A DNA stretch of 64,000 nt from Malacoraja senta. Taxonomy: Eukaryota. The position numbers and the translations under genes are program-made. A model generated the notes under the pieces. It worked only from the letters and a program-made list of their open reading frames with translations. It did not search any database and was not told where the DNA came from. Each line of letters starts with the position of its first letter. Positions within the stretch are counted from its first letter, which is position 1. Shown in pieces: positions 1 through 64,000 of this stretch. The stretch lies in the NCBI GenBank assembly GCA_038087875.1, contig CM075995.1, positions 9,054,001-9,118,000 of the forward strand, in the 5' to 3' direction.

Positions 1-282
1 TCCACAGTCTCGTTTACCTTTGGGTTGCAGTACTCGTCAAACTGTATGATCATTGAACTCACTGTGGTCCTCGCTGAAGGGCTAGCACTCGACAAAGTCG
101 CCCAAAGTTCTCTGCCTTTTTTCTCCGATGAGATAGTTGAATAGCTTGACTTTTGTGGTCTCTTCGGCGTCTGGCATGGTAAGGTCTATGTACAGTGTGA
201 ACTCCTCCTTCCAACTTTTCCATGACTTCGCCAAGTTGTTGGAGTCCAAAACCAAAGTTCCAGGGGGTTTTAGCCCTTCCAT
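1..282 (-). CDS. gag: Ty3/Gypsy gag N-terminus (continues off the window; frameshift in T6 run at 117-122)
   Basis: MEGLKPPGTL..WKSWKEEFTLYI..KVKLFNYLIGEK; after removing one base it reads GRELWATL..QFDEYCNPKVNETVE, typical of fish Gypsy gag; lies downstream of LTR and PBS. Confidence 0.85.
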
Positions 283-400
283 CGCTGTCAGCTAGCTGTT
301 GTGTTTTTTTTTCTTTGCCGGCTTCTGTAAGGCTAACGTTAGCCTGCTGCTAGCTAGCTAAACTTTCACTTTTCTAGTTAAGTCTGATAATTTTCGACGT

Positions 401-415
401 CCACCGCTGCCACCA
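401..415 (-). promoter_or_regulatory. Primer binding site, tRNA-Leu(AAG/UAG)
   Basis: Minus strand TGGTGGCAGCGGTGG is complementary to the tRNA-Leu 3' end CCACCGCTGCCACCA and directly follows the LTR terminal CA. Confidence 0.85.
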
Positions 416-596
416 TGTTTCATTATGTTCTTGGTCTATCTGGACGATACATAATGGACGATTAAAGCAGTCTTGCTTACTTGAACTTTATTGTCTTTGT
501 GCAGCCATCATCCCAACTGGGCCGCGAGCCCGGTGTCACCTCTAAAACAGTCATCCGTACAACAGTACTTAAATAAACAATCCTATTGTTACAACA
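416..596 (-). mobile_element. Gypsy 5' LTR (181 bp)
   Basis: Minus strand TGTTGT...AAACA termini, AATAAA at 487-492, abuts PBS; CR1 ORF2 sequence resumes at 597. Confidence 0.8.
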
Positions 597-1858
597 TAGG
601 AGATTAGTGGGCAAAATTAGGGCACATGGTATTGGGGGTAGAGTGCTGACATGGATAGAGAAGTGGTTGGCAGACAGGAAATAAAGCGTAGGGATTAACG
701 GGACCCTTTCAGAATGGCAGGCAGTGACTAGTGGGGTACCGCAAGGCTCGGTGCTGGGACCGCAGATATTTACAATATACATCAATGATTTGGATGAAGG
801 GATTCAAAGCAACATTAGCAAATTTGCAGAGGTCACAAAGCTGGGTGGCAGTGTGAACTGTGAGGAGGATGCTATGAGAATGCAGGGTGACTTGGACAGG
901 TTGGGGGAGTGGGCAGATGACGTTTAATGTGGATAAATGTGAGGTTATCCACTTTGGTAGCAAAAACAGGAAGGCAGATTATTATCTAAATGGTGTCAAG
1001 TTGGGAAAAGGGGAAGCAAAATGGGATCTGGGAGTCCTTGTACATCAGTCTATGAAAGTAAGCATGCAGGTACAGCAGGCAGTGAAGAAAGCGAATGGCA
1101 TGTTAGCGGAGTCAGGGGATATGGGGAGAAGGCAGGAACGGGGTTCTGATTGGCGATGATCAGCCATGATCACATTGAATGGCGGTGCTGGCTCGAAGGG
1201 CCGAATGGCCTACTCCTACACCTATTGTCTATTGTCTATTCATAACAAGAGGAGTTGAGTATAGGAGCAAAGAGGTCTTTCTGCAGTTGTACAGGGCCCT
1301 AGTGAGACCACACCTGGAGTATTGTGTGCAGTTCTGGTCCCATAATTTGAGGAAGGACATTCTTGCTATTGAGGGAGTGCAGCATAGGTTCACAAGGTTA
1401 ATTCTCGGGATGGAAGGACTGTCATATGCTGAGAGAATGGAGCGGCTGGGCTTGTATACTCTGGACAGAAAGATGAGAGGGAATCTTATTGAAACATATA
1501 AGATTATTCAGGGTTTGAACACGCTAGAGGCAGGAAACATGTTCCCGATGTTGGGGGAGTCCAGAAACAGGGGCCACTATTTAAGAATAAGGGGTAAGCC
1601 ATTTAGAACGGAGACGAGGAAACACTTTTTCACACAGAGAGTTCTGGGGAATTCTCTGCCTCAGAGGGCGGTGGAAGCTAGTTCTCTGGATACTTTCAAG
1701 AGAGAGCTAGATAGGGCTCTTGAAGATAGCGGAGTCAGGGGATATGGGGAGAAGGCAGGAGTGGGGTACTGATTGGGGATGATCAGCCATGATCACATTG
1801 CATGGCGGTGCTGGCTTGAAGGGCTGAATGGCCTGCTCCTGCACCTATTGTCTATTGT
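597..1858 (+). mobile_element. CR1 LINE ORF2 3' part, with a nested CR1 3'-end fragment at ~1107-1240
   Basis: [28 protein letters not shown]-type motifs; (CTATTGT)n tail. Confidence 0.93.
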
Positions 1859-2021
1859 GATTAGCAAGGGTGTCAGGGGTTATGGGGAGAAGGTGGGAGA
1901 ATGAGGTTGAGAAGGAGATATAGATCAACAATGATTGAATGGCAGAGTAGACATAATGGGCCGAATGGCCTAATTCTGCTACAAGAACTAAGCAGCTTAT
2001 AGGATGATGATCCACAATAGG

Positions 2022-2602
2022 ATTAGGAGTAAAGAGGTCCTTGTGCAGTTGGACAGGGGCCTAGTGAGACCATACCTGGAGTATTGTGTGCATCCTTGCT
2101 GTTGAGGGAGTGCAGCGTAGGTTCACCAGGTTAATTCCTGCGATGGCTTGACTGTCATATGAGGAAAGATTGGAAAGACTGGGCTTGTATTCACTGCAAT
2201 TTAGAAGGATGAGAGGGAATCTTATAGAAACATAAAATTATAAAAGGACTGGACACGCTAGGTGCAGGAAACATTTTCCCAATGTTGGGGGAGGTCCAGA
2301 ACCAGGGGCCACCATCTCAGAATAAAGGGGAGGCCATTTAAAATTGATGTGAGAAAAACCTTTTTCACCCAGGGAGTTGTGAATTTGTGGAATTCTCTGC
2401 CACAGAAGGCAGTGGAGGACAATTCACTGGATGAATTAAAAATAGAGTTAGATAGAGCTCTTGGAGCTAGCGGAGTCATGGGGTATGGGGAGAAGGCAGG
2501 CACGGGGTACTGATTGTGGATGATCAGCCATGATCACAATGAATGGCGGTGCTGGCTCGAAGGGCCGAATGGCCTCCTCCTGCACCTATTTTCTATGTTT
2601 CT
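2022..2602 (+). mobile_element. CR1 3' fragment, (TTTCTATG)n-tail subfamily
   Basis: RTRGH..LWNSLPQKAVE..GYGEKAGTGY; GGCCGAATGGCC stem-loop before tail. Confidence 0.9.
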
Positions 2603-2817
2603 GTAGTCACCAACAGAAAGGAAACCGGCATCTTTTTGTCTACAAAAAGGCACAGTTTAAACCTTTCTCCTGATGAAGGAACATCTGCCTGAAATGTTAA
2701 CTCGGTTTCTCTTCCCACACAAAGTAACCTGAGCTTCTGAGTGTTTCCAACAATAATTTTTTTATTTTACATCTGTGCTGCAGTCATTCTGCATGAAGCT
2801 CAAAATGAAGAAATTGG

Positions 2818-3275
2818 TCTAGTTTAGTTTAGGTCAGAGATTCAGCGCGGAAACAGGCCCTTCGGCCCACCAAGTCCGCGTCGACCAGTGTGATCCCCAT
2901 ACACAAGCACTATCCCACACACACTAGGGATAATTTACATTCTTTACCGAAACTGATTAACCTACACACCCGTACGTCTTTGGACTGTGGGAGGAAACGG
3001 GAGCACCCGGTGAAAACCCACATCTATAAATTAATAACCGTTATACCAGTTAAAATAAAAGATTTTATGCACATAAGACAGTCCAAAGTAGTTTATCAAA
3101 GGACACAAGATGCTGGAGTAACTCAACGAGTCAGGCAGTCTCTCTGGAGAACATGGATACGTGATGGGGCAGCACAGTGGTGCAGCGGTAGAGTTGCTGC
3201 CTTACAGTCCAGAGACCCGCGTTCGATTCTGATTATGGGATACTGTCTGGATGGAGTTTGTAAGTTCTCCCCGTG
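2818..3275. mobile_element. HE1/V-SINE fragments (2818-3022 -, 3165-3275 +) and Penelope terminal piece
   Basis: A-box TGGTGCAGCGG, B-box GTTCGATT, (CTAAA)n tail. Confidence 0.8.
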
Positions 3276-3423
3276 CTGCATCCTCTAAACTCTTAAAGAT
3301 GATGATTCAAGTCGGGACGCTTCTTGGGACTTCACAGTTGAGGTTAGTGTTGTGTAGTGTTCAAGAGGCTGATGATTGTTGGGAAGAAGCTGTACTTAAA
3401 CTTGAGATAGTCACAAAATACTG

Positions 3424-4193
3424 GGTTCCAACGGATGGCGCTTCGATGGCTAGTCTGTCTGTCCTTTTCGCCTTTTTTTTTGTTATTAGTGTGTTAAAAA
3501 AGTATGTATTAATGTTCCCTGGTTTGTTTTATGTGGGGGGTGGGCGAGGGGGGTCGGGGGAAACTTTTTTCAATCACTCACCTTGCCGTAGATGCGATTG
3601 TTTTCTGGGTCGCTTCTCCGGTCGCTCTGCGGCCTAACATCGTGGAGCTGGAGGCCTCGCTCGGGACTGACTTTGAGCCCCACCGCGGGGCCGTGGACTT
3701 ACCATCGGAGCCGATCCCTTGCCTGGGATCGACGCTCCAACCGCGGCCTGCGGTCTTTAACATCAAGGAGCTCGCAGTCTCGGGTAAGAGGCCGACGTCG
3801 GGAAACTCCAAAAGCCGCACGGCGTTCGACTAGCTCTGACCCAGGGTCAGGTCGCCCGGCGCGGGGCAGCTGAGAATCCCCCCCCCCCACCGCCCCCGAT
3901 GCAGGAGCTTGATCGACCCGACGAGGAGGCCCGCCGCCGGCTACGGGAGTAAGATCGTCCCGTCAACGGAAGGTTAGAGGCCCCCGACCGCTGGAGGACA
4001 AAGAAGGGAAGAGATTGAACTTTTTTTCGCCTTCCATCACAGTGAGGAATGTGGAGGAGTCACTGTGGTGGATGTTTATGTTAAAATGTATTTTGTGTGT
4101 TCTGTTGCTTTTTATTGGTATGACTGTATGGCAAATGAAATTCCTCGTATGTTGCAAAACATACTTGGCTAATAAAGTATGATTATGATTATG
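3424..4193 (+). mobile_element. GC-rich non-autonomous retroposon with Rex1-type 3' tail
   Basis: Alignable by eye to 48882-49721; ends ...catacttggctaataaa(gtatgatt)n-like; no consistent ORF. Confidence 0.7.
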
Positions 4194-4416
4194 ATACTTG
4201 AGTAACGCAGCGGGTCAGGTAGCATCTCTGGAGAAAAGGAATAGGTGATATTTCTGGTTGAGACCCTTCTTCAGACCTTGAACCTGGCGGTTACAGTTTT
4301 CGGGCTCTTGGTCCTTCCCAATAGTAGGAGCGAAATGAATCGGGTCTATACTCGAAAATGTTGATCTGTATTTCATATATGCTGACTGATTTGTCTATTG
4401 ATATTTTCTGTCACAG

Positions 4417-4542
4417 TCTTGGAAAACATATCTCTTCCAAACCTTCAAAGCACTGGATTCAAAAGTGAAACCAATAAGATGTAAAGATTATTTTTTTTTA
4501 AAAAGCTACTGGTATTTCAGTGGTTGGATTTCACTGTCTCGC
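4417..4542 (+). CDS. Candidate host-gene exon (126 nt, phase 0-0), product unknown
   Basis: ctgac branch + ttttctgtcacag acceptor, donor gtgagt; open frame SWKTYLFQTFKALDSKVKPIRCKDYFFLKSYWYFSGWISLSR in a non-repetitive island. Confidence 0.4.
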
Positions 4543-5098
4543 GTGAGTAGACGTGGCCATGAGTTGAGCTGGGTGATATGCTATTTATACTAGTCAAGAA
4601 AAGCTGTGGTGAAAGAAATGACGGAGGTTGTCAGTTTCTATCAGACCCTGACAATATTTTGTTTCAACAATATTTTATCCAAGTTTTGAAATGGCGCCGA
4701 TTAAGAATTATTAAACAATGTACGACAAGTACCAACTTGAATGAACATCTTAGAGTCATACAGCGTGGAAACGGGCTCTTCAGCCCAACTTACCCATGCC
4801 GACCAACATGCCCCATCTACGCTGGTCCCACCTGTCTGCGTTTGGCCCATATCTCTCTAAACCTATCCTATCCATGTACCTGTCCAAATGTCTCTTAAAC
4901 ATTATGATAGTAACTGCGTCAATTACCCCCTCCGTGGATTGGTTCATACACTCAGCACCTCCATAAGATCACCGCTTAAGTCTCCTGTGTTCCAAGGATT
5001 AAAGTCCTAGCCAGCACAACCTCTTCCTATAGCTCAGGCCCTTGAGTCCGGGCAACATCCATGTTAATCTTCTCTGCACTCTTTTCAGTTTATCCTTC

Positions 5099-5806
5099 CA
5101 TGGGTGGAAATCCCAGGGGGGGACAGGGGACACACGTCCTCTCCATGTTTTGAGAGGTGGGGGACAATCCCCCCAAATGTTTTGTAATCCGGATTTTTAA
5201 ATTCGGTGAAAAAAAAGTCTATTAAAAATCTCCGCTTTCCGCGAGACAGTAGGGGTGGGACTGATGATCGAGGGCGCCGATTGGACGACAGAGACATCAG
5301 TCAGCAGGCAGTGGAGTGGGGGGGGACATGATGATTCAGCACGATGATTGGAGGAGGGAGGTGTCGGTCAGAGGTGGAAGTAGGGGGGTGGGACTGAGGA
5401 TAGTGCGCGATGATTGGAGGAGGGAGACGTCCTGGTGGATCGGCCCGTTCGCGGGGCCTTTCATCGCCCGGCACGGCGTGGCGTGGCTTAAATCGGCCGC
5501 GGGATCTTCCATCGCCCCGCGGTCAAATTGCTGCGTCGAGGCGATCGAGGCTCCCAATGTTGAAGCCCCCGCCAGGCAATGGAAGATCCCGCGGCCGGTT
5601 TTAAACCGCGCCGGGCGATGAAAGGCCCCACGAACGGGCCGATTGAAGCCCCACGATTCGGGGCGGACGAAGCTGCTGTTGCTGGAGTTCGGAGTCGGTC
5701 ACCAACCAGGTCAGCTCCTGATATTATTGTCCGAAGGGCCCACGGCCGAATCCTCGCATGTGTGTGTGTGTGTCCCCCCATGTTTTGATAGCGATTTCCA
5801 CCCCTG
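5099..5806. mobile_element. Non-autonomous hAT element
   Basis: TIRs catgggtggaaatc / gatttccacccctg; perfect 8-bp TSD tatccttc; inserted in a minus-strand CR1 fragment. Confidence 0.88.
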
Positions 5807-6039
5807 TATCCTTCCTATAGTAGGGTGACCAAAACTGAACTCCCAACTCCAAGTATGGCTTCACCAACGTCTTGTACAACTGTACATAACCTAGCCTGTC
5901 CAACCACATCCCTTAGTTCAGGTTCTTGAGTCCTGGCAACATTGCTGTAAAACTTTTCTGCACTCTTAAGTTAAATACAAAGTGCTGGCTCTGCACCATT
6001 TCCACCTCAATACAAATGCAATATTAGCATTTATTTTAG

Positions 6040-7089
6040 AAACATAGAAAACAGGTGCAGGAGTAGACCATTGGGCCCTTTGAACCAGCACCGCCATTCA
6101 AAGATTGGAAAGACTGCGATTGGTATTCACTGGAATTTAGAAGGATGAGAGAATATCTTATAGAAAAGTATAAAATTATAAAAGGACTGGACAAGCTGGA
6201 TGCAGGAAAAATGTTCCCAATGATGGGGGATAAATGTTCCCAAAAAAGGCAGTAGAGGCCAATTCACTGGATGAATTTAAAAGAGAGTTAGATAGAGCTT
6301 TAGGGGCTAGCGGAATCAAGGGATATGGGAGAAGGCAGGCACGGGTTACTGATTGTGGACGATTGGCCATAATCACAATGAATGGCAGTGCAGGCTCAAA
6401 GGGCCAAATGGCCTGCTCCTGCACCTATTTTCTATGTTTCTATGTTTCAACATGATCATGGCTGATGATCAGTACCCTGTTCCTGCTTTCTCCCCATATC
6501 CCTTGATTCCGTTAGCCCTAAGAGCTCTTTCTAACTCTCTCCTGAATACATCCAGTGAATCGGCCTCCACTGTCTTCTGTGGCAGAGAATTCCACAGATT
6601 CACAACTCTCTGGGTGAAAAAGTTTTTCCTCATCTCAGTGCTAAATGGCCTAGCCCTTATTCTGAATGTATTCTTTATTTTGAGGGAACTTGAGTATAAA
6701 AACAGGGATGTAGTGTTGAGGCTTTATAAGAATGATATGCTGGCATTGGAGAGGGTCCAGAGGAGCTTTATGACAATGATCCCTGGAATGTGTGGGTTTG
6801 ACGGCACTGGGCCTGTACTCGCTGGAGTTTAGAAGGATAAAGGGGGGGGGGACCTCATTGAAACTTACCGAATAGTGAAAGGCCTGGATATAGTGGATAT
6901 GGAGAGGATGTTTCCACTAGTGGGAGAGTCCAGGACTAGACCAGAATAAAGAACGTACCTTCAAACAGGAGATGAGGGAGGGTTCTTTAGTCAGAGGGTG
7001 GTGAATCTGTGGAATTCACTGCCATAGGGGGCTGTGGAGGCCGTTATGGGTATTTTTAAGGTGAAGATTGACAGATTGACATTGATTAG
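6040..7089. mobile_element. Cluster of CR1 3' fragments in both orientations
   Basis: Repeated CR1 C-terminal/3'UTR motifs; tail-to-tail pair at 6243-6662. Confidence 0.85.
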
Positions 7090-7222
7090 TGATGGTCCAT
7101 GGGGAGGAACGAATGCCACCTGAACACGTCGTGGTCTGATCAACCACGGCTGGGTCGCCTGGGCGAGGGTGTCTGATGCTGAAAGACCCGAAACACCCAA
7201 TGACCCCCGGGTTACATCACTG

Positions 7223-7224
<2 letters not shown>
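7090..7224 (+). mobile_element. HERO-like (RLE-type LINE) 3' end
   Basis: gggtcgcctgggcgagggtgtctgatg..gaaagacccgaaacacccaatgacc..acatcactgat resembles the HERO 3'UTR as I recall it; abuts (AAT)n. Confidence 0.6.
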
Positions 7225-7256
<32 letters not shown>

Positions 7257-7432
7257 CTTTATTGATCCCCTCAGGGAAATTCAGATGTCCAGAAGCCAAC
7301 AACCAACAAACCCACACATTCAGAACAAAAGCAGACAAAAATAACATAAAATACAATATGGACAATACCTGAAAGCAATAAATACTTAAAAAGACCCAAT
7401 AATTAACTATTAAAAATGCAAAGCACCCCCAC
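7222..7432 (-). mobile_element. Rex1/Babar 3' UTR with (TTA)n tail
   Basis: Minus strand gaatttccctgaggggatcaataaagta(tta)n. Confidence 0.7.
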
Positions 7433-7740
7433 ATGATGTGTTCAGGAGCATCAATAGATATATTTTTTTATCAATCAGGGTTTCAAAGGTTCTGGGGAGA
7501 AGGCAGGAGAATGGGGTTGAGAGGGAAAGACAGATCAGTAATGGACTCTATGGGCCGAATGACTCCTATGACTTATGGAACGTATGAAGGGCATCTCTCC
7601 TATAATATAAATTAATACATTTATTTTGTTACAGATTAATAAAATAATGAAACTTTACTTTGATTTGTGAAGTAGTGAGTATTTTAAGATCAATATCAGC
7701 TACTGGAGTCAGTCATTGGGCCTATAGCAATGATTCAGGT

Positions 7741-8455
7741 TAGAAACATAGAAACATAGAAAATAGGTGCTGGAGGAGGCCATTCGGCCCTTCGAGCCAG
7801 CACCGCCATTCATTGTGATCATGGCTGATCGTCCCCAATCAATAAACCGTGCCTGCCCTCTCCCCATATCTCCTGATTCCACTAGCCCCTAGAGCTCTAT
7901 CTAACTCTATCTATCTGACCACACATTTCACTGTACCAACTGGTACATGTGACAAATAAATGTATCTTGTATCTTGTAACACTCTCTTAAATCCATCCAG
8001 TGATTTGGCCTCCACTGTCCTCTGTGGCAGGGAATTCCACAAATTCACAACTCTGGGTGAAAATGTTTTTTCTCACCTCAGTCTTATATGGCCTCCCATT
8101 TATTCTAAGACTGTGGCCCCTGGTTCTGGACTCGCCCAACATTGGGAACGTTTTTCCTGCATCTAGCTTGTCCAGTCCTTTTATAATGTTATATGTTTCT
8201 ATAAGATCCCTCCCTCATCCTTCTAAACTCCAGTGAATACAAGCCTAGTCTTTTCAATCTTTCCTCATATATTCCCCGCCATCCCAGGGATCAACCTCGT
8301 GAACCTACGCTGCACTGCCTCAATCACAAGGATGTCCTTCCTCAAATTAGGACACCAAAACTGTACGCAATACTCCAGATGTGGTCTTACCAGAGCCCTA
8401 TACAACTGCAGAAGAACCTCTTTACTCCTATACTGAAATCCTCTTGTTATGAAGT
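7741..8455 (-). mobile_element. CR1 3' fragment
   Basis: [18 protein letters not shown]; (TTTCTATG)n tail. Confidence 0.9.
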
Positions 8456-8749
8456 TGTAAAACAAATTTAAGCAAGTTGTGCTGCCAAACACAATATATA
8501 ATCTTACTTAATCCTATAATCTTGTTCAGCATTTTAAATAAGGAAACCTTTATTAGCTTGTTGCTTTTTGGCAGTTTGTGAACATAAGGGTAGGTAGATA
8601 ATATTTCCTAACATTTCTGTCTTAATACCCATGACAAAAAGCATATGTGCCTAAAATGGAAAATATTTGACCAAAATGACCCATGTTTGTGATTTGGCTT
8701 GTCGTTCTGCAGCGGTGAAAAAGACCATTCATTCCCATTATAGTTTATT

Positions 8750-9250
8750 TCAAGTCAAGAGTGTTTTATTGTCATATGTCCCAGATAGAACAATAAAATT
8801 CTTACTTGCAGCAGCACAACAGAATATGTAAACATAGTAGACTGTAAATTAATATAATTAACGAGAGAATATATACTCACAAATACACACACGCACACAT
8901 ATGTACACACAAAAAAACTAACAGTAAAAGTGCGATATTAACAATAATTGTCAATGTAGTTCAGAGGTTATTTGGAGGTTGTAATGTTTAATAGCCTGAT
9001 GGCTGTGGGGAAGAGGCTGTTCCTGAACCTGGACGTTACAGTTTTCAGGCTCCTGTACCTTCTTCCCGATGGCAGGGGTGAGATGAGTGTGTGGCCAGGA
9101 TGGTGTGGGTCTCTGATGATGCTGGCTGCCTTTTTGAGGCAGCGATTCCTGTAGATCCCTTCGATGGTGGGGAGGTCAGTACCCGTGATGGACCGGGACA
9201 GTGGTCACAACATTTTGCATTTTTCTTCGCTACTGGGCGTTCGGGTTGCC
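8750..9250 (-). mobile_element. Rex1/Babar 3' fragment
   Basis: CLKKAASII.DPHHPGH..LPSGRRYRSL..FFP motif. Confidence 0.85.
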
Positions 9251-9692
9251 GATCCAGGCCACGATGCAACCACTGCACCATTTCTGTCATTAAGTAGGAA
9301 TGGTCCACAGTTTCTCTTTAAAATATTCTATTTAGGAAGCAAAATTGTTTGCAAAGATCTAACATCTGTGCCACACCTCAGCGATGCCATCTGAGGTCAT
9401 GGGGAGAAGGCAGGGGAATGGGGTTGAGAGGGTAAAAATAGATCAGCCGTGATCAAATGACGGAGCAAACTCGATGGGCCCAATGGCCTAATTCTGCTCC
9501 GATATCTTATGATACCAGTCGTATGATACCAACTTTCCTCTGTCCAAACAGCACTTCCTGTATTAGAGTCAGAAGATGGGTACCAACACGAAACGTCACT
9601 GGTCCATGTTCTCCAGAGACGCTGCCAGACCACTGATGTAGTTTAGTGTCGTTTATTATTATCACGTGTACTGACGCACAGTGGAACATTTT

Positions 9693-10224
9693 TGGCCCTA
9701 GTGAGACCACACCTGGAGTATTGAGTGCAGCTTAGGTTTACAAGGTTAATTTCCGGGATGGCGGGACTGTCATATGCTGAGAGAATGGAGCGGCTGGGCT
9801 TGTACACTCTGGAGTTTAGAAGGATGAGAGGGCATCTCATTGAAACATATAAGATTGTTAAGGGATTGGACACATTAGAGGCAGGAAACATGTTCCCGAT
9901 GTTGGGGGAGTCCAGAACCAGGGGCCACAGTTTAAGAATAAGGAGTAAGCCATTTAGAACGGAGACGAGGAAACACTTTTTCTCACAGAGAGTGGTGAGT
10001 CTGTGGAATTCTTTACCTCAGAGGGTGGTGGAGGCAGGTTCTCTGGATGCTTTTAAGAGAGAGCTAGATAGGGCTCTTAAAATAGTGGAGTCAGGGGATA
10101 TGGGGAGAAGGCAGGAACGGGGTACTGATTGGGGATGATCAGCCATGATCACTTTGAATGGCGGTGCTGGCTCGAAGGGCCGAATGGCCTACTCCTGCAC
10201 CTATTGTCTATTGTCTATTGTCTA
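9693..10224 (+). mobile_element. CR1 3' fragment
   Basis: ORF 9725-10138; (CTATTGT)n tail. Confidence 0.9.
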
Positions 10225-10392
10225 CAAACTTGCACAACTTTGGAGTGTGGGAGGAAACCGGAGCACCCAGAGAAAACCCACGCAGGTCACTGGGAGAACG
10301 TACAAACTCCGTACAGACAGCACCCGAAGTCAGGATGGAACCCGGGTCTCCGGCGCTGTGAGGCATCAACTCTACCCGCTGCGCCACCGTGC
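10225..10392 (-). mobile_element. HE1 SINE 5' part
   Basis: tRNA-like head cacggtggcgcagcgg..cccgggttccatcc. Confidence 0.85.
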
Positions 10393-10562
10393 GGTCCTTG
10401 CATTCTCTCTATCCACTGTTCTCACCCCCACCAGGTTTCACCTTGAATACCTCTGGCTTCTGACCCCACTTTAAATTCAAGCCATCAGTGCATTGCCACA
10501 AAGATCTACTCATGAATTACCATTGTAACAGCAGAAGGTCAAATGCATTAAAGAATCCAATG

Positions 10563-10946
10563 TATACTGGGCTTGTACACTCTGGAGTTTAGAAGGATGA
10601 GAGGGCATCTTATTGAAACATATAAGATTATTAAGGTTTTGGACACGCTAGAGGCAGGAAACATGTTCCCCATGTTGGGGGAGTCCAGAACCAGGGACCA
10701 CAGTTTAAGAATAAGGAGTAAGCCATTTAGAACGGAGACGAGGAAACACTTTTTCTCACAGAGAATGGTGAGTCTGTGGAATTCTCTGCTAGATAGCGCT
10801 CCTAAAAATAGCGGAGTCAGGGGATATGGGGAGAAGGCAGGAACGGGTAATGATTGGGGATGATCAGCCATGATCACATTGAATGGCGGTGCTAGCTCAA
10901 AGGGCCGAATGGCCTGCTCCTGCACCTATTGTCCATTGCCTATTGT
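10563..10946 (+). mobile_element. CR1 3' fragment
   Basis: ORF 10573-10863 plus CR1 tail. Confidence 0.9.
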
Positions 10947-11041
10947 AAGGCTTTGACAAAGATTAAACTGGCCTGAAGATGGCGCTAATAGACACTGAGT
11001 GTTAACCTGCGGCCATGTTCAGCATATAAGGCAGTCACGAT

Positions 11042-11075
11042 CAAAGATACTACAGGAGCTCCTCTAGTATCTTTG
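11042..11075. mobile_element. 34-bp palindromic hAT-like micro-element
   Basis: caaagatactacaggag|ctcctctagtatctttg (1 mismatch); flanks gtcacgat / gtcactat. Confidence 0.7.
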
Positions 11076-11218
11076 GTCACTATGTATTTGAGTTTAGTTT
11101 ATTGTCACGTGTACTGAGTTACAGTGAAAAGCATTTTGTTGCGTGCTAACTAGTCAGTGGAAAAACAATACATGATTACAATCAAGCCGTTCACAGTGTA
11201 CAGATACATGATAAAGGG

Positions 11219-11623
11219 CAGGGGCGGAAAACCGGGGGGGCCAGAGGGACACGTCCCCCCCCCCTATGTTTTGAGTGGTAGGGGACATCCCCCCCAAGTT
11301 TTTGTGATCCGTATTTTAAAATCTCCGCTTTCCGTGAGACTGCTGATCGAGGGCGCGATGATTGGAGGAGGGAGGGAGTGGGCGGGGGGGGGGTGGGACT
11401 GAGGATTGAGCGCGGCGATTGGAGGAGGGAGACGTGGCACAGACCTGCGCCTCATCCGCAGGCGGGAATCGATCCCGGCCGGGTCTCCGGCGCTGTCCCG
11501 AGTGCCCCCCCACCCCCGCGGCGGCAGAGGGGTCGGGAGTCAGACGCGTGTGTGTGAGTGTGCGCATGCCAAAAAATTTTGTCCGCCGTCCCCTCCATGT
11601 TTTGATAGCGAGTTCCGCTCTTG
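11219..11623. mobile_element. Non-autonomous hAT element related to 5099-5806
   Basis: caggggcggaa / ttccgctcttg termini; perfect 8-bp TSD ataaaggg. Confidence 0.88.
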
Positions 11624-11749
11624 ATAAAGGGAATAACATGCAGAGGATGATGGTGGAAGATTTCTTCTCGGACTGGAGGCCTGTGACTAGTGGTGGGCCT
11701 CAGGATTCGGTGCTGGGCCCGTTACCGTTTGTCATCCACATCAATGATT

Positions 11750-12752
11750 AGTAAATAAGTAAGTAAGTAAGTAAGTTTATCGGCCAAGTATTCACATACA
11801 AGGAATTTGCCTTGGTGCTCCGCCCACAAGTAACAACATGACATACAGTGACAGTTACGAATGACTCAGAAAACACTAAACATTCATAATAATAAGACAT
11901 TAATGATAAAACACCATTGATCAAGCATGTGAACCAACAAAATACCAGATGAAAGGGAGGCTACAGATTTTGGGCTGTTGAGTAGAGCAACTACTCGTGG
12001 ATAAAAACTGTTTTTATGTCTGGCTGTGGCAGCTTTGACAGTCCGGAGTCACCTTCCAGAGGGAAATGATTCAAAGAGTTTGTGGCCAGGGTGAGAGGGG
12101 TCAGAGATGATCTTGCCCGCTCGCTTCCTGGCCCTTGCAGTGTACAGTTCATCAATGATGGGAAGGTTGCAGCCAAAAATCTTCTCTGCTGATCGGACGA
12201 TTCGCAGCAGCCTCCAGGTGTCGTGCTTGGTGGCTGAGCCAAACCAGACCATGATGGAGAAGGTGAGAACAGACTCTACGATGGCCGTGTAGAATTGGAC
12301 CATCATTGCCTGTGGCAGATTGTGCTGCCTCAGCTGCCGTAGGAAGTACAGCCTCTGTTGTGCCTTTTTGACTGTGGAGTCGATGGTAGCCCCCCACTTA
12401 AGGTCCTTGGAGATGATGGTTCCCAGGAACTTAAAAGACTCCACAGATGTGACTGTGGTGTTGTTGATGGTGAGTGGGGTGAGGGGAGTGGGAGCTCTCC
12501 TAAAGTCTACAATCAATTCCACTGTCTTAAGAGCATTGAGCTCTAGGTTGTTGCGATGGCACCAGGATGCCAGCTGTGACACTTCCTGTCTGTAGGCAGA
12601 TTCCTCCCCATCCTGGATCAGTCCAATCAGGGTTGTGTCGTCCGCAAACTTGAGAAGCTTGACAGAGGTGTCTGTGGAGGTGCAGCCGTTGGTGTAGAGA
12701 GAGTAGAGGAGAGGGGAGAGTACGCAGCCTTGCGGTGCTCCTATGCTGAGCG
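11750..12752 (-). mobile_element. Rex1/Babar LINE, RT C-terminal half, inserted into a CR1
   Basis: GAPQGCVLSPLLYSLYT..KFADDTTLIGLI..TVELIVDFRR; premature TGA at 12049; (TTAC)n tail. Confidence 0.93.
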
Positions 12753-13883
12753 TAGGATGAGAACATAAACGGCAAGATTAGCAAGTTTGCAGATGATACA
12801 AAAGTGAGTGGTTTTGCAGATAGTGAAGATGGTCGTGAAAAATTGCCGCAGGATCTGGATCGATTGACCAGGTGGGTGGAGGAATGGTTGATGGAATTTA
12901 ACACAGAGAAGTGTGAGGTGTTGCATTCTGCGAAGTCTAACATGGGCAGGACCTACACAGTGAATGGTCGGCCTCTGGGTAGTGTTGTAGAGCAGAGGGA
13001 TCGAGGAGTACAGGTGTATGGTTCCTTGAAGGAGGAGTCAGAGATAGATAGGGTGGTCAAAAAGGCTTTTGGCACATTGGCCTTCATCAGTCATAGTCAT
13101 AGAGTGATACAGTGTGGAAACAGGCCCTTCGGCCCAACTTGCCCACACCGGCCAACAATGTCCCAGCTACACTAGTCTCACCTGCCTGCGCTTGGTCCAC
13201 ATCCCTCCAAACCTGTCCTATCCATGTACCTGTCTAACTGTTTCTTAAACGCTGGGATAGTCCCAGCCTTAACTACCTCCTCTGGCAGCTCGTTCCATAC
13301 ACCCACCATCCTTTGTGTGAAAATGTTATCCCTCAGATTCCTATTAAATCTTTTCCCCTTTACCTTGAACCTATGTCCACTGGTCCTAGATTCCCCTACT
13401 CTGGGCAAGAGACTCTGTGCAGCTACCCGATTTATTCCTCTATTGATTTTGTACACCTCTATAAGATCCCCCCTCATCCTCCTGCACTCCATGGAATAGA
13501 GACCCAGCCTGCTCAACCTCTCACTGTGATCTTATAGAGGTGTATAAAATCTTGAGAGGAATAGATCTCGTTGGGTGTCTAGCCAAAAGTAGGTGCATCG
13601 AGGACCAGAGGACATACAATAGGTTTAAGGTGAAGGGGAAAAGATTTAATCGGAATCTGAGGGGTAACTTTTTCACACAAAGCGTGGTGGGTGTATGGAA
13701 CAAGCTGCCAGAGGAGGTAGTTGAGGCTGGGACTATCCCAACATTTAAGAAACACTTAGACAGGTAAATGGTTAGGACAGAATTGGAGGGATATGGACCA
13801 AACACAGGCAGGTGGGACATGTTGGTCAGTGTGGGCAAGTTGGGCCCAAGGGCCTGTTTCCACGCTGTATCACTCTGTGACTC
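12753..13883. mobile_element. CR1 (HER1-type) fragments, mixed orientation
   Basis: FADD/LQ.DLDRL and VWNELPEEVV motifs. Confidence 0.85.
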
Positions 13884-14341
13884 TGGAAATAACGTTTTAG
13901 TGCAAGATAAAGTCCAGTAAAGTCCGATCAAAGATAGTCCGAGGGTCTCTCTAGTGAAGTCCGAGGGTCTCCAGTGAAGAGACTTTTAGATAGTCACGTG
14001 CAGGGCAGAGGAGATTAGTTTGACCTGTCATCATGTTCGGCACGGACATTGTGGGCCGAAGGGCCTGTTGCTACGCTGTACCGTTCCCGGTTCCGTTTTA
14101 AGGCTTGCACTCTGTAAAACTTCAAATGTTTCTCTTTGAGAGACTTCCCAAGCTATTTATCTCACCTGCCGATGATTTATCTTCACATGTTTATCTTCAA
14201 GGTGAAAAAGAATATCTCAAGAATGATACCTGTCAAAAACAACATCTGATGCATTACAAGGCTGGGTGTTGATCACAGGTAGAAAAGATTTGCAGAACTG
14301 TATGTATCTTGATCCATTCCAAATACTGTTTTTGATGACAA

Positions 14342-14766
14342 TTCACTGGAGTTTAGAAGGATGAGGGGGGGGGGGGATCTTATAGAAACATATAAAATTA
14401 TAAAAGGACTGGACAAGCTAGATGCAGGAAAAATGTTCCACAATGTTGGGCGAGTCCAGAACCAGGGGCCACAGTCTTAGAATAAAGGGGAGGTCATTTA
14501 AGACTGAGGTGAGAAAAAACATTTTCACCCAGAGAGTTGTGAATTTGTGCAAATTCCCTGCCACAGAGGGCAGTGGAGGCCAAGTCACTGGATGGATTTA
14601 AAAGAGAGTTAGATAGAGCTCTAGGGGCTAGTGGAGTCAAGGGAGAAGGCAGGCATGGGTTATTGATTGGGGACGATCAGCCATGATCACAATGAATGGC
14701 GGTGCTGGCTCAAAGGGCCAAATGGCCTCCTCCTGCACTTATTTTCTATGTTTCTATGTTTCTATA
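14342..14766 (+). mobile_element. CR1 3' fragment
   Basis: CR1 C-terminus and (TTTCTATG)n tail. Confidence 0.88.
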
Positions 14767-14789
14767 AGTAGAGAGACCCTCTAGAGACC

Positions 14790-15880
14790 CTCAGACTACA
14801 CTTCTTCCTCCCATGGCTATCTGGACTACACTTCTTCCCACTCTTGTAAGGACTCTATCCCCCACTCCCAATTCCTCCGTCTACGCCGCATCTGCTCCCA
14901 GGATGAGGCGTTCCACACCGGGGCTTCCGAAATGTCCTCATTCTTCAGGGAACGGGGGTTCCCCTCCTCCACCATAGATGAGGCTTGCACCAGGATCTCT
15001 TCCATACCCCGCAACACTGCTCTCTCTCCCCATCCCCCCACTCGCAACAAGGGCAGAGTCCCCCTAGTCCTCACCTTTCACCCCACCAGCCGTCACATAC
15101 AACAAGTGATCCTCCGTCAGTTTCGCCACCTCCAACGTGACCCCACCACTCGCCACATCTTCCCATCTCCCCCATGTCTGCCTTCCGCAAAGACCGCTCC
15201 CTCCGTAACTCCCTTGTCAATTCTTCCCTTCCCTCCCGTACCACCCCCTCCCCGGGCACTTTCCCTTGCAACCGCAAGAGATGCAACACTTGTCCCTTCA
15301 CCTCCCCCCTCGACTCCATTCAAGGACCCAAGCAGTCGTTCCAGGTGCGACAGAGGTTCCCCTGCATCTCCTCCAACCTCATCTATTGCATCCGCTGCTC
15401 TAGATGTCAGCTGATCTACATCGGTGAGACCAAGCGGAGGCTTGGCGATCGTTTCGCCGAACACCTCCGCTCGGTCCGCAATAACCAACCTGACCTCCCG
15501 GTGGCTCAGCACTTCAACTCCCCCTCCCATTCCGTATCCGACCTCTCTGTCCTGGGTCTCCTCCATGGCCAGAGCGAGCAACACCGGAAATTGGAGGAAA
15601 TGTACCTCATATTCCGCTTGGGTCGTCTGCATCCTGGGGGCATGAACATTGAATTCTCCCAATTTTGCTAGCCCTTGCTGTCTCCTCCCCTTCCTCAGCC
15701 CTTGGGCTCCTAATCCGCCTTTTTCCTTTCTTCTCCACACCCCCCATCAGTCTGATGAAGGGTTTCGGCCCGAAACGTTGCCTATTTCCTTCGCTCCATA
15801 GATGCTGCTGCACCCGCTGAGTTTCTCCAGCATTTTTGTGTACCTTCGATTTTCCAGCAGCTGCAGTTCCTTCTTAAACA
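14790..15880 (+). mobile_element. Penelope-like element, 5'-truncated (RT thumb, GIY-YIG endonuclease, pLTR)
   Basis: SQFLRLRRICS, RVPLVLTFHP, NLIYCIRCSRCQLIYIGETKRRLGDRFAEHLRS, GMNIEF. Confidence 0.93.
15748..15783 (+). ncRNA. Minimal hammerhead ribozyme-like motif in Penelope pLTR
   Basis: CUGAUGA-A-GGG(uuucgg)CCC-GAAAC-GUU; helix I only ~2 bp. Confidence 0.6.
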
Positions 15881-16056
15881 CTTTGATCAGACTTTACTGG
15901 CTTTACCTTGCACTAAATGTTATTCACCTTATTCCCTTTATCATGTATCTGTACACTGTGGACGACTCGATTGTGATCATGTATTGTCTTTCCGCTGACT
16001 GGTTAGCACGCGACAAAAGCTTTTCACTGTACAATAAACTCAAACTCAAACTCTTA

Positions 16057-16213
16057 AGGGCCTGTCCCACTCAGCGATTTTTTTCGGCGACTGCCGGCGT
16101 CATATCAGCGTCGTCAAAAGATTTTGAACGTTTCAAAATCCCCCAAAAAGATGTTGCGACACTTGCAAAAAAAGTCAAACGTCAAAAGTCAAACGTCAAA
16201 AGTCAAACGTCAA
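16057..16213. mobile_element. Harbinger-type MITE left arm (right part at ~19533-19610), split by CR1
   Basis: tta|agggcctgtcccact TIR shared with other copies. Confidence 0.75.
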
Positions 16214-19200
16214 GTACAGGTTGCACTTTTGTGGAAGGTGTGACCTGTACAAAAAGGATGGGTTGCACTTGAACCTGAGGGGGACCGATATCCTGGCGGG
16301 GAGATCTGCAAAGGCTACTGGGGAGACTTTAAACTAGAATGGTTGGGGCGAGGGACTCAAATAGAGAATGCTATTAGACAGTGTGTGAGGCAGGAGGCAG
16401 AGAAGGAAAGCACTCAGACCCAACATGTAGGGGGGAAAGAAGAAAACAATAATAAACAGAGAATAAGAGGTGGTGGGGTTCTTAAATGGGTGAGCAGAGA
16501 AACAGAGGGGTGTAAAATGCGGACGGAAGCATTAGGTAGCAAGGTGAAAAGTAAAAGTGGCAGGCAGACAAATCTAGGACAAAAATCAAAAAGGGCCACT
16601 TTTCAACATACTTGTAAAAGGGGTAAGAGCGTTGTAAAAACAAGCCTGAAGGCTTTGTGTCTCAATGCAAGGAGCATTCGTAATAAGGTGGATGAGTTGA
16701 ACGTGCAGATAGCTATTAATGATTATGATATAGTTGGGATCACGGAGACATGGCTCCAGGGTGACCAAGGCTGGGAGCTGAACATCCAGGGATATTCAAT
16801 ATTCAGGAGGGATAGAGAGAAAGGAAAAGGAGGTGGGGTAGCGTTGCTGGTTAGAGAGGAGATTAACGTAGTGGAAAGGAAGGACATTAGCTTGGAGGAT
16901 GTGGAATCGGTATGGGTAGAGCTGCGAAACACTAAGGGGCAGAAAACGCTGGTGGGTGTTGTGTACAGGCCACCTAACAGTAGTAGTGAAGTTGGGGATG
17001 GCATCAAACAGGAAATTAGAAATGCGTGCAACAAAGGCAAAACAGTTATAATGGGTGACTTCAATATACATATAGATTGGGTGAATCAAATTGGCAGGGG
17101 TGCTGAGGAAGAGGATTTCTTGGAATGTATGCGGGATAGTTATCGAAACCAACATGTAGAGGAACCAACGAGAGAGCAGGCTATTCTAGACTGGGTAATG
17201 AGTAATGAGGAAGGGTTAGTTAGCAGTCTTGTTGTGCGTGCCCCCTTGGGCAAGAGTGACCATAATATGGTTGAGTTCTTCATTAGGATGGAGAGTGACA
17301 TTGTTAATTCAGAAACAACGGTTCTGAACTTAAAGAAAGGTAACTTTGAGGGTATGAGACGTGAATTGGCCAAGATTGACTGGCAATTAGTTCTAAAAGG
17401 GTTGACGGTGGATATGCAATGGAAGGCATTTAAAGACTGCATGGATGAACTACAAAAATTGTTCATCCCAGTTTGGCAAAAGAATTAATCAGGGAAGGTA
17501 GTGCATCCGTGGATAACAAGGGAATTCAGGGATAGTATCAAAGCAAAAGATGATGCGTACAAATTAGCCAGAAAAAGCAGCATACCAGAGGACTGGGAGA
17601 AATTCAGAGACCAGCAGAGGAGGACAAAGGGCTTAATTAGGAAAGGGAAAATAGATTATGAAAGAAAACTGGCAGGGAACATAAAAACTGACTGCAAAAG
17701 TTTTTATAGATATGTGAAGAGAAAGAGATTAGTTAAAACAAATGTAGGTCCCTTGCAGTCAGAAACAGGTGAATTGATCATGGGGAACAAGGATATGGTG
17801 GACCAATTGAATAACTACTTTGGTTCCGTCTTCAATAAGGAAGACATAAAAAATCTGCCGGAAATAGCAGGGGACCGCGGGTCAAAGGAGATGGAGGAAC
17901 TGAGTGAAATCCAGGTTAGTCGGGAAGTGGTGTTGGGTAAATTGAATGGATTAAAGGCCGATAAATCACCAGGGCCAGATAGGCTGCATCCCAGAGTACT
18001 TAAGGAAGTAGCTCCAGAAATAGTGGATGCATTAGTGATAATTTTTCAAAACTCTTTAGATTCTGGAGTTGTTCCTGAGGATTGGAGGGTAGCAAACGTA
18101 ACCACTTTTTAAGAAGGGAGGGAGAGAGAAAATGGGGAATTACAGACCAGTTAGTCTAACATCGGTAGTGGGGAAACTGCTAGAGTCAGTTATTAAACAT
18201 GGGATAGCAGCACATTTGGAAAGTGGTGAAATCATTGGACAAAGTCAGCATGGATTTACGAAAGGTAAATCATGTCTGACGAATCTTATAGAATTTTTCG
18301 AGGATGTAACTAGTAGAGTGGATAGGGGAGAACCAGTGGATGTGTTGTATCTGGACTTTCAGAAGGCTTTCGACAAGGTCCCACATAAGAGATTAAAATA
18401 CAAACTTAAAGCACACGGTATTGGGGGTTCAGTATTGATGTGGATAGAGAACTGGCTGGCAAACAGGAAGCATAGAGTAGGCGTAAACGGGTCCTTTTCA
18501 CAATGGCAGGCAGTGACTAGTGGGGTACCTACCGCAAGGCTCAGTGCTGGGACCCCAGCTATTTACAATTTATATTAATGAACTGGATGAGGGAATTGAA
18601 GGCAACATCTCCAAGTTTGCGGATGACACTAAGCTGGGGGAGGATGCTAGGGGACTGCAAGGTGACTTGGATAGGCTGGGTGAGTGGGCAAATGTTTGGC
18701 AGATGCAGTATAATATGGATAAATGTGAGGTTATCCACTTTGGTGACAAAAACAGGAAAGCAGACCATTATCTAAATGGTGGCCGATTAGGAAATGGGGA
18801 GATGCAGCGAGACCTGGGTGTCATGGTATACCAGTCATTGAAAGTAGGCATACAGGTACAGCAGGCAGTGAAGAAAGCGAATGGTATGTTAGCTTTCATA
18901 GCAAAAGGATTTGAGTATAGGAGCAGGGAGGTTCTACTGCAGTTGCACAGGGTCTTGGTGAGACCACACCTGGAGTATTGCGTACAGTTTTGGTCTCCAA
19001 ATCTGAGGAAGGACATTATAGCCATAGAGGGAGTGCAGAGAAGGTTCACCAGACTGATTCCTGGGATGTCAGGACTTTCATATGAAGAAAGACTGGATAG
19101 ACTCGGCTTATACTCACTAGAATTTAAGAGATTGAGAGGGGATCTTATAGAAACTTACAAATTCTTATGGGGTTGGACAGGCTAGATGCAGGAAGATTGT

Positions 19201-19532
19201 TCCCGATGTTGGGGAAGTCCAGGACAAGGGTCACAGCTTAAGGATAAGGGGGAATCCTTTAAGACCGAGATGAGGAAAAACCTTTTCACACAGAGAGTGG
19301 TGAATCTCTGGAACTCTCTGCCACAGAGGGTAGTTGAGGCCAGTTCATTGGCTATATTTAAGAGGGAGTTAGATGTGGCCCTTGTGGCTAAAGGGGTCAG
19401 GGGGTATGGAGAGAAGGCAGGTACGGGATACTGAGTTGGATGATCAGCCATGATCATATTGAATGGCGGTGCAGGCTCGAAGGGCCGAATGGCCTACTCC
19501 TGCACCTATTTTCTATGTATCTATGTATCTAT
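16214..19532 (+). mobile_element. Long CR1 LINE: ORF1 esterase C-terminus plus whole ORF2 (APE endonuclease + RT), disabled
   Basis: DGLHLN..ETLN* ends 16337; NARSIRNK, GITETWL, MGDFN, SDH, FADD; stop at 17488, frameshifts near 18105, 18530, 19160. Confidence 0.96.
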
Positions 19533-20192
19533 GTCATCACGCCGCGAATTTTTCGGTGACTCGATACGACAGTCAATGATGCCGGCAATCGCCGAAAAAA
19601 ATCGTCAAGGCCGTGTAAACACCTCTATTGTATCTGCCTCCACCACCACCTCTGGCAACGCATTCCAGGCACCCACCAACCTCTGCATTAAAAAAAACTT
19701 GCCCCGCACATCTCCTTTAAATGTTGTCGCTATCTCCTACCACATCTCAAAGACGTGGTAGGAGATAGGGTTAAATTGACCCAAGTTTGCAGGGAATGGA
19801 TGAAAATAGAATAAATTAGAACTAGTGTGAACTTGTGATGAATGCTCAGCATGGTGGGTTGAAGAGCCTCTTTCCATGCTGTTTCTCTAAGTTTCTTCTA
19901 CACTAGCCCCACACATCTGCTTCAAACGTTACCCCTCTCACCCTACAGCTATGCCCTCTTAATATTTAATATTTCTATCCTGAGGAAAAAAGGTTCTGAC
20001 TGTCTACAACGTGTCGATGAATATGGAAAATGAGGCCTCGTGAACCTTGCTAACTGAGAACAACTTAGTTTAGTTTATTATCGTCAAGTGTACTGAGGTC
20101 CATGAAAAGCTTTTGTCTGTGTGCCATCCATTCAGAGAAAAGACTACGCATGAATATAATCTAGCCATCGACTGCACAGATAAAGGATAAAA

Positions 20193-20620
20193 GAGGCAGG
20201 AAACATGTTCCCGATGTTGCGGGAGTCCAGAACCAGGGGCCACAGTTTAAGAATAACGGGTAAGCCATTTAGAACGGAGACGACGAAACACTTTTTCTCA
20301 CAGAGAGTGGTGAGTCTGTGGTGACAAACTAGTCGCCTGTAGTTGCCTAAAAAATTGCCTAAGTGGGACAGGGCATTTAGGATAGCACGGTAGGCGCGGA
20401 CTCGGTATTCTCCGCCTCAGAAGGCAGTGGAGGCCGGTTCTCTGGATGCTTTCAAGAGAGAGTTAGATAGAGCTCTTAAAGATAGCGGAGTCAAGGGATA
20501 TGGGGAGAAGGCAGGAATGGGGTACTGATTGTGGGTGATCAGCCATGATCACAGTGAATGGCGGTGCTGGCTCGAAGGGCCGAATGGCCTACTCCTAGAC
20601 CTATTGTCTATTGTCTATTG
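20193..20620 (+). mobile_element. CR1 3' fragment interrupted by Harbinger MITE and HE1 remnants
   Basis: CR1 motifs; aagtgggacagggc TIR remnant near 20360-20375. Confidence 0.8.
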
Positions 20621-20930
20621 ACTCGGTGGGCCGAGGGGCCTGTTTCTGCTCCTTTATCTCTGAACTGAAAACTGAACAAAATTTAGTGCAAGATATAACA
20701 TTGACATTAAAGTCCGATAATGTCTGATTAAAGTTAGTTGAAAGGTCTCAATCTTTGGTCTCAATGATGCAGATGAGAGCAAAGAGTTAAATGCAGATTT
20801 CAAAGAGTATCAGCTCATGTTTGTCAAAAGGATTTCAGTTTTGTAGAACTACTTCCTATCTCTCGAAGCTATCTCTCGAGGATAAATCACAAAACATAGA
20901 TTGTTTGACTTTGTGTTATCTTTACCTCAG

Positions 20931-21001
20931 CCGTGTTGAAAGAAGGCAGCTAATCGCTCAATCTACTCTCACAGCAGATTCCCTATATTTTCAATACATT
21001 G
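20931..21001 (+). CDS. Candidate host exon (71 nt)
   Basis: ttgac..ctttacctcag acceptor, gtaatg donor; only open frame RVERRQLIAQSTLTADSLYFQYI. Confidence 0.3.
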
Positions 21002-21574
21002 GTAATGGGATCTAATTTCAAATGCCCGCTCTGCCTCATTCATAACACCACCCCGATGTCCTTCAAAACATGTGAAGCCGCTGAGATCAGGCACTGCTTT
21101 GAAGACAGACACAAAACGCTGGAGTAACTCAGTGGGACAGGCAGCATCTCTGGAGAGAAGGAATGGGTGACGTTTCGGGTCGAGACCCTTCTGTGGACTC
21201 GGGGGACTCGACCTGAAACTCGTATCTGCGGTTCCTTCCTACATACAGTATGGTGATTTTTGAGGGGTGACCTTAACGAGGCTTGTAAAATCGTGAGGTC
21301 TAGAGGGATGTGGGCCAAACGCGGGCAGGTGGGACCCGTGTAGATGGGGCATGTTGGTCAGCATGGGCAAGTCCAGCGAAGGGCCCTGTTTCCACACTGT
21401 GTGACTCCATGACTTTATACCTTGGAGTGCAGGAGACTGAGGGGTGATCTTATAGAGGAGATTCTTAAGTAATTCTCCGCCTTAAAAATACCCATTGACT
21501 TGGCCTCCACAACCGTCTGTGTCAATGAATTCCACAGATTCACCACCATCTGGCTAAAGAAATTCCTTCTCAGT

Positions 21575-21780
21575 TTTGTTCAAGAAGGAACTGCAGATGC
21601 TGGAAAAATCGAAGGTAGACAAAAGTGCTGGAGAAACTCAGCGGGCGAGGCAGCTTCTATGGAGCAAAGGAAATTGGCAACGTTTTGGGCCAAAACCCTT
21701 CTTCAGACTGATGTAGGGTGGGGGGCACCCTACATCAGCCCCCACCCTACATCAGTCTGAAGAAGGGTTTCGGCCAGAAA
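21575..21780. mobile_element. Penelope pLTR with inverted partial copy
   Basis: cccttcttcagactgatgtagggtggggg ... cccccaccctacatcagtctgaagaaggg. Confidence 0.8.
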
Positions 21781-21914
21781 TTCCTTTTCATCTCCTTGCT
21801 AAAGATACGTCTAGGACCAGAGGGCATAGCCTCAGAATAAAAGGACGTGGCTTTAGGAAGGAGATGAGGAGGAATTTCTTTAGCCAGAGGGTGATGAATC
21901 TGTGGAATTTATTC

Positions 21915-22405
21915 CTTGTAGCGTTGGTTCGGTAACTTGAATGTCCAGGAGCGGAAAAGAATGCAGAAAGTTGTGACCACTGCCCAGTCCATCATCGGCT
22001 CTGACCTCCCCACCGTCGAGGGGATCTATCGTGGTCGCTGCCTCAAAAAGGCTGCCAGCATCATCAAAGACCCACACCATCCTGGCCACACACTCATCTC
22101 TCCGTTGCCATCAGGTAGAAGGTACAGGAGCCTGAAATCTGCAACATCCAGGTTCAGTAACAGCTTCTTCCCCACATCCATCAGACTGTTAAACTCGCCA
22201 TCAAACAAACTCTGAACAATAACAGCCTATTGCACTTTATCCGTTTATTTATTGTGTATATACATGGTCTATGGTCTATAGACACACTGAACTTTTTATC
22301 TCCTGTTCTGTATTATGCTTACATATTCTGTTGTGCTGCAGCAAGCAAGAATTTCATTGTCCTATCTGGGACACATGACAATAAAACTCTCTTGAGTCTT
22401 GTCTC
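21915..22405 (+). mobile_element. Rex1/Babar 3' fragment
   Basis: ORF 21937-22215 (DPHHPGH..LPSGRRYRSL..SFFP). Confidence 0.88.
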
Positions 22406-22604
22406 TTGGAGGATGAGGGGTTGATCTTATAGAGGTGTATAAAATCATGAGGGGAATAGATCAGGTGAATGGAGTCTTTTACCTGGAGTAGGGGAATCAT
22501 GGTCAAGAGGACATCGGATTAAGGTGAGGGGGAGATTTAATGAGGGGCATTTTTTTTTGCACAGATGGTGGCAAGTGTATGGAACAAGCTGCCAGTGGAG
22601 TTAG

Positions 22605-23005
22605 TTCAAGTCAAGTCAACTTTATTTGTCACCTACACATTCAAGATGTGCAGTGAAATGAAAGTGGCAATGCCAGTGGCAAAAACTACAGAACAGAATA
22701 GAACAGAACCAGTATTAACATTTTAGAAAAATAAAAAGACACAACACAACAGTAAATTAGTCCCTGGTGAGATAAGAGTTTACAGCCCTGATGGTCTGTG
22801 GGAAGAAACTCCGTCTCATCCTCTCTGTTTTCACAGCGTGACAGCGGAGGCGTTTGCCTGACCGTAGCAGCTGGAACAGTCCGTTGCTGGGGTGGTAGGG
22901 GTCCCCCATAATGTTGCTGGCTCTGGATCTGCACCTCCTGGTGTATAGGTCCTGCAGGGGGGGGGGGGGTGGGGGTGAGTGTAGTTCCCATAGTGCGTTC
23001 GGCCG
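22605..23005 (-). mobile_element. Rex1/Babar 3' fragment
   Basis: DLYTRRC..DPYHP..LRSGKRLR..SFFPQ; (CTTGA)n tail. Confidence 0.85.
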
Positions 23006-23120
23006 AACCGTTGAGGCAGGGACTACAACCAGCAGTAAACCAGCATCTGCAGTTCCCTTCCTACACATTCAGGCACCGCTTTCTCTGGTGCTCAGTAACT
23101 TTTTTTTTTCATCCTCCAAG

Positions 23121-23157
23121 TGCTTATTGCCACTTGGAGACGATCAAAAAAAGACAG
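23121..23157 (+). CDS. Candidate host exon (37 nt)
   Basis: Long T tract..ctccaag acceptor, strong CAG|gtaagc donor; all three frames open. Confidence 0.35.
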
Positions 23158-23419
23158 GTAAGCGGGCTGGAATCCGCAGCGACGCAGCTGGTAGATGGAT
23201 TATCAACAACAGCCCACAATATCCTGGCTATAAGATCGCTATCAGGGTGAGTGAGCCACAGAAGCACTCACGGGTAGGACCTGCATCTTCATGCTTATTT
23301 AGTAGATGTATATATACACTACATTTTTTTTTTGGCTGCTGTTTCTCAGGGACAGATAAGGATTCTCAGAAGATTTGTGTCCTCTTCAAAAAAAAAAATA
23401 CAAAGACATCTCAAAAGTT

Positions 23420-23607
23420 CAGTTTAAGAAAGAACTGCAGATGCTGGAAAAATCGACGGGAGACAAAAATGCTGGAGAAAACCCAGCGGGTGAGGCAGCA
23501 CCTATGGAGCGAAGGAAATAGGCAACGTTCGGGTCGAGACCCTTCTTCGCCTATTCCTTCGCTCGCCTCGCCCGCTGAGTTTCTCCAGCATCTTTGTGTA
23601 CCTTCAA
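23420..23607. mobile_element. Penelope pLTR (minus) with inverted downstream piece
   Basis: gcagatgctggaaaaatc..gagacccttcttc then gcctattccttcgct..ctgagtttctccagc. Confidence 0.8.
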
Positions 23608-24313
23608 AGTTCACTTTAGCCAATTGTCACGTGTACCGAGGTACAGTGAAAAGCTTTTGATGCGTGCTATCCGGTCAGCAGAAAGTCAATACATGATTAC
23701 AATCGACCCATTTACAGGTGTACAGATACATGATTAAGGGAATAACGTTTAGTGCAAGGTAACGCCAGCAACATCCGATCATAGATAGACCGAGGGTCAG
23801 AGATAGATAGTAGTTCAGCACTGCTCTCTGATTGTGACAGGATGGTTCAGTTGCAATAATTGATAACAGCTGGGAAGAAACTGTCCTTGAATCTGGAGGT
23901 GTGCGTTTTCACACTTCTATACCTCTTGCCTGATGGGAGAGGGGAGAAGAGGAAGTGGCCTGGGTTCGACCCAAAGTTCATTGGATCACATTGAGGGCGG
24001 CAGTCCCTGTGAACCCTGTGGGTTTTCTCCGGGTGCTCCGGTTCCCTCCCACATCCCAAAGACGTGCTGGTTTGTAGGTTAGTTGGATTTTGTAAAATAT
24101 AATTGTGTGTAAGATAGAACTTACTGTACTGGGTGATTGCTGGTCGGCGTGGACTCGGTGGGCTGAAGGGCATGTTTCCACACTAAACTAAACTAAACTA
24201 AACTAAAGAAAGACACAAAAAGCTGGAGTAACTCAGCGGGTCGGACAGCATCTCTGGAGAAAATGAATTGGTGGCATCTTCCAGACCTGAGACCCTTCAA
24301 GACCTGAAACGTC

Positions 24314-24968
24314 ACAATAGACAATAGACAATAGGTGCAGGAGTAGGCCATTCGGCCCTTCGAGCCAGCACCGCCATTCAATGTGATCATGACTGATCAT
24401 GCACAATCAGTACCCCGTTCCTGCCTTCTCCCCATATCCCCTGACTCCGCTATCTTCAAGAGCCCTATCTAGCTCTCTCTTGAAAGTATCCAGAGAACCG
24501 GCCTCGACCGCCCTTTGAGGCAGAGAATTGCACACAACCCTCTGTGTGAAAACGTGTTTCCTTGTCTCCGTTCTAAATGGCTAAGCCCTTATTCTTAAAC
24601 TGTGGCCCCTGGTTCTGGACTCCCCCAACATCGGGAACATGTTTTCTGCCTCCAGCGTGTCCAAACCCTTAATAATCTTATGTTTCTATAAGATCCCCTC
24701 TCATCCTTCTAAATTCCAGAGTATACAAGCACAGCCGCTCCATTCTATCAACATATGACAGTCCCGCCATCCCTGGAATTAACCTGGTGAACCTAAGCTG
24801 CACTCCCTCAATAGCAAGAATGTCCTTCCTCAAATTTGGAGACCAAAACTGCACACAATACTCCAGGTGTGGTCTCACTAGGGCCCTGTACAATAGACAA
24901 TAGGTGCAGGAGTAGGCCATTCGGCCCTTTGAGCTACACCTGCAGAAAGACCTTTTGCTCCTATACTC
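24314..24968 (-). mobile_element. CR1 3' fragment
   Basis: [18 protein letters not shown] to (CTATTGT)n. Confidence 0.9.
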
Positions 24969-25123
24969 ATTCCTTTGTCACTTATTCCTTTGTTTCAGAG
25001 GGTATGCCAGACCTGCTGAGTTACTTCAGCTTTTTGTGTGTATCTTTGGTTTAACCAGCATCTGCAGTTCCTTCCTAATCTAAACTAAACACTTATTTGA
25101 CGATCTATACTCTGCGTTAATAG

Positions 25124-25174
25124 GGATCTTTTTCCAAAAGCGGACTCAACCAGAATTGAAGTCTGCAGTTATAG
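25124..25174 (+). CDS. Candidate host exon (51 nt)
   Basis: taatag acceptor, AG|gtatgg donor; two open frames. Confidence 0.3.
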
Positions 25175-25287
25175 GTATGGAATATATGTTGAATTCTCTA
25201 ATTTTATTTCTCACTAGACCAAACCATGCTGTGATGCATCCCGATAAAATGCTTTCTACGGCGCATCTGTAGAAGTTGGTGAGAGTT

Positions 25288-26060
25288 GAATGAATGAATG
25301 AATGAATGAATGAATGAATGAATGAATGAATGAATGAATGAATACTTTATTGTCATTATAACATGTAAACATGTACAACGAAATTAGAAATGCCAACCAG
25401 TCCGTGCACCATTCACACCAACTGTGTGCGCCACATTTTCTAACAGCAAAAGTCTAAGATAAACAACTAAAATAAATAACATGAAAAAAAAAACATTCTT
25501 CTGTCGATTTCACAGTCCCTTTGGTGTGTAGCACACCTGCACTCATTTGGTGGCTACATTACGTGTAGTTATTGCTGTGGGATAAAAACTGTTTTTGAGT
25601 CTGTTTGTCCTTGTCCTCATTGATCTGTACCGTCTGCCTGACGGCAGCAGTTCAAACAGGGAGTGACCGGGGTGGAAAATGTCCTTTATGATCTTCTGGG
25701 ATTTTTTTGAGACAGTGGGAACTGTGTAGGTCCTCCAAGGTGAGGAGAGGGCAGCCGATAATCTTCTGGGCGTTGTCAATAGCCCTCTGGAGCGCTTTCC
25801 TCTTAGCCGCTGTGCAGCTGGTGTACCACATGCATACAAAGTAGGGGGCATGCTGAACTTCCTGAGCCTTCTAAGGAAGTAGAGGCGATGGTGTGCTTCC
25901 TTGGTCGTTGCTTCAGTATGGGTGGCCCCAGGAGAAGTTGTTGGTGATATTGACTCCTCAGAATTTGAAGTTTTCAACCATCTTTACTTCAGCACCGTCA
26001 ATACAAACTGTGTACCGACTCGCTTCCTGAAGTTGATCACTATCTCATTGTGTCTTGCTC
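25288..26060 (-). mobile_element. Rex1/Babar fragments with (TTCA)n tail
   Basis: RLYFLRRLRKF, HPGHSLFELLPSGRRYRS..SFYP. Confidence 0.85.
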
Positions 26061-26469
26061 TACGTCATGGCAGGCCCAGAACTCGTTGAGGTGGGGGCAG
26101 AGGGGTGCAAACTGGGGTAAAATGGGGCATCTTGGTCGGCATGGATCTGTCGGGGCGAAGGGCCTGTTCCAATGCTGTTTGACTCCATAACTCTATGTCT
26201 CTCTGCCTCAGAGGGCGGTGGAGGCCAGTTCTCTGGATGCTTTCAAGAGAGAGCTAGATAGGGCTCTTAAAAATAGCAGAGCCAGGGGATATGTGGAGAA
26301 GGCAGGAACGGGGTACTGATTGGGGATGATCAGCCATGATCACATTGAATGGCGGTGCTGGCTCGAAGGGCCGAATGGCCTACTCCTGCACCTATTGTCT
26401 ATTGTCTGTTATCTGTTTTTGAAGTCGATGAGTCACTGAGGGAGGACATTCCTTCCTGATCGATGAGTC

Positions 26470-27390
26470 ATTTGAGGAAGGACATTCTTGCTATTGAGGG
26501 AGTGCAGCGCAGGTTCACCAGGTTAATTCCCGGGATGGCGGGACTGTCATATGCTGAGAGAATGGAGTGACTGGGCTTTTACGAATTGGAATTTAGAAGG
26601 ATGGAGGGGATCTTTTTGAAACATACAAGATTATTAAGATATTCGACACGCTAGAGGCAGGAAAGATGTTCCCGATGTTGGGGGAGTCCAGAACCAGGGG
26701 CCACAGTTTAAGAATAAGGGGTAAACCATTTAGTACAGAGATGAGGAAAAACGTTTTCACCCAGAGAGTTGTGAGTCTGTGGAATTCTCTGCCTCAGAAA
26801 TTACTGAGACCTTGCATTTGGAAAAAATAAGATTTGTCTTAATTGACAAACAAGAATTATTTGTTAGAATAGGGTCTCCATTGATTGAATTCTTGAAAAG
26901 TGAATTGGTTTAACATAAAATCAGGGTTGAAACCTGAGTTTGGGATTAGATGAATAGTTATACTCAACATATCCTGGATCTATCTCCACAATCTTGTTAT
27001 TGGTAGTTTCCTTTTGTGTCTCCTTTTTCTCTCTATTAGATTATAGTTTCTCTCATCTTTTTCTCTCTTTATCTTTATTCTTTAAAAAAAAATTTTTTTT
27101 TAAACTGAAGCTATGTAAGAAATCTGTAATTAAATTGTCGCTTACTATTACTTGTATACATGCTTCTAATAAAAATATTAAAAAACAAAAAAAGAAGGCA
27201 GTGGAGGCCAATTCTCTGGATGCTTTCAAGAGAGAGTTAGATAGAGCTCTTATAGATAGCGGAGCCAAGGGAAATGGGGAGAAGGCAGGAACGGGGTACT
27301 GATTGGGGATGATCAGCCATGATCACATTGAATGGCGGTGCTGGCTCGAAGGGACCTAATGGCCTATTCTTGCACCTGTTGTCTATTGTC
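26470..27390 (+). mobile_element. CR1 3' fragment split by an L1 3' end
   Basis: gcctcagaa|...|gaaggcagtgg continuity across the insert. Confidence 0.88.
26800..27193 (+). mobile_element. L1-clade 3' end with poly(A)
   Basis: EITETLHLEKIRFVLIDKQELFVRIGSPLIEFLK..*, T-rich UTR, AATAAA and A-tail, short agaa duplication. Confidence 0.75.
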
Positions 27391-27738
27391 TGTTGTTGAA
27401 GGTGAAGGTGAATGTGTCACCTGACAACCCAGAACGACCTCGAGTTGGACAGTTCATCTCCACACTCTCCTCGATCTGTCACGGCCCTGTTTACATGCTG
27501 ATTACACTTTGCCCTCACCAACATAATAGCAACGTCAAAGGAACGGAACATCTCACATCACCCGCTCATGCTGAAGCGAAACAATCCTGCTTTCAGACAC
27601 GCCAATCAACCACGAGGAAGTATGTCAAGGTCATTTTGGCTAAATACTGAAACAACTCGTTCTGTCCGTGTCAGTACCACTACTACAGGCGGGCTTTTTG
27701 ATGGAGGTTTCTGCCCATCAGTTTTTGGCACTTCACGC

Positions 27739-28139
27739 CAAAGATCCTATAGCGAGCAAGATAGTCCACTCGACGAAAAAGACGTAGTACGGTCATGGGC
27801 AGATCCATGGGTAATTTTCGGCCCCATTTCCGTAACCGGCTTCCGTCTCCGCATCAAAGATCCCATGGGATAATAGTGCGGAGACGGAAGCCGGTTACGG
27901 AAACATCCTCGTAAAAATAAAAGTTATTTGGTAAAAATCTTCTCCTCATTTTCAGAATTTTAATTTATTAACACAAACTGTTCCCCCGCAACGTTGATTA
28001 CATTGCGAGTCGGGTTTGAGTCCGGTCCGGTTACAGAAATGTATTTTAAAAAGGGCCACGTTCCGCTCCGTTGCGTACTACACGTCAGCCCATTGCATTT
28101 AGCAGGAGTGGTCTATCTTGCTCCACTATAGGATCTTTG
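27739..28139. mobile_element. hAT MITE
   Basis: ~33-bp imperfect TIR caaagatcctatag..agcaagatag.ccactc; perfect 8-bp TSD cttcacgc. Confidence 0.92.
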
Positions 28140-28599
28140 CTTCACGCTGCCTCGAAAAAAAACAGCCAATATTATCAATGGCTTGTCACCCCCCCCCCCC
28201 CCCCCCGGTTATTCCTTCTTCTCCCTTTCGGCTGACGATGGGCTTTAATTCATTGTCACGTGGACCGAGGTACAGTGAAAAGCTTTTGATGCGTGCTAAC
28301 CAGTCAGCGGAAAGACAATACATGATTACAATCGAGCCATTCGCAGTGTAGAGATGTGTAGGAAGGAACTGCAGATGCTGGTTTAAACCGAAGATAGACA
28401 CAAAAAGCTGGAGTATATGGATACATGATAAAGGGAATCGGGGTAGAGATTTAAACGGGGGGAAGCCGAGAACAAAGAGGGACCATTGGGACCACATTGA
28501 ACACTGTGTCGGTGCCCTATACGTAGCCGCCCGTTGCATACTTTGTCCGTGGTACACAAGTCAAAGAATTTTACCGTGACGTTACATGTGATAAGAAAG

Positions 28600-29476
<877 letters not shown>

Positions 29477-29617
29477 ACCTGTTTCTGTGCTAATGACTAT
29501 GATTCTCTATGACTTCAGCAAAGAAGATATTTTTAATAATTTGTTAAATTATTCTTCAAAAAGATTCCAGCAAGTCACGTTTGTAATCACGTACAGATGC
29601 TGGAATAAGCCCATTCG

Positions 29618-29905
29618 TTTTAGTTTAGAGATACAGCGCGGAAACAGGCACTTCGGCCCACCAAGTCCGCGCCGACCAGCGATCACCTGTACACTAGTCC
29701 TATCCGACACATCTGGGGACATTTTACAGAAGCCAATTAACCTACGAGTTTGGAGTGTTGGGGGGTAAACCGGAGCACCCGGAGAAAAACCCAAGCAGGT
29801 CACGGGGAGAACGTGCAAACACCGCACAGACAGCACCCGTGGTCAGGATCGAACCCGGGCCTCTGGCTCTGCGAGGCAGCAACTCTACCGCTTCGCGACC
29901 GTGCC
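29618..29905 (-). mobile_element. HE1 SINE, near full length
   Basis: tRNA-like head, central domain, gggccgaagtgcc stem, (CTAAA)n tail. Confidence 0.9.
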
Positions 29906-30269
29906 GTCCTTACACGTTATATCGGTCACTTCACAGAGCATCTTGCAAAACCATTTTGGGCTTGTCGAAATTCTTTCATCAAACGCTGGCCCAGAGGCAG
30001 CAAAGTCGCACAAATCTGCCGCGACCATTCCACACGTAGGCCAATTCCCCGCACTGGGATTAAAGCCAAGCATGCCGTCATTGTTTAAATGCTGGTAGTT
30101 CTGATAGAGAGTATCTTCATCACATAAACAGGCTTGTCACAGATGCATCAGCGATGTCCAGAGATTAAAATGCAACTGTACAAATTCTTCCCAGACACAA
30201 ACCAGCATGTCGGAGATATTCTTCTTGCTATTTCGGTTTTGCAGTGCAGTTTAACGTGTATTTTTTCAG

Positions 30270-30334
30270 ACTTCAATAATCCTTTGTGTGTTACCAGCTC
30301 CGCAACAGATCCCTTCCCAGTGCAGAGAAGATTT
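30270..30334 (+). CDS. Candidate host exon (65 nt)
   Basis: tttaac branch, ttttttcag acceptor, gtgagg donor; two open frames. Confidence 0.3.
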
Positions 30335-30802
30335 GTGAGGACTCGAGGGTCTCATAAGTTCATAGGTTTATACATCATTGGAACAGAATTAGGCCATTCT
30401 GCCCCTCTAGTCTACTGCGGCCTCAATCAAGGCCGATCTACCCCATTCTCCCACAACCCCATTCTCCTGCCGTCTCCCCGCAACCCCTGCCACCTTTACC
30501 AATTAAGTATCTGTCAATCTCCGCCTTAAAAAATACCCACTGACTTGGCCTCCACAGCCGTCTGTGTCAATGAATTCCACAGATTCTCCGCCCTCTGGCT
30601 AAAGAAATTCCTCCTCATCTCCTTCCTAAAGATACGTCCTGTTATTCTGAGGCTGTGCCCTCCGGTCTTAGAACTCTCCCACTAGTGGAAACATCCTCTC
30701 CACTTCCACACTATCCAGGCCTTTCACTATTCGTGGCCTGAGCTACAGGGAAAGCCGAGACAGGCTGGGACTTTATTCCTTGGAGCGCAGGAGGATGAGG
30801 GG

Positions 30803-31036
30803 CGACTGCGGAGGCCTCAATAGGCCCCGACCATGGGTGAACAAGAGGAAGAGGAATGAACTTTGGTGCCTTCCCTCACAGTGGGAAACGTTGATTCCGC
30901 TGCGGGGGATGTTCTTATGTTTTATGTTAAATTCTATAGTGTTGTGCTTATCTTATTTGTGTGCTGCATGGTAACTTAAATTTCACTGCACCAATTGGTG
31001 TATGTGACAATAAATGTCCTTTGTCCTTTGCCCTTT
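30803..31036 (+). mobile_element. 5'-truncated copy of the GC-rich retroposon family
   Basis: Conserved hairpin 30872-30909 and tttcactgcacc..gtgacaataaa tail. Confidence 0.7.
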
Positions 31037-31131
31037 GATAGAGGTGTATACGATCATGAGCTGAACTGATAGGGTGAATGCACAGAGTCTTTTACCCAGA
31101 GTAGAGGATTCAAGAACCAGGATTCAATGAT

Positions 31132-32103
31132 ATAGACAATAGACAATAGGTGCAGGACTAGGCCATATGGCCCTTCGAGCCGGCACAGCCATTCAATGTG
31201 ATCATGGCTGATCATCCCCAATCAGTACCCCGTTCCTGCCTTCTCCCCATATCCCCTGACTCCGCTATCTTTAAGAGCCCTATCTAGCTCTCTCTTGAAA
31301 GCATCCAGAGAACCTGCCTCCACCGCCCTCTGAGGCAGAGAATTCCACAGACTCACCACTCTCTGTGAGAAAATGGGTTTAGGGAGAGGTGGGAAAGATT
31401 TACTGAGCGGCAACCTTTTTACACAAAAAGCGGTGGGTATATGGAACGAGCTGGCAGAGGAGATGTTGTAGCAAGTACTGTAACTATTTAAATCACATTT
31501 GGGCAGATGCATGAAGAGGAAAGGCTTGGAGGGATATGGGCCAAATGTGGGCAGATGGTAGTGTAGATGGGACATCTTGGGCAAGCTGAGCTGAAGGGCT
31601 GCCTGACACTGACTATGCCTGCATTTGCTATTACGCAGTCTCGAGGTTAATTCCCGGGATGGCGGGACTGTCATATGTTGAAAGAATGGAGCGGCTGGGC
31701 TTGTACACTCTGGAATTTAGAAGAATGAGAGGGGATCTTATTGAAACATATACAATTATTAAGGGATTGGACACACTAGAGGCAGGAAACATGTTCCCGA
31801 TGTTGGGGGAGTCCAGAACCAGGGGCCATAGTTTAAGAATAAGGGGGTAGGCCATTTAGAACGGAGATGAGGAAACACTTTTTCACCAAGAGTTGTGAAT
31901 CTGTGGAATTCTCGGCCTCAGAAGGCAGTGGAGGCCGATTCTCTGGATACTAGCTTTAAGAGCCCTATCTAGCTCTCTCATGAAAGTATCCAGAGAACCG
32001 GCCTCCACCGCCCTCTGAGGCAGAGAATTCCAGACTCACAACTCTCTTTGTGAAAAAGTGTTTCCTTGTCTCCGTACTAAATGGCTTACTCCTTATTCTT
32101 AAA
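31132..32103. mobile_element. CR1 3' fragments including fold-back pair
   Basis: 31132-31372 -, 31643-31952 +, 31956-32103 -. Confidence 0.85.
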
Positions 32104-32339
32104 CGTGTCTAAATTTAACATGGAACGGGTTATAACGGAGGCAAGACGCAGTCAGGTCACACCCAACAGGTAGAGTAGCTGCAGGTAAACTACCTGCGTC
32201 GGCGCTTTCTCCAATCCTTCTCATCTCTTATCTCCCCGACTGATGTTCTCTTTAATCTTCCTAGCTTTGTTCAGCTCCCAGATAAAGCCCCCAAGCTTGG
32301 CTTCCCTTCCTTCATCAGATCTCTTCATCACAACCTTAA

Positions 32340-32532
32340 AGGGCCTGTCCCACTTACCCGACTTGCCGGCACTCGTCACAGTCGCAGCAGGTCGCCGAAA
32401 AATGTCAAACGTTGAAAATCCAGCGACGACCAGAAAAAGGTACGACTCTTTGGCGACTACTCACCACCAAACAGGCGTCACCCCGTGACTGCAGGGTGAT
32501 GCCTGTTTGGTGATGAGTAGTCGCCCATAGAG
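32340..32532. mobile_element. Harbinger-type MITE, partial
   Basis: taa|agggcctgtcccactta and central hairpin. Confidence 0.8.
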
Positions 32533-33276
32533 TCAATAGGCAATAGGTGCAGGAGTAGGCCATTCGGCCCTTCGAGCCAGCACCGCCATTCAAAGTGATC
32601 GTGGCTGATCATCCCCAATTAGTACCCCATTCCTGCCTTCTCCCCATATCCCCTGACTCCGCTATCTTTAAGAGCCCTATCTAGCTCTCTCTTGAAAGCA
32701 TCCAGAGAACCTGCCTCCACCGCCCTCTGAGGCAGAGAATTCCACAGACTCACCACTCTCTGTGAGAAAAAGTGTTTCCTCGTCTCCGTTCTAGACAGGG
32801 CATCTTGGTTGGCAAGGACGGGTTGGGAAGAATGAATGGCCTGTGTCCGTGCTGTCTGACTCTGTATTTTCCCTCTGCTGCGATGTTATCAGTTTGTACT
32901 TTCAGCAGCTTGATGCAGGGAGAGAGAAGAAAAATTAAACAAGCTAAACATGAAAGGACAAGTCGAACTGAAGGCAGATGCTTGTTAAATCCTTGGCTGC
33001 AGCAGATGCTGGCATATTGTGTTATCAGATGCTGGTTGGGGTGGGGGGGTGTGGCAAGATGGAATGCAGAAAGAAACCAGACTGTTAGGATAGACTTTCC
33101 AAATTTGCTACTGGTTTTCCGGGAATCCGCTGGAAACATTCCCTGCTGCTTCTTGGGCCTTGTGTGTGTGAAAGGCCTGGATAGAGTGGATGTGGAGAGG
33201 ATGTTTCCACTAGTGGGAGAGTCTAGGACCAGAGGTCATAGCTTTAGAATTAAACAACGTTCCTTTAGGAAGGAGA

Positions 33277-33590
33277 TTTAGTTTATAGATACAGCGCGGA
33301 AACAGGCCCTTTCTGCCCACCTGGTCCGCGACGACCAGCGACCCCGCACATTAACACTATCCTACACACACCAGGGACAATTTTTTTACATTTACCAAGC
33401 CAATTAGCCTACATACCTGCACGTCTTTGGGGTGCGGGAGGAAACCGAAGATCTCAGAGAAAACCCACGCAGGTCACGGGGAGAACGTACAAACTCCGTA
33501 CAGACAGCCCCCGTAGTCGGGATCGAACCCGGGTCTCCGGCGCTGCATTCGCTGTGAGGCGGCAACTCTACCGCTGCGCCACCGTGACTG
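33277..33590 (-). mobile_element. HE1 SINE
   Basis: A/B boxes tggcgcagcgg, ggttcgatcc. Confidence 0.9.
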
Positions 33591-34114
33591 CCCTAAGATG
33601 AGGAGGAATTTCTTTAGTCAGAGGGTGGTGAATCTGTGGAATTAATTGCCACTGACGGCTGTGGAGGCCGTCAATGGATATTTTTAAGGCAGAGATTGAT
33701 AGATTCTTGATTATTTAAGGTCATAAGGTCATAATTTATAGGAACAGAATTGGGCCATTCGGCCCATCAAGTCTACTTTGCCATTCAATCATGGCTGATG
33801 TATCTCTCCCTCCTAACCCCATTCTCCTGCCTTCTCCCCATAACCTCCGACACCCGTACTAATCAAGAATATCCGTGTGGCTGTGTTCATTCATCAATGA
33901 TCAGTTTGTGGTTTTGTGAGTCATTTGTTTCCGAACCCCACCACTGTCTTGGTCCGTAAACACATCGAGCCACTCATGTTCCCAGAAGTGAGAATGATGG
34001 TTCATGACACCAAGACAGCTCTTGTGAGTTGTAGGCATCCCTGAGAGGCACAGATGGGGTAGAAGCTTTTTTCCCAGGATGGAGGATCAAATACCAGAGG
34101 GCGTAGCTTTAAGG

Positions 34115-34532
34115 CAGGGGTCGGCAACCTATGGCCCCCGGGCCGAATGCGGCCCATAACCCGTAATCATCCGGCCCGCCGAGCGCGGCCGAGCTCTGTC
34201 CGTACCGCATCCTGCGCAAAGCCGCCGGCACGGCCACGCACCTTCTGTAAACGCGTTTAAGAAAGAACTGCCGATGCTGGAAAAATCAAAGGTAGACAAA
34301 AAATGCTGTAGAAACTCAGCGGGTGAGACATGCGAGGATTGCACGAGGCTGCCTCACCCGCTGAGTTTCTCTAGCATTTTTGTCCACCTTCTGTGAACAC
34401 GTGATTTGATGCCTGCCATCCGGGGCGGGATGGGGGCGGGATTCGTGTGTACACGTGATAGATGAGGCCCCCGCCATTCGCTCACAGACACGCGTCCCGG
34501 CCCCGATGCAGAACAAGGTTGCCCAACCCCTG
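34115..34532. mobile_element. hAT (Charlie-like) MITE containing a Penelope inverted piece
   Basis: TIR caggggtcggcaacct / aggttgcccaacccctg; TSD ctttaagg / ctgtaagg. Confidence 0.85.
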
Positions 34533-34613
34533 CTGTAAGGTGAGAGGGGCAAAGTTTAAAGAAGTGTTTTACCTAGAGAGTGGTGGGTAGTTGGAATGCG
34601 CTGCTGTTGGTGC

Positions 34614-34917
34614 TTAGAGATACAGCGCGGAAACAGGCCCTTCGGCCCACCGAGTCTGCGCCGACCAGCGATCCCCGCACACTAATATCATCCTACACAC
34701 ACCAGGGACAATTTTTACATTTACCAAGCCAATTAACCTACAAATCTGTACGTCTTTGGAGTGTGGGAGGAAACCGAAGATCTCGGGGAAAACCCAGGCA
34801 GGTCACGGGGAGAACAAAGAAACTCCGGTCAGACAGCAGCCGTAGTCGGGATGGAACCCGGGTCTCCGGCGCTGCATTTGCTGTAAGGCGGCAACTCTAC
34901 CGCTGTGCAACCGTGAC
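34614..34917 (-). mobile_element. HE1 SINE
   Basis: Same structure as 33277-33590. Confidence 0.9.
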
Positions 34918-35280
34918 CTCCCATTGCACGTCGGTGGTGGTGAAGGCAGATATGATAGCGGTATTCAAGGGATTTTTGGACAGAACCATTTGGATAGGTA
35001 CATGGACAGGGCTATGGGCCAAACGTAGGCAGGTGGGACTAGTGTAGATGGGAAATGTTGGTCGGTGTGGGCCCAAGGGCCTGTTTCCACGCTTTATGAC
35101 TATGACTCTACGATAGGCATACGGAAATACGAGCAATGGAGGGGTTTGGATTATTGGCAAGCAGATAAGGATTGGTCAAGGCATCATTTTTTGGCGTCGA
35201 ATGGTCCGTTCACGTGCTGTACTGTTCTATGTTCTATGCGAGCTGAACCATACTATTAGCAATTAGTTTCAGAACACGAA

Positions 35281-36110
35281 GGCAGGGTGACGCAGCAGTA
35301 GAGTTGCTGTCTTACAGCGCTTACAGCGCCAGATACCCGGGTTCGATCCCGACTACCGGTGCTGCCTGCACGGAGTTTGTCCGTCGTCCTCGTGAACTGA
35401 GCGCTCCGAGAGCTTCGCTTTTCCTCCCACACTCCGAAGACACATACAGGTTTGTAGGTTAATTGGCTTGGTGTCATTGTAAAATTGTCCCCAGTGTGTG
35501 TGGGATAGTGTTAAGCCCCTGTCCCACTTAGGAGACCTAAACAGCAACCTCTGGTGACCTTGACCGCCGCCCAAGGTTTCCATGAGGCCACCGGAGGTTT
35601 TGGGTCACTCTCCCTAATGGTCGAAAGTGGTTTCCGTGTGGTCGAGGCTTCATCTAGGTTGCTGCCATTTTTTCATCGTGATTAAAACCGGCCTCGACTA
35701 AAAATAGGTTGCCGTTTTAAAAATCTTCTGAATCTTCTGAATCTTCTGAATTAGTAGTCGGCAGGGCAGTACTCTGCATATCGCAAACTTGGACAAATCG
35801 ATAATTTTGATAATTCGATAATTTCGATAAATCGACAAATCAATAATATTTTAGTCGCAGGTCTAGTCGAAGCCGGTTTTCTTCATAGTCGAGGAAGGTT
35901 TTCAACATATGCGTGGGAGGTGGTAGGAGGTTGCAGGTCACCTCCACCTTGATTTTTTTTTTTGGGTGGCGGGCAAGGTCACCAGAGGTTGCTGTTTAGG
36001 TCTCCTAAGTGGGACAGGGGCTTTAGTGTGCGGGGATCGCTGGTCGGTGCGGACTCACTCGGCCAAAGGATCTGTTTCCGCGCTGCATCTCTAAACTAAA
36101 TTAAACTAAA
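35281..36110 (+). mobile_element. HE1 SINE interrupted by a MITE
   Basis: gatagtgtta|...|ttagtgtgcgggg. Confidence 0.88.
35514..36022. mobile_element. PIF/Harbinger MITE
   Basis: >60-bp near-perfect TIR agcccctgtcccacttaggagacc; 3-bp TSD TTA. Confidence 0.92.
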
Positions 36111-36747
36111 CATGCCCTTCTGCCTCAAACATGATGCCGAGACCAACTCTTACCTGCCTGCACATAATCCACACCCGCTCCATTCCCTGCATATCCATGC
36201 ACCTATTGAAAAGTCTCTCAAAGTCCACAATCGTATCGGCGGCGGCCTCCACCGACATAATTGAAGTGAATCCAGAAATAAAGTAAAAAATTTAAATAAG
36301 TTTTAAAAAAAAATACGGAAATTTGGGAGATCTTCGGACGATCATTAATTGGACTTTACTGGACTTTATCTTGCACTAAACATGATTCCTTTTATCAATA
36401 GACAATAGACAATAGGTGCAGGAGTAGGCCATTCGGCCCTTCGAGCCAGCACCGCCATTCAATGTGATCATGGCTGATCATCCCCAATCAGTACCACGTT
36501 CCTGCCTTCTCCCCATATCCCCTGACTCCGCTATTTTTAAGAGCCCTATCTAGCTCTCCCTTGAAAGCATCCAGAGAACCTGCCTCCACCGCCCTCTGAA
36601 GCAGACAATTCCACAGACTCACAACTCTCAGTACCTGTCCACTGCGGACGGCTCAATTGTAATCATGTATTGTCTTTCCGCTGACTGGTTAGCTCAAAAC
36701 CAAAAAAGCTTTTCATTCTACCTCGGTACAGGTGACAATAATACTAA

Positions 36748-37686
36748 ACTTCTTCTTCTTATCGAGTCCACACACAAGATTAGAAGTTGTCCAGCCCTTC
36801 CAAATGTGAAACCATGCGTGTCACCAGAAAGAGGAATCCAGGCAAAACATCGTACAATATACTTGGTACCACCCTTGAAGAATCCAAACAAACCAAGTAT
36901 CTTGGCATCAAATTGCAGAATGATCTGCGTTGGAATTGTCAGACTCATCATGCAACGGTGAAAGCAACAGGTGTCCTAAATTTTCTGAGGCGCAACTTTC
37001 ATCATTGTTCAACTTCTGTCCAGAAGCTATACTTCACCCTCATTAGACCTCATTTGGACTACGCAGTTGCAGCATGGGACCCATACACAAATAAAAACAT
37101 TTCTTCCATCGAACGTGTCCAAAGACAGGCAGCTGGATTTGTTACTAACAACTATGAGAGAGAAGCGAGTGTTACCAAACGCCTGAATTCTCTGGGGTGG
37201 AACCCTCTCCAAGACAGACGTGAAGCTCACCGTTTGACCTGTTTTTACAAAATGTTAAATGGTCAGCTCGACATAGATTACAAGACCTACACCAAACCCA
37301 AACCAATTAGGAGCAGACGAGGACATTTGATCCAATTTGAGATTCCAGCTACCAAGACAGATGTGTACAGCAATTCATTCTTCCCCCGCACAATTAAAGC
37401 ATGGAATAATCTTCACCCTACCATAGTTACCCAACCAGATGCAACTAAATTTAAGGTAGCTCTTTCTTCCCAAAAACCCTTTCTGGCTTAAGTCCTCCCT
37501 CCACCACCTCCAGTTTAAATTCCATTTGGAATATTTTGGAGGACCAAGAAACCAAGAACCAAGCCACAGCTGAACACACTTCTCGGCATCTGCATACAAT
37601 GGTGTCTGTCTTGTCGCTTCTTGTGCGTGGTGGTGGAAAGATTGGTGGAAACAGGGCCGCGACGTGAACGCTCTTTCCTTGACCCC
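36748..37686 (-). mobile_element. Vingi/ingi-like LINE 3' end (36748-36796 joined to 37564-37686), split by another LINE
   Basis: Rejoined minus strand ..YADAEKCVQLWLDNF* with cgat(aag)n tail; agcc duplicated at the breakpoint. Confidence 0.55.
36797..37563 (+). mobile_element. Divergent CR1-group LINE 3' part (invertebrate-like)
   Basis: Open ORF KYLGI..LNFLRRN..RPHLDYAVAAWDPY..IERVQRQAA.FV..SFFPRTIKAWN; (AACCAAG)n tail. Confidence 0.88.
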
Positions 37687-38029
37687 ATCTCTAAACTAAA
37701 CTAAACTAAATTAAACTTATTCCCATCCTATCCTTGCATCTATCGAGAAGTCTCTATAAAGCCGTATTGGCCTCTTCACCTATTCAGAAATAAAGTAAAT
37801 AGAGTACAATGTGAAAACAGGCCATTCGGCCCAACTTGCCCAACATGTCCCATTGACACTTGCCTGTGTTTGGCCCATATCCCTTTAAACCTGTCCTATC
37901 CATGTACAGGTACCTGTCCAAATGGTTCTTAAATCTTGCACTGGGCAAGAGACCTTGTATCTGCTCAATCAACTCCTCTCAAGATTTTGTACAGTATTTC
38001 TTCAAAAAGTCTGAAGAAGGTTCTGACCC

Positions 38030-38620
38030 AAAATGTCACCTATACCTATTCTCCACGGATGCTGCCTGACCCGCTTAGTTACTCCAGCACTCTGTGAAAC
38101 GTCACCTATCCATGTTCTCCACAGATGCTGCCTGACCCGCTGAGTTACTCCAGCACTCTGTGAAACGTCACCTATCCATGTTCTCCAGAGACGCTGTCTG
38201 ATCCACTGAGTTACTCCAGCACTGTGAAACGTCACCTATCCATGTTCTCCACAGATGCTGCCTGACCCGCTGAGTTACTCCAGCACTCTGTGAAACGTCA
38301 CCTATCCATGTTCTCCACAGATGCTGCCTGACCCGCTGAGTTACTCCAGCACTCTGTGAAACGTCACCTATCCATGTTCTCCAGAGACGCTGCCTGATCC
38401 ACTGAGTTACTCCAGCACTGTGAAACGTCACCTATCCATGTTCTCCACAGATGCTGCCTGACCCGCTGAGTTACTCCAGCACTCTGTGAAACGTCACCTA
38501 TCCATGTTCTCCACAGATGCTGCCTGACCCGCTGAGTTACTCCAGCACTCTGTGAAACGTCACCTATCCATGTTCTCCAGAGATGTTGCCTGACCCGCTG
38601 AGTTACTCCAGCACTCTGTG
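38030..38620 (+). repeat. Tandem array of nine 64-66-bp Penelope pLTR-derived units
   Basis: Unit gaaacgtcacctatccatgttctccacagatgctgcctgacccgctgagttactccagcactctgt. Confidence 0.95.
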
Positions 38621-38910
38621 TCCTTTTGTTTAACGAAAAACACCTTGGGGTATTGAGCCTTGTCGCAAGATATATAACATATCACAAATTGAAGGATCAG
38701 TGGGGAGGGTCAGATCCATTAACGCTTTACTTTGCCCTGTAGACATAACAGAGGTAACATGTCTCACTGGCGCTGTCAACCAGAGCGAGCACACAATGGA
38801 AGCTCAAACACCATGATGAAACTATATTGTTTGTTAACCTTAGCAGAGTGCGGCAGCGTTTGTGTGGTTGGGGCAAACGCACCTGCTTTTTCCTTCTCGT
38901 TGTTACGCAG

Positions 38911-38995
38911 GAAGCTTTTCGCTTTCACGGCGAGTCCATCAGTGATCTCCCCCGTCAGTGTCCTGTTTATAGATCGGGATCCCACTCGGAGACAG
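38911..38995 (+). CDS. Candidate host exon (85 nt)
   Basis: Strong pyrimidine tract..acgcag acceptor, CAG|gtgccg donor; two open frames. Confidence 0.28.
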
Positions 38996-39037
38996 GTGCC
39001 GAGGCGAGAGACTCTTCTGGGTGACTCCTGTGTTTTA

Positions 39038-39830
39038 ATGTTCCAGATGTTGGGGGGAGTCCAGAACCAGGGGCCACAGTTTAAGAATAAGGAGTAAGCC
39101 ATTTAGAACGGAGACGAGGAAACAGGCCGGAGATGGGCTGAAAGTAAGCATGCAGGTACAGCAGGCAGTGAAGAAAGCGAATGGCATGTTGGCCTTTATA
39201 ACAAGAGGAGTCGAATATAGGAGCAAAGAGGTCCTTCTGCAGTTGTACAGAGCCCTAGTGAGACCACACCTGGCGTATTGTGTGCAGTTTTGGTCCCCTA
39301 ATTTGAGGAAGGACATTCTTGCTATTGAGGGAGTGCAGCGTAGGTTTACAAGGTTAATTCCCGGGATGGCGGGACTGTCCTATGCTGAGAGAATGGAGCA
39401 GCTGGGCTTGTACACTCTGGAGTTTAGAAGGATGAGAGGGATTCTCATTGAAACATATAAGATTGTTAAGGGTTTGGACTCGCTAGAGGCAGGAAACATG
39501 TTCCCGATGTTGGGGGAGTCCAGAACCAGGGTCCACAGTTTTAGAATAAGGGGTAAGCCATTTAGAACGGTGACGAGGAAACATGTTTTCACACAGAGAG
39601 TGGTGAGTCTGTGGAATTCTTTGCCTCAGAGGGCGGTGGAGGCCGGTTCTCTGGATACTTTCAAGAGAGAGCTTGTTAGGGGTCTTAAAGATAGCGGAGT
39701 CAGGGGATATGGGGTGAAGGCAGGAATGAGGTACTGATTGGGGATGATCAGCCATGATCACATTAAATGGTGGTGCTGGCTCAAAGGGCCGAATGGCCTA
39801 CTCCTGCACCTATTGTCTATTGTCTATTGT
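39038..39830 (+). mobile_element. CR1 3' fragments
   Basis: ORF 39150-39737 plus tail. Confidence 0.92.
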
Positions 39831-40009
39831 TTGGGAAATTAATGTGCCCTGCTGTGAATTGCAATATAGTCAGTGTTCACTTTAGTTTATTGTCACGTGT
39901 ACTGAGATACAGTGAGAAGCTTTTTTGGCGTGCTATACCAGTCGACAGAACGACAATACATGGTTACAAACCAGCCATTTACTGTGTACATATGCATAAC
40001 AAGAACCTA

Positions 40010-40580
40010 GGCAGTCATTTCCAGGTGAGGCAGAGGTTCACTTGCCCCTCCTCCAACCTCATCTACTGTATCCGCTGTTCCAGGTGTGGACTCCTGTACA
40101 TCGGCGTGACCAAACGCAGGCTCGGCGATCGTTTCGCTGAACACCTCCGCTCAGCCCGCCTAAACCTACCTGATCTCCTGGTTGCCAAACACTTTAACTC
40201 CCCCTCCCATTCCCACACTGACCGTTCTGTCCTGGGCCTCCTCCACTGTCAGAGTGAGGCCCAGTGCAAACTGGAGGAACAGCACCTCATATTTCGCTTG
40301 GGCAGCTTACACCCCAGCGGTATGAACCTTGACTTCTCTAACTTCAGTGGCCCTTGCTTTCCCTCTCTCTCTCCATCCCCTCCTCCTTCCCAGTTCTCCG
40401 ACCAGTCTTACTGTCGCCGACTAAAATACATTCTATCTCTGTCCCGCCCACTCCCCTGACATCAGTCTGAAGAAGGGTCTCGACCCGAAACGTCACCCAT
40501 TCCTTCTTTCCAGAGATGATGCCTGTCCCACTGAGTTACTCCAGCATTTTATGTCTATCTTCGATTTAAACCAGCATCTT
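40010..40580 (+). mobile_element. Penelope 3' fragment (GIY-YIG plus pLTR with hammerhead-like core at 40467-40494)
   Basis: NLIYCIRCSRCGLLYIG..RFAEHLRS; CUGAAGA-AGGGUC-uc-GACCC-GAAACGUC. Confidence 0.9.
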
Positions 40581-40582
40581 TC

Positions 40583-40948
40583 GAATGAATGAATGAATGA
40601 ATGAATAAGTTTATTGGCCAAGTATTCACATACAAGGAATTGTCCTTGGTGCTCCGCCCGCAAGTGACAACATGACAGACAGTGACAGTTAGGAATGACA
40701 CATAAAACACTAAACATTAATAATAAAACATTATTGATTAAACATGTGAATTAAATAAAATACCAGAGCAAAATGAGGCTACAGACTTTTGGTTATTGAG
40801 TAGAGCTACTACTCGTGGAAAAAAACTGTTTCTATGTCTGGCTGTGGCAGCTTTGACAGTCCGGAGTCGCCTTCCAGAGGGAAGTGATTCAAAGAGTTTG
40901 TGGCCAGGGTGAGAGGGTTCAGAGATGATCTTGCCCGCTCGCTTCCTA
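40583..40948 (-). mobile_element. Rex1/Babar 3' end
   Basis: PSHPGHKLFESLPSGRRLR; (TTCA)n tail. Confidence 0.88.
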
Positions 40949-40999
40949 TACATAATAAGGGAATAACGTCGGTCCAACTTGCCCACACCAACCATCATG

Positions 41000-42727
41000 C
41001 CCTATCTAATGAGCCCTGCCTGCGTTTGGCCCATATCCCACTAAACCTATCCTTTCCATGTACCTGTCTAATTGTTTCTTAAATGTTGTGATACTACCTC
41101 TTCTGGCAGCTCGTTCCATACACCCACCAACTTTGCGCGAAAAAGTTACCCCTCAGGTTCCTATTAAATCTTTCCCCCTTCATCTTAAACCTATGTCCTC
41201 TAGTTCTCAATTCCCCTACTCTGGGCAAAAGACTGCGTATTCCCCATCTATTCCTATCATGATTTTGTACACCTCTATAAGATTACCCCTCATCCTCCTG
41301 CGCTCCATGGAATAGAGTCCCAGCCTGCTCACCTCCCTGTAGCTCAGGCCCTCGAGTCCTGGCAACATCCTCGTAAATCTTCTCTGCAACCCTTTACAGC
41401 TTGACATCTTTCCTGTAACATGATGCCCAGAACTGAAAACACTACTCTATTGCGATCTCACCAACATCTTATACAATTGCGACAATAGACAATAGACAAC
41501 AGACAATAGGTGCAGGAGTAGGCCATTCGGCCCTTCGAGCCAGCACCGCCATTCAATGTGATCATGGCCGATCATCCACAATCAGTACCCCGTTCCTGCC
41601 TTCTCCCCATATCCCCTGACTCCGCTATCTTTAAGAGCCCTATCTAGCTCTCTCTTGAAAGTATCCAGAGAACCGGCCTCCACCGCCCTCTGAGGCAGAG
41701 AATTCCACACTCACAACTCTCTGTGAGAAAAAGTGTTTCCTCGTCTCAATTCTAAATGGCTTACTCATTATTGTGTGTAGCCCTTGGTTCTGGACCCCCC
41801 CCCCCCCCCAACAACGGGAACATGTATCCTGCCTCTAGCGTGTCCAAACCCTTAATAATCTTATATGTTTCAATAAGATCACCTCTCATCCTTCTAGACT
41901 CCAGAGTATACAAGCCCAGCCGCTCCATTCTCTCAGCATATGACAGTCCCACCATCCCGGGAATTAACCTTGTAAACCTACGCTGCACTCCCTTAATAGC
42001 AAAAATGTCCTTCCTCAAATTAGGGGACCAAAACTGAACACAATACTGCAGTGTGGTCTCACTAGGGCCCTGTACAACTGCAGAAGGACCTCATTGCTCC
42101 GATACTCAACTCCTCTTGTTATGAAGGCCAACATGCCATTTGCTTTCTTCACTGCCTGCTGTACAGTGCTCACCACAGGGAGGTTGACGACCTGGGGCCC
42201 ATGTATGTCAATAATTTGACTGCCAGAATAGACACAAAACACTGGAGGAACTCCAGTGACTATCCCAACGTTTAAGAAGTAGTTAGATGGGTACACGGAT
42301 AGGACAGGTTAGGAGGGATATGGACCAAATGCTGGCAGGTGGGACTAGTGTAGCTGGGACATGTTGGCCAGTGTGGGTGAGTTGGGCCGAAGGGCCTGTT
42401 TCCACACTGTATCACTCTATGAGTCTATAACCAGGGGACCAGATGACATAGGTTCAAGGTGAAGGGGAAAAGATTTAATAGGAATCCGAGGGATAACTTT
42501 TTCACACAGAGGGGGGAGGGTGTATGGAACGAGCTGCCAGAGGAGGTAGTTGAGGCAGGGACTTTCCCATCGTTTAAGAAACAGTTGGACAGATACATGG
42601 ATAGGACAGGTTTGGAGGGATATGGACCAAGCGCAGGCAAGTGGGACTAGTGTAGCTGGGACATTGTTGGCCGGTGTGGGCGAGTTCGGCCGAAGGGACT
42701 GTTTCCACACTGTATCACTCTGTGACT
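41000..42727. mobile_element. CR1 fragments of several subfamilies
   Basis: CR1 C-terminal motifs on both strands. Confidence 0.85.
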
Positions 42728-43049
42728 CTAACTCGGCGGGTCAGGCAGCATCTCTGGAGAAAAAGAATAGGTGGCGTTTCATGTCAGAACTTAAAGAAGG
42801 CGCGGCTGGCATCTTGAAGAGCCTGTAAATCTGTCTCAGAATGACTTTGTTCACCACTTATCTGGAGACTAGAACCTGTAGTTCTAGATCTTCTTAATCT
42901 TAGGGAACAGCTTCACTGATGTTCAAGTCATAGAGTCATACAGTGTGGGAACAGGACCTTGGGGCAACCTACCCAGGCCGACATGTCCCCATCTACACTA
43001 GTCCCACCTGCCCACATTTGGCCCGTATCCCTCTAAACCTGTCCTATCC

Positions 43050-43830
43050 GTGCCCAGTCCATCATCGGCTCTGACCTCCCTACCATCGAGGGGATCTATC
43101 GCAGTCGCTGCCTCAAAAAGGCTGGCAGTATCATCAAGGACCCACACCATCCGGGCCACTCACTCATCTCCCCGCTACCTTCAGGTAGAAGGTACAGGAG
43201 CCTGAAGACTGCAACGACCAGGTTCAGGAACAACTACTTCCCCACAATCATCAGGCTATTAAACTTGGCCCGGACAAAACTCTGAACATTAATATCCCAT
43301 ATCTGTTTATTTGCACTTTATCAGTTTATTTATTCATGTGTGTATATATTTATACAATGGTATATGGACACACTGATCTGTTCTGTAGTCAATGCCTACT
43401 ATGTTCTGTTGTGCTAAAGCAAAGCAAGAATTTCATTGTCCTATCAGGGACACATGACAATAAACTCTCCTGAACTCTAACCAGTCAGCGGAAAGACAAT
43501 GCATGATTATATACCAGCCATGATTACACTGTGCAGATGCAGGATAAAAGGGAATAATATTTAGTGCAGGGTAAGTAATGTCCGATTAAAGATAGGTCGA
43601 GGGTCTCCAATGAGGTAGATAGTAGTTCAGCACTGCTCTCTGGTTGTGGTAGGATGGTTCAGTTGCCTGGTAACAGCTGGGAAGAAACTGTCTCTGAATC
43701 TGGAGGTGTGCGTTCATTTTCACACTTCTGTACCTCTTGCCCGATGGGAGAGGGGGAGAAGAGGGAGTGGCCGGGGGTGCAACACATCCTTGATGATGCT
43801 GCTGGCCTTGCCGAGGCAGCGCGAGGTGTA
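43050..43830. mobile_element. Two Rex1/Babar 3' fragments, tail-to-tail
   Basis: DPHHPGH/LPSGRRY motifs on + (43050-43475) and - (43478-43830). Confidence 0.82.
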
Positions 43831-44029
43831 CATTCTCCTTGTGACCACGTGGGTTTTATCCGGGCGCTCCGGTTCTTCGGGAGTCACAGTCTCCAGTTAA
43901 TCGGCTTCGGTATAATTGCAAATGGTCGCCAGTGTGTAGGATAGTGTTGGTGTATGGGGCGATCGCTGGCCGGCCTTGTTTTCCATGCTGTACCTCTAAA
44001 GGTTAAAGTCTGAACCAAGTGCACAACAC

Positions 44030-44420
44030 TAGACAATAGACAATAGACAATAGACAACAGGTGCAGGAGTAGGCCATTTGGCCCTTCAAGCCAGCACCGC
44101 CATTCAATGTGATCATGGCCGATCATCCCCAATCAGTACCCCATTCCTGCCTTCTCCCCATATCCCCTGACTCTTAAAAATCCCCTATTTTTAAGAGCCC
44201 TATCTAGCTCTCTCTTGAAAGCATCCAGAGAACCTGCCTCCACCGCCCTCTGAGGCAGAGAATTCCACAGACTCACCACTCTCTGTGAGAAAAAGTGTTT
44301 CCTCGTCTCCGTTCTAAATGGCTTACTCCTTATCCTTAAACTGTGGCCCCTGGTTCTGGACTCCCCCAACATCGGGAACATGTTTCCTGCCTCTAGTGTG
44401 TCCAAACCCTTAATAATCTG
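44030..44420 (-). mobile_element. CR1 3' fragment
   Basis: ORF 44133-44459; (CTATTGT)n. Confidence 0.9.
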
Positions 44421-44877
44421 CAGGAGTGCGTCAGCCAAGCCCCCGCGTGTTGGCTGCAAGGTTAACTAACGCAGGGTGATGACGATTTATGGCCAACGTA
44501 CGTCTCCCCTTCCTAATCGCATGGAGGACCTACATGTTTACTCTCTGCCTGCGCTGAAGCCAGACGCCCGGAGCCCTCTCCGCCCGCATTTACCTGTTGC
44601 TCTCGTCGTTGAGAAACATTCTGCTTCACTTCTCGTCGACACTGACCAACCTCACGTCAGACTTTAGAGACGTAGCGCGGGAACAGATCCTTCGGCCCGC
44701 CGTGTCCGCGCCGACCAGCGATCGCCCCGTACACTAGCACTACCCTACACACCGGGGACAATTCAATGGATATTTTTAAGGCAAAGAAAGATAGATTCTT
44801 GATTAGTACGGGTGCCTGAAGGCAGGAGGATGGGGTTGAGAGGGGAAAGATGTGATTGAATGACGGAGATTGAATGA

Positions 44878-45605
44878 CGGTCACGGTGGCGCAGCGGTAG
44901 AATTGCAGCCAATGCAGCGCCGGAGACCCGGGTTCGATCCCCAACTACGGGTGCTGTCTATACGGAGTTTGTATGTTCTCTCCGTGACCTGCGTGGGTTT
45001 TCTCCGAGACATTCGGTTTCCTCCCACATTCTAAAAATGTACAGGTTTGTAGGTTGACTGGCATGGTAAATGAAAAATTGTCCCTAGTGGGTGTAGGATA
45101 GTGTTAATGTGCGGGGATCGCTGGTCGGCGCGGACCCGAAACGTCACCCATTCCTTCGCTCCATAGAGAAGGTTATTGGCTGCAACCTTCCCCCCATTGA
45201 TGAACTGTACACTGCAAGGGCCAGGAAGTGAGCGGGCAAGATCATCTCTGACCCCTCTCACCCTGGCCACAAACTCTTTGAATCACTTCCCTCTGGAAGG
45301 CGACTCCGGACTTTCAAAGCTGCCACAGCCAGACATAAAAACAGTTTTTATCCACGAGTAGCAGCTCTACTCAACAGCCAAAAATCTGTAGCCTCCCTTT
45401 GATCTGGTATTTTGTTGGTTCACATGCTTGATCAATGGTGTTTTATCATTAATGTTTTATTATTATTAATGTTTAGTGTTTTCTGAGTCATTCGTAACTG
45501 TCACTGTATGTCATGTTGTCACTTGTGGGCAGAGGACCAAGGCAAATTCCTTGTATGTGAATACTTGGCCAATAAACTTACTTACTTACTTACTTACCTA
45601 CTTAC
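44878..45605 (+). mobile_element. HE1 SINE (44878-45136) followed by Rex1 3' end (45170-45605)
   Basis: A/B boxes; Rex1 tail gccaataaac(ttac)n. Confidence 0.85.
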
Positions 45606-45783
45606 TGTTAGGTGCTGCCTCACCCGCTGAGTTTCTCCAGCACTTTTGTCTACCATCAAGGGAATTAGATTCTGCCTTGCAGATATGGATCAGAGAGAGG
45701 TGACTGATGCTTTATCTGCCGAGGTGGAAGATTTTACGCAGGCGATGACTACAGGCAGGATCACTAAATGCTGTGATTTGCAG

Positions 45784-45871
45784 CTCTGGCTGGCTTCCAG
45801 CGAGTGCAAAACAATACCCTTACAACGATCCAACACTGTCTGACCAGGCAGAAGCGTTTCTGAACTACAAG
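45784..45871 (+). CDS. Candidate host exon (88 nt)
   Basis: tttgcag acceptor, AAG|gtgcct donor; only open frame SGWLPASAKQYPYNDPTLSDQAEAFLNYK. Confidence 0.22.
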
Positions 45872-46012
45872 GTGCCTATTCTTATCTGATTAGTTCACCT
45901 GCAGCCACAAGGAGTGTTCAGACATGATTGCCAGGGAGTTCGACCTCAGACAGTGTGGTGGAGTACATGCCTCAGTTAATCCAAGCTGGAAAGGGTACAG
46001 ACAAGTTTTATA

Positions 46013-46341
46013 GGACCTGTCCCACTTACGCGACTTTTTCGGCAACTGCCGGCACCCGTCATAGGTCGTTGCAGGTCGCCGAAAATGTTCAACAGGTTGA
46101 AAATCCAGTGGCGACCAGAACAAGGTACGACTCTTTGGGCGATTACTCACGACCATACAGGCTTCACCCCGCGACATGTCGCCAGGGCGTCGCCTATACG
46201 GTCGTGAGTTGTCTCCTCAGTCGCCCAAAGAGTCGTAGCGTCTTTCTGGTCACCGCTGGATTTTCAACATGTTGAAAATGTTCGGCGACCTATGACGGGT
46301 GTCGGCAGTCGCCGAAAAAGTCGCGTAAGTGGGACAGGCCC
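46013..46341. mobile_element. Harbinger-type palindromic MITE
   Basis: cctgtcccacttacgcgactttttcggc / gccgaaaaagtcgcgtaagtgggacagg. Confidence 0.88.
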
Positions 46342-46342
46342 G

Positions 46343-48228
46343 TCACGAGGATGTTGCCAGGGCTAGAGGGTGTGAGCTATAGGGAGAGGTTGAGTAGGCT
46401 GGGTCTTTATTCCCTGAAGCGCAGGAGGATGAGGGGTGATCTTATAGAGGTGTACAAAATCATGAGAGGAATAGATCGGGTAGATGCACAGAGTCTCTTG
46501 CCCAGAGTAGGTGAATAGAGGACCAGAGGAAATAGGTTCAAGATGAAGTGGAAGAGATTTAATAGGAACCTGAGGGGTATCTTTTTCACACAGAGGGTGG
46601 TGGGTGTACGGAACAAGCTGCCAGAGGAGGTAGTTGAGGCTGGGACTATCCCAACGTTTAAGAAACAGTTGGACAGGTACATGGATAGGACAGGTTTGGA
46701 GGGATATGGACCAAACGCGGGCAGGTGGGACTAGTGTAGGTGGGACATGTTGGTCGGTGTGGGCGAGTTAGGCCGAAGGGCCTGTTTCCATGCTGTATCA
46801 GTCTATGACTCTATAATGTCAATGGTGCCAAAGTGGAAATAGATGAGTGCATAGGGCGGCACGGTGGCGCAGCGGTAGAGTTGCTGCCTTGCAGTGCCAG
46901 TGACCCGGGTCCCATCCAGATTACGGGTGCTGTCTGTACAGAGTTTTTAATGTTCTTCCTGTGACCGCGTGGGTTCTCTCCTGGTGCTCCAGTTTCAGAG
47001 AAACATAGAAAATAGGTGCAGGAGGAGGCCATTCGGCCCTTCGAGCCAGCACCGCCATTCATTGCGATCATGGCTGATCGTCCCCTATCAATAACCCGTG
47101 CCTGCCTTCTCCCCATATCCCTTGACTCCACTAGCCCCTAGAGCTCTATCTAACTCTCTCTTAAATCCATCCAGTGACTTGGCCTCCACTGCCCTCTGTG
47201 GCCGGGAATTCCACAAATTCACAACTCTCTGGGTGAAAAAGTTTTTTCCCACCTCAGTCTTAAATGGCCTCCCCTTTATTCTAAGACTGTGGCCCCTGGT
47301 TCTGGACTCGCCCAACATTGGGAACATTTTTCCTGCATCTGGCTTGTCCAGTCCTTTTATAATTTTATATGTTTCTATAATACTCCCCCTCATCCTTCTA
47401 AACTCCAGTGAATACAAGCCTAGTCTTTTCAATCTTTCCTCATATGACAGTCCCGCCATCCCAGGGATCAATCTGGTGAACCTACGCTGCACTGCCTCAA
47501 TCACAAGGATGTCCTTCCTCAAATTAGGAGATCAAAACTGTACGCAATACTCCAGATGTTGTGGTTTCCCATTGAGGTTTCCTCCCACACTGCGAAGGGT
47601 TGTACAGGGGTTTAGGTCAATTGGATTTAGTTACATTGTAAAATTGCCTCTAATCTTGCAGGACAGTGCCAGTGCATGGGGTGGTCGCTGGTCAGCATGG
47701 ACTCGGTGGGCCGAAGGGCCTGTTTCTGCGCTGTATCTCTAAAGTCTAAAGCTGCAGATTCCTTTTATTTAAATTTCAATATACACTAGACAATAGACAA
47801 TAGGTGCAGGAGTAGGCCATTCGGCCCTTCGAGCCGGCACCGCCAATCAATGTGATCATGGCTGATCATCCCCAATCAGTACCCCGTTCCTGCCTTCTCC
47901 CCATATCCCCTGTCTCCTCTATTTATAAGAGCCCTATCTAGCTCTCTCTTGAAAGCATCCAGAGAACCGGCCTCCACCGCCCTCTGAGGCAGAGAATTCC
48001 ACAGACTCACCACTCTCTGTGAGAAAAAGTGTTTCCTGGTCTCCGTTCTAAATGGTTTACTCCTTATTCTTAAACTGTGGCCCCTGGTTCTGGACTCCCC
48101 CAACATCGAGAACATGTTTCCTGCCTCTAGCATGTCCAAACCCTTAACAATCTTATATGTTTCAATGAGATACCCTCTCATCCTTCTAAACTCTAGATTG
48201 TACAAGCCCAGCTGCTCCATTCTCTCAA
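46343..48228. mobile_element. CR1 3' fragments (46343-46815 +, 47000-47560 -, 47787-48228 -) and an HE1 split by CR1
   Basis: CR1 motifs and tails; HE1 halves at 46853-46997 and 47560-47750. Confidence 0.85.
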
Positions 48229-48232
48229 AATA

Positions 48233-48540
48233 GACTTTATTCGAGAAATAAATATATACAATACAAGATCCCTACAAAACTCCATCCGACATTCTCGGAG
48301 GCTGTACATACATACAATACAGTTTCCCCAAATCACATTTTGATCCCCCACCCTTGCCACTCATATGGCCCACTGACGTAGAATCCCTTCCCTTATTTTG
48401 AGGGGCGTCTCCTCCACACCCTGCCCCCCAAGTCCAGCAGCGGAAGGACCCTAGACTGGCGTTGGCTGCACCGAGCTTCAGCACATACTCCTGCATTCTG
48501 CAGCGGGCCAGTCGGCAACATTCCCCGACGGACATCTGCG
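48233..48540 (-). mobile_element. Tx1-like (L1 clade) 3' end
   Basis: MSVGECCRLARCRMQEYVLKLGAANA resembles Tx1 ORF2 C-terminus; AATAAA at end. Confidence 0.65.
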
Positions 48541-48881
48541 GGTTCCTTGGCTTTAAGATCAGCGATGATCTGCCATGGACCAAAGCGCGTTTATGCCATA
48601 ACTAAGAAGCCACAACAATGCCTCCACTTCTTGGGGAAGACTGACCAAGTCCAACATGTCTCCAGTGACTCCAACGTCTTCAGATGCACCACACAAAGCA
48701 TTGCTGTCGGCTTGCATCACAGCTTGGTTGGGGACCGCGAGGAATTGCAAAGAGTTGTAGATGTGGCCCAGTCCATCGCACAGACCAGACTCCCCCACCA
48801 TCGACTCCATCTACACTTCACCCTGCCCCGGAATAGCAGGCAACATCATTAAAGACTCCTCTCACACCGGTCATTCCTTCT

Positions 48882-49721
48882 GGCCACTAGGGGCGCCGCA
48901 CTGAACGCAGCCTCTGCCTACAGTCTGTTTGTTTTTCTGTCTTTTTTAAATTTTTAGTTAGTTTTAAAAGTATGTTTCTTTAGTTTCTTTGTGGGGTAGG
49001 TGGGTAGGGTAAGGGGGAAACTGTTTCCAAGTCACTTCCTGGCGAGGATGCGACTATTCTCCGAGTCGCGTCCTCGCCCCCCCCCTCGCGGCCTACCACC
49101 TGGATTGGAGCGGCCTTTCCTGCCGGGGACTGGACCAGAGCTTCAGCAGCGGCGGCGCAGCGCTGGATACATCGCGGAGCGGGCGATTGCTTACCTGGAT
49201 CGCCGTTGAAGCTCCGGAGTGTTGGGCCTGCTGCTCCAACATCGTGGAGCTGTGGTTTGCAGAGCTTCCAACGCGGGCGGCACTGACTTCAACATCGCGG
49301 AGTCCTGGGACCTTTTGCCGAGGGCCGCCAGCGTTGAATCTCCGCCCAGCGCGGCCTGTGGACTTCGGGAGCCACGGACTCCGATAGGAGGTGGCCGATT
49401 CGGATGTCCAAGCTGCGGAGGATGTCCTCCAGTCCCGACGTCGGACTTCCATCACCCCGGCGAGCGGGCCTGAACATCGGGCCGCCCGTAGCGGCGACAG
49501 AGGGGGGGTTCGGGAGCCCCCCGACCACGGGAGGACAACAGAGGAGGATGACTGAATTTTAGAGCCTTCCCTCACAGTGGGAAAGTTTGATCCCGCTGTG
49601 TGGGGATGTCTGTGTTAAAGACTATCGTGTTCTGTGCTCTTTATTATTCGTATGGCTGTATGGCGACCACACATTTCACTGTACCAATTGGTACATGTGA
49701 CAAATAAATGTATCTTGTATC
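48882..49721 (+). mobile_element. GC-rich non-autonomous retroposon inserted in a Rex1 fragment (48545-49980)
   Basis: Homologous to 3424-4193; tail tttcactgtaccaattggtacatgtgacaaataaa(tgtatct)n. Confidence 0.72.
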
Positions 49722-50766
49722 TCCTCCCTACTGTTGGGCAGCAGATTTAAAAAACTTGAAAGCCCGCACCACCAGACTCAGGAACAGCTTCTTCCCCTCT
49801 GTTATCAGGCTTCTGAACGGTCCTTCCATAAGCTAGGGTACTGTCCGATTCACCTCTACCCCATTGTGGACGTTGGACTTTGTCTCTGGAACTGATGCGC
49901 TACAATGCTGAGAACTACATTCTGCACTCTGTATCTTCCCCTTTGCTCAGCCTGTTGTACTGGAGTTTCACCTGATTGTATTTAGCTACAGAATTCTCTG
50001 ATCTTACACGTATTATCTGTTCTAGGTAGACACAAAATGCTGCAGTAACTTAGCGGGCGAGGGAGCATTTCTGGAGAGGTGGATTGGATGACGTTTCGGG
50101 TCGAGACCTTTCTTCTGACCTGTTTGGATCTGTTTGGGCAGCATGCGAAACAAAGCTTGTCACTATACCTTGGTACATGTGACAATAAACCTAATCCTCA
50201 ACCAATCTGGTTCTTCTTCCGACCCTTTGTAATCAAGAATCTATCTATCTCTGCCTTACCCAATGACAGCCTCCACAGCCATCTGTGGCAATGAATTCTA
50301 CTGGCTGAAGAATAGTTTGGCTTAGTTCAGTTTATTGTCACGTGTGGCAAGGTGCAGTGAAAAGCTTTTGTTGCATGCTATCCAATCAAAGGAAAAACAA
50401 TAGGTGCAGGAGTAGGCCATTCGCCCTTCGAGCCAGCACCGCCATTCACTGTGATCATGGCTGATCATCCACAATCAGTCCCCGTTCCTGCCTTCTCCCC
50501 ATATCCCCTGACCCCGCTATCTTTAAGCCTATCTAACTCTCTTTTGAAGGATCCAGAGAACTGGCCTCCACCGCCCTCTGAGGCAGAGATTTCCACAGAC
50601 TTCACACAAATCAATACATGATTACAATCGAGCCATTTACAGTGTACAGATACATGAAAAAGGAATAACATGAATAACATTTAGTGGAAGATAAAGCTAG
50701 TAAAGGTTCCCACCCGAAACGTCACCTATCCATGTTCTCCACAGATGCTGCCTGACCCGCTGAGTT

Positions 50767-53442
50767 AGATACATAGATACATAGAAAATAGGTGTAGGAG
50801 TAGGCCATTCGGCCCTTTGAGCCTGCACCGCCATTCAATATGATCATGGCTGATCATCCAACTCAGTATCCCGTACCTGCCTTCTCTCCATACCCCCTGA
50901 TCCCTTTAGCCACAAGGGCCACATCTAACTCCCTCTTAAATATAGCCAATGAACTGGCCTCGACTACCCTCTGTGGCAGAGAATTCCAGAGATTCACCAC
51001 TCTCTGTGTGAAAAAGTTTTTCCTCATCTCGGTCTTAAAGGATTTCCTCCTTATCCTTAAGCTGTGACCCCTTGTCCTGGACTTCCCCAACATCGGGAAC
51101 AATCTTCCTGCATCTAGCCTGTCCAACCCCATAAGAATTTTGTACGTTTCTATAAGATCCCCTCTCAATCTCCTAAATTCTAGCGAGTATAAGCCAAGTC
51201 TATCCAGTCTTTCTTCATATGAAAGTCCTGACATCCCAGGAATCAGTCTGGTGAACCTTCTCTGCACTCCCTCTATGGCTATAATGTCCTTCCTCAGATT
51301 TGGAGACCAAAACTGTACGCAATACTCCAGGTGTGGTCTCACCAAGACCCTGTACAACTGCAGTAGAACCTCCCTGCTCCTATACTCAAATCCTTTTGCT
51401 ATGAAAGCTAACATACCATTCGCTTTCTTCACTGCCTGCTCCACCTGCATGCCTACTTTCAATGACTGGTATACCGTGACACCCAGGTCTCGCTGCATCT
51501 CCCCATTTCCTAATCGGCCACCATTTAGATAATAGTCTGCTTTCCTGTTTTTGTCACCAAAGTGGATAACCTCACATTTATCCACATTATACTGCATCTG
51601 CCAAACATTTGCCCACTCACCCAGCCTATCCAAGTCACCTTGCAGTCTCCTAGCATCCTCCTCACAGCTAACACTGCCCCCCAGCTTAGTGTCATCCGCA
51701 AACTTGGAGATGTTGCCTTCAATTCCCTCATCCAGTTCATTAATATAAATTGTAAATAGCTGGGGTCCCAGCACTGAGCCTTGCGGTACCCCACTAGTCA
51801 CTGCCTGCCATTGTGAAAAGGACCCGTTTACTCCTACTCTTTGCTTCCTGTTTGCCAGCCAGTTCTCTATCCACATCAATACTGAACCCCCAATACCGTG
51901 TGCTTTAAGTTTGTATACTAATCTCTTATGTGGTACCTTGTCGAAAGCCTTCTGAAAGTCCAGATACAACACATCCACTGGTTCTCCCCTATCCACTCTA
52001 CTAGTTACATCCTCGAAAAATTCTATAAGATTCGTCAGACACGATTTACCTTTTGTAAATCCATGCTGACTTTGTCCAATGATTTCACCACTTTCCAAAT
52101 GTGCTGCTATCCCATCTTTAATAACTGACTCTAGCAGTTTCCCCACTACCGATGTTAGACTAACTGGTCTGTAATTCCCCGTTTTCTCTCTCCCTCCCTT
52201 CTTAAAAAGTGGGGTTACGTTTGCTACCCTCCAATCCTCAGGAACTACTCCAGAATCTAAAGAGTTTTGAAAAATTATCACTAATGCAACCACTATTTCT
52301 GGAGCTACTTCCTTAAGTACTCTGGGATGCAGCCTATCTGGCCCTGGTGATTTATCGGCCTTTAATCCATTCAATTTACCCAACACCACTTCCCGACTAA
52401 CCTGGATTTCACTCAGTTCCTCCATCTCCTTTGACCCGCGGCCCCCTTCTATTTCCGGCAGATTATTTATGTCTTCCTTAGTGAAGACGGAACCAAAGTA
52501 GTTATTCAATTGGTCCGCCATATCCTTGTTCCCCATGATCAATTCACCTGTTTCTGACTGCAAGGGACCTACATTTGTTTTAACTAATATCTTTCTCTTC
52601 ACATATCTATAAAAACTTTTGCAGTCAGTTTTTATGTTCCCTGCCAGTTTTCTTTCATAATCTATTTTCCCTTTCCTAATTAAGCCCTTTGTCCTCCTCT
52701 GCTGGTCTCTGAATTTCTCCCAGTTCTCTGGTATGCTGCTTTTTCTGGCTAATTTGTACGCATCATCTTTTGCTTTGATACTATCCCTGATTTCCCTTGT
52801 TACCCACGGATGCACTACCTTCCCTGATTTATTCTTTTGCCAAACTGGGATGAACAATTTTTGTAGTTCATCCATGCAGTCTTTAAATGCCTTCCATTGC
52901 ATATCCACCGTCAACCCTTTTAGAACTAATTGCCAGTCAATCTTGGCCAATTCACGTCTCATACCCTCAAAGTTACCTTTCTTTAAGTTCAGAACCGTTG
53001 TTTCTGAATTAACAATGTCACTCTCCATCCTAATGAAGAACTCAACCATATTATGGTCACTCTTGCCCAAGGGGGCACGCACAACAAGACTGCTAACTAA
53101 CCCTTCCTGATTACTCAATACCCAGTCTAGAATAGCCTGCTCTCTCGTTGGTTCCTCTACATGTTGGTTTATATAACTATCCCGCATACTTTCCAAGAAA
53201 TCCTCTTCCTCAGCACCCCTGCCAATTTGATTCACCCAATCAATATGTAGATTGAAGTCACCCATTATAACTGTTTTGCCTTTGTTGCACGCATTTCTAA
53301 TTTCCTGTTTGATGCCATCCCCAACTTCACTACTACTGTTAGGTGGCCTGTACACAACACTCACCAGCGTTTTCTGCCCCTTAGTGTTTCGCAGCTCTAC
53401 CCATACCGATTCCACATCCTCCAAGCTAATGTCCTTCCTTTC
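50767..53442 (-). mobile_element. Young 5'-truncated CR1 LINE
   Basis: Intact 3' stem-loop and (CTATGTAT)n tail; inserted at gagtta/ctcc of a Penelope-derived tandem. Confidence 0.97.
50863..53424 (-). CDS. CR1 ORF2 (partial APE endonuclease + reverse transcriptase), 853 aa uninterrupted
   Basis: YRPP, MGDFN, SDH, KSPGPD, LDFQKAFD, GVPQGSVLGP, FADD. Confidence 0.95.
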   Translation of the reverse strand: MEDVESVWVELRNTKGQKTLVSVVYRPPNSSSEVGDGIKQEIRNACNKGKTVIMGDFNLHIDWVNQIGRGAEEEDFLESMRDSYINQHVEEPTREQAILDWVLSNQEGLVSSLVVRAPLGKSDHNMVEFFIRMESDIVNSETTVLNLKKGNFEGMRRELAKIDWQLVLKGLTVDMQWKAFKDCMDELQKLFIPVWQKNKSGKVVHPWVTREIRDSIKAKDDAYKLARKSSIPENWEKFRDQQRRTKGLIRKGKIDYERKLAGNIKTDCKSFYRYVKRKILVKTNVGPLQSETGELIMGNKDMADQLNNYFGSVFTKEDINNLPEIEGGRGSKEMEELSEIQVSREVVLGKLNGLKADKSPGPDRLHPRVLKEVAPEIVVALVIIFQNSLDSGVVPEDWRVANVTPLFKKGGREKTGNYRPVSLTSVVGKLLESVIKDGIAAHLESGEIIGQSQHGFTKGKSCLTNLIEFFEDVTSRVDRGEPVDVLYLDFQKAFDKVPHKRLVYKLKAHGIGGSVLMWIENWLANRKQRVGVNGSFSQWQAVTSGVPQGSVLGPQLFTIYINELDEGIEGNISKFADDTKLGGSVSCEEDARRLQGDLDRLGEWANVWQMQYNVDKCEVIHFGDKNRKADYYLNGGRLGNGEMQRDLGVTVYQSLKVGMQVEQAVKKANGMLAFIAKGFEYRSREVLLQLYRVLVRPHLEYCVQFWSPNLRKDIIAIEGVQRRFTRLIPGMSGLSYEERLDRLGLYSLEFRRLRGDLIETYKILMGLDRLDAGRLFPMLGKSRTRGHSLRIRRKSFKTEMRKNFFTQRVVNLWNSLPQRVVEASSLAIFKRELDVALVAKGIRGYGEKAGTGY

Positions 53443-53587
53443 TACTCCAGCACTCTGTGAAACGTCACCTATCCATGTTCTCCACAGATGCTGCCTGACC
53501 CGCTGAGTTACTCCAGCACTCTGTGAAACGTCACCTATCCATGTTCTCCACAGATGCTGCCTGACCCGCTGAGTTACTCCAGCATTT
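53443..53587 (+). repeat. Two further 66-bp Penelope-derived tandem units
   Basis: Same unit as 38030-38620. Confidence 0.9.
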
Positions 53588-54046
53588 TGCGTCTATCTCT
53601 TAGAGATAATCGATGTGCATTTGAGCTATTAGAAATGCTCAGATCTACGTCAATTATCTATGAATATAATTTTCTTTGCCTCACTTTTTCTTTTAATACT
53701 TCCCTTGCAATCTTTCACCGACCGATTCCTGTCGGAAACAGATAACAAAACCTATCAAAACAGACAAGGTTACACTGATATGCGTCATTAACTCCGTCAG
53801 GACTGGAATCAAGGGGCTGCGTACATTCGCTCTGATCTCGTTCTTCATACTTCCCGTGACCCAGTGTATGTTTTCCCTCGAACAAGACACTAGATTAACA
53901 TCTGCAGATTTGTGAATGGTTGTTTTCAAAGCCTTGCCTTCCTCCCATCCAAATCCTTAAGTGGTTTGTGGTCGTGACTGAATTAACCAGTTCATCACCG
54001 GGACGTTTGACTGAATAGCGCTCATTAAGATATAGGGGCACTCTTC

Positions 54047-54387
54047 TGGGCCTGTCCCACTTACGCAACTTTTTCTGCGACTGCCAGCACCCGTCTTAGG
54101 TCGTCACAGGTCGCCGAAAATGTTCAACATGTTGAAAATCCAGCGGCGACCAGAACAAGGTACGACTCTTTGGGCGACTACTCACGGCCATACAGGCTTC
54201 ACCCCGCGACATGTCGGCAGGGTGTCGCCTGTACGGTCGTGAGTCGTCTCCTCAGTCGCCCAAAGAGTCGTAGTGTCTTTCTGGTCGCAGCTGGATTTTC
54301 AACATGTTGAACAGTTTCGCCGACCTGCAACGACCTATGACGGGTGCCGGCAGTCGCTGAAAAAGTCGCGTAAGTGGGACAGGCCCA
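54047..54387. mobile_element. Harbinger-type palindromic MITE
   Basis: tgggcctgtcccacttacgc / gcgtaagtgggacaggccca; flanks ttc / tta. Confidence 0.9.
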
Positions 54388-54581
54388 TTAGGTCATTCGA
54401 CCCTTCGAGTCTACTCCGCCATTCATCCATGGCTGAATCTATTTTTTCCTCTCATTAGTCCATAAGTCATAGGAGCCGAATTAGACCATTTGGCCCATCG
54501 AGTCTCCTCTCCACGTCCACTCTATCCAAGCCTTTCATTCTCCGGTAGGTTTCAATGAGATCCTCCCTCGTCCTTCTAAAC

Positions 54582-55184
54582 CTAGGGTTTCCAACCATAT
54601 AACCATATAACGATTACAGCACGGAAACAGGCCATTTCGGCCCTTCTAGTCCGTGCCGAACACTTACTCTCACCGAGTCCCATCTACCTGCCCTCAGACC
54701 ATAACCCTCCATTCCTTTCCCGTCCATATACCTATCCAATTTATTTTTAAATGCTAAAATCGAACCTGCCTCCACCACTTCCACTGGAACCTCATTCCAC
54801 ACAGCTACCACTCTCTGAGTAAAGAAGTTCCCCCTCATGTTACCCCTAAACTTTTGTCCCTTAATTCTCAAATCATGTCCTCTTGTTTGAATCTTCCCAA
54901 CTCTCAATGGAAAAAGCTTATCCACGTCAACTCTGTCTATCCCTCTCATAATTTTAAAGACCTCTATCAAGTCCCCCTGGGGTAAATTTCACCGACCCAG
55001 TGGGGTACATTTGTTGATTGTGGATTTGTACATATTTTTTCTCATTGACTGACTGTGTTTGGTTCTGGTATCTGTATCTGGTATCTGTTCATCATTAGTT
55101 GTTCATAAATAAGTGCAATAACATTGTTATTTGCTATTAAAATTGCCTGGGGTAAACTGGACGAAAAAAGTTAGGAAACCCCCG
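54582..55184. mobile_element. hAT MITE with nested antisense CR1 3' fragment (54594-54977)
   Basis: Termini ctagggtttcc / ggaaacccccg; 8-bp TSD ttctaaac. Confidence 0.78.
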
Positions 55185-56039
55185 TTCTAAACTCTAGCGA
55201 GTCATAGGAGTAGATTTAGGTCTTTAGGGCCATCGAGTCTACTCCGCCATTCAATCACGGCTGATCTATCTCTCCCTCCTAACCCCATTCTCCTGCCCTC
55301 TCCCCATAATCTTTGACGCCCTTATTAATCAAGAATTCGTCAATCTCCATCTTAAAAATATCCATTGACTTGACTTGGCCTCCACAGCCGTCTGTGGCAA
55401 TGAATTCCACAGATTCACCACCCTCTGGCAAATACATTTCTCTCCATCTCCATTTTGAAGCCAGGTCCTTTTATTCTAAGGCCGTGCCCTCTGCTCTTGG
55501 GTTCTCCCACCACTGGAGACATCCTTTCCACATCCGTTCCATCCAGCCCTTTCATTACCAGGTGGGTTTCAATGAAGTCCCCCCCCGCATCTTTCTAAAC
55601 TTCAGCGAGTACATGCCCACTGCCATCACACGCTCATTATATTATTAATGTTTAATGTTTTATGTGTTATTCTTAACTGTCACTGTATGTCATGTTATCA
55701 CTTGCGAGCAGAGCACCAAGGCAAATTCCTTGTATGTGATTACTTGGCCAATAAATTTGGTAAATGCAAAAATTGCCCCTAGTGGGTGTAGGATAATGTG
55801 TTAGTGTGCGGGGATCGCTGGTCGGCGCGGACCCAGTGGCGCGAAGGGCCCGATTCCGCGCTGTATCTCCAAACTAAACTAAACGTGCAAACACCGTACA
55901 GACAGACAGGCACCATCAGAGATCAGGAGCACCCGGAGAAAACCCACGCAGGTCATGGGAAGAACGTACAAACTCTGTTCAGGCAGCACCCATAGTCAGC
56001 CTCTGCCAACCGCCCAAAAAGCCTGCAATATGATTCCAA

Positions 56040-56492
56040 TATGCTGAGAGAATGGAGCAGCTGGGCTTGTACACTCTGGAGTTTAGAAGGATGAGAGGGG
56101 ATCTCATTGAAACATATAAGATTGTTAAGGGCTTGGACACGCTCGAGGCAGGAAACATGTTCCCGATGTTGGGGGAGTCCAGAACCAGGGGCCACAGGTG
56201 AAGAATAAGGAGTAAGCCATTTAGAACGGAGACGAGGAAACACTTTTCCTCACAGAGAGTTGTGAGTCTGTGGAATTCTCTGCCTCAGAGGGCGGTGAAG
56301 GCTGGTTCTCTGGATGCTTTCAAGAGAGAGCTAGATAGGGCTCTTAAAGATAGCGGTCAGGGGATATGGGGAGAAGGCAGGAACAGGGGTACTGATTGGG
56401 GATGATCAGCCATGATCACATTGAATGGCGGTGCTGGCTTGAAGGGCCAAATGGCCTACTCCTGCACCTATTGTCTATTGTCTATTGTCTAT
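56040..56492 (+). mobile_element. CR1 3' fragment
   Basis: CR1 C-terminus and tail. Confidence 0.9.
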
Positions 56493-56589
56493 AACATTTA
56501 TGTCTAAAGAAGGGGTCTCAACCCAAACCGTCACCCATTCCTTCATCTCCAGAGATGCTGCCTGACCCGCTGAGTTACCCCAGCATTGT

Positions 56590-56797
56590 ATGTTCAAGAA
56601 GGAACTGCAGATGCTGGAAAAAAATCGAAGGTAGACAAAAATGCTGGAGAAACTCAGCAGGTGAGACAGCATCTATGGAGCGAAGGAAATAGGCGACGTT
56701 TCGGGTCGAGACCCTTCTTCAGTCTGCCTATTTCCTTCGCTCCATAGATGCTGCCTGACCCTCTGAGTTAACCCAGCATTTTACGTGTCTATCTTCA
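56590..56797. mobile_element. Penelope pLTR (minus) with inverted piece
   Basis: gacgtttcgggtcgagacccttcttcag then gcctatttccttcgctccatagatgctgcc. Confidence 0.85.
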
Positions 56798-57217
56798 ATG
56801 TTTTACGCCACGGTTCCTTTGAAGCTGAAGCTTTATCCTTTGATTTTGTGTGAACATTGTTGGCTTTGCTCGGGAAGTGCCCTCATGTGGTGGAGCCTCA
56901 ATGATCCAAACCTCACCTCTTGTCTTCATCTTGTTTTGTTCGCACGCAGCTTGGTAAACTGGTGTAACGCTGACAACTTATCTAGCCTCCATCAGTGGGT
57001 TTATGGCTAATCAGAGAGAAGAAAGAAGGGCTGAAACTTAATATGGAGTCGTGGAGGGTGATTGTCAAGGCTGTTTTTGATTGAGCCCGAAGCTATGCTA
57101 CCTTTGTACCCTGTTCGCATGGGGCGTCACGGAGTTACATAGGGGTAGTGCTCTCCCCTTTCACTCTTCTAACACCTGCACCACCCCCAACTGCTCGAAC
57201 GGAGATTGAACTTTGAA

Positions 57218-58148
57218 CTTGAAACTTATAAGATTGTTAAGGGCTCGGACACACTAGAGGCAGGAAACATGTTCCCGATGTTGGGGGCGTCCAGAACCAG
57301 GGGCAACAGTTTAAGAATAAGGAGTAGGCCATTTAGAATGGGGACGAGAAAACACTTTTTCTCACAGAGAGTGGTGAGTCTGTGGAATTCTCTGCCTCAG
57401 AGGGCGGTGGAGGCAGGTTCTCCGGATGCTTTCAAGAGAGAGCTAGATAGGGCTCTTAAATATAGCGGACTCAGAGGATATGGGGAGAAGGCAGGAACGG
57501 GGTAGTGATTGGGGATGATCAGCCATGATCACATTGAATGGCGGTGCTGGCTCGAAGGGCCAAGTGGCCTACTCCTGCACCTATTGTCTATTGTCTATTG
57601 ATTATCTTATTCTCCCATTTAGTTTAGTTTTGGGCTGCAGCACGGAGACAGGCCATTCGGCCCACCGAGTCTGCGCTGGCCAGCGATCCCCGCGCGCCAA
57701 CACTATCCTACACACACTGGGGGACAATTTAGACTTCTACCAAGCCGATTAACCTGCAAGCCTGCCGGAGTCTAAAGGGCCTGTCCCACTTATGCGATTT
57801 TTTCGGCGACTGCCGGCACTCATCATGGTCGCAACAGGTCTCCGAAAATTTTCAACATGTTGAAAATCCAGCGGCGACCAGAAAAAGGTACGGCTCTTTG
57901 GGCGACTACTCACGACCATACAGGCTTCACCCCGCGACATTAGTAGCAGAGGTCACGGCCTTAGAATAAAAGGACGTTCCTTTAGAGCTAGATTGGGCTC
58001 TTAAAGATAGTGGAGTCAGGGGATATGGGGAGAAGGCAGGAACGGGGTACTGATTGGGGATGATCAGCCATGATCACATTGAATGGCGGTGCTGGCTCGA
58101 AGGACCGAATGGCCTACTCCTGCACCTATTGTCTATTGTCTATTGTCT
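57218..58148. mobile_element. CR1 3' ends, HE1 piece and half Harbinger MITE (57776-57940)
   Basis: Family motifs as above. Confidence 0.82.
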
Positions 58149-58404
58149 GAAGGAGGCGAGAAGGAATTTCTTCAGTCAGAGGGTGGCGAATCTGATGAAT
58201 TATTTGCCACAAGCGGCTGTGGAGGTCACATCAGTGGGTATTTTGAAGGCAGACTTTGCCAGATTCTTGATTAGTACGAGTGTCAGGGCTTATGGGGAGA
58301 AGGCGGGAGAACGGGGGTTAGGAGGGAGAGATAGATCGACCATGATTGATTGAATGGCGGAGTAGACTTGATGGGCCGAATGGCCTAATTCTGCTCCTAT
58401 CACT

Positions 58405-58952
58405 GGGCGGGTGCGGAGAGGGGGCGCGACGGCTCACTGGACGATCCAGACGGAGGCGGCGGCAGCAGCGGGCCTTCATGGCCAACTATGCCCTTAGCTG
58501 GGACTGGGAAATGGTGGCGAAACCTGGCGACTCCCGCACATGGGATTCAGTGAGCTGCTTCTATACATTCCTCCGGTCCTGCAGTCTGCGCTGCTTCTGG
58601 CTGCGGCGTTTCGGGAACTTTAGATCTTCGACCGCCGGCCTGCGGCCTACACCATCTTGAAGCCGCGGTCTCCGGTGGGGAGGCACTGATTCAGGACTTA
58701 CCTGGACTTACCTTGTCTGCACATCTGGACGCCCGCAGCGGCAACTGCGGAGGGTTGTGGTCCCGAACACGGGGGGGAAAATGGAGGTGGACTGGCCAAA
58801 CTTTGTGCCTTCCACCACAGTGATAAATGCTGTGGTGGATGTTTGTATTAAATTTTTATTGTGCATTGTGTGTTCTTTTTTTATTGTACCGCTGCTGGCA
58901 AATTCATTTCACTGCACTTAATGTGCAAGTGACGAATAAAACTTGACTTGAC
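58405..58952 (+). mobile_element. Divergent GC-rich retroposon copy
   Basis: Hairpin 58811-58839; tail tttcactgcac..gtgacgaataaa(acttg)n. Confidence 0.62.
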
Positions 58953-59117
58953 TTATTTTTTTTTTCTTCCCTCTCTATTAGTTTACAGATCTTTCTTTTC
59001 AGTTCTATCTTTCAAAAAATTCTAAAAAAAACCAAGCTTTGTATGAATGTAATTGATCAACAAACCGTGTTGTTATTATGTGTTTACGCTTCTAAAAAAT
59101 AAAAAATAAAAAAAATA
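58953..59117 (+). mobile_element. Short poly(A)-tailed L1-type insertion
   Basis: 15-bp TSD aaaacttgacttgac; T-rich body and A-rich tail. Confidence 0.7.
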
Positions 59118-59149
59118 AAAACTTGACTTGACATTAAGTGCAGATTAAC

Positions 59150-59364
59150 CTTTATTAATCCATGCCATTTATAATCTCCACTACACATATATGCATGCTA
59201 CCCATTACATGGTATTACAGTACTACACTAACCCTGACGGCCAGCTGGCAGAGTGTTTTGCTGAGCTTCATGGGCACGTCTGTGCAACTTAAACGCTCTG
59301 TATTTCTGAATGGAATAAAGACTTATGTTTCACCATGTATGTCGTAGTGGATCGTTCGCCAACG
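59150..59364 (+). mobile_element. Probable LTR (5' boundary unclear)
   Basis: AATAAA at 59314, ends ..ccaacg directly before TGGTGTCAGAAGTGGGAT. Confidence 0.5.
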
Positions 59365-59408
59365 TGGTGTCAGAAGTGGGATTCGAACCCACGCCTCCAA
59401 AGGAGACT
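59365..59408 (-). pseudogene. 3' half of mature tRNA-Leu(CAG/CAA type) including CCA
   Basis: Minus strand agtctcctttggaggcgtgggttcgaatcccacttctgacaCCA. Confidence 0.85.
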
Positions 59409-59524
59409 AAGCTGGGATTGTATTTATGTATGTATGGCAATAATCGTATGATCTGTCATCAAAAAATTAATTTCACCGGGCCTTGGCCCAAGTGATTATA
59501 AAGAACCATCGAAGGTTCTATGTT

Positions 59525-60832
59525 AGATTATTAAGGGCTTGGACACGCTAGAGGCAGGAAACATGTTCCCGATGTTGGGGGAGTCCAGAACCAGGGGCCG
59601 CCGTTTAAGAATAAGGAGTAAGCCATTTAGAACGGAGACGAGCAAACACTTTTTCTCACAGAGAGTTGGTGAGTCTATGGAATTCTCTGCCTCAGAGGGC
59701 GGTGGAGGCCGGTTCTCTGGATACTTTCAAGAGAGAGCTAGATAGGGCTCTTAAAGATAGCGGAGTCAGGGAATATGGGGAGAAGGCAGGAACGGGGTAC
59801 TGATTGGGGATGATCAGCCATGATCATATTGAATGGCGGTGCTGGCTCAAAGGGCCGAATGGCCTACTCCTGCACCTATTGTCTATTGTCTATTGTCTAT
59901 TGTTAATTTTCACTTCAATTTCAGATCAATGCACCAGGTTTTCATTGATGTATGACGATGATGAAGACAGACACAAAAAGTAACTCAGCGGGTCAGGCAA
60001 CATCTCTGGAGAAAAGGAATAGGTGACGTTTCAGGTCGACAACCTCCTTCAGACAGGCAAGGATAAGTAGAGCCTTAGTTTATTGTCACATGTACCGAGG
60101 TACAGTGACAAGCTTTTGTTGCATGCTATCCAGTCGGTGGAAAGACAATAGATAATAGACAATAGGTGCAGGTGTAGGCCATTCGGCCCTTCAAGCCAGC
60201 GCCGCCATTCAATATGATCATGGCTGATCATGGAGAACCGTCCTCCACCGTCCTCTGAGGCAGAGAATTCCACAGACTCACAACTCTCTGTGTGAAAAAG
60301 TATTTCCTCTTCTCCGTTCCAAATGGCTAACCCTTATTCTTAAATTGTGTCCCCTGATTCTGGACTCCCCCAACATCGGGAACATGTTTTCTGCCTCTAG
60401 CGTGTCCAAACTCTTAATAATCTTATATGTTTCAATAAGATGCCCTCTCATCCTTCTAAACTCCAGAGTATACAAGCCCAGCCGCTCCATTCTCTCAACA
60501 TATGGCAGTCCCGCCATCCTGGGAATTAACATGGTGACCCTACACTGCACTCCCTCAATAGCAAGAATGTCCTTCCTCAAGTTTGGAGACCAACACTGCA
60601 CACAATACACCCGGTGTGGTCTCACTAGGGCCTTGTACAACTGCAGAAGGACCTCTTTGCTCCTATACTCAACTCCTCTAGTTATGAAGGCCAACATGCC
60701 ATTCGCTTTCTTCACTGCCTGCTGTTCCTGCATGCTTACTTTCAGTGACTGATGAACAAGGAGCCCCAGATCCCGTTGTACTTCCCCTTTTCCCAACTTG
60801 ACACCATTCAGATAATAATCTGCCTTCCTGTT
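59525..60832. mobile_element. CR1 3' fragments (59525-59903 +, 60143-60832 -)
   Basis: ORF 60278-60916 and tails. Confidence 0.9.
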
Positions 60833-60844
60833 TAGATAATTACA

Positions 60845-63570
60845 CTCGAGCCGTAACAGAGTAAGGTCAGGGCCAATTGCGAGCGGTGCGAGGGGGGAAG
60901 TGAATACGGAGGTCAAAGTGTTGTATATGAATGCGCGAAGTATAAGGAATAAGGTGGATGAGCTTGAGGCTCAGTTAGAAACTGGCAAGTGTGATGTTGT
61001 GGGAATTACTGAGACATGACTGCAAGAGGGCCAGGGCTGGGAACTGAATATTCAAGGGTATACCTCCTATCGAAAAGACACACAGGTGGGCAGAGGGGGT
61101 GGGGTTGCTCTGTTGGTGAGGAATTAAATTCAGTCCCAAGCAAGGGGTGACATTGAAACAGGAGATGTGGAGTCAGTATGGATAGAACTAAGGAATTGTA
61201 AGGGTAAAAAGACCCTAATGGGACTAATCTACAGGCCCCCAAACAGTAGCTTGGACATAGGGTGCAAGTTGAATCAGGAGTTAAAATTGGCATGTAGCAA
61301 AAGTAATGCTGTGGTTGTTATAGGAGATTTCAACATGCAGGTAGACTGGGAAAATCAGGTTGGTACTGGACCCCAAGAAAGGGACTTTGTAGAGTGCCTT
61401 CGTGATGGATTATTAGAACAGCTTGTATTGGAGCCTACCAGGGAGAATTCTGGATTTGGTGTTATGTAATGAACCGGATTTGATAAAGGACCTCGAGGTT
61501 AATGAGCCATTAGGAGGTAGTGACCATAACATGGTCAGGTTTAATCTACAATTGGCGAGGGAGAAGGGTAGATCGGAGGTGTCAGTGTTGCAGTTGAATA
61601 AAGGGGACAATGGGGCCATGAGGGAGGAGCTGGCCAAAGTTGACTGGAAAGATACCCTAGCAGGGATGACAGTGGAACAACAATGGCAGGTGTTTCTAGG
61701 AATAATACAGAAGGTGCAGGATCAGTTCATTCCTAGGAGGAAGAAAGATTCCAAGGGGAGAAAGGGACGACCATGGCTGACAAGGGACGTCAGGGACAGT
61801 ATAAAAATTAAAGCGAAGAAGTACAACGTAGCAAAGATGAGCGGGAAGCAAGGAGATCAGGTAATGTTTAAAAAACAACAGATAACCAAAAAGACAATAT
61901 GGGGAGAAAAGATGAGGTACGAAGGTAAGCTAGCCAAGAATATAAAGGAGGATAGTAAAAGCTTCTTTAGGTATGTGAAGAGGAAAAAATTAGTTAAGAC
62001 CAAAGTTGGACCCTTGAAGACCGAAAAAGGTGAATTTATTATGGGGAACAAGGAAATGGCAGATGAGTTGAACAGGTACTTTGGATCCGTCTTCACTAAG
62101 GAGGACACAAACAATCTGCCTGATATAGTAGTGGCCAGAGGATCTGGGGTGACGGAGGAACTGAAGGAAATCCACATTAGGCAGGAAATGGTGTTGGATA
62201 GACTGATGGGACTGAAGGCTGATAAATCCCTAGGGCCTGATGGTCTGCATCCCAGGGTACTTAAGGAAGTGGCTCTTGAAATCGTGGATGCATTGGTGAT
62301 AATTTTCCAATGTTCTATAGATTCAGGATCAGTTCCTGTGGATTGGAGGGTAGCTAATGTTATCCCACTTTTTAAGAAAGGCGGGTGAGAGAAAACAAGG
62401 AATTATAGACCAGTTAGCCTGACATCAGTGGTGGGGAAGATGCTGGAGTCAAATATAAAAGTTGAAATAGCCGCTCATTTGGATAGCAGTAACAGGATCG
62501 GTCCGAGTCAGCATGGATTTACGATGGGGAATTCATGCTTGACTAATCTTCTGGAATTTTTTGAAGATGTAACTAGGAAAATGGACAAGGGAGAGCCAGT
62601 GGATATAGTGTACCTGGACTTTCAGAAAGCATTTGATAAGGTCCCACATAGGATATTAGTGGGCAAAATTAAGGCACATGGTATTGGGGGTAGAGTGCTG
62701 ACATGGATAGAGAATTGGTTGGCAGACAGGAAACAAAGAGTAGGGATTAACAGGTCCCTTTCAGAATGGCAGGCAGTGACTAGTGGGGAACCGCAAGGCT
62801 CGTTGCTGGGACCGCAGCTATTTACAATATACATCAATGATTTGGATGAAGGGATTCAAAGTAACATTAGCAAATTTGCAGATGACACAAAGCTGGGTGG
62901 CAGTGTGAACTGTGAGGAGGATGCTATGAGAATGCAGGGTGACTTGGACAGGTTGGGGGAGTGGGCAGATGCATGGCAGATGAAGTTAATGCGGATAACT
63001 GTGAGGTTATCCACTTTGGTAGGCAAAAACAGGAAGGCAGATTATTATCTAAAATGGCATCAAGTTGGGAAAAGGGGAAGTACAACAGGATCTGGGGGTC
63101 CTTGTTCATCAGTCTTATGAATGTAAGCATGCATGGTACAGCAGGCAGTGATGAAAGCGAATGGCATGTTGGCCTTTATAACAAGAGGGAATCGAATATA
63201 GGAGCAAAGAGGTCCTTCTGCAGTTGTACAGAGCCCTAGTGAGACCACACCTGGAGTATTGTGTGCAGTTTTGGTCCCCTAATTTGGGCAAGGACATTCT
63301 TGCTATGGAGGGAGTGCAGCGGAGGTTTACAAGGTTAATTCCTAGGATGGCGGGACTGTCATATGCTGAGTAAATGGAGCGGCTGGGCTTGTACACTCTG
63401 GAGTTTAAAAGGACGAGAGGGGATCTCATGAAACATATAAGATTGTTAAGGGTTTGGACACACTAGAGGCAGGAACATGTTCCCGATGTTGGGGAGTCCA
63501 GAACCAGGGGCCACAGTTTAAGAATAAGGAGTAGGCCATTTAGAACGGAGACGAGGAAACACTTTTTCTC
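60845..63570 (+). mobile_element. Long CR1 ORF2 (EN + RT), disabled; different subfamily from 16214-19532
   Basis: YMNARSIRNK, YRPPNS, GDFN, SDH, FADD with several stops and frameshifts. Confidence 0.95.
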
Positions 63571-63744
63571 ATCATCATTGAATGGCGGTGCTGGCTCGAA
63601 GGGCCGAATGGCCTACTCCTGCACCTATTGTCTATTGTCCACAGTGTACAGGATACATGATAAAGGGAATAATGTGAATCTGCAGGGGTAGAGGTTTCAA
63701 ATAGTGGATCGATTGTAATGCAAATAGTTGCCTGGGTGTGGGCA

Positions 63745-63868
63745 CCATCTTGGGATCTTAGTGACCCCAAGATAGTGAACCCAAGATAGTGATCCCAAGA
63801 TCTTAATGATCCGAGATCATGATCCCAAAATCATAAAATCATCCTGAGATAGTGATCCCAAGATCTTA
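63745..63868 (+). repeat. Degenerate 14-17-bp minisatellite (gatcccaagatagt)
   Basis: About 7 imperfect units. Confidence 0.75.
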
Positions 63869-64000
63869 CATAGAAACATAGAAATAGAAAATAGGTGAGG
63901 AGTAGGCCATTCGGCCCTTCGAGCCTGCACCCCCATTCAATATGATCATGGCTGATCATCCAGACCAGTATCCTGTAACCTGCCTTCTCTCCATACCCCT
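63868..64000 (-). mobile_element. CR1 3' end (continues off the window)
   Basis: (TTTCTATG)n tail and stem-loop. Confidence 0.88.

Follow-up and report, generated by a model that had tools for sequence, protein, structure and literature searches.

The question raised by this locus is how a CR1-type LINE makes the protein of its second open reading frame (ORF2), which carries the endonuclease (EN) together with the reverse transcriptase (RT), when the stop codon of the first (ORF1) lies upstream of it. CR1 accounts for 11.8% of the chicken model chromosomes in the available text of PMC11835228. The same problem of producing a little ORF2p from a bicistronic LINE RNA is met by mammalian L1 and silkworm SART1, which differ in using termination-reinitiation, over a 63-nt spacer or at a stop-start overlap, and in yielding separate proteins (PMC5972666, available part). 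The 64,000-nucleotide stretch of Malacoraja senta DNA analyzed here (the window) contains one ORF1/ORF2 junction, at which a sequence-only reading had recognized the slippery heptamer U_UUA_AAC and suggested that this CR1 may make an esterase-ORF1/EN-RT fusion by programmed −1 ribosomal frameshifting (PRF). The phase of the heptamer, its silent sites and the open linker support that suggestion comparatively, and from these sequence comparisons we consider it likely that a conserved junction heptamer drives programmed −1 frameshifting in CR1, giving an esterase-linker-EN-RT fusion.

The element in the window is a decayed, 5′-truncated CR1-type LINE copy on the plus strand (∼16227..19534), as are all its parts. 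The RT pieces are 54–59% identical to amniote-type CR1 loci (L002 and L003) versus 28–43% identical to loci of a sister group in a comparison of identity. ORF1 survives as its last 36 codons plus the stop (16227..16337), the C-terminal end of an SGNH/GDSL esterase (DGLHL…LN). This remnant is 89% identical to a homologous protein, P0001, which matches Lipase_GDSL_2 (E 3.7e-15) and groups with lizard and turtle ORF1s in the esterase tree (support 97), and the ORF1 family profile matches PDB 4c1b, 'ORF1-encoded protein' (E 7e-48). Named ORF1 relatives come from sawshark, eel, two lizards and two turtles, the sawshark protein (P0003) being 57% identical to P0001. In ORF2, an APE-type endonuclease domain (16655..17263; PF03372, E 1.4e-13; PF14529, E 2.3e-10; no PDB match at E 0.01) is followed by an RT domain (18114..18753) that is split by frameshift mutations, with PF00078 found in two frames, and the copy ends in a 3′ UTR and a tail of 8-nt TxTCTATG repeats (19435..19534). 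Elements of the CR1 clade carry an 8-nt repeat tail of the xxTCTRT type and are heavily 5′ truncated. The window copy has such a tail and such truncation, together with the order of APE endonuclease and then RT in ORF2 and an SGNH esterase in ORF1 (as the 36-codon remnant), and it may correspond to HER1, a CR1-type LINE of elasmobranchs whose tail is of the same kind. ORF2 is broken by a stop at 17486–17488, upstream of the RT, and by several frameshifts within the RT. With only 36 ORF1 codons left and ORF2 broken, this copy is unable to make the fusion itself, and is a dead record of the ORF1/ORF2 arrangement.

The geometry of the junction was read correctly from the sequence. ORF1 ends ACT TTA AAC TAG, so that the heptamer (16328..16334) is phased X XXY YYZ in the ORF1 frame with the TAG stop (16335..16337) directly 3′ of it, and a slip of one base back leads into F-K-L-E-W-L-G in the ORF2 frame, which stays open over 16244–17488 and meets the start of the endonuclease at 16655, 109 codons from the heptamer without a stop. 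The first in-frame ATG, placed by the earlier reading about 60 codons on, is at 16517–16519, 60 codons past the ORF1 stop. Between that stop and this ATG the −1 frame contains no stops and the other two frames contain 5 each, and shuffled sequences were equally open in 92/5000 cases over the 59 codons to the first ATG and in 4/5000 up to the endonuclease. The motif by itself is common, as TTTAAAC occurs 15 times in the 64-kb window, and TTTAAACTAG with at most one mismatch occurs 5 times versus 4.06 expected, while the chance of finding any X XXY YYZ heptamer at one given phased site is ∼0.0025. It is placement, and not rarity of the motif, that exceeds chance at the window junction, which combines a phased heptamer with a downstream ORF that lies in the −1 frame and is open from the heptamer onward.

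Relatives were sought in 52 of 64 parts of a metagenome contig collection by two esterase motifs lying ∼110–140 codons upstream of the junction. At least 131 were confirmed and 80 were kept among the matches listed; five genome-contig loci proved to be bacterial esterases and are excluded from all counts, and four scans of viral contigs gave no relative. By best protein match, the listed loci divide into 29 of amniote type and 51 of the second, or sister, group. Of the amniote-type loci 13 reach the junction, while 14 end too soon and 2 are disrupted ahead of it. These 13 junctions, 7 of which come from one contig set and one of which (L006) was anchored by hand, all share descent. Clustering at 80% identity puts them in 10 clusters, and at 70% in 6, with junction regions that are 43–84% identical to one another and 41–50% identical to the window. 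TTTAAAC is exact in 10/13 of them and carries one or two changes in the other 3/13 (L006, L007, and L060); the stop that follows is TAG in 9/13 and TAA in 1/13, all among the matches listed. L002 has a second TTTAAAC (L002:62) in its G+C-rich 5′ part, ∼1.8 kb upstream of the junction, which is probably there by chance.

Further evidence comes from positions that are silent in ORF1. In the listed junctions together with the window, the leucine codon at the heptamer is TTA in 14/14 rows (13 and the window) versus 8/101 leucine codons elsewhere, the asparagine codon is AAC in 11/11 rows versus 12/29 elsewhere, and the codon before the leucine ends in T in 14/14 rows versus 106/445 codons elsewhere, the codon backgrounds taking ten loci to be in frame throughout. 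Of 33 further third positions not one is invariant (mean 0.63), and all of the best eight of 133 7-mers in the alignment overlap the heptamer, again among the matches listed. The sequence-only reading had asked whether synonymous heptamer positions vary freely, and they are fixed. Fixation of silent sites means that the constraint is on nucleotides and not on Leu-Asn, and conservation of this kind at a slippery site is what −1 PRF predicts. The idea that a C-terminal Leu-Asn is required in the protein, with the codons set by chance, has in its favor the LN end of 41/88 ORF1 homologues, but it is largely refuted by these counts, the LN position floats 25–39 residues from the catalytic motif, and the alignment with the solved ORF1 esterase 4c1b stops at position 285 of the 289 in the profile; we regard it as extremely improbable.

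The ends of ORF1 proteins extend the comparison. The DGxH motif is present in 96 of 151 ORF1 homologues, and 88 terminate 18–45 residues past it. A C-terminal dipeptide compatible with a slippery site is present in 52/88 (LN 41, GN 9, KN 1, NL 1) and ends 24–39 residues from the catalytic motif, the background of such dipeptides in the domain being 5.2%. The heptamers G_GGA_AAC, A_AAA_AAC and U_UUA_AAC are among the most shifty in the available text of PMC5009743. The GN, KN and FF ends are known from protein only, and two classes, internal KN and FF, were set up post hoc. In a quick tree used for grouping only, LN, GN, internal KN and FF/FL ends are mixed in one 83-row group with weak support (83), an 8-row group has no slippery-type ends, and the in-frame loci described below form a separate clade (support 97). 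No significant match was found among 70 candidates for longer proteins spanning the linker, and none of 12 long or odd homologues was an esterase-endonuclease fusion with a Pfam match for the endonuclease. Two LN-ending CR1 ORF1 esterases (P0040 and P0095) appear in the database fused to FNIP and FAD-oxidoreductase domains, which are probably errors in gene models and possibly cases of exonization.

Since the window has a single junction, comparison of the family within the genome rests on aligned reads and contigs. Four runs (X1, X11, X21, and X23, of which X21 contributed just 4 reads) were aligned to the window at 80% likeness, and 40/91 variable sites were listed. The linker consists of module A (16338..16488), which is open in the −1 frame without an in-frame ATG, and module B (16489..16654), which holds the first in-frame ATG and likely derives from recombination with another subfamily, as loose ends lie at 16488, 16519 and 16526. 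The linker looks chimeric in that other family members diverge at 16488 or carry different sequence before 16526, and in the window subfamily two linker modules seem to have been joined by a recombination that preserved the frame. In a short-linker form, position 16488 is followed directly by the start of an endonuclease without a change of frame (12 contigs of X1, 29 contigs of X11, and 332 RNA reads of X23), and module A as present in the window has no in-frame AUG. Checked by hand over the 40/91 listed sites, the variants add no stop or AUG to module A, and none falls within 16317–16348, which is not significant alone. The single-base gaps listed for X23 at 16424–16450 represent 21 nt replacing 27 nt, as two loose-end consensuses show.

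Stops in the linker, or length changes not divisible by three, had been named beforehand as a condition that would refute frameshifting, and in the sequences compared neither this condition nor that of freely varying silent sites did so: the length changes that can be resolved keep the −1 frame, although the endonuclease is in another frame in 5/10 decayed amniote-type copies. Among the matches listed, the endonuclease of these loci starts 30–93 codons downstream, and of the ten in which it is reached, it lies in an open −1 frame in 4/10 and in the −1 frame with stops in 1/10. Some old amniote-type copies carry frameshifts in ORF1 as well. We read the off-frame linkers as probable decay of old copies; meanwhile the count weighs against frameshifting.

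The sister group has a different arrangement at the same place. In its 51 listed loci the esterase end was located in 43 and the endonuclease start in 36, and among the matches listed the endonuclease is in frame with ORF1 in 28/36, in +1 in 5 and in −1 in 3, with no phased heptamer in any sister-group locus listed. A single stop separates the in-frame ORFs in 25/28 (7 clusters at 80%; these loci are L012, a subset of L024–L069, L076, and L031). That stop is TGA-CTA in 10, TGA-CCA in 6, other TGA-C in 2, other TGA in 4, TAA in 2 and TAG in 1, and 5/25 of the single-stop loci, among the matches listed, lack a Met ahead of the endonuclease. UGA-CUA is known to act as a readthrough motif (PMC13517186, available part). 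That leaky signals of two kinds occur at this one place points to selection for a fused product.

Whether anything downstream of the heptamer could stimulate slippage was the second part of the original suggestion, which named a weak hairpin and a G-rich tract. The hairpin did not hold up, being weak and lost in relatives, whereas the G-tract is retained as a sequence element at a fixed distance. Two G-runs in the window (16345..16354) begin 10 and 17 nt past the heptamer and are a candidate stimulator. Among the matches listed, a run of 4–6 G begins exactly 10 nt past the heptamer in 10/13 rows, a second at +17 is present in 7/13 (L004 ends too early), and the +10 column is G in every row reaching that far. 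The G residues at +10 and +13 are third positions of the −1 frame, and the rest of the spacer varies in sequence.

Several folds were considered and rejected. The proposed hairpin has a free energy of −3.9 kcal/mol (z −1.4), with z from −0.5 to +0.5 over longer spans, is lacking in relatives, and has one pair broken by 16357 T>G in about two thirds of the X23 reads. A GUUGGG/CCCAAC pairing between 16342 and 16419 conflicts with the 16420 C>A change that most X23 reads carry, and a G-quadruplex is favored in only 1/13 rows among the matches listed (L003), quadruplex-driven shifting being strongest at 6–8 nt in the available text of PMC3919603. Nested folds and duplex scans gave no fold shared across rows, with z-scores of −1.4 to +1.2, and no stable stem-loop or pseudoknot 5–9 nt downstream, and no common site for a long-range partner of the G-tract was found across 8 loci. 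Protein-stimulated PRF calls for a short motif that lies at a fixed distance and is bound by a protein, and of this the listed junctions show the fixed distance, of 10 nt. In the PRRSV nsp2 frameshift a short motif likewise lies 10 nt after the slip site, but that motif is C-rich and its binding by PCBP and nsp1beta has been tested, whereas the CR1 run is G-rich and the likeness is in spacing only (PMC4937337, available part); we take it as a lead to, and not proof of, binding.

The junction signal is conserved and is probably functional in intact elements. In the proposed mechanism, most ribosomes would end at the UAG and release ORF1p, while in a few percent, with UUA in the P site and AAC in the A site, tRNA-Leu and tRNA-Asn would slip in tandem on U_UUA_AAC by one base backward, and decoding would continue with AAA CUA. 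More tentatively, the stimulator would be the G-tract together with the adjacent stop, and a bound protein is more likely to be involved than a fold. The ORF1-linker-EN-RT chain made by this minority shift, the efficiency of which is our estimate, would set a high ratio of ORF1p to ORF2p. As no protease appears to be encoded, the fusion would presumably stay uncleaved. Esterase ORF1p multimerizes by a coiled coil (PMC3905857, PMC5408684; available parts of both), and the coiled coil of its own ORF1 could thus bring the fusion into an ORF1p particle, as Gag-Pol joins Gag. A broader reading, which is doubtful at present, is that recoding is interchangeable within the lineage of LINEs with an esterase ORF1, with −1 slips on U_UUA_AAC, G_GGA_AAC, A_AAA_AAC or U_UUU_UUY and UGA-C readthrough in another branch, and that the vertebrate CR1 slip depends on a protein bound to the G-tract 10 nt downstream and not on a fold. 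If true, such a protein would give the host or ORF1p a switch on RT output, and a stimulator that needs no structure would be of interest for work on recoding.

The main competitor to frameshifting, unlikely in our judgment, is that ORF2 translation begins by termination-reinitiation, either at an AUG in the linker or at a near-cognate codon, the conserved block being a termination/reinitiation signal. Reinitiation has precedent in L1 and SART1 (PMC5972666, PMC5009743; available parts), and an in-frame AUG precedes the endonuclease in the window and in L002, L003, L008 and L020, which are all four intact amniote-type linkers listed. There is also a TAATG overlap at the junction of L020, the loose ends show that other subfamilies keep the ATG at 16517, and TTG and GTG are near-cognate starts. 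However, the start is not conserved, the codon 5 nt past the stop being ATG in 4, TTG in 3, TCG in 3 and GTG, TCC, GAC and TGG in 1 each (listed junctions and window), and module A lacks an AUG. Moreover, reinitiation needs no X XXY YYZ phase, no fixed −1 offset and no open frame before the AUG, it leaves the fixation of silent heptamer sites unexplained, and the shift of the ORF1 end from LN to GN preserves slipperiness and not sequence. Reinitiation and frameshifting could both operate.

Explanations that do not involve decoding at the junction fare worse. It is very unlikely that TTTAAACTAG is a DNA- or RNA-level site for protein binding, packaging or cleavage, which would agree with conservation that reaches past the heptamer into the stop and G-runs and with the lack of a folding stimulator in the junction rows, but would leave unexplained why the heptamer is in phase with the codons and ORF2 in −1, why other slippery dipeptides occur in its stead, and why the sister group has an in-frame UGA-C junction there. 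Still harder to credit is that ORF2 comes from an RNA that is spliced or is initiated internally, TAG/N at the ORF1 stop being the splice acceptor. There is a YAG at this position and an unexplained pile of ∼200–240 X23 RNA reads starting near 16317; yet a pyrimidine tract upstream of the TAG is absent, the X23 RNA reads, which are from another organism and may be read-through host transcripts, cross the junction unspliced at a depth of ∼1300, and X23 has no joint at 16338, none of its six best loose ends lying there. Programmed −1 frameshifting is hence the reading that we carry forward.

The −1 frameshift mechanism is already known elsewhere. Coronavirus IBV 1a/1b and retroviral gag-pro-pol share with CR1 the U_UUA_AAC heptamer, its phase, a structural ORF ahead of it and a polymerase ORF in the −1 frame (PMC5009743, available part). 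CR1 is unlike these viral systems in that no pseudoknot or stem-loop was found, the stop directly follows the heptamer, there is no protease, and the case for CR1 comes from sequence alone. Dictyostelium TRE5-A and TRE3-A are APE-type non-LTR elements whose ORF2 is stated to need a −1 frameshift, although they belong to another clade and host than CR1 and no esterase is named for their ORF1 in the available part of that review (PMC5911963). In the available texts, a frameshift with a pseudoknot is drawn for ORF1 of Neptune-type Penelope-like elements, which form another clade (PMC8557442), and a +1 shift, reinitiation or readthrough was suggested from sequence for Paramecium LINE groups 1–3, which are not CR1 (PMC5405496). 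For CR1 no account of frameshifting or of ORF2 translation was found in the literature searched, although subscription journals or Repbase notes may contain one from early on, and 'CR1' is absent from the first 300,000 characters of PMC5009743. If the proposal is true, one of the major LINE families of vertebrates decodes in the manner of retroviruses and not by the L1-type reinitiation assumed by default, ORF2p annotations that begin at a linker AUG carry the wrong N-terminus, the esterase and RT share one chain, and constructs for CR1 assays need the native junction.

Some minor observations concern the surroundings of the junction. The one-mate depth of X23 rises by ∼240 near 16317 and falls by ∼200 one read length on (16317–16467), and this pile reflects either duplication in PCR or an RNA with a discrete end ∼11 nt upstream of the heptamer. 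CR1 is abundant in the window, with ∼60 short 3′ fragments besides longer copies, which include a second copy on the minus strand (50766–53446) that is 97% identical and truncated inside the endonuclease, and a plus-strand copy (60900–63635) of a different CR1 subfamily, 58% identical in the endonuclease and truncated just before it. Upstream of the CR1 element lies a decayed Penelope-like fragment (14785–15750), the GIY-YIG match of which (E 1.5e-4) is just under the curated cut-off. Flanking the element on its two sides are inverted-repeat-like arms, recognized by eye (16070–16110 and 19575–19605), such that the LINE may sit in a MITE.
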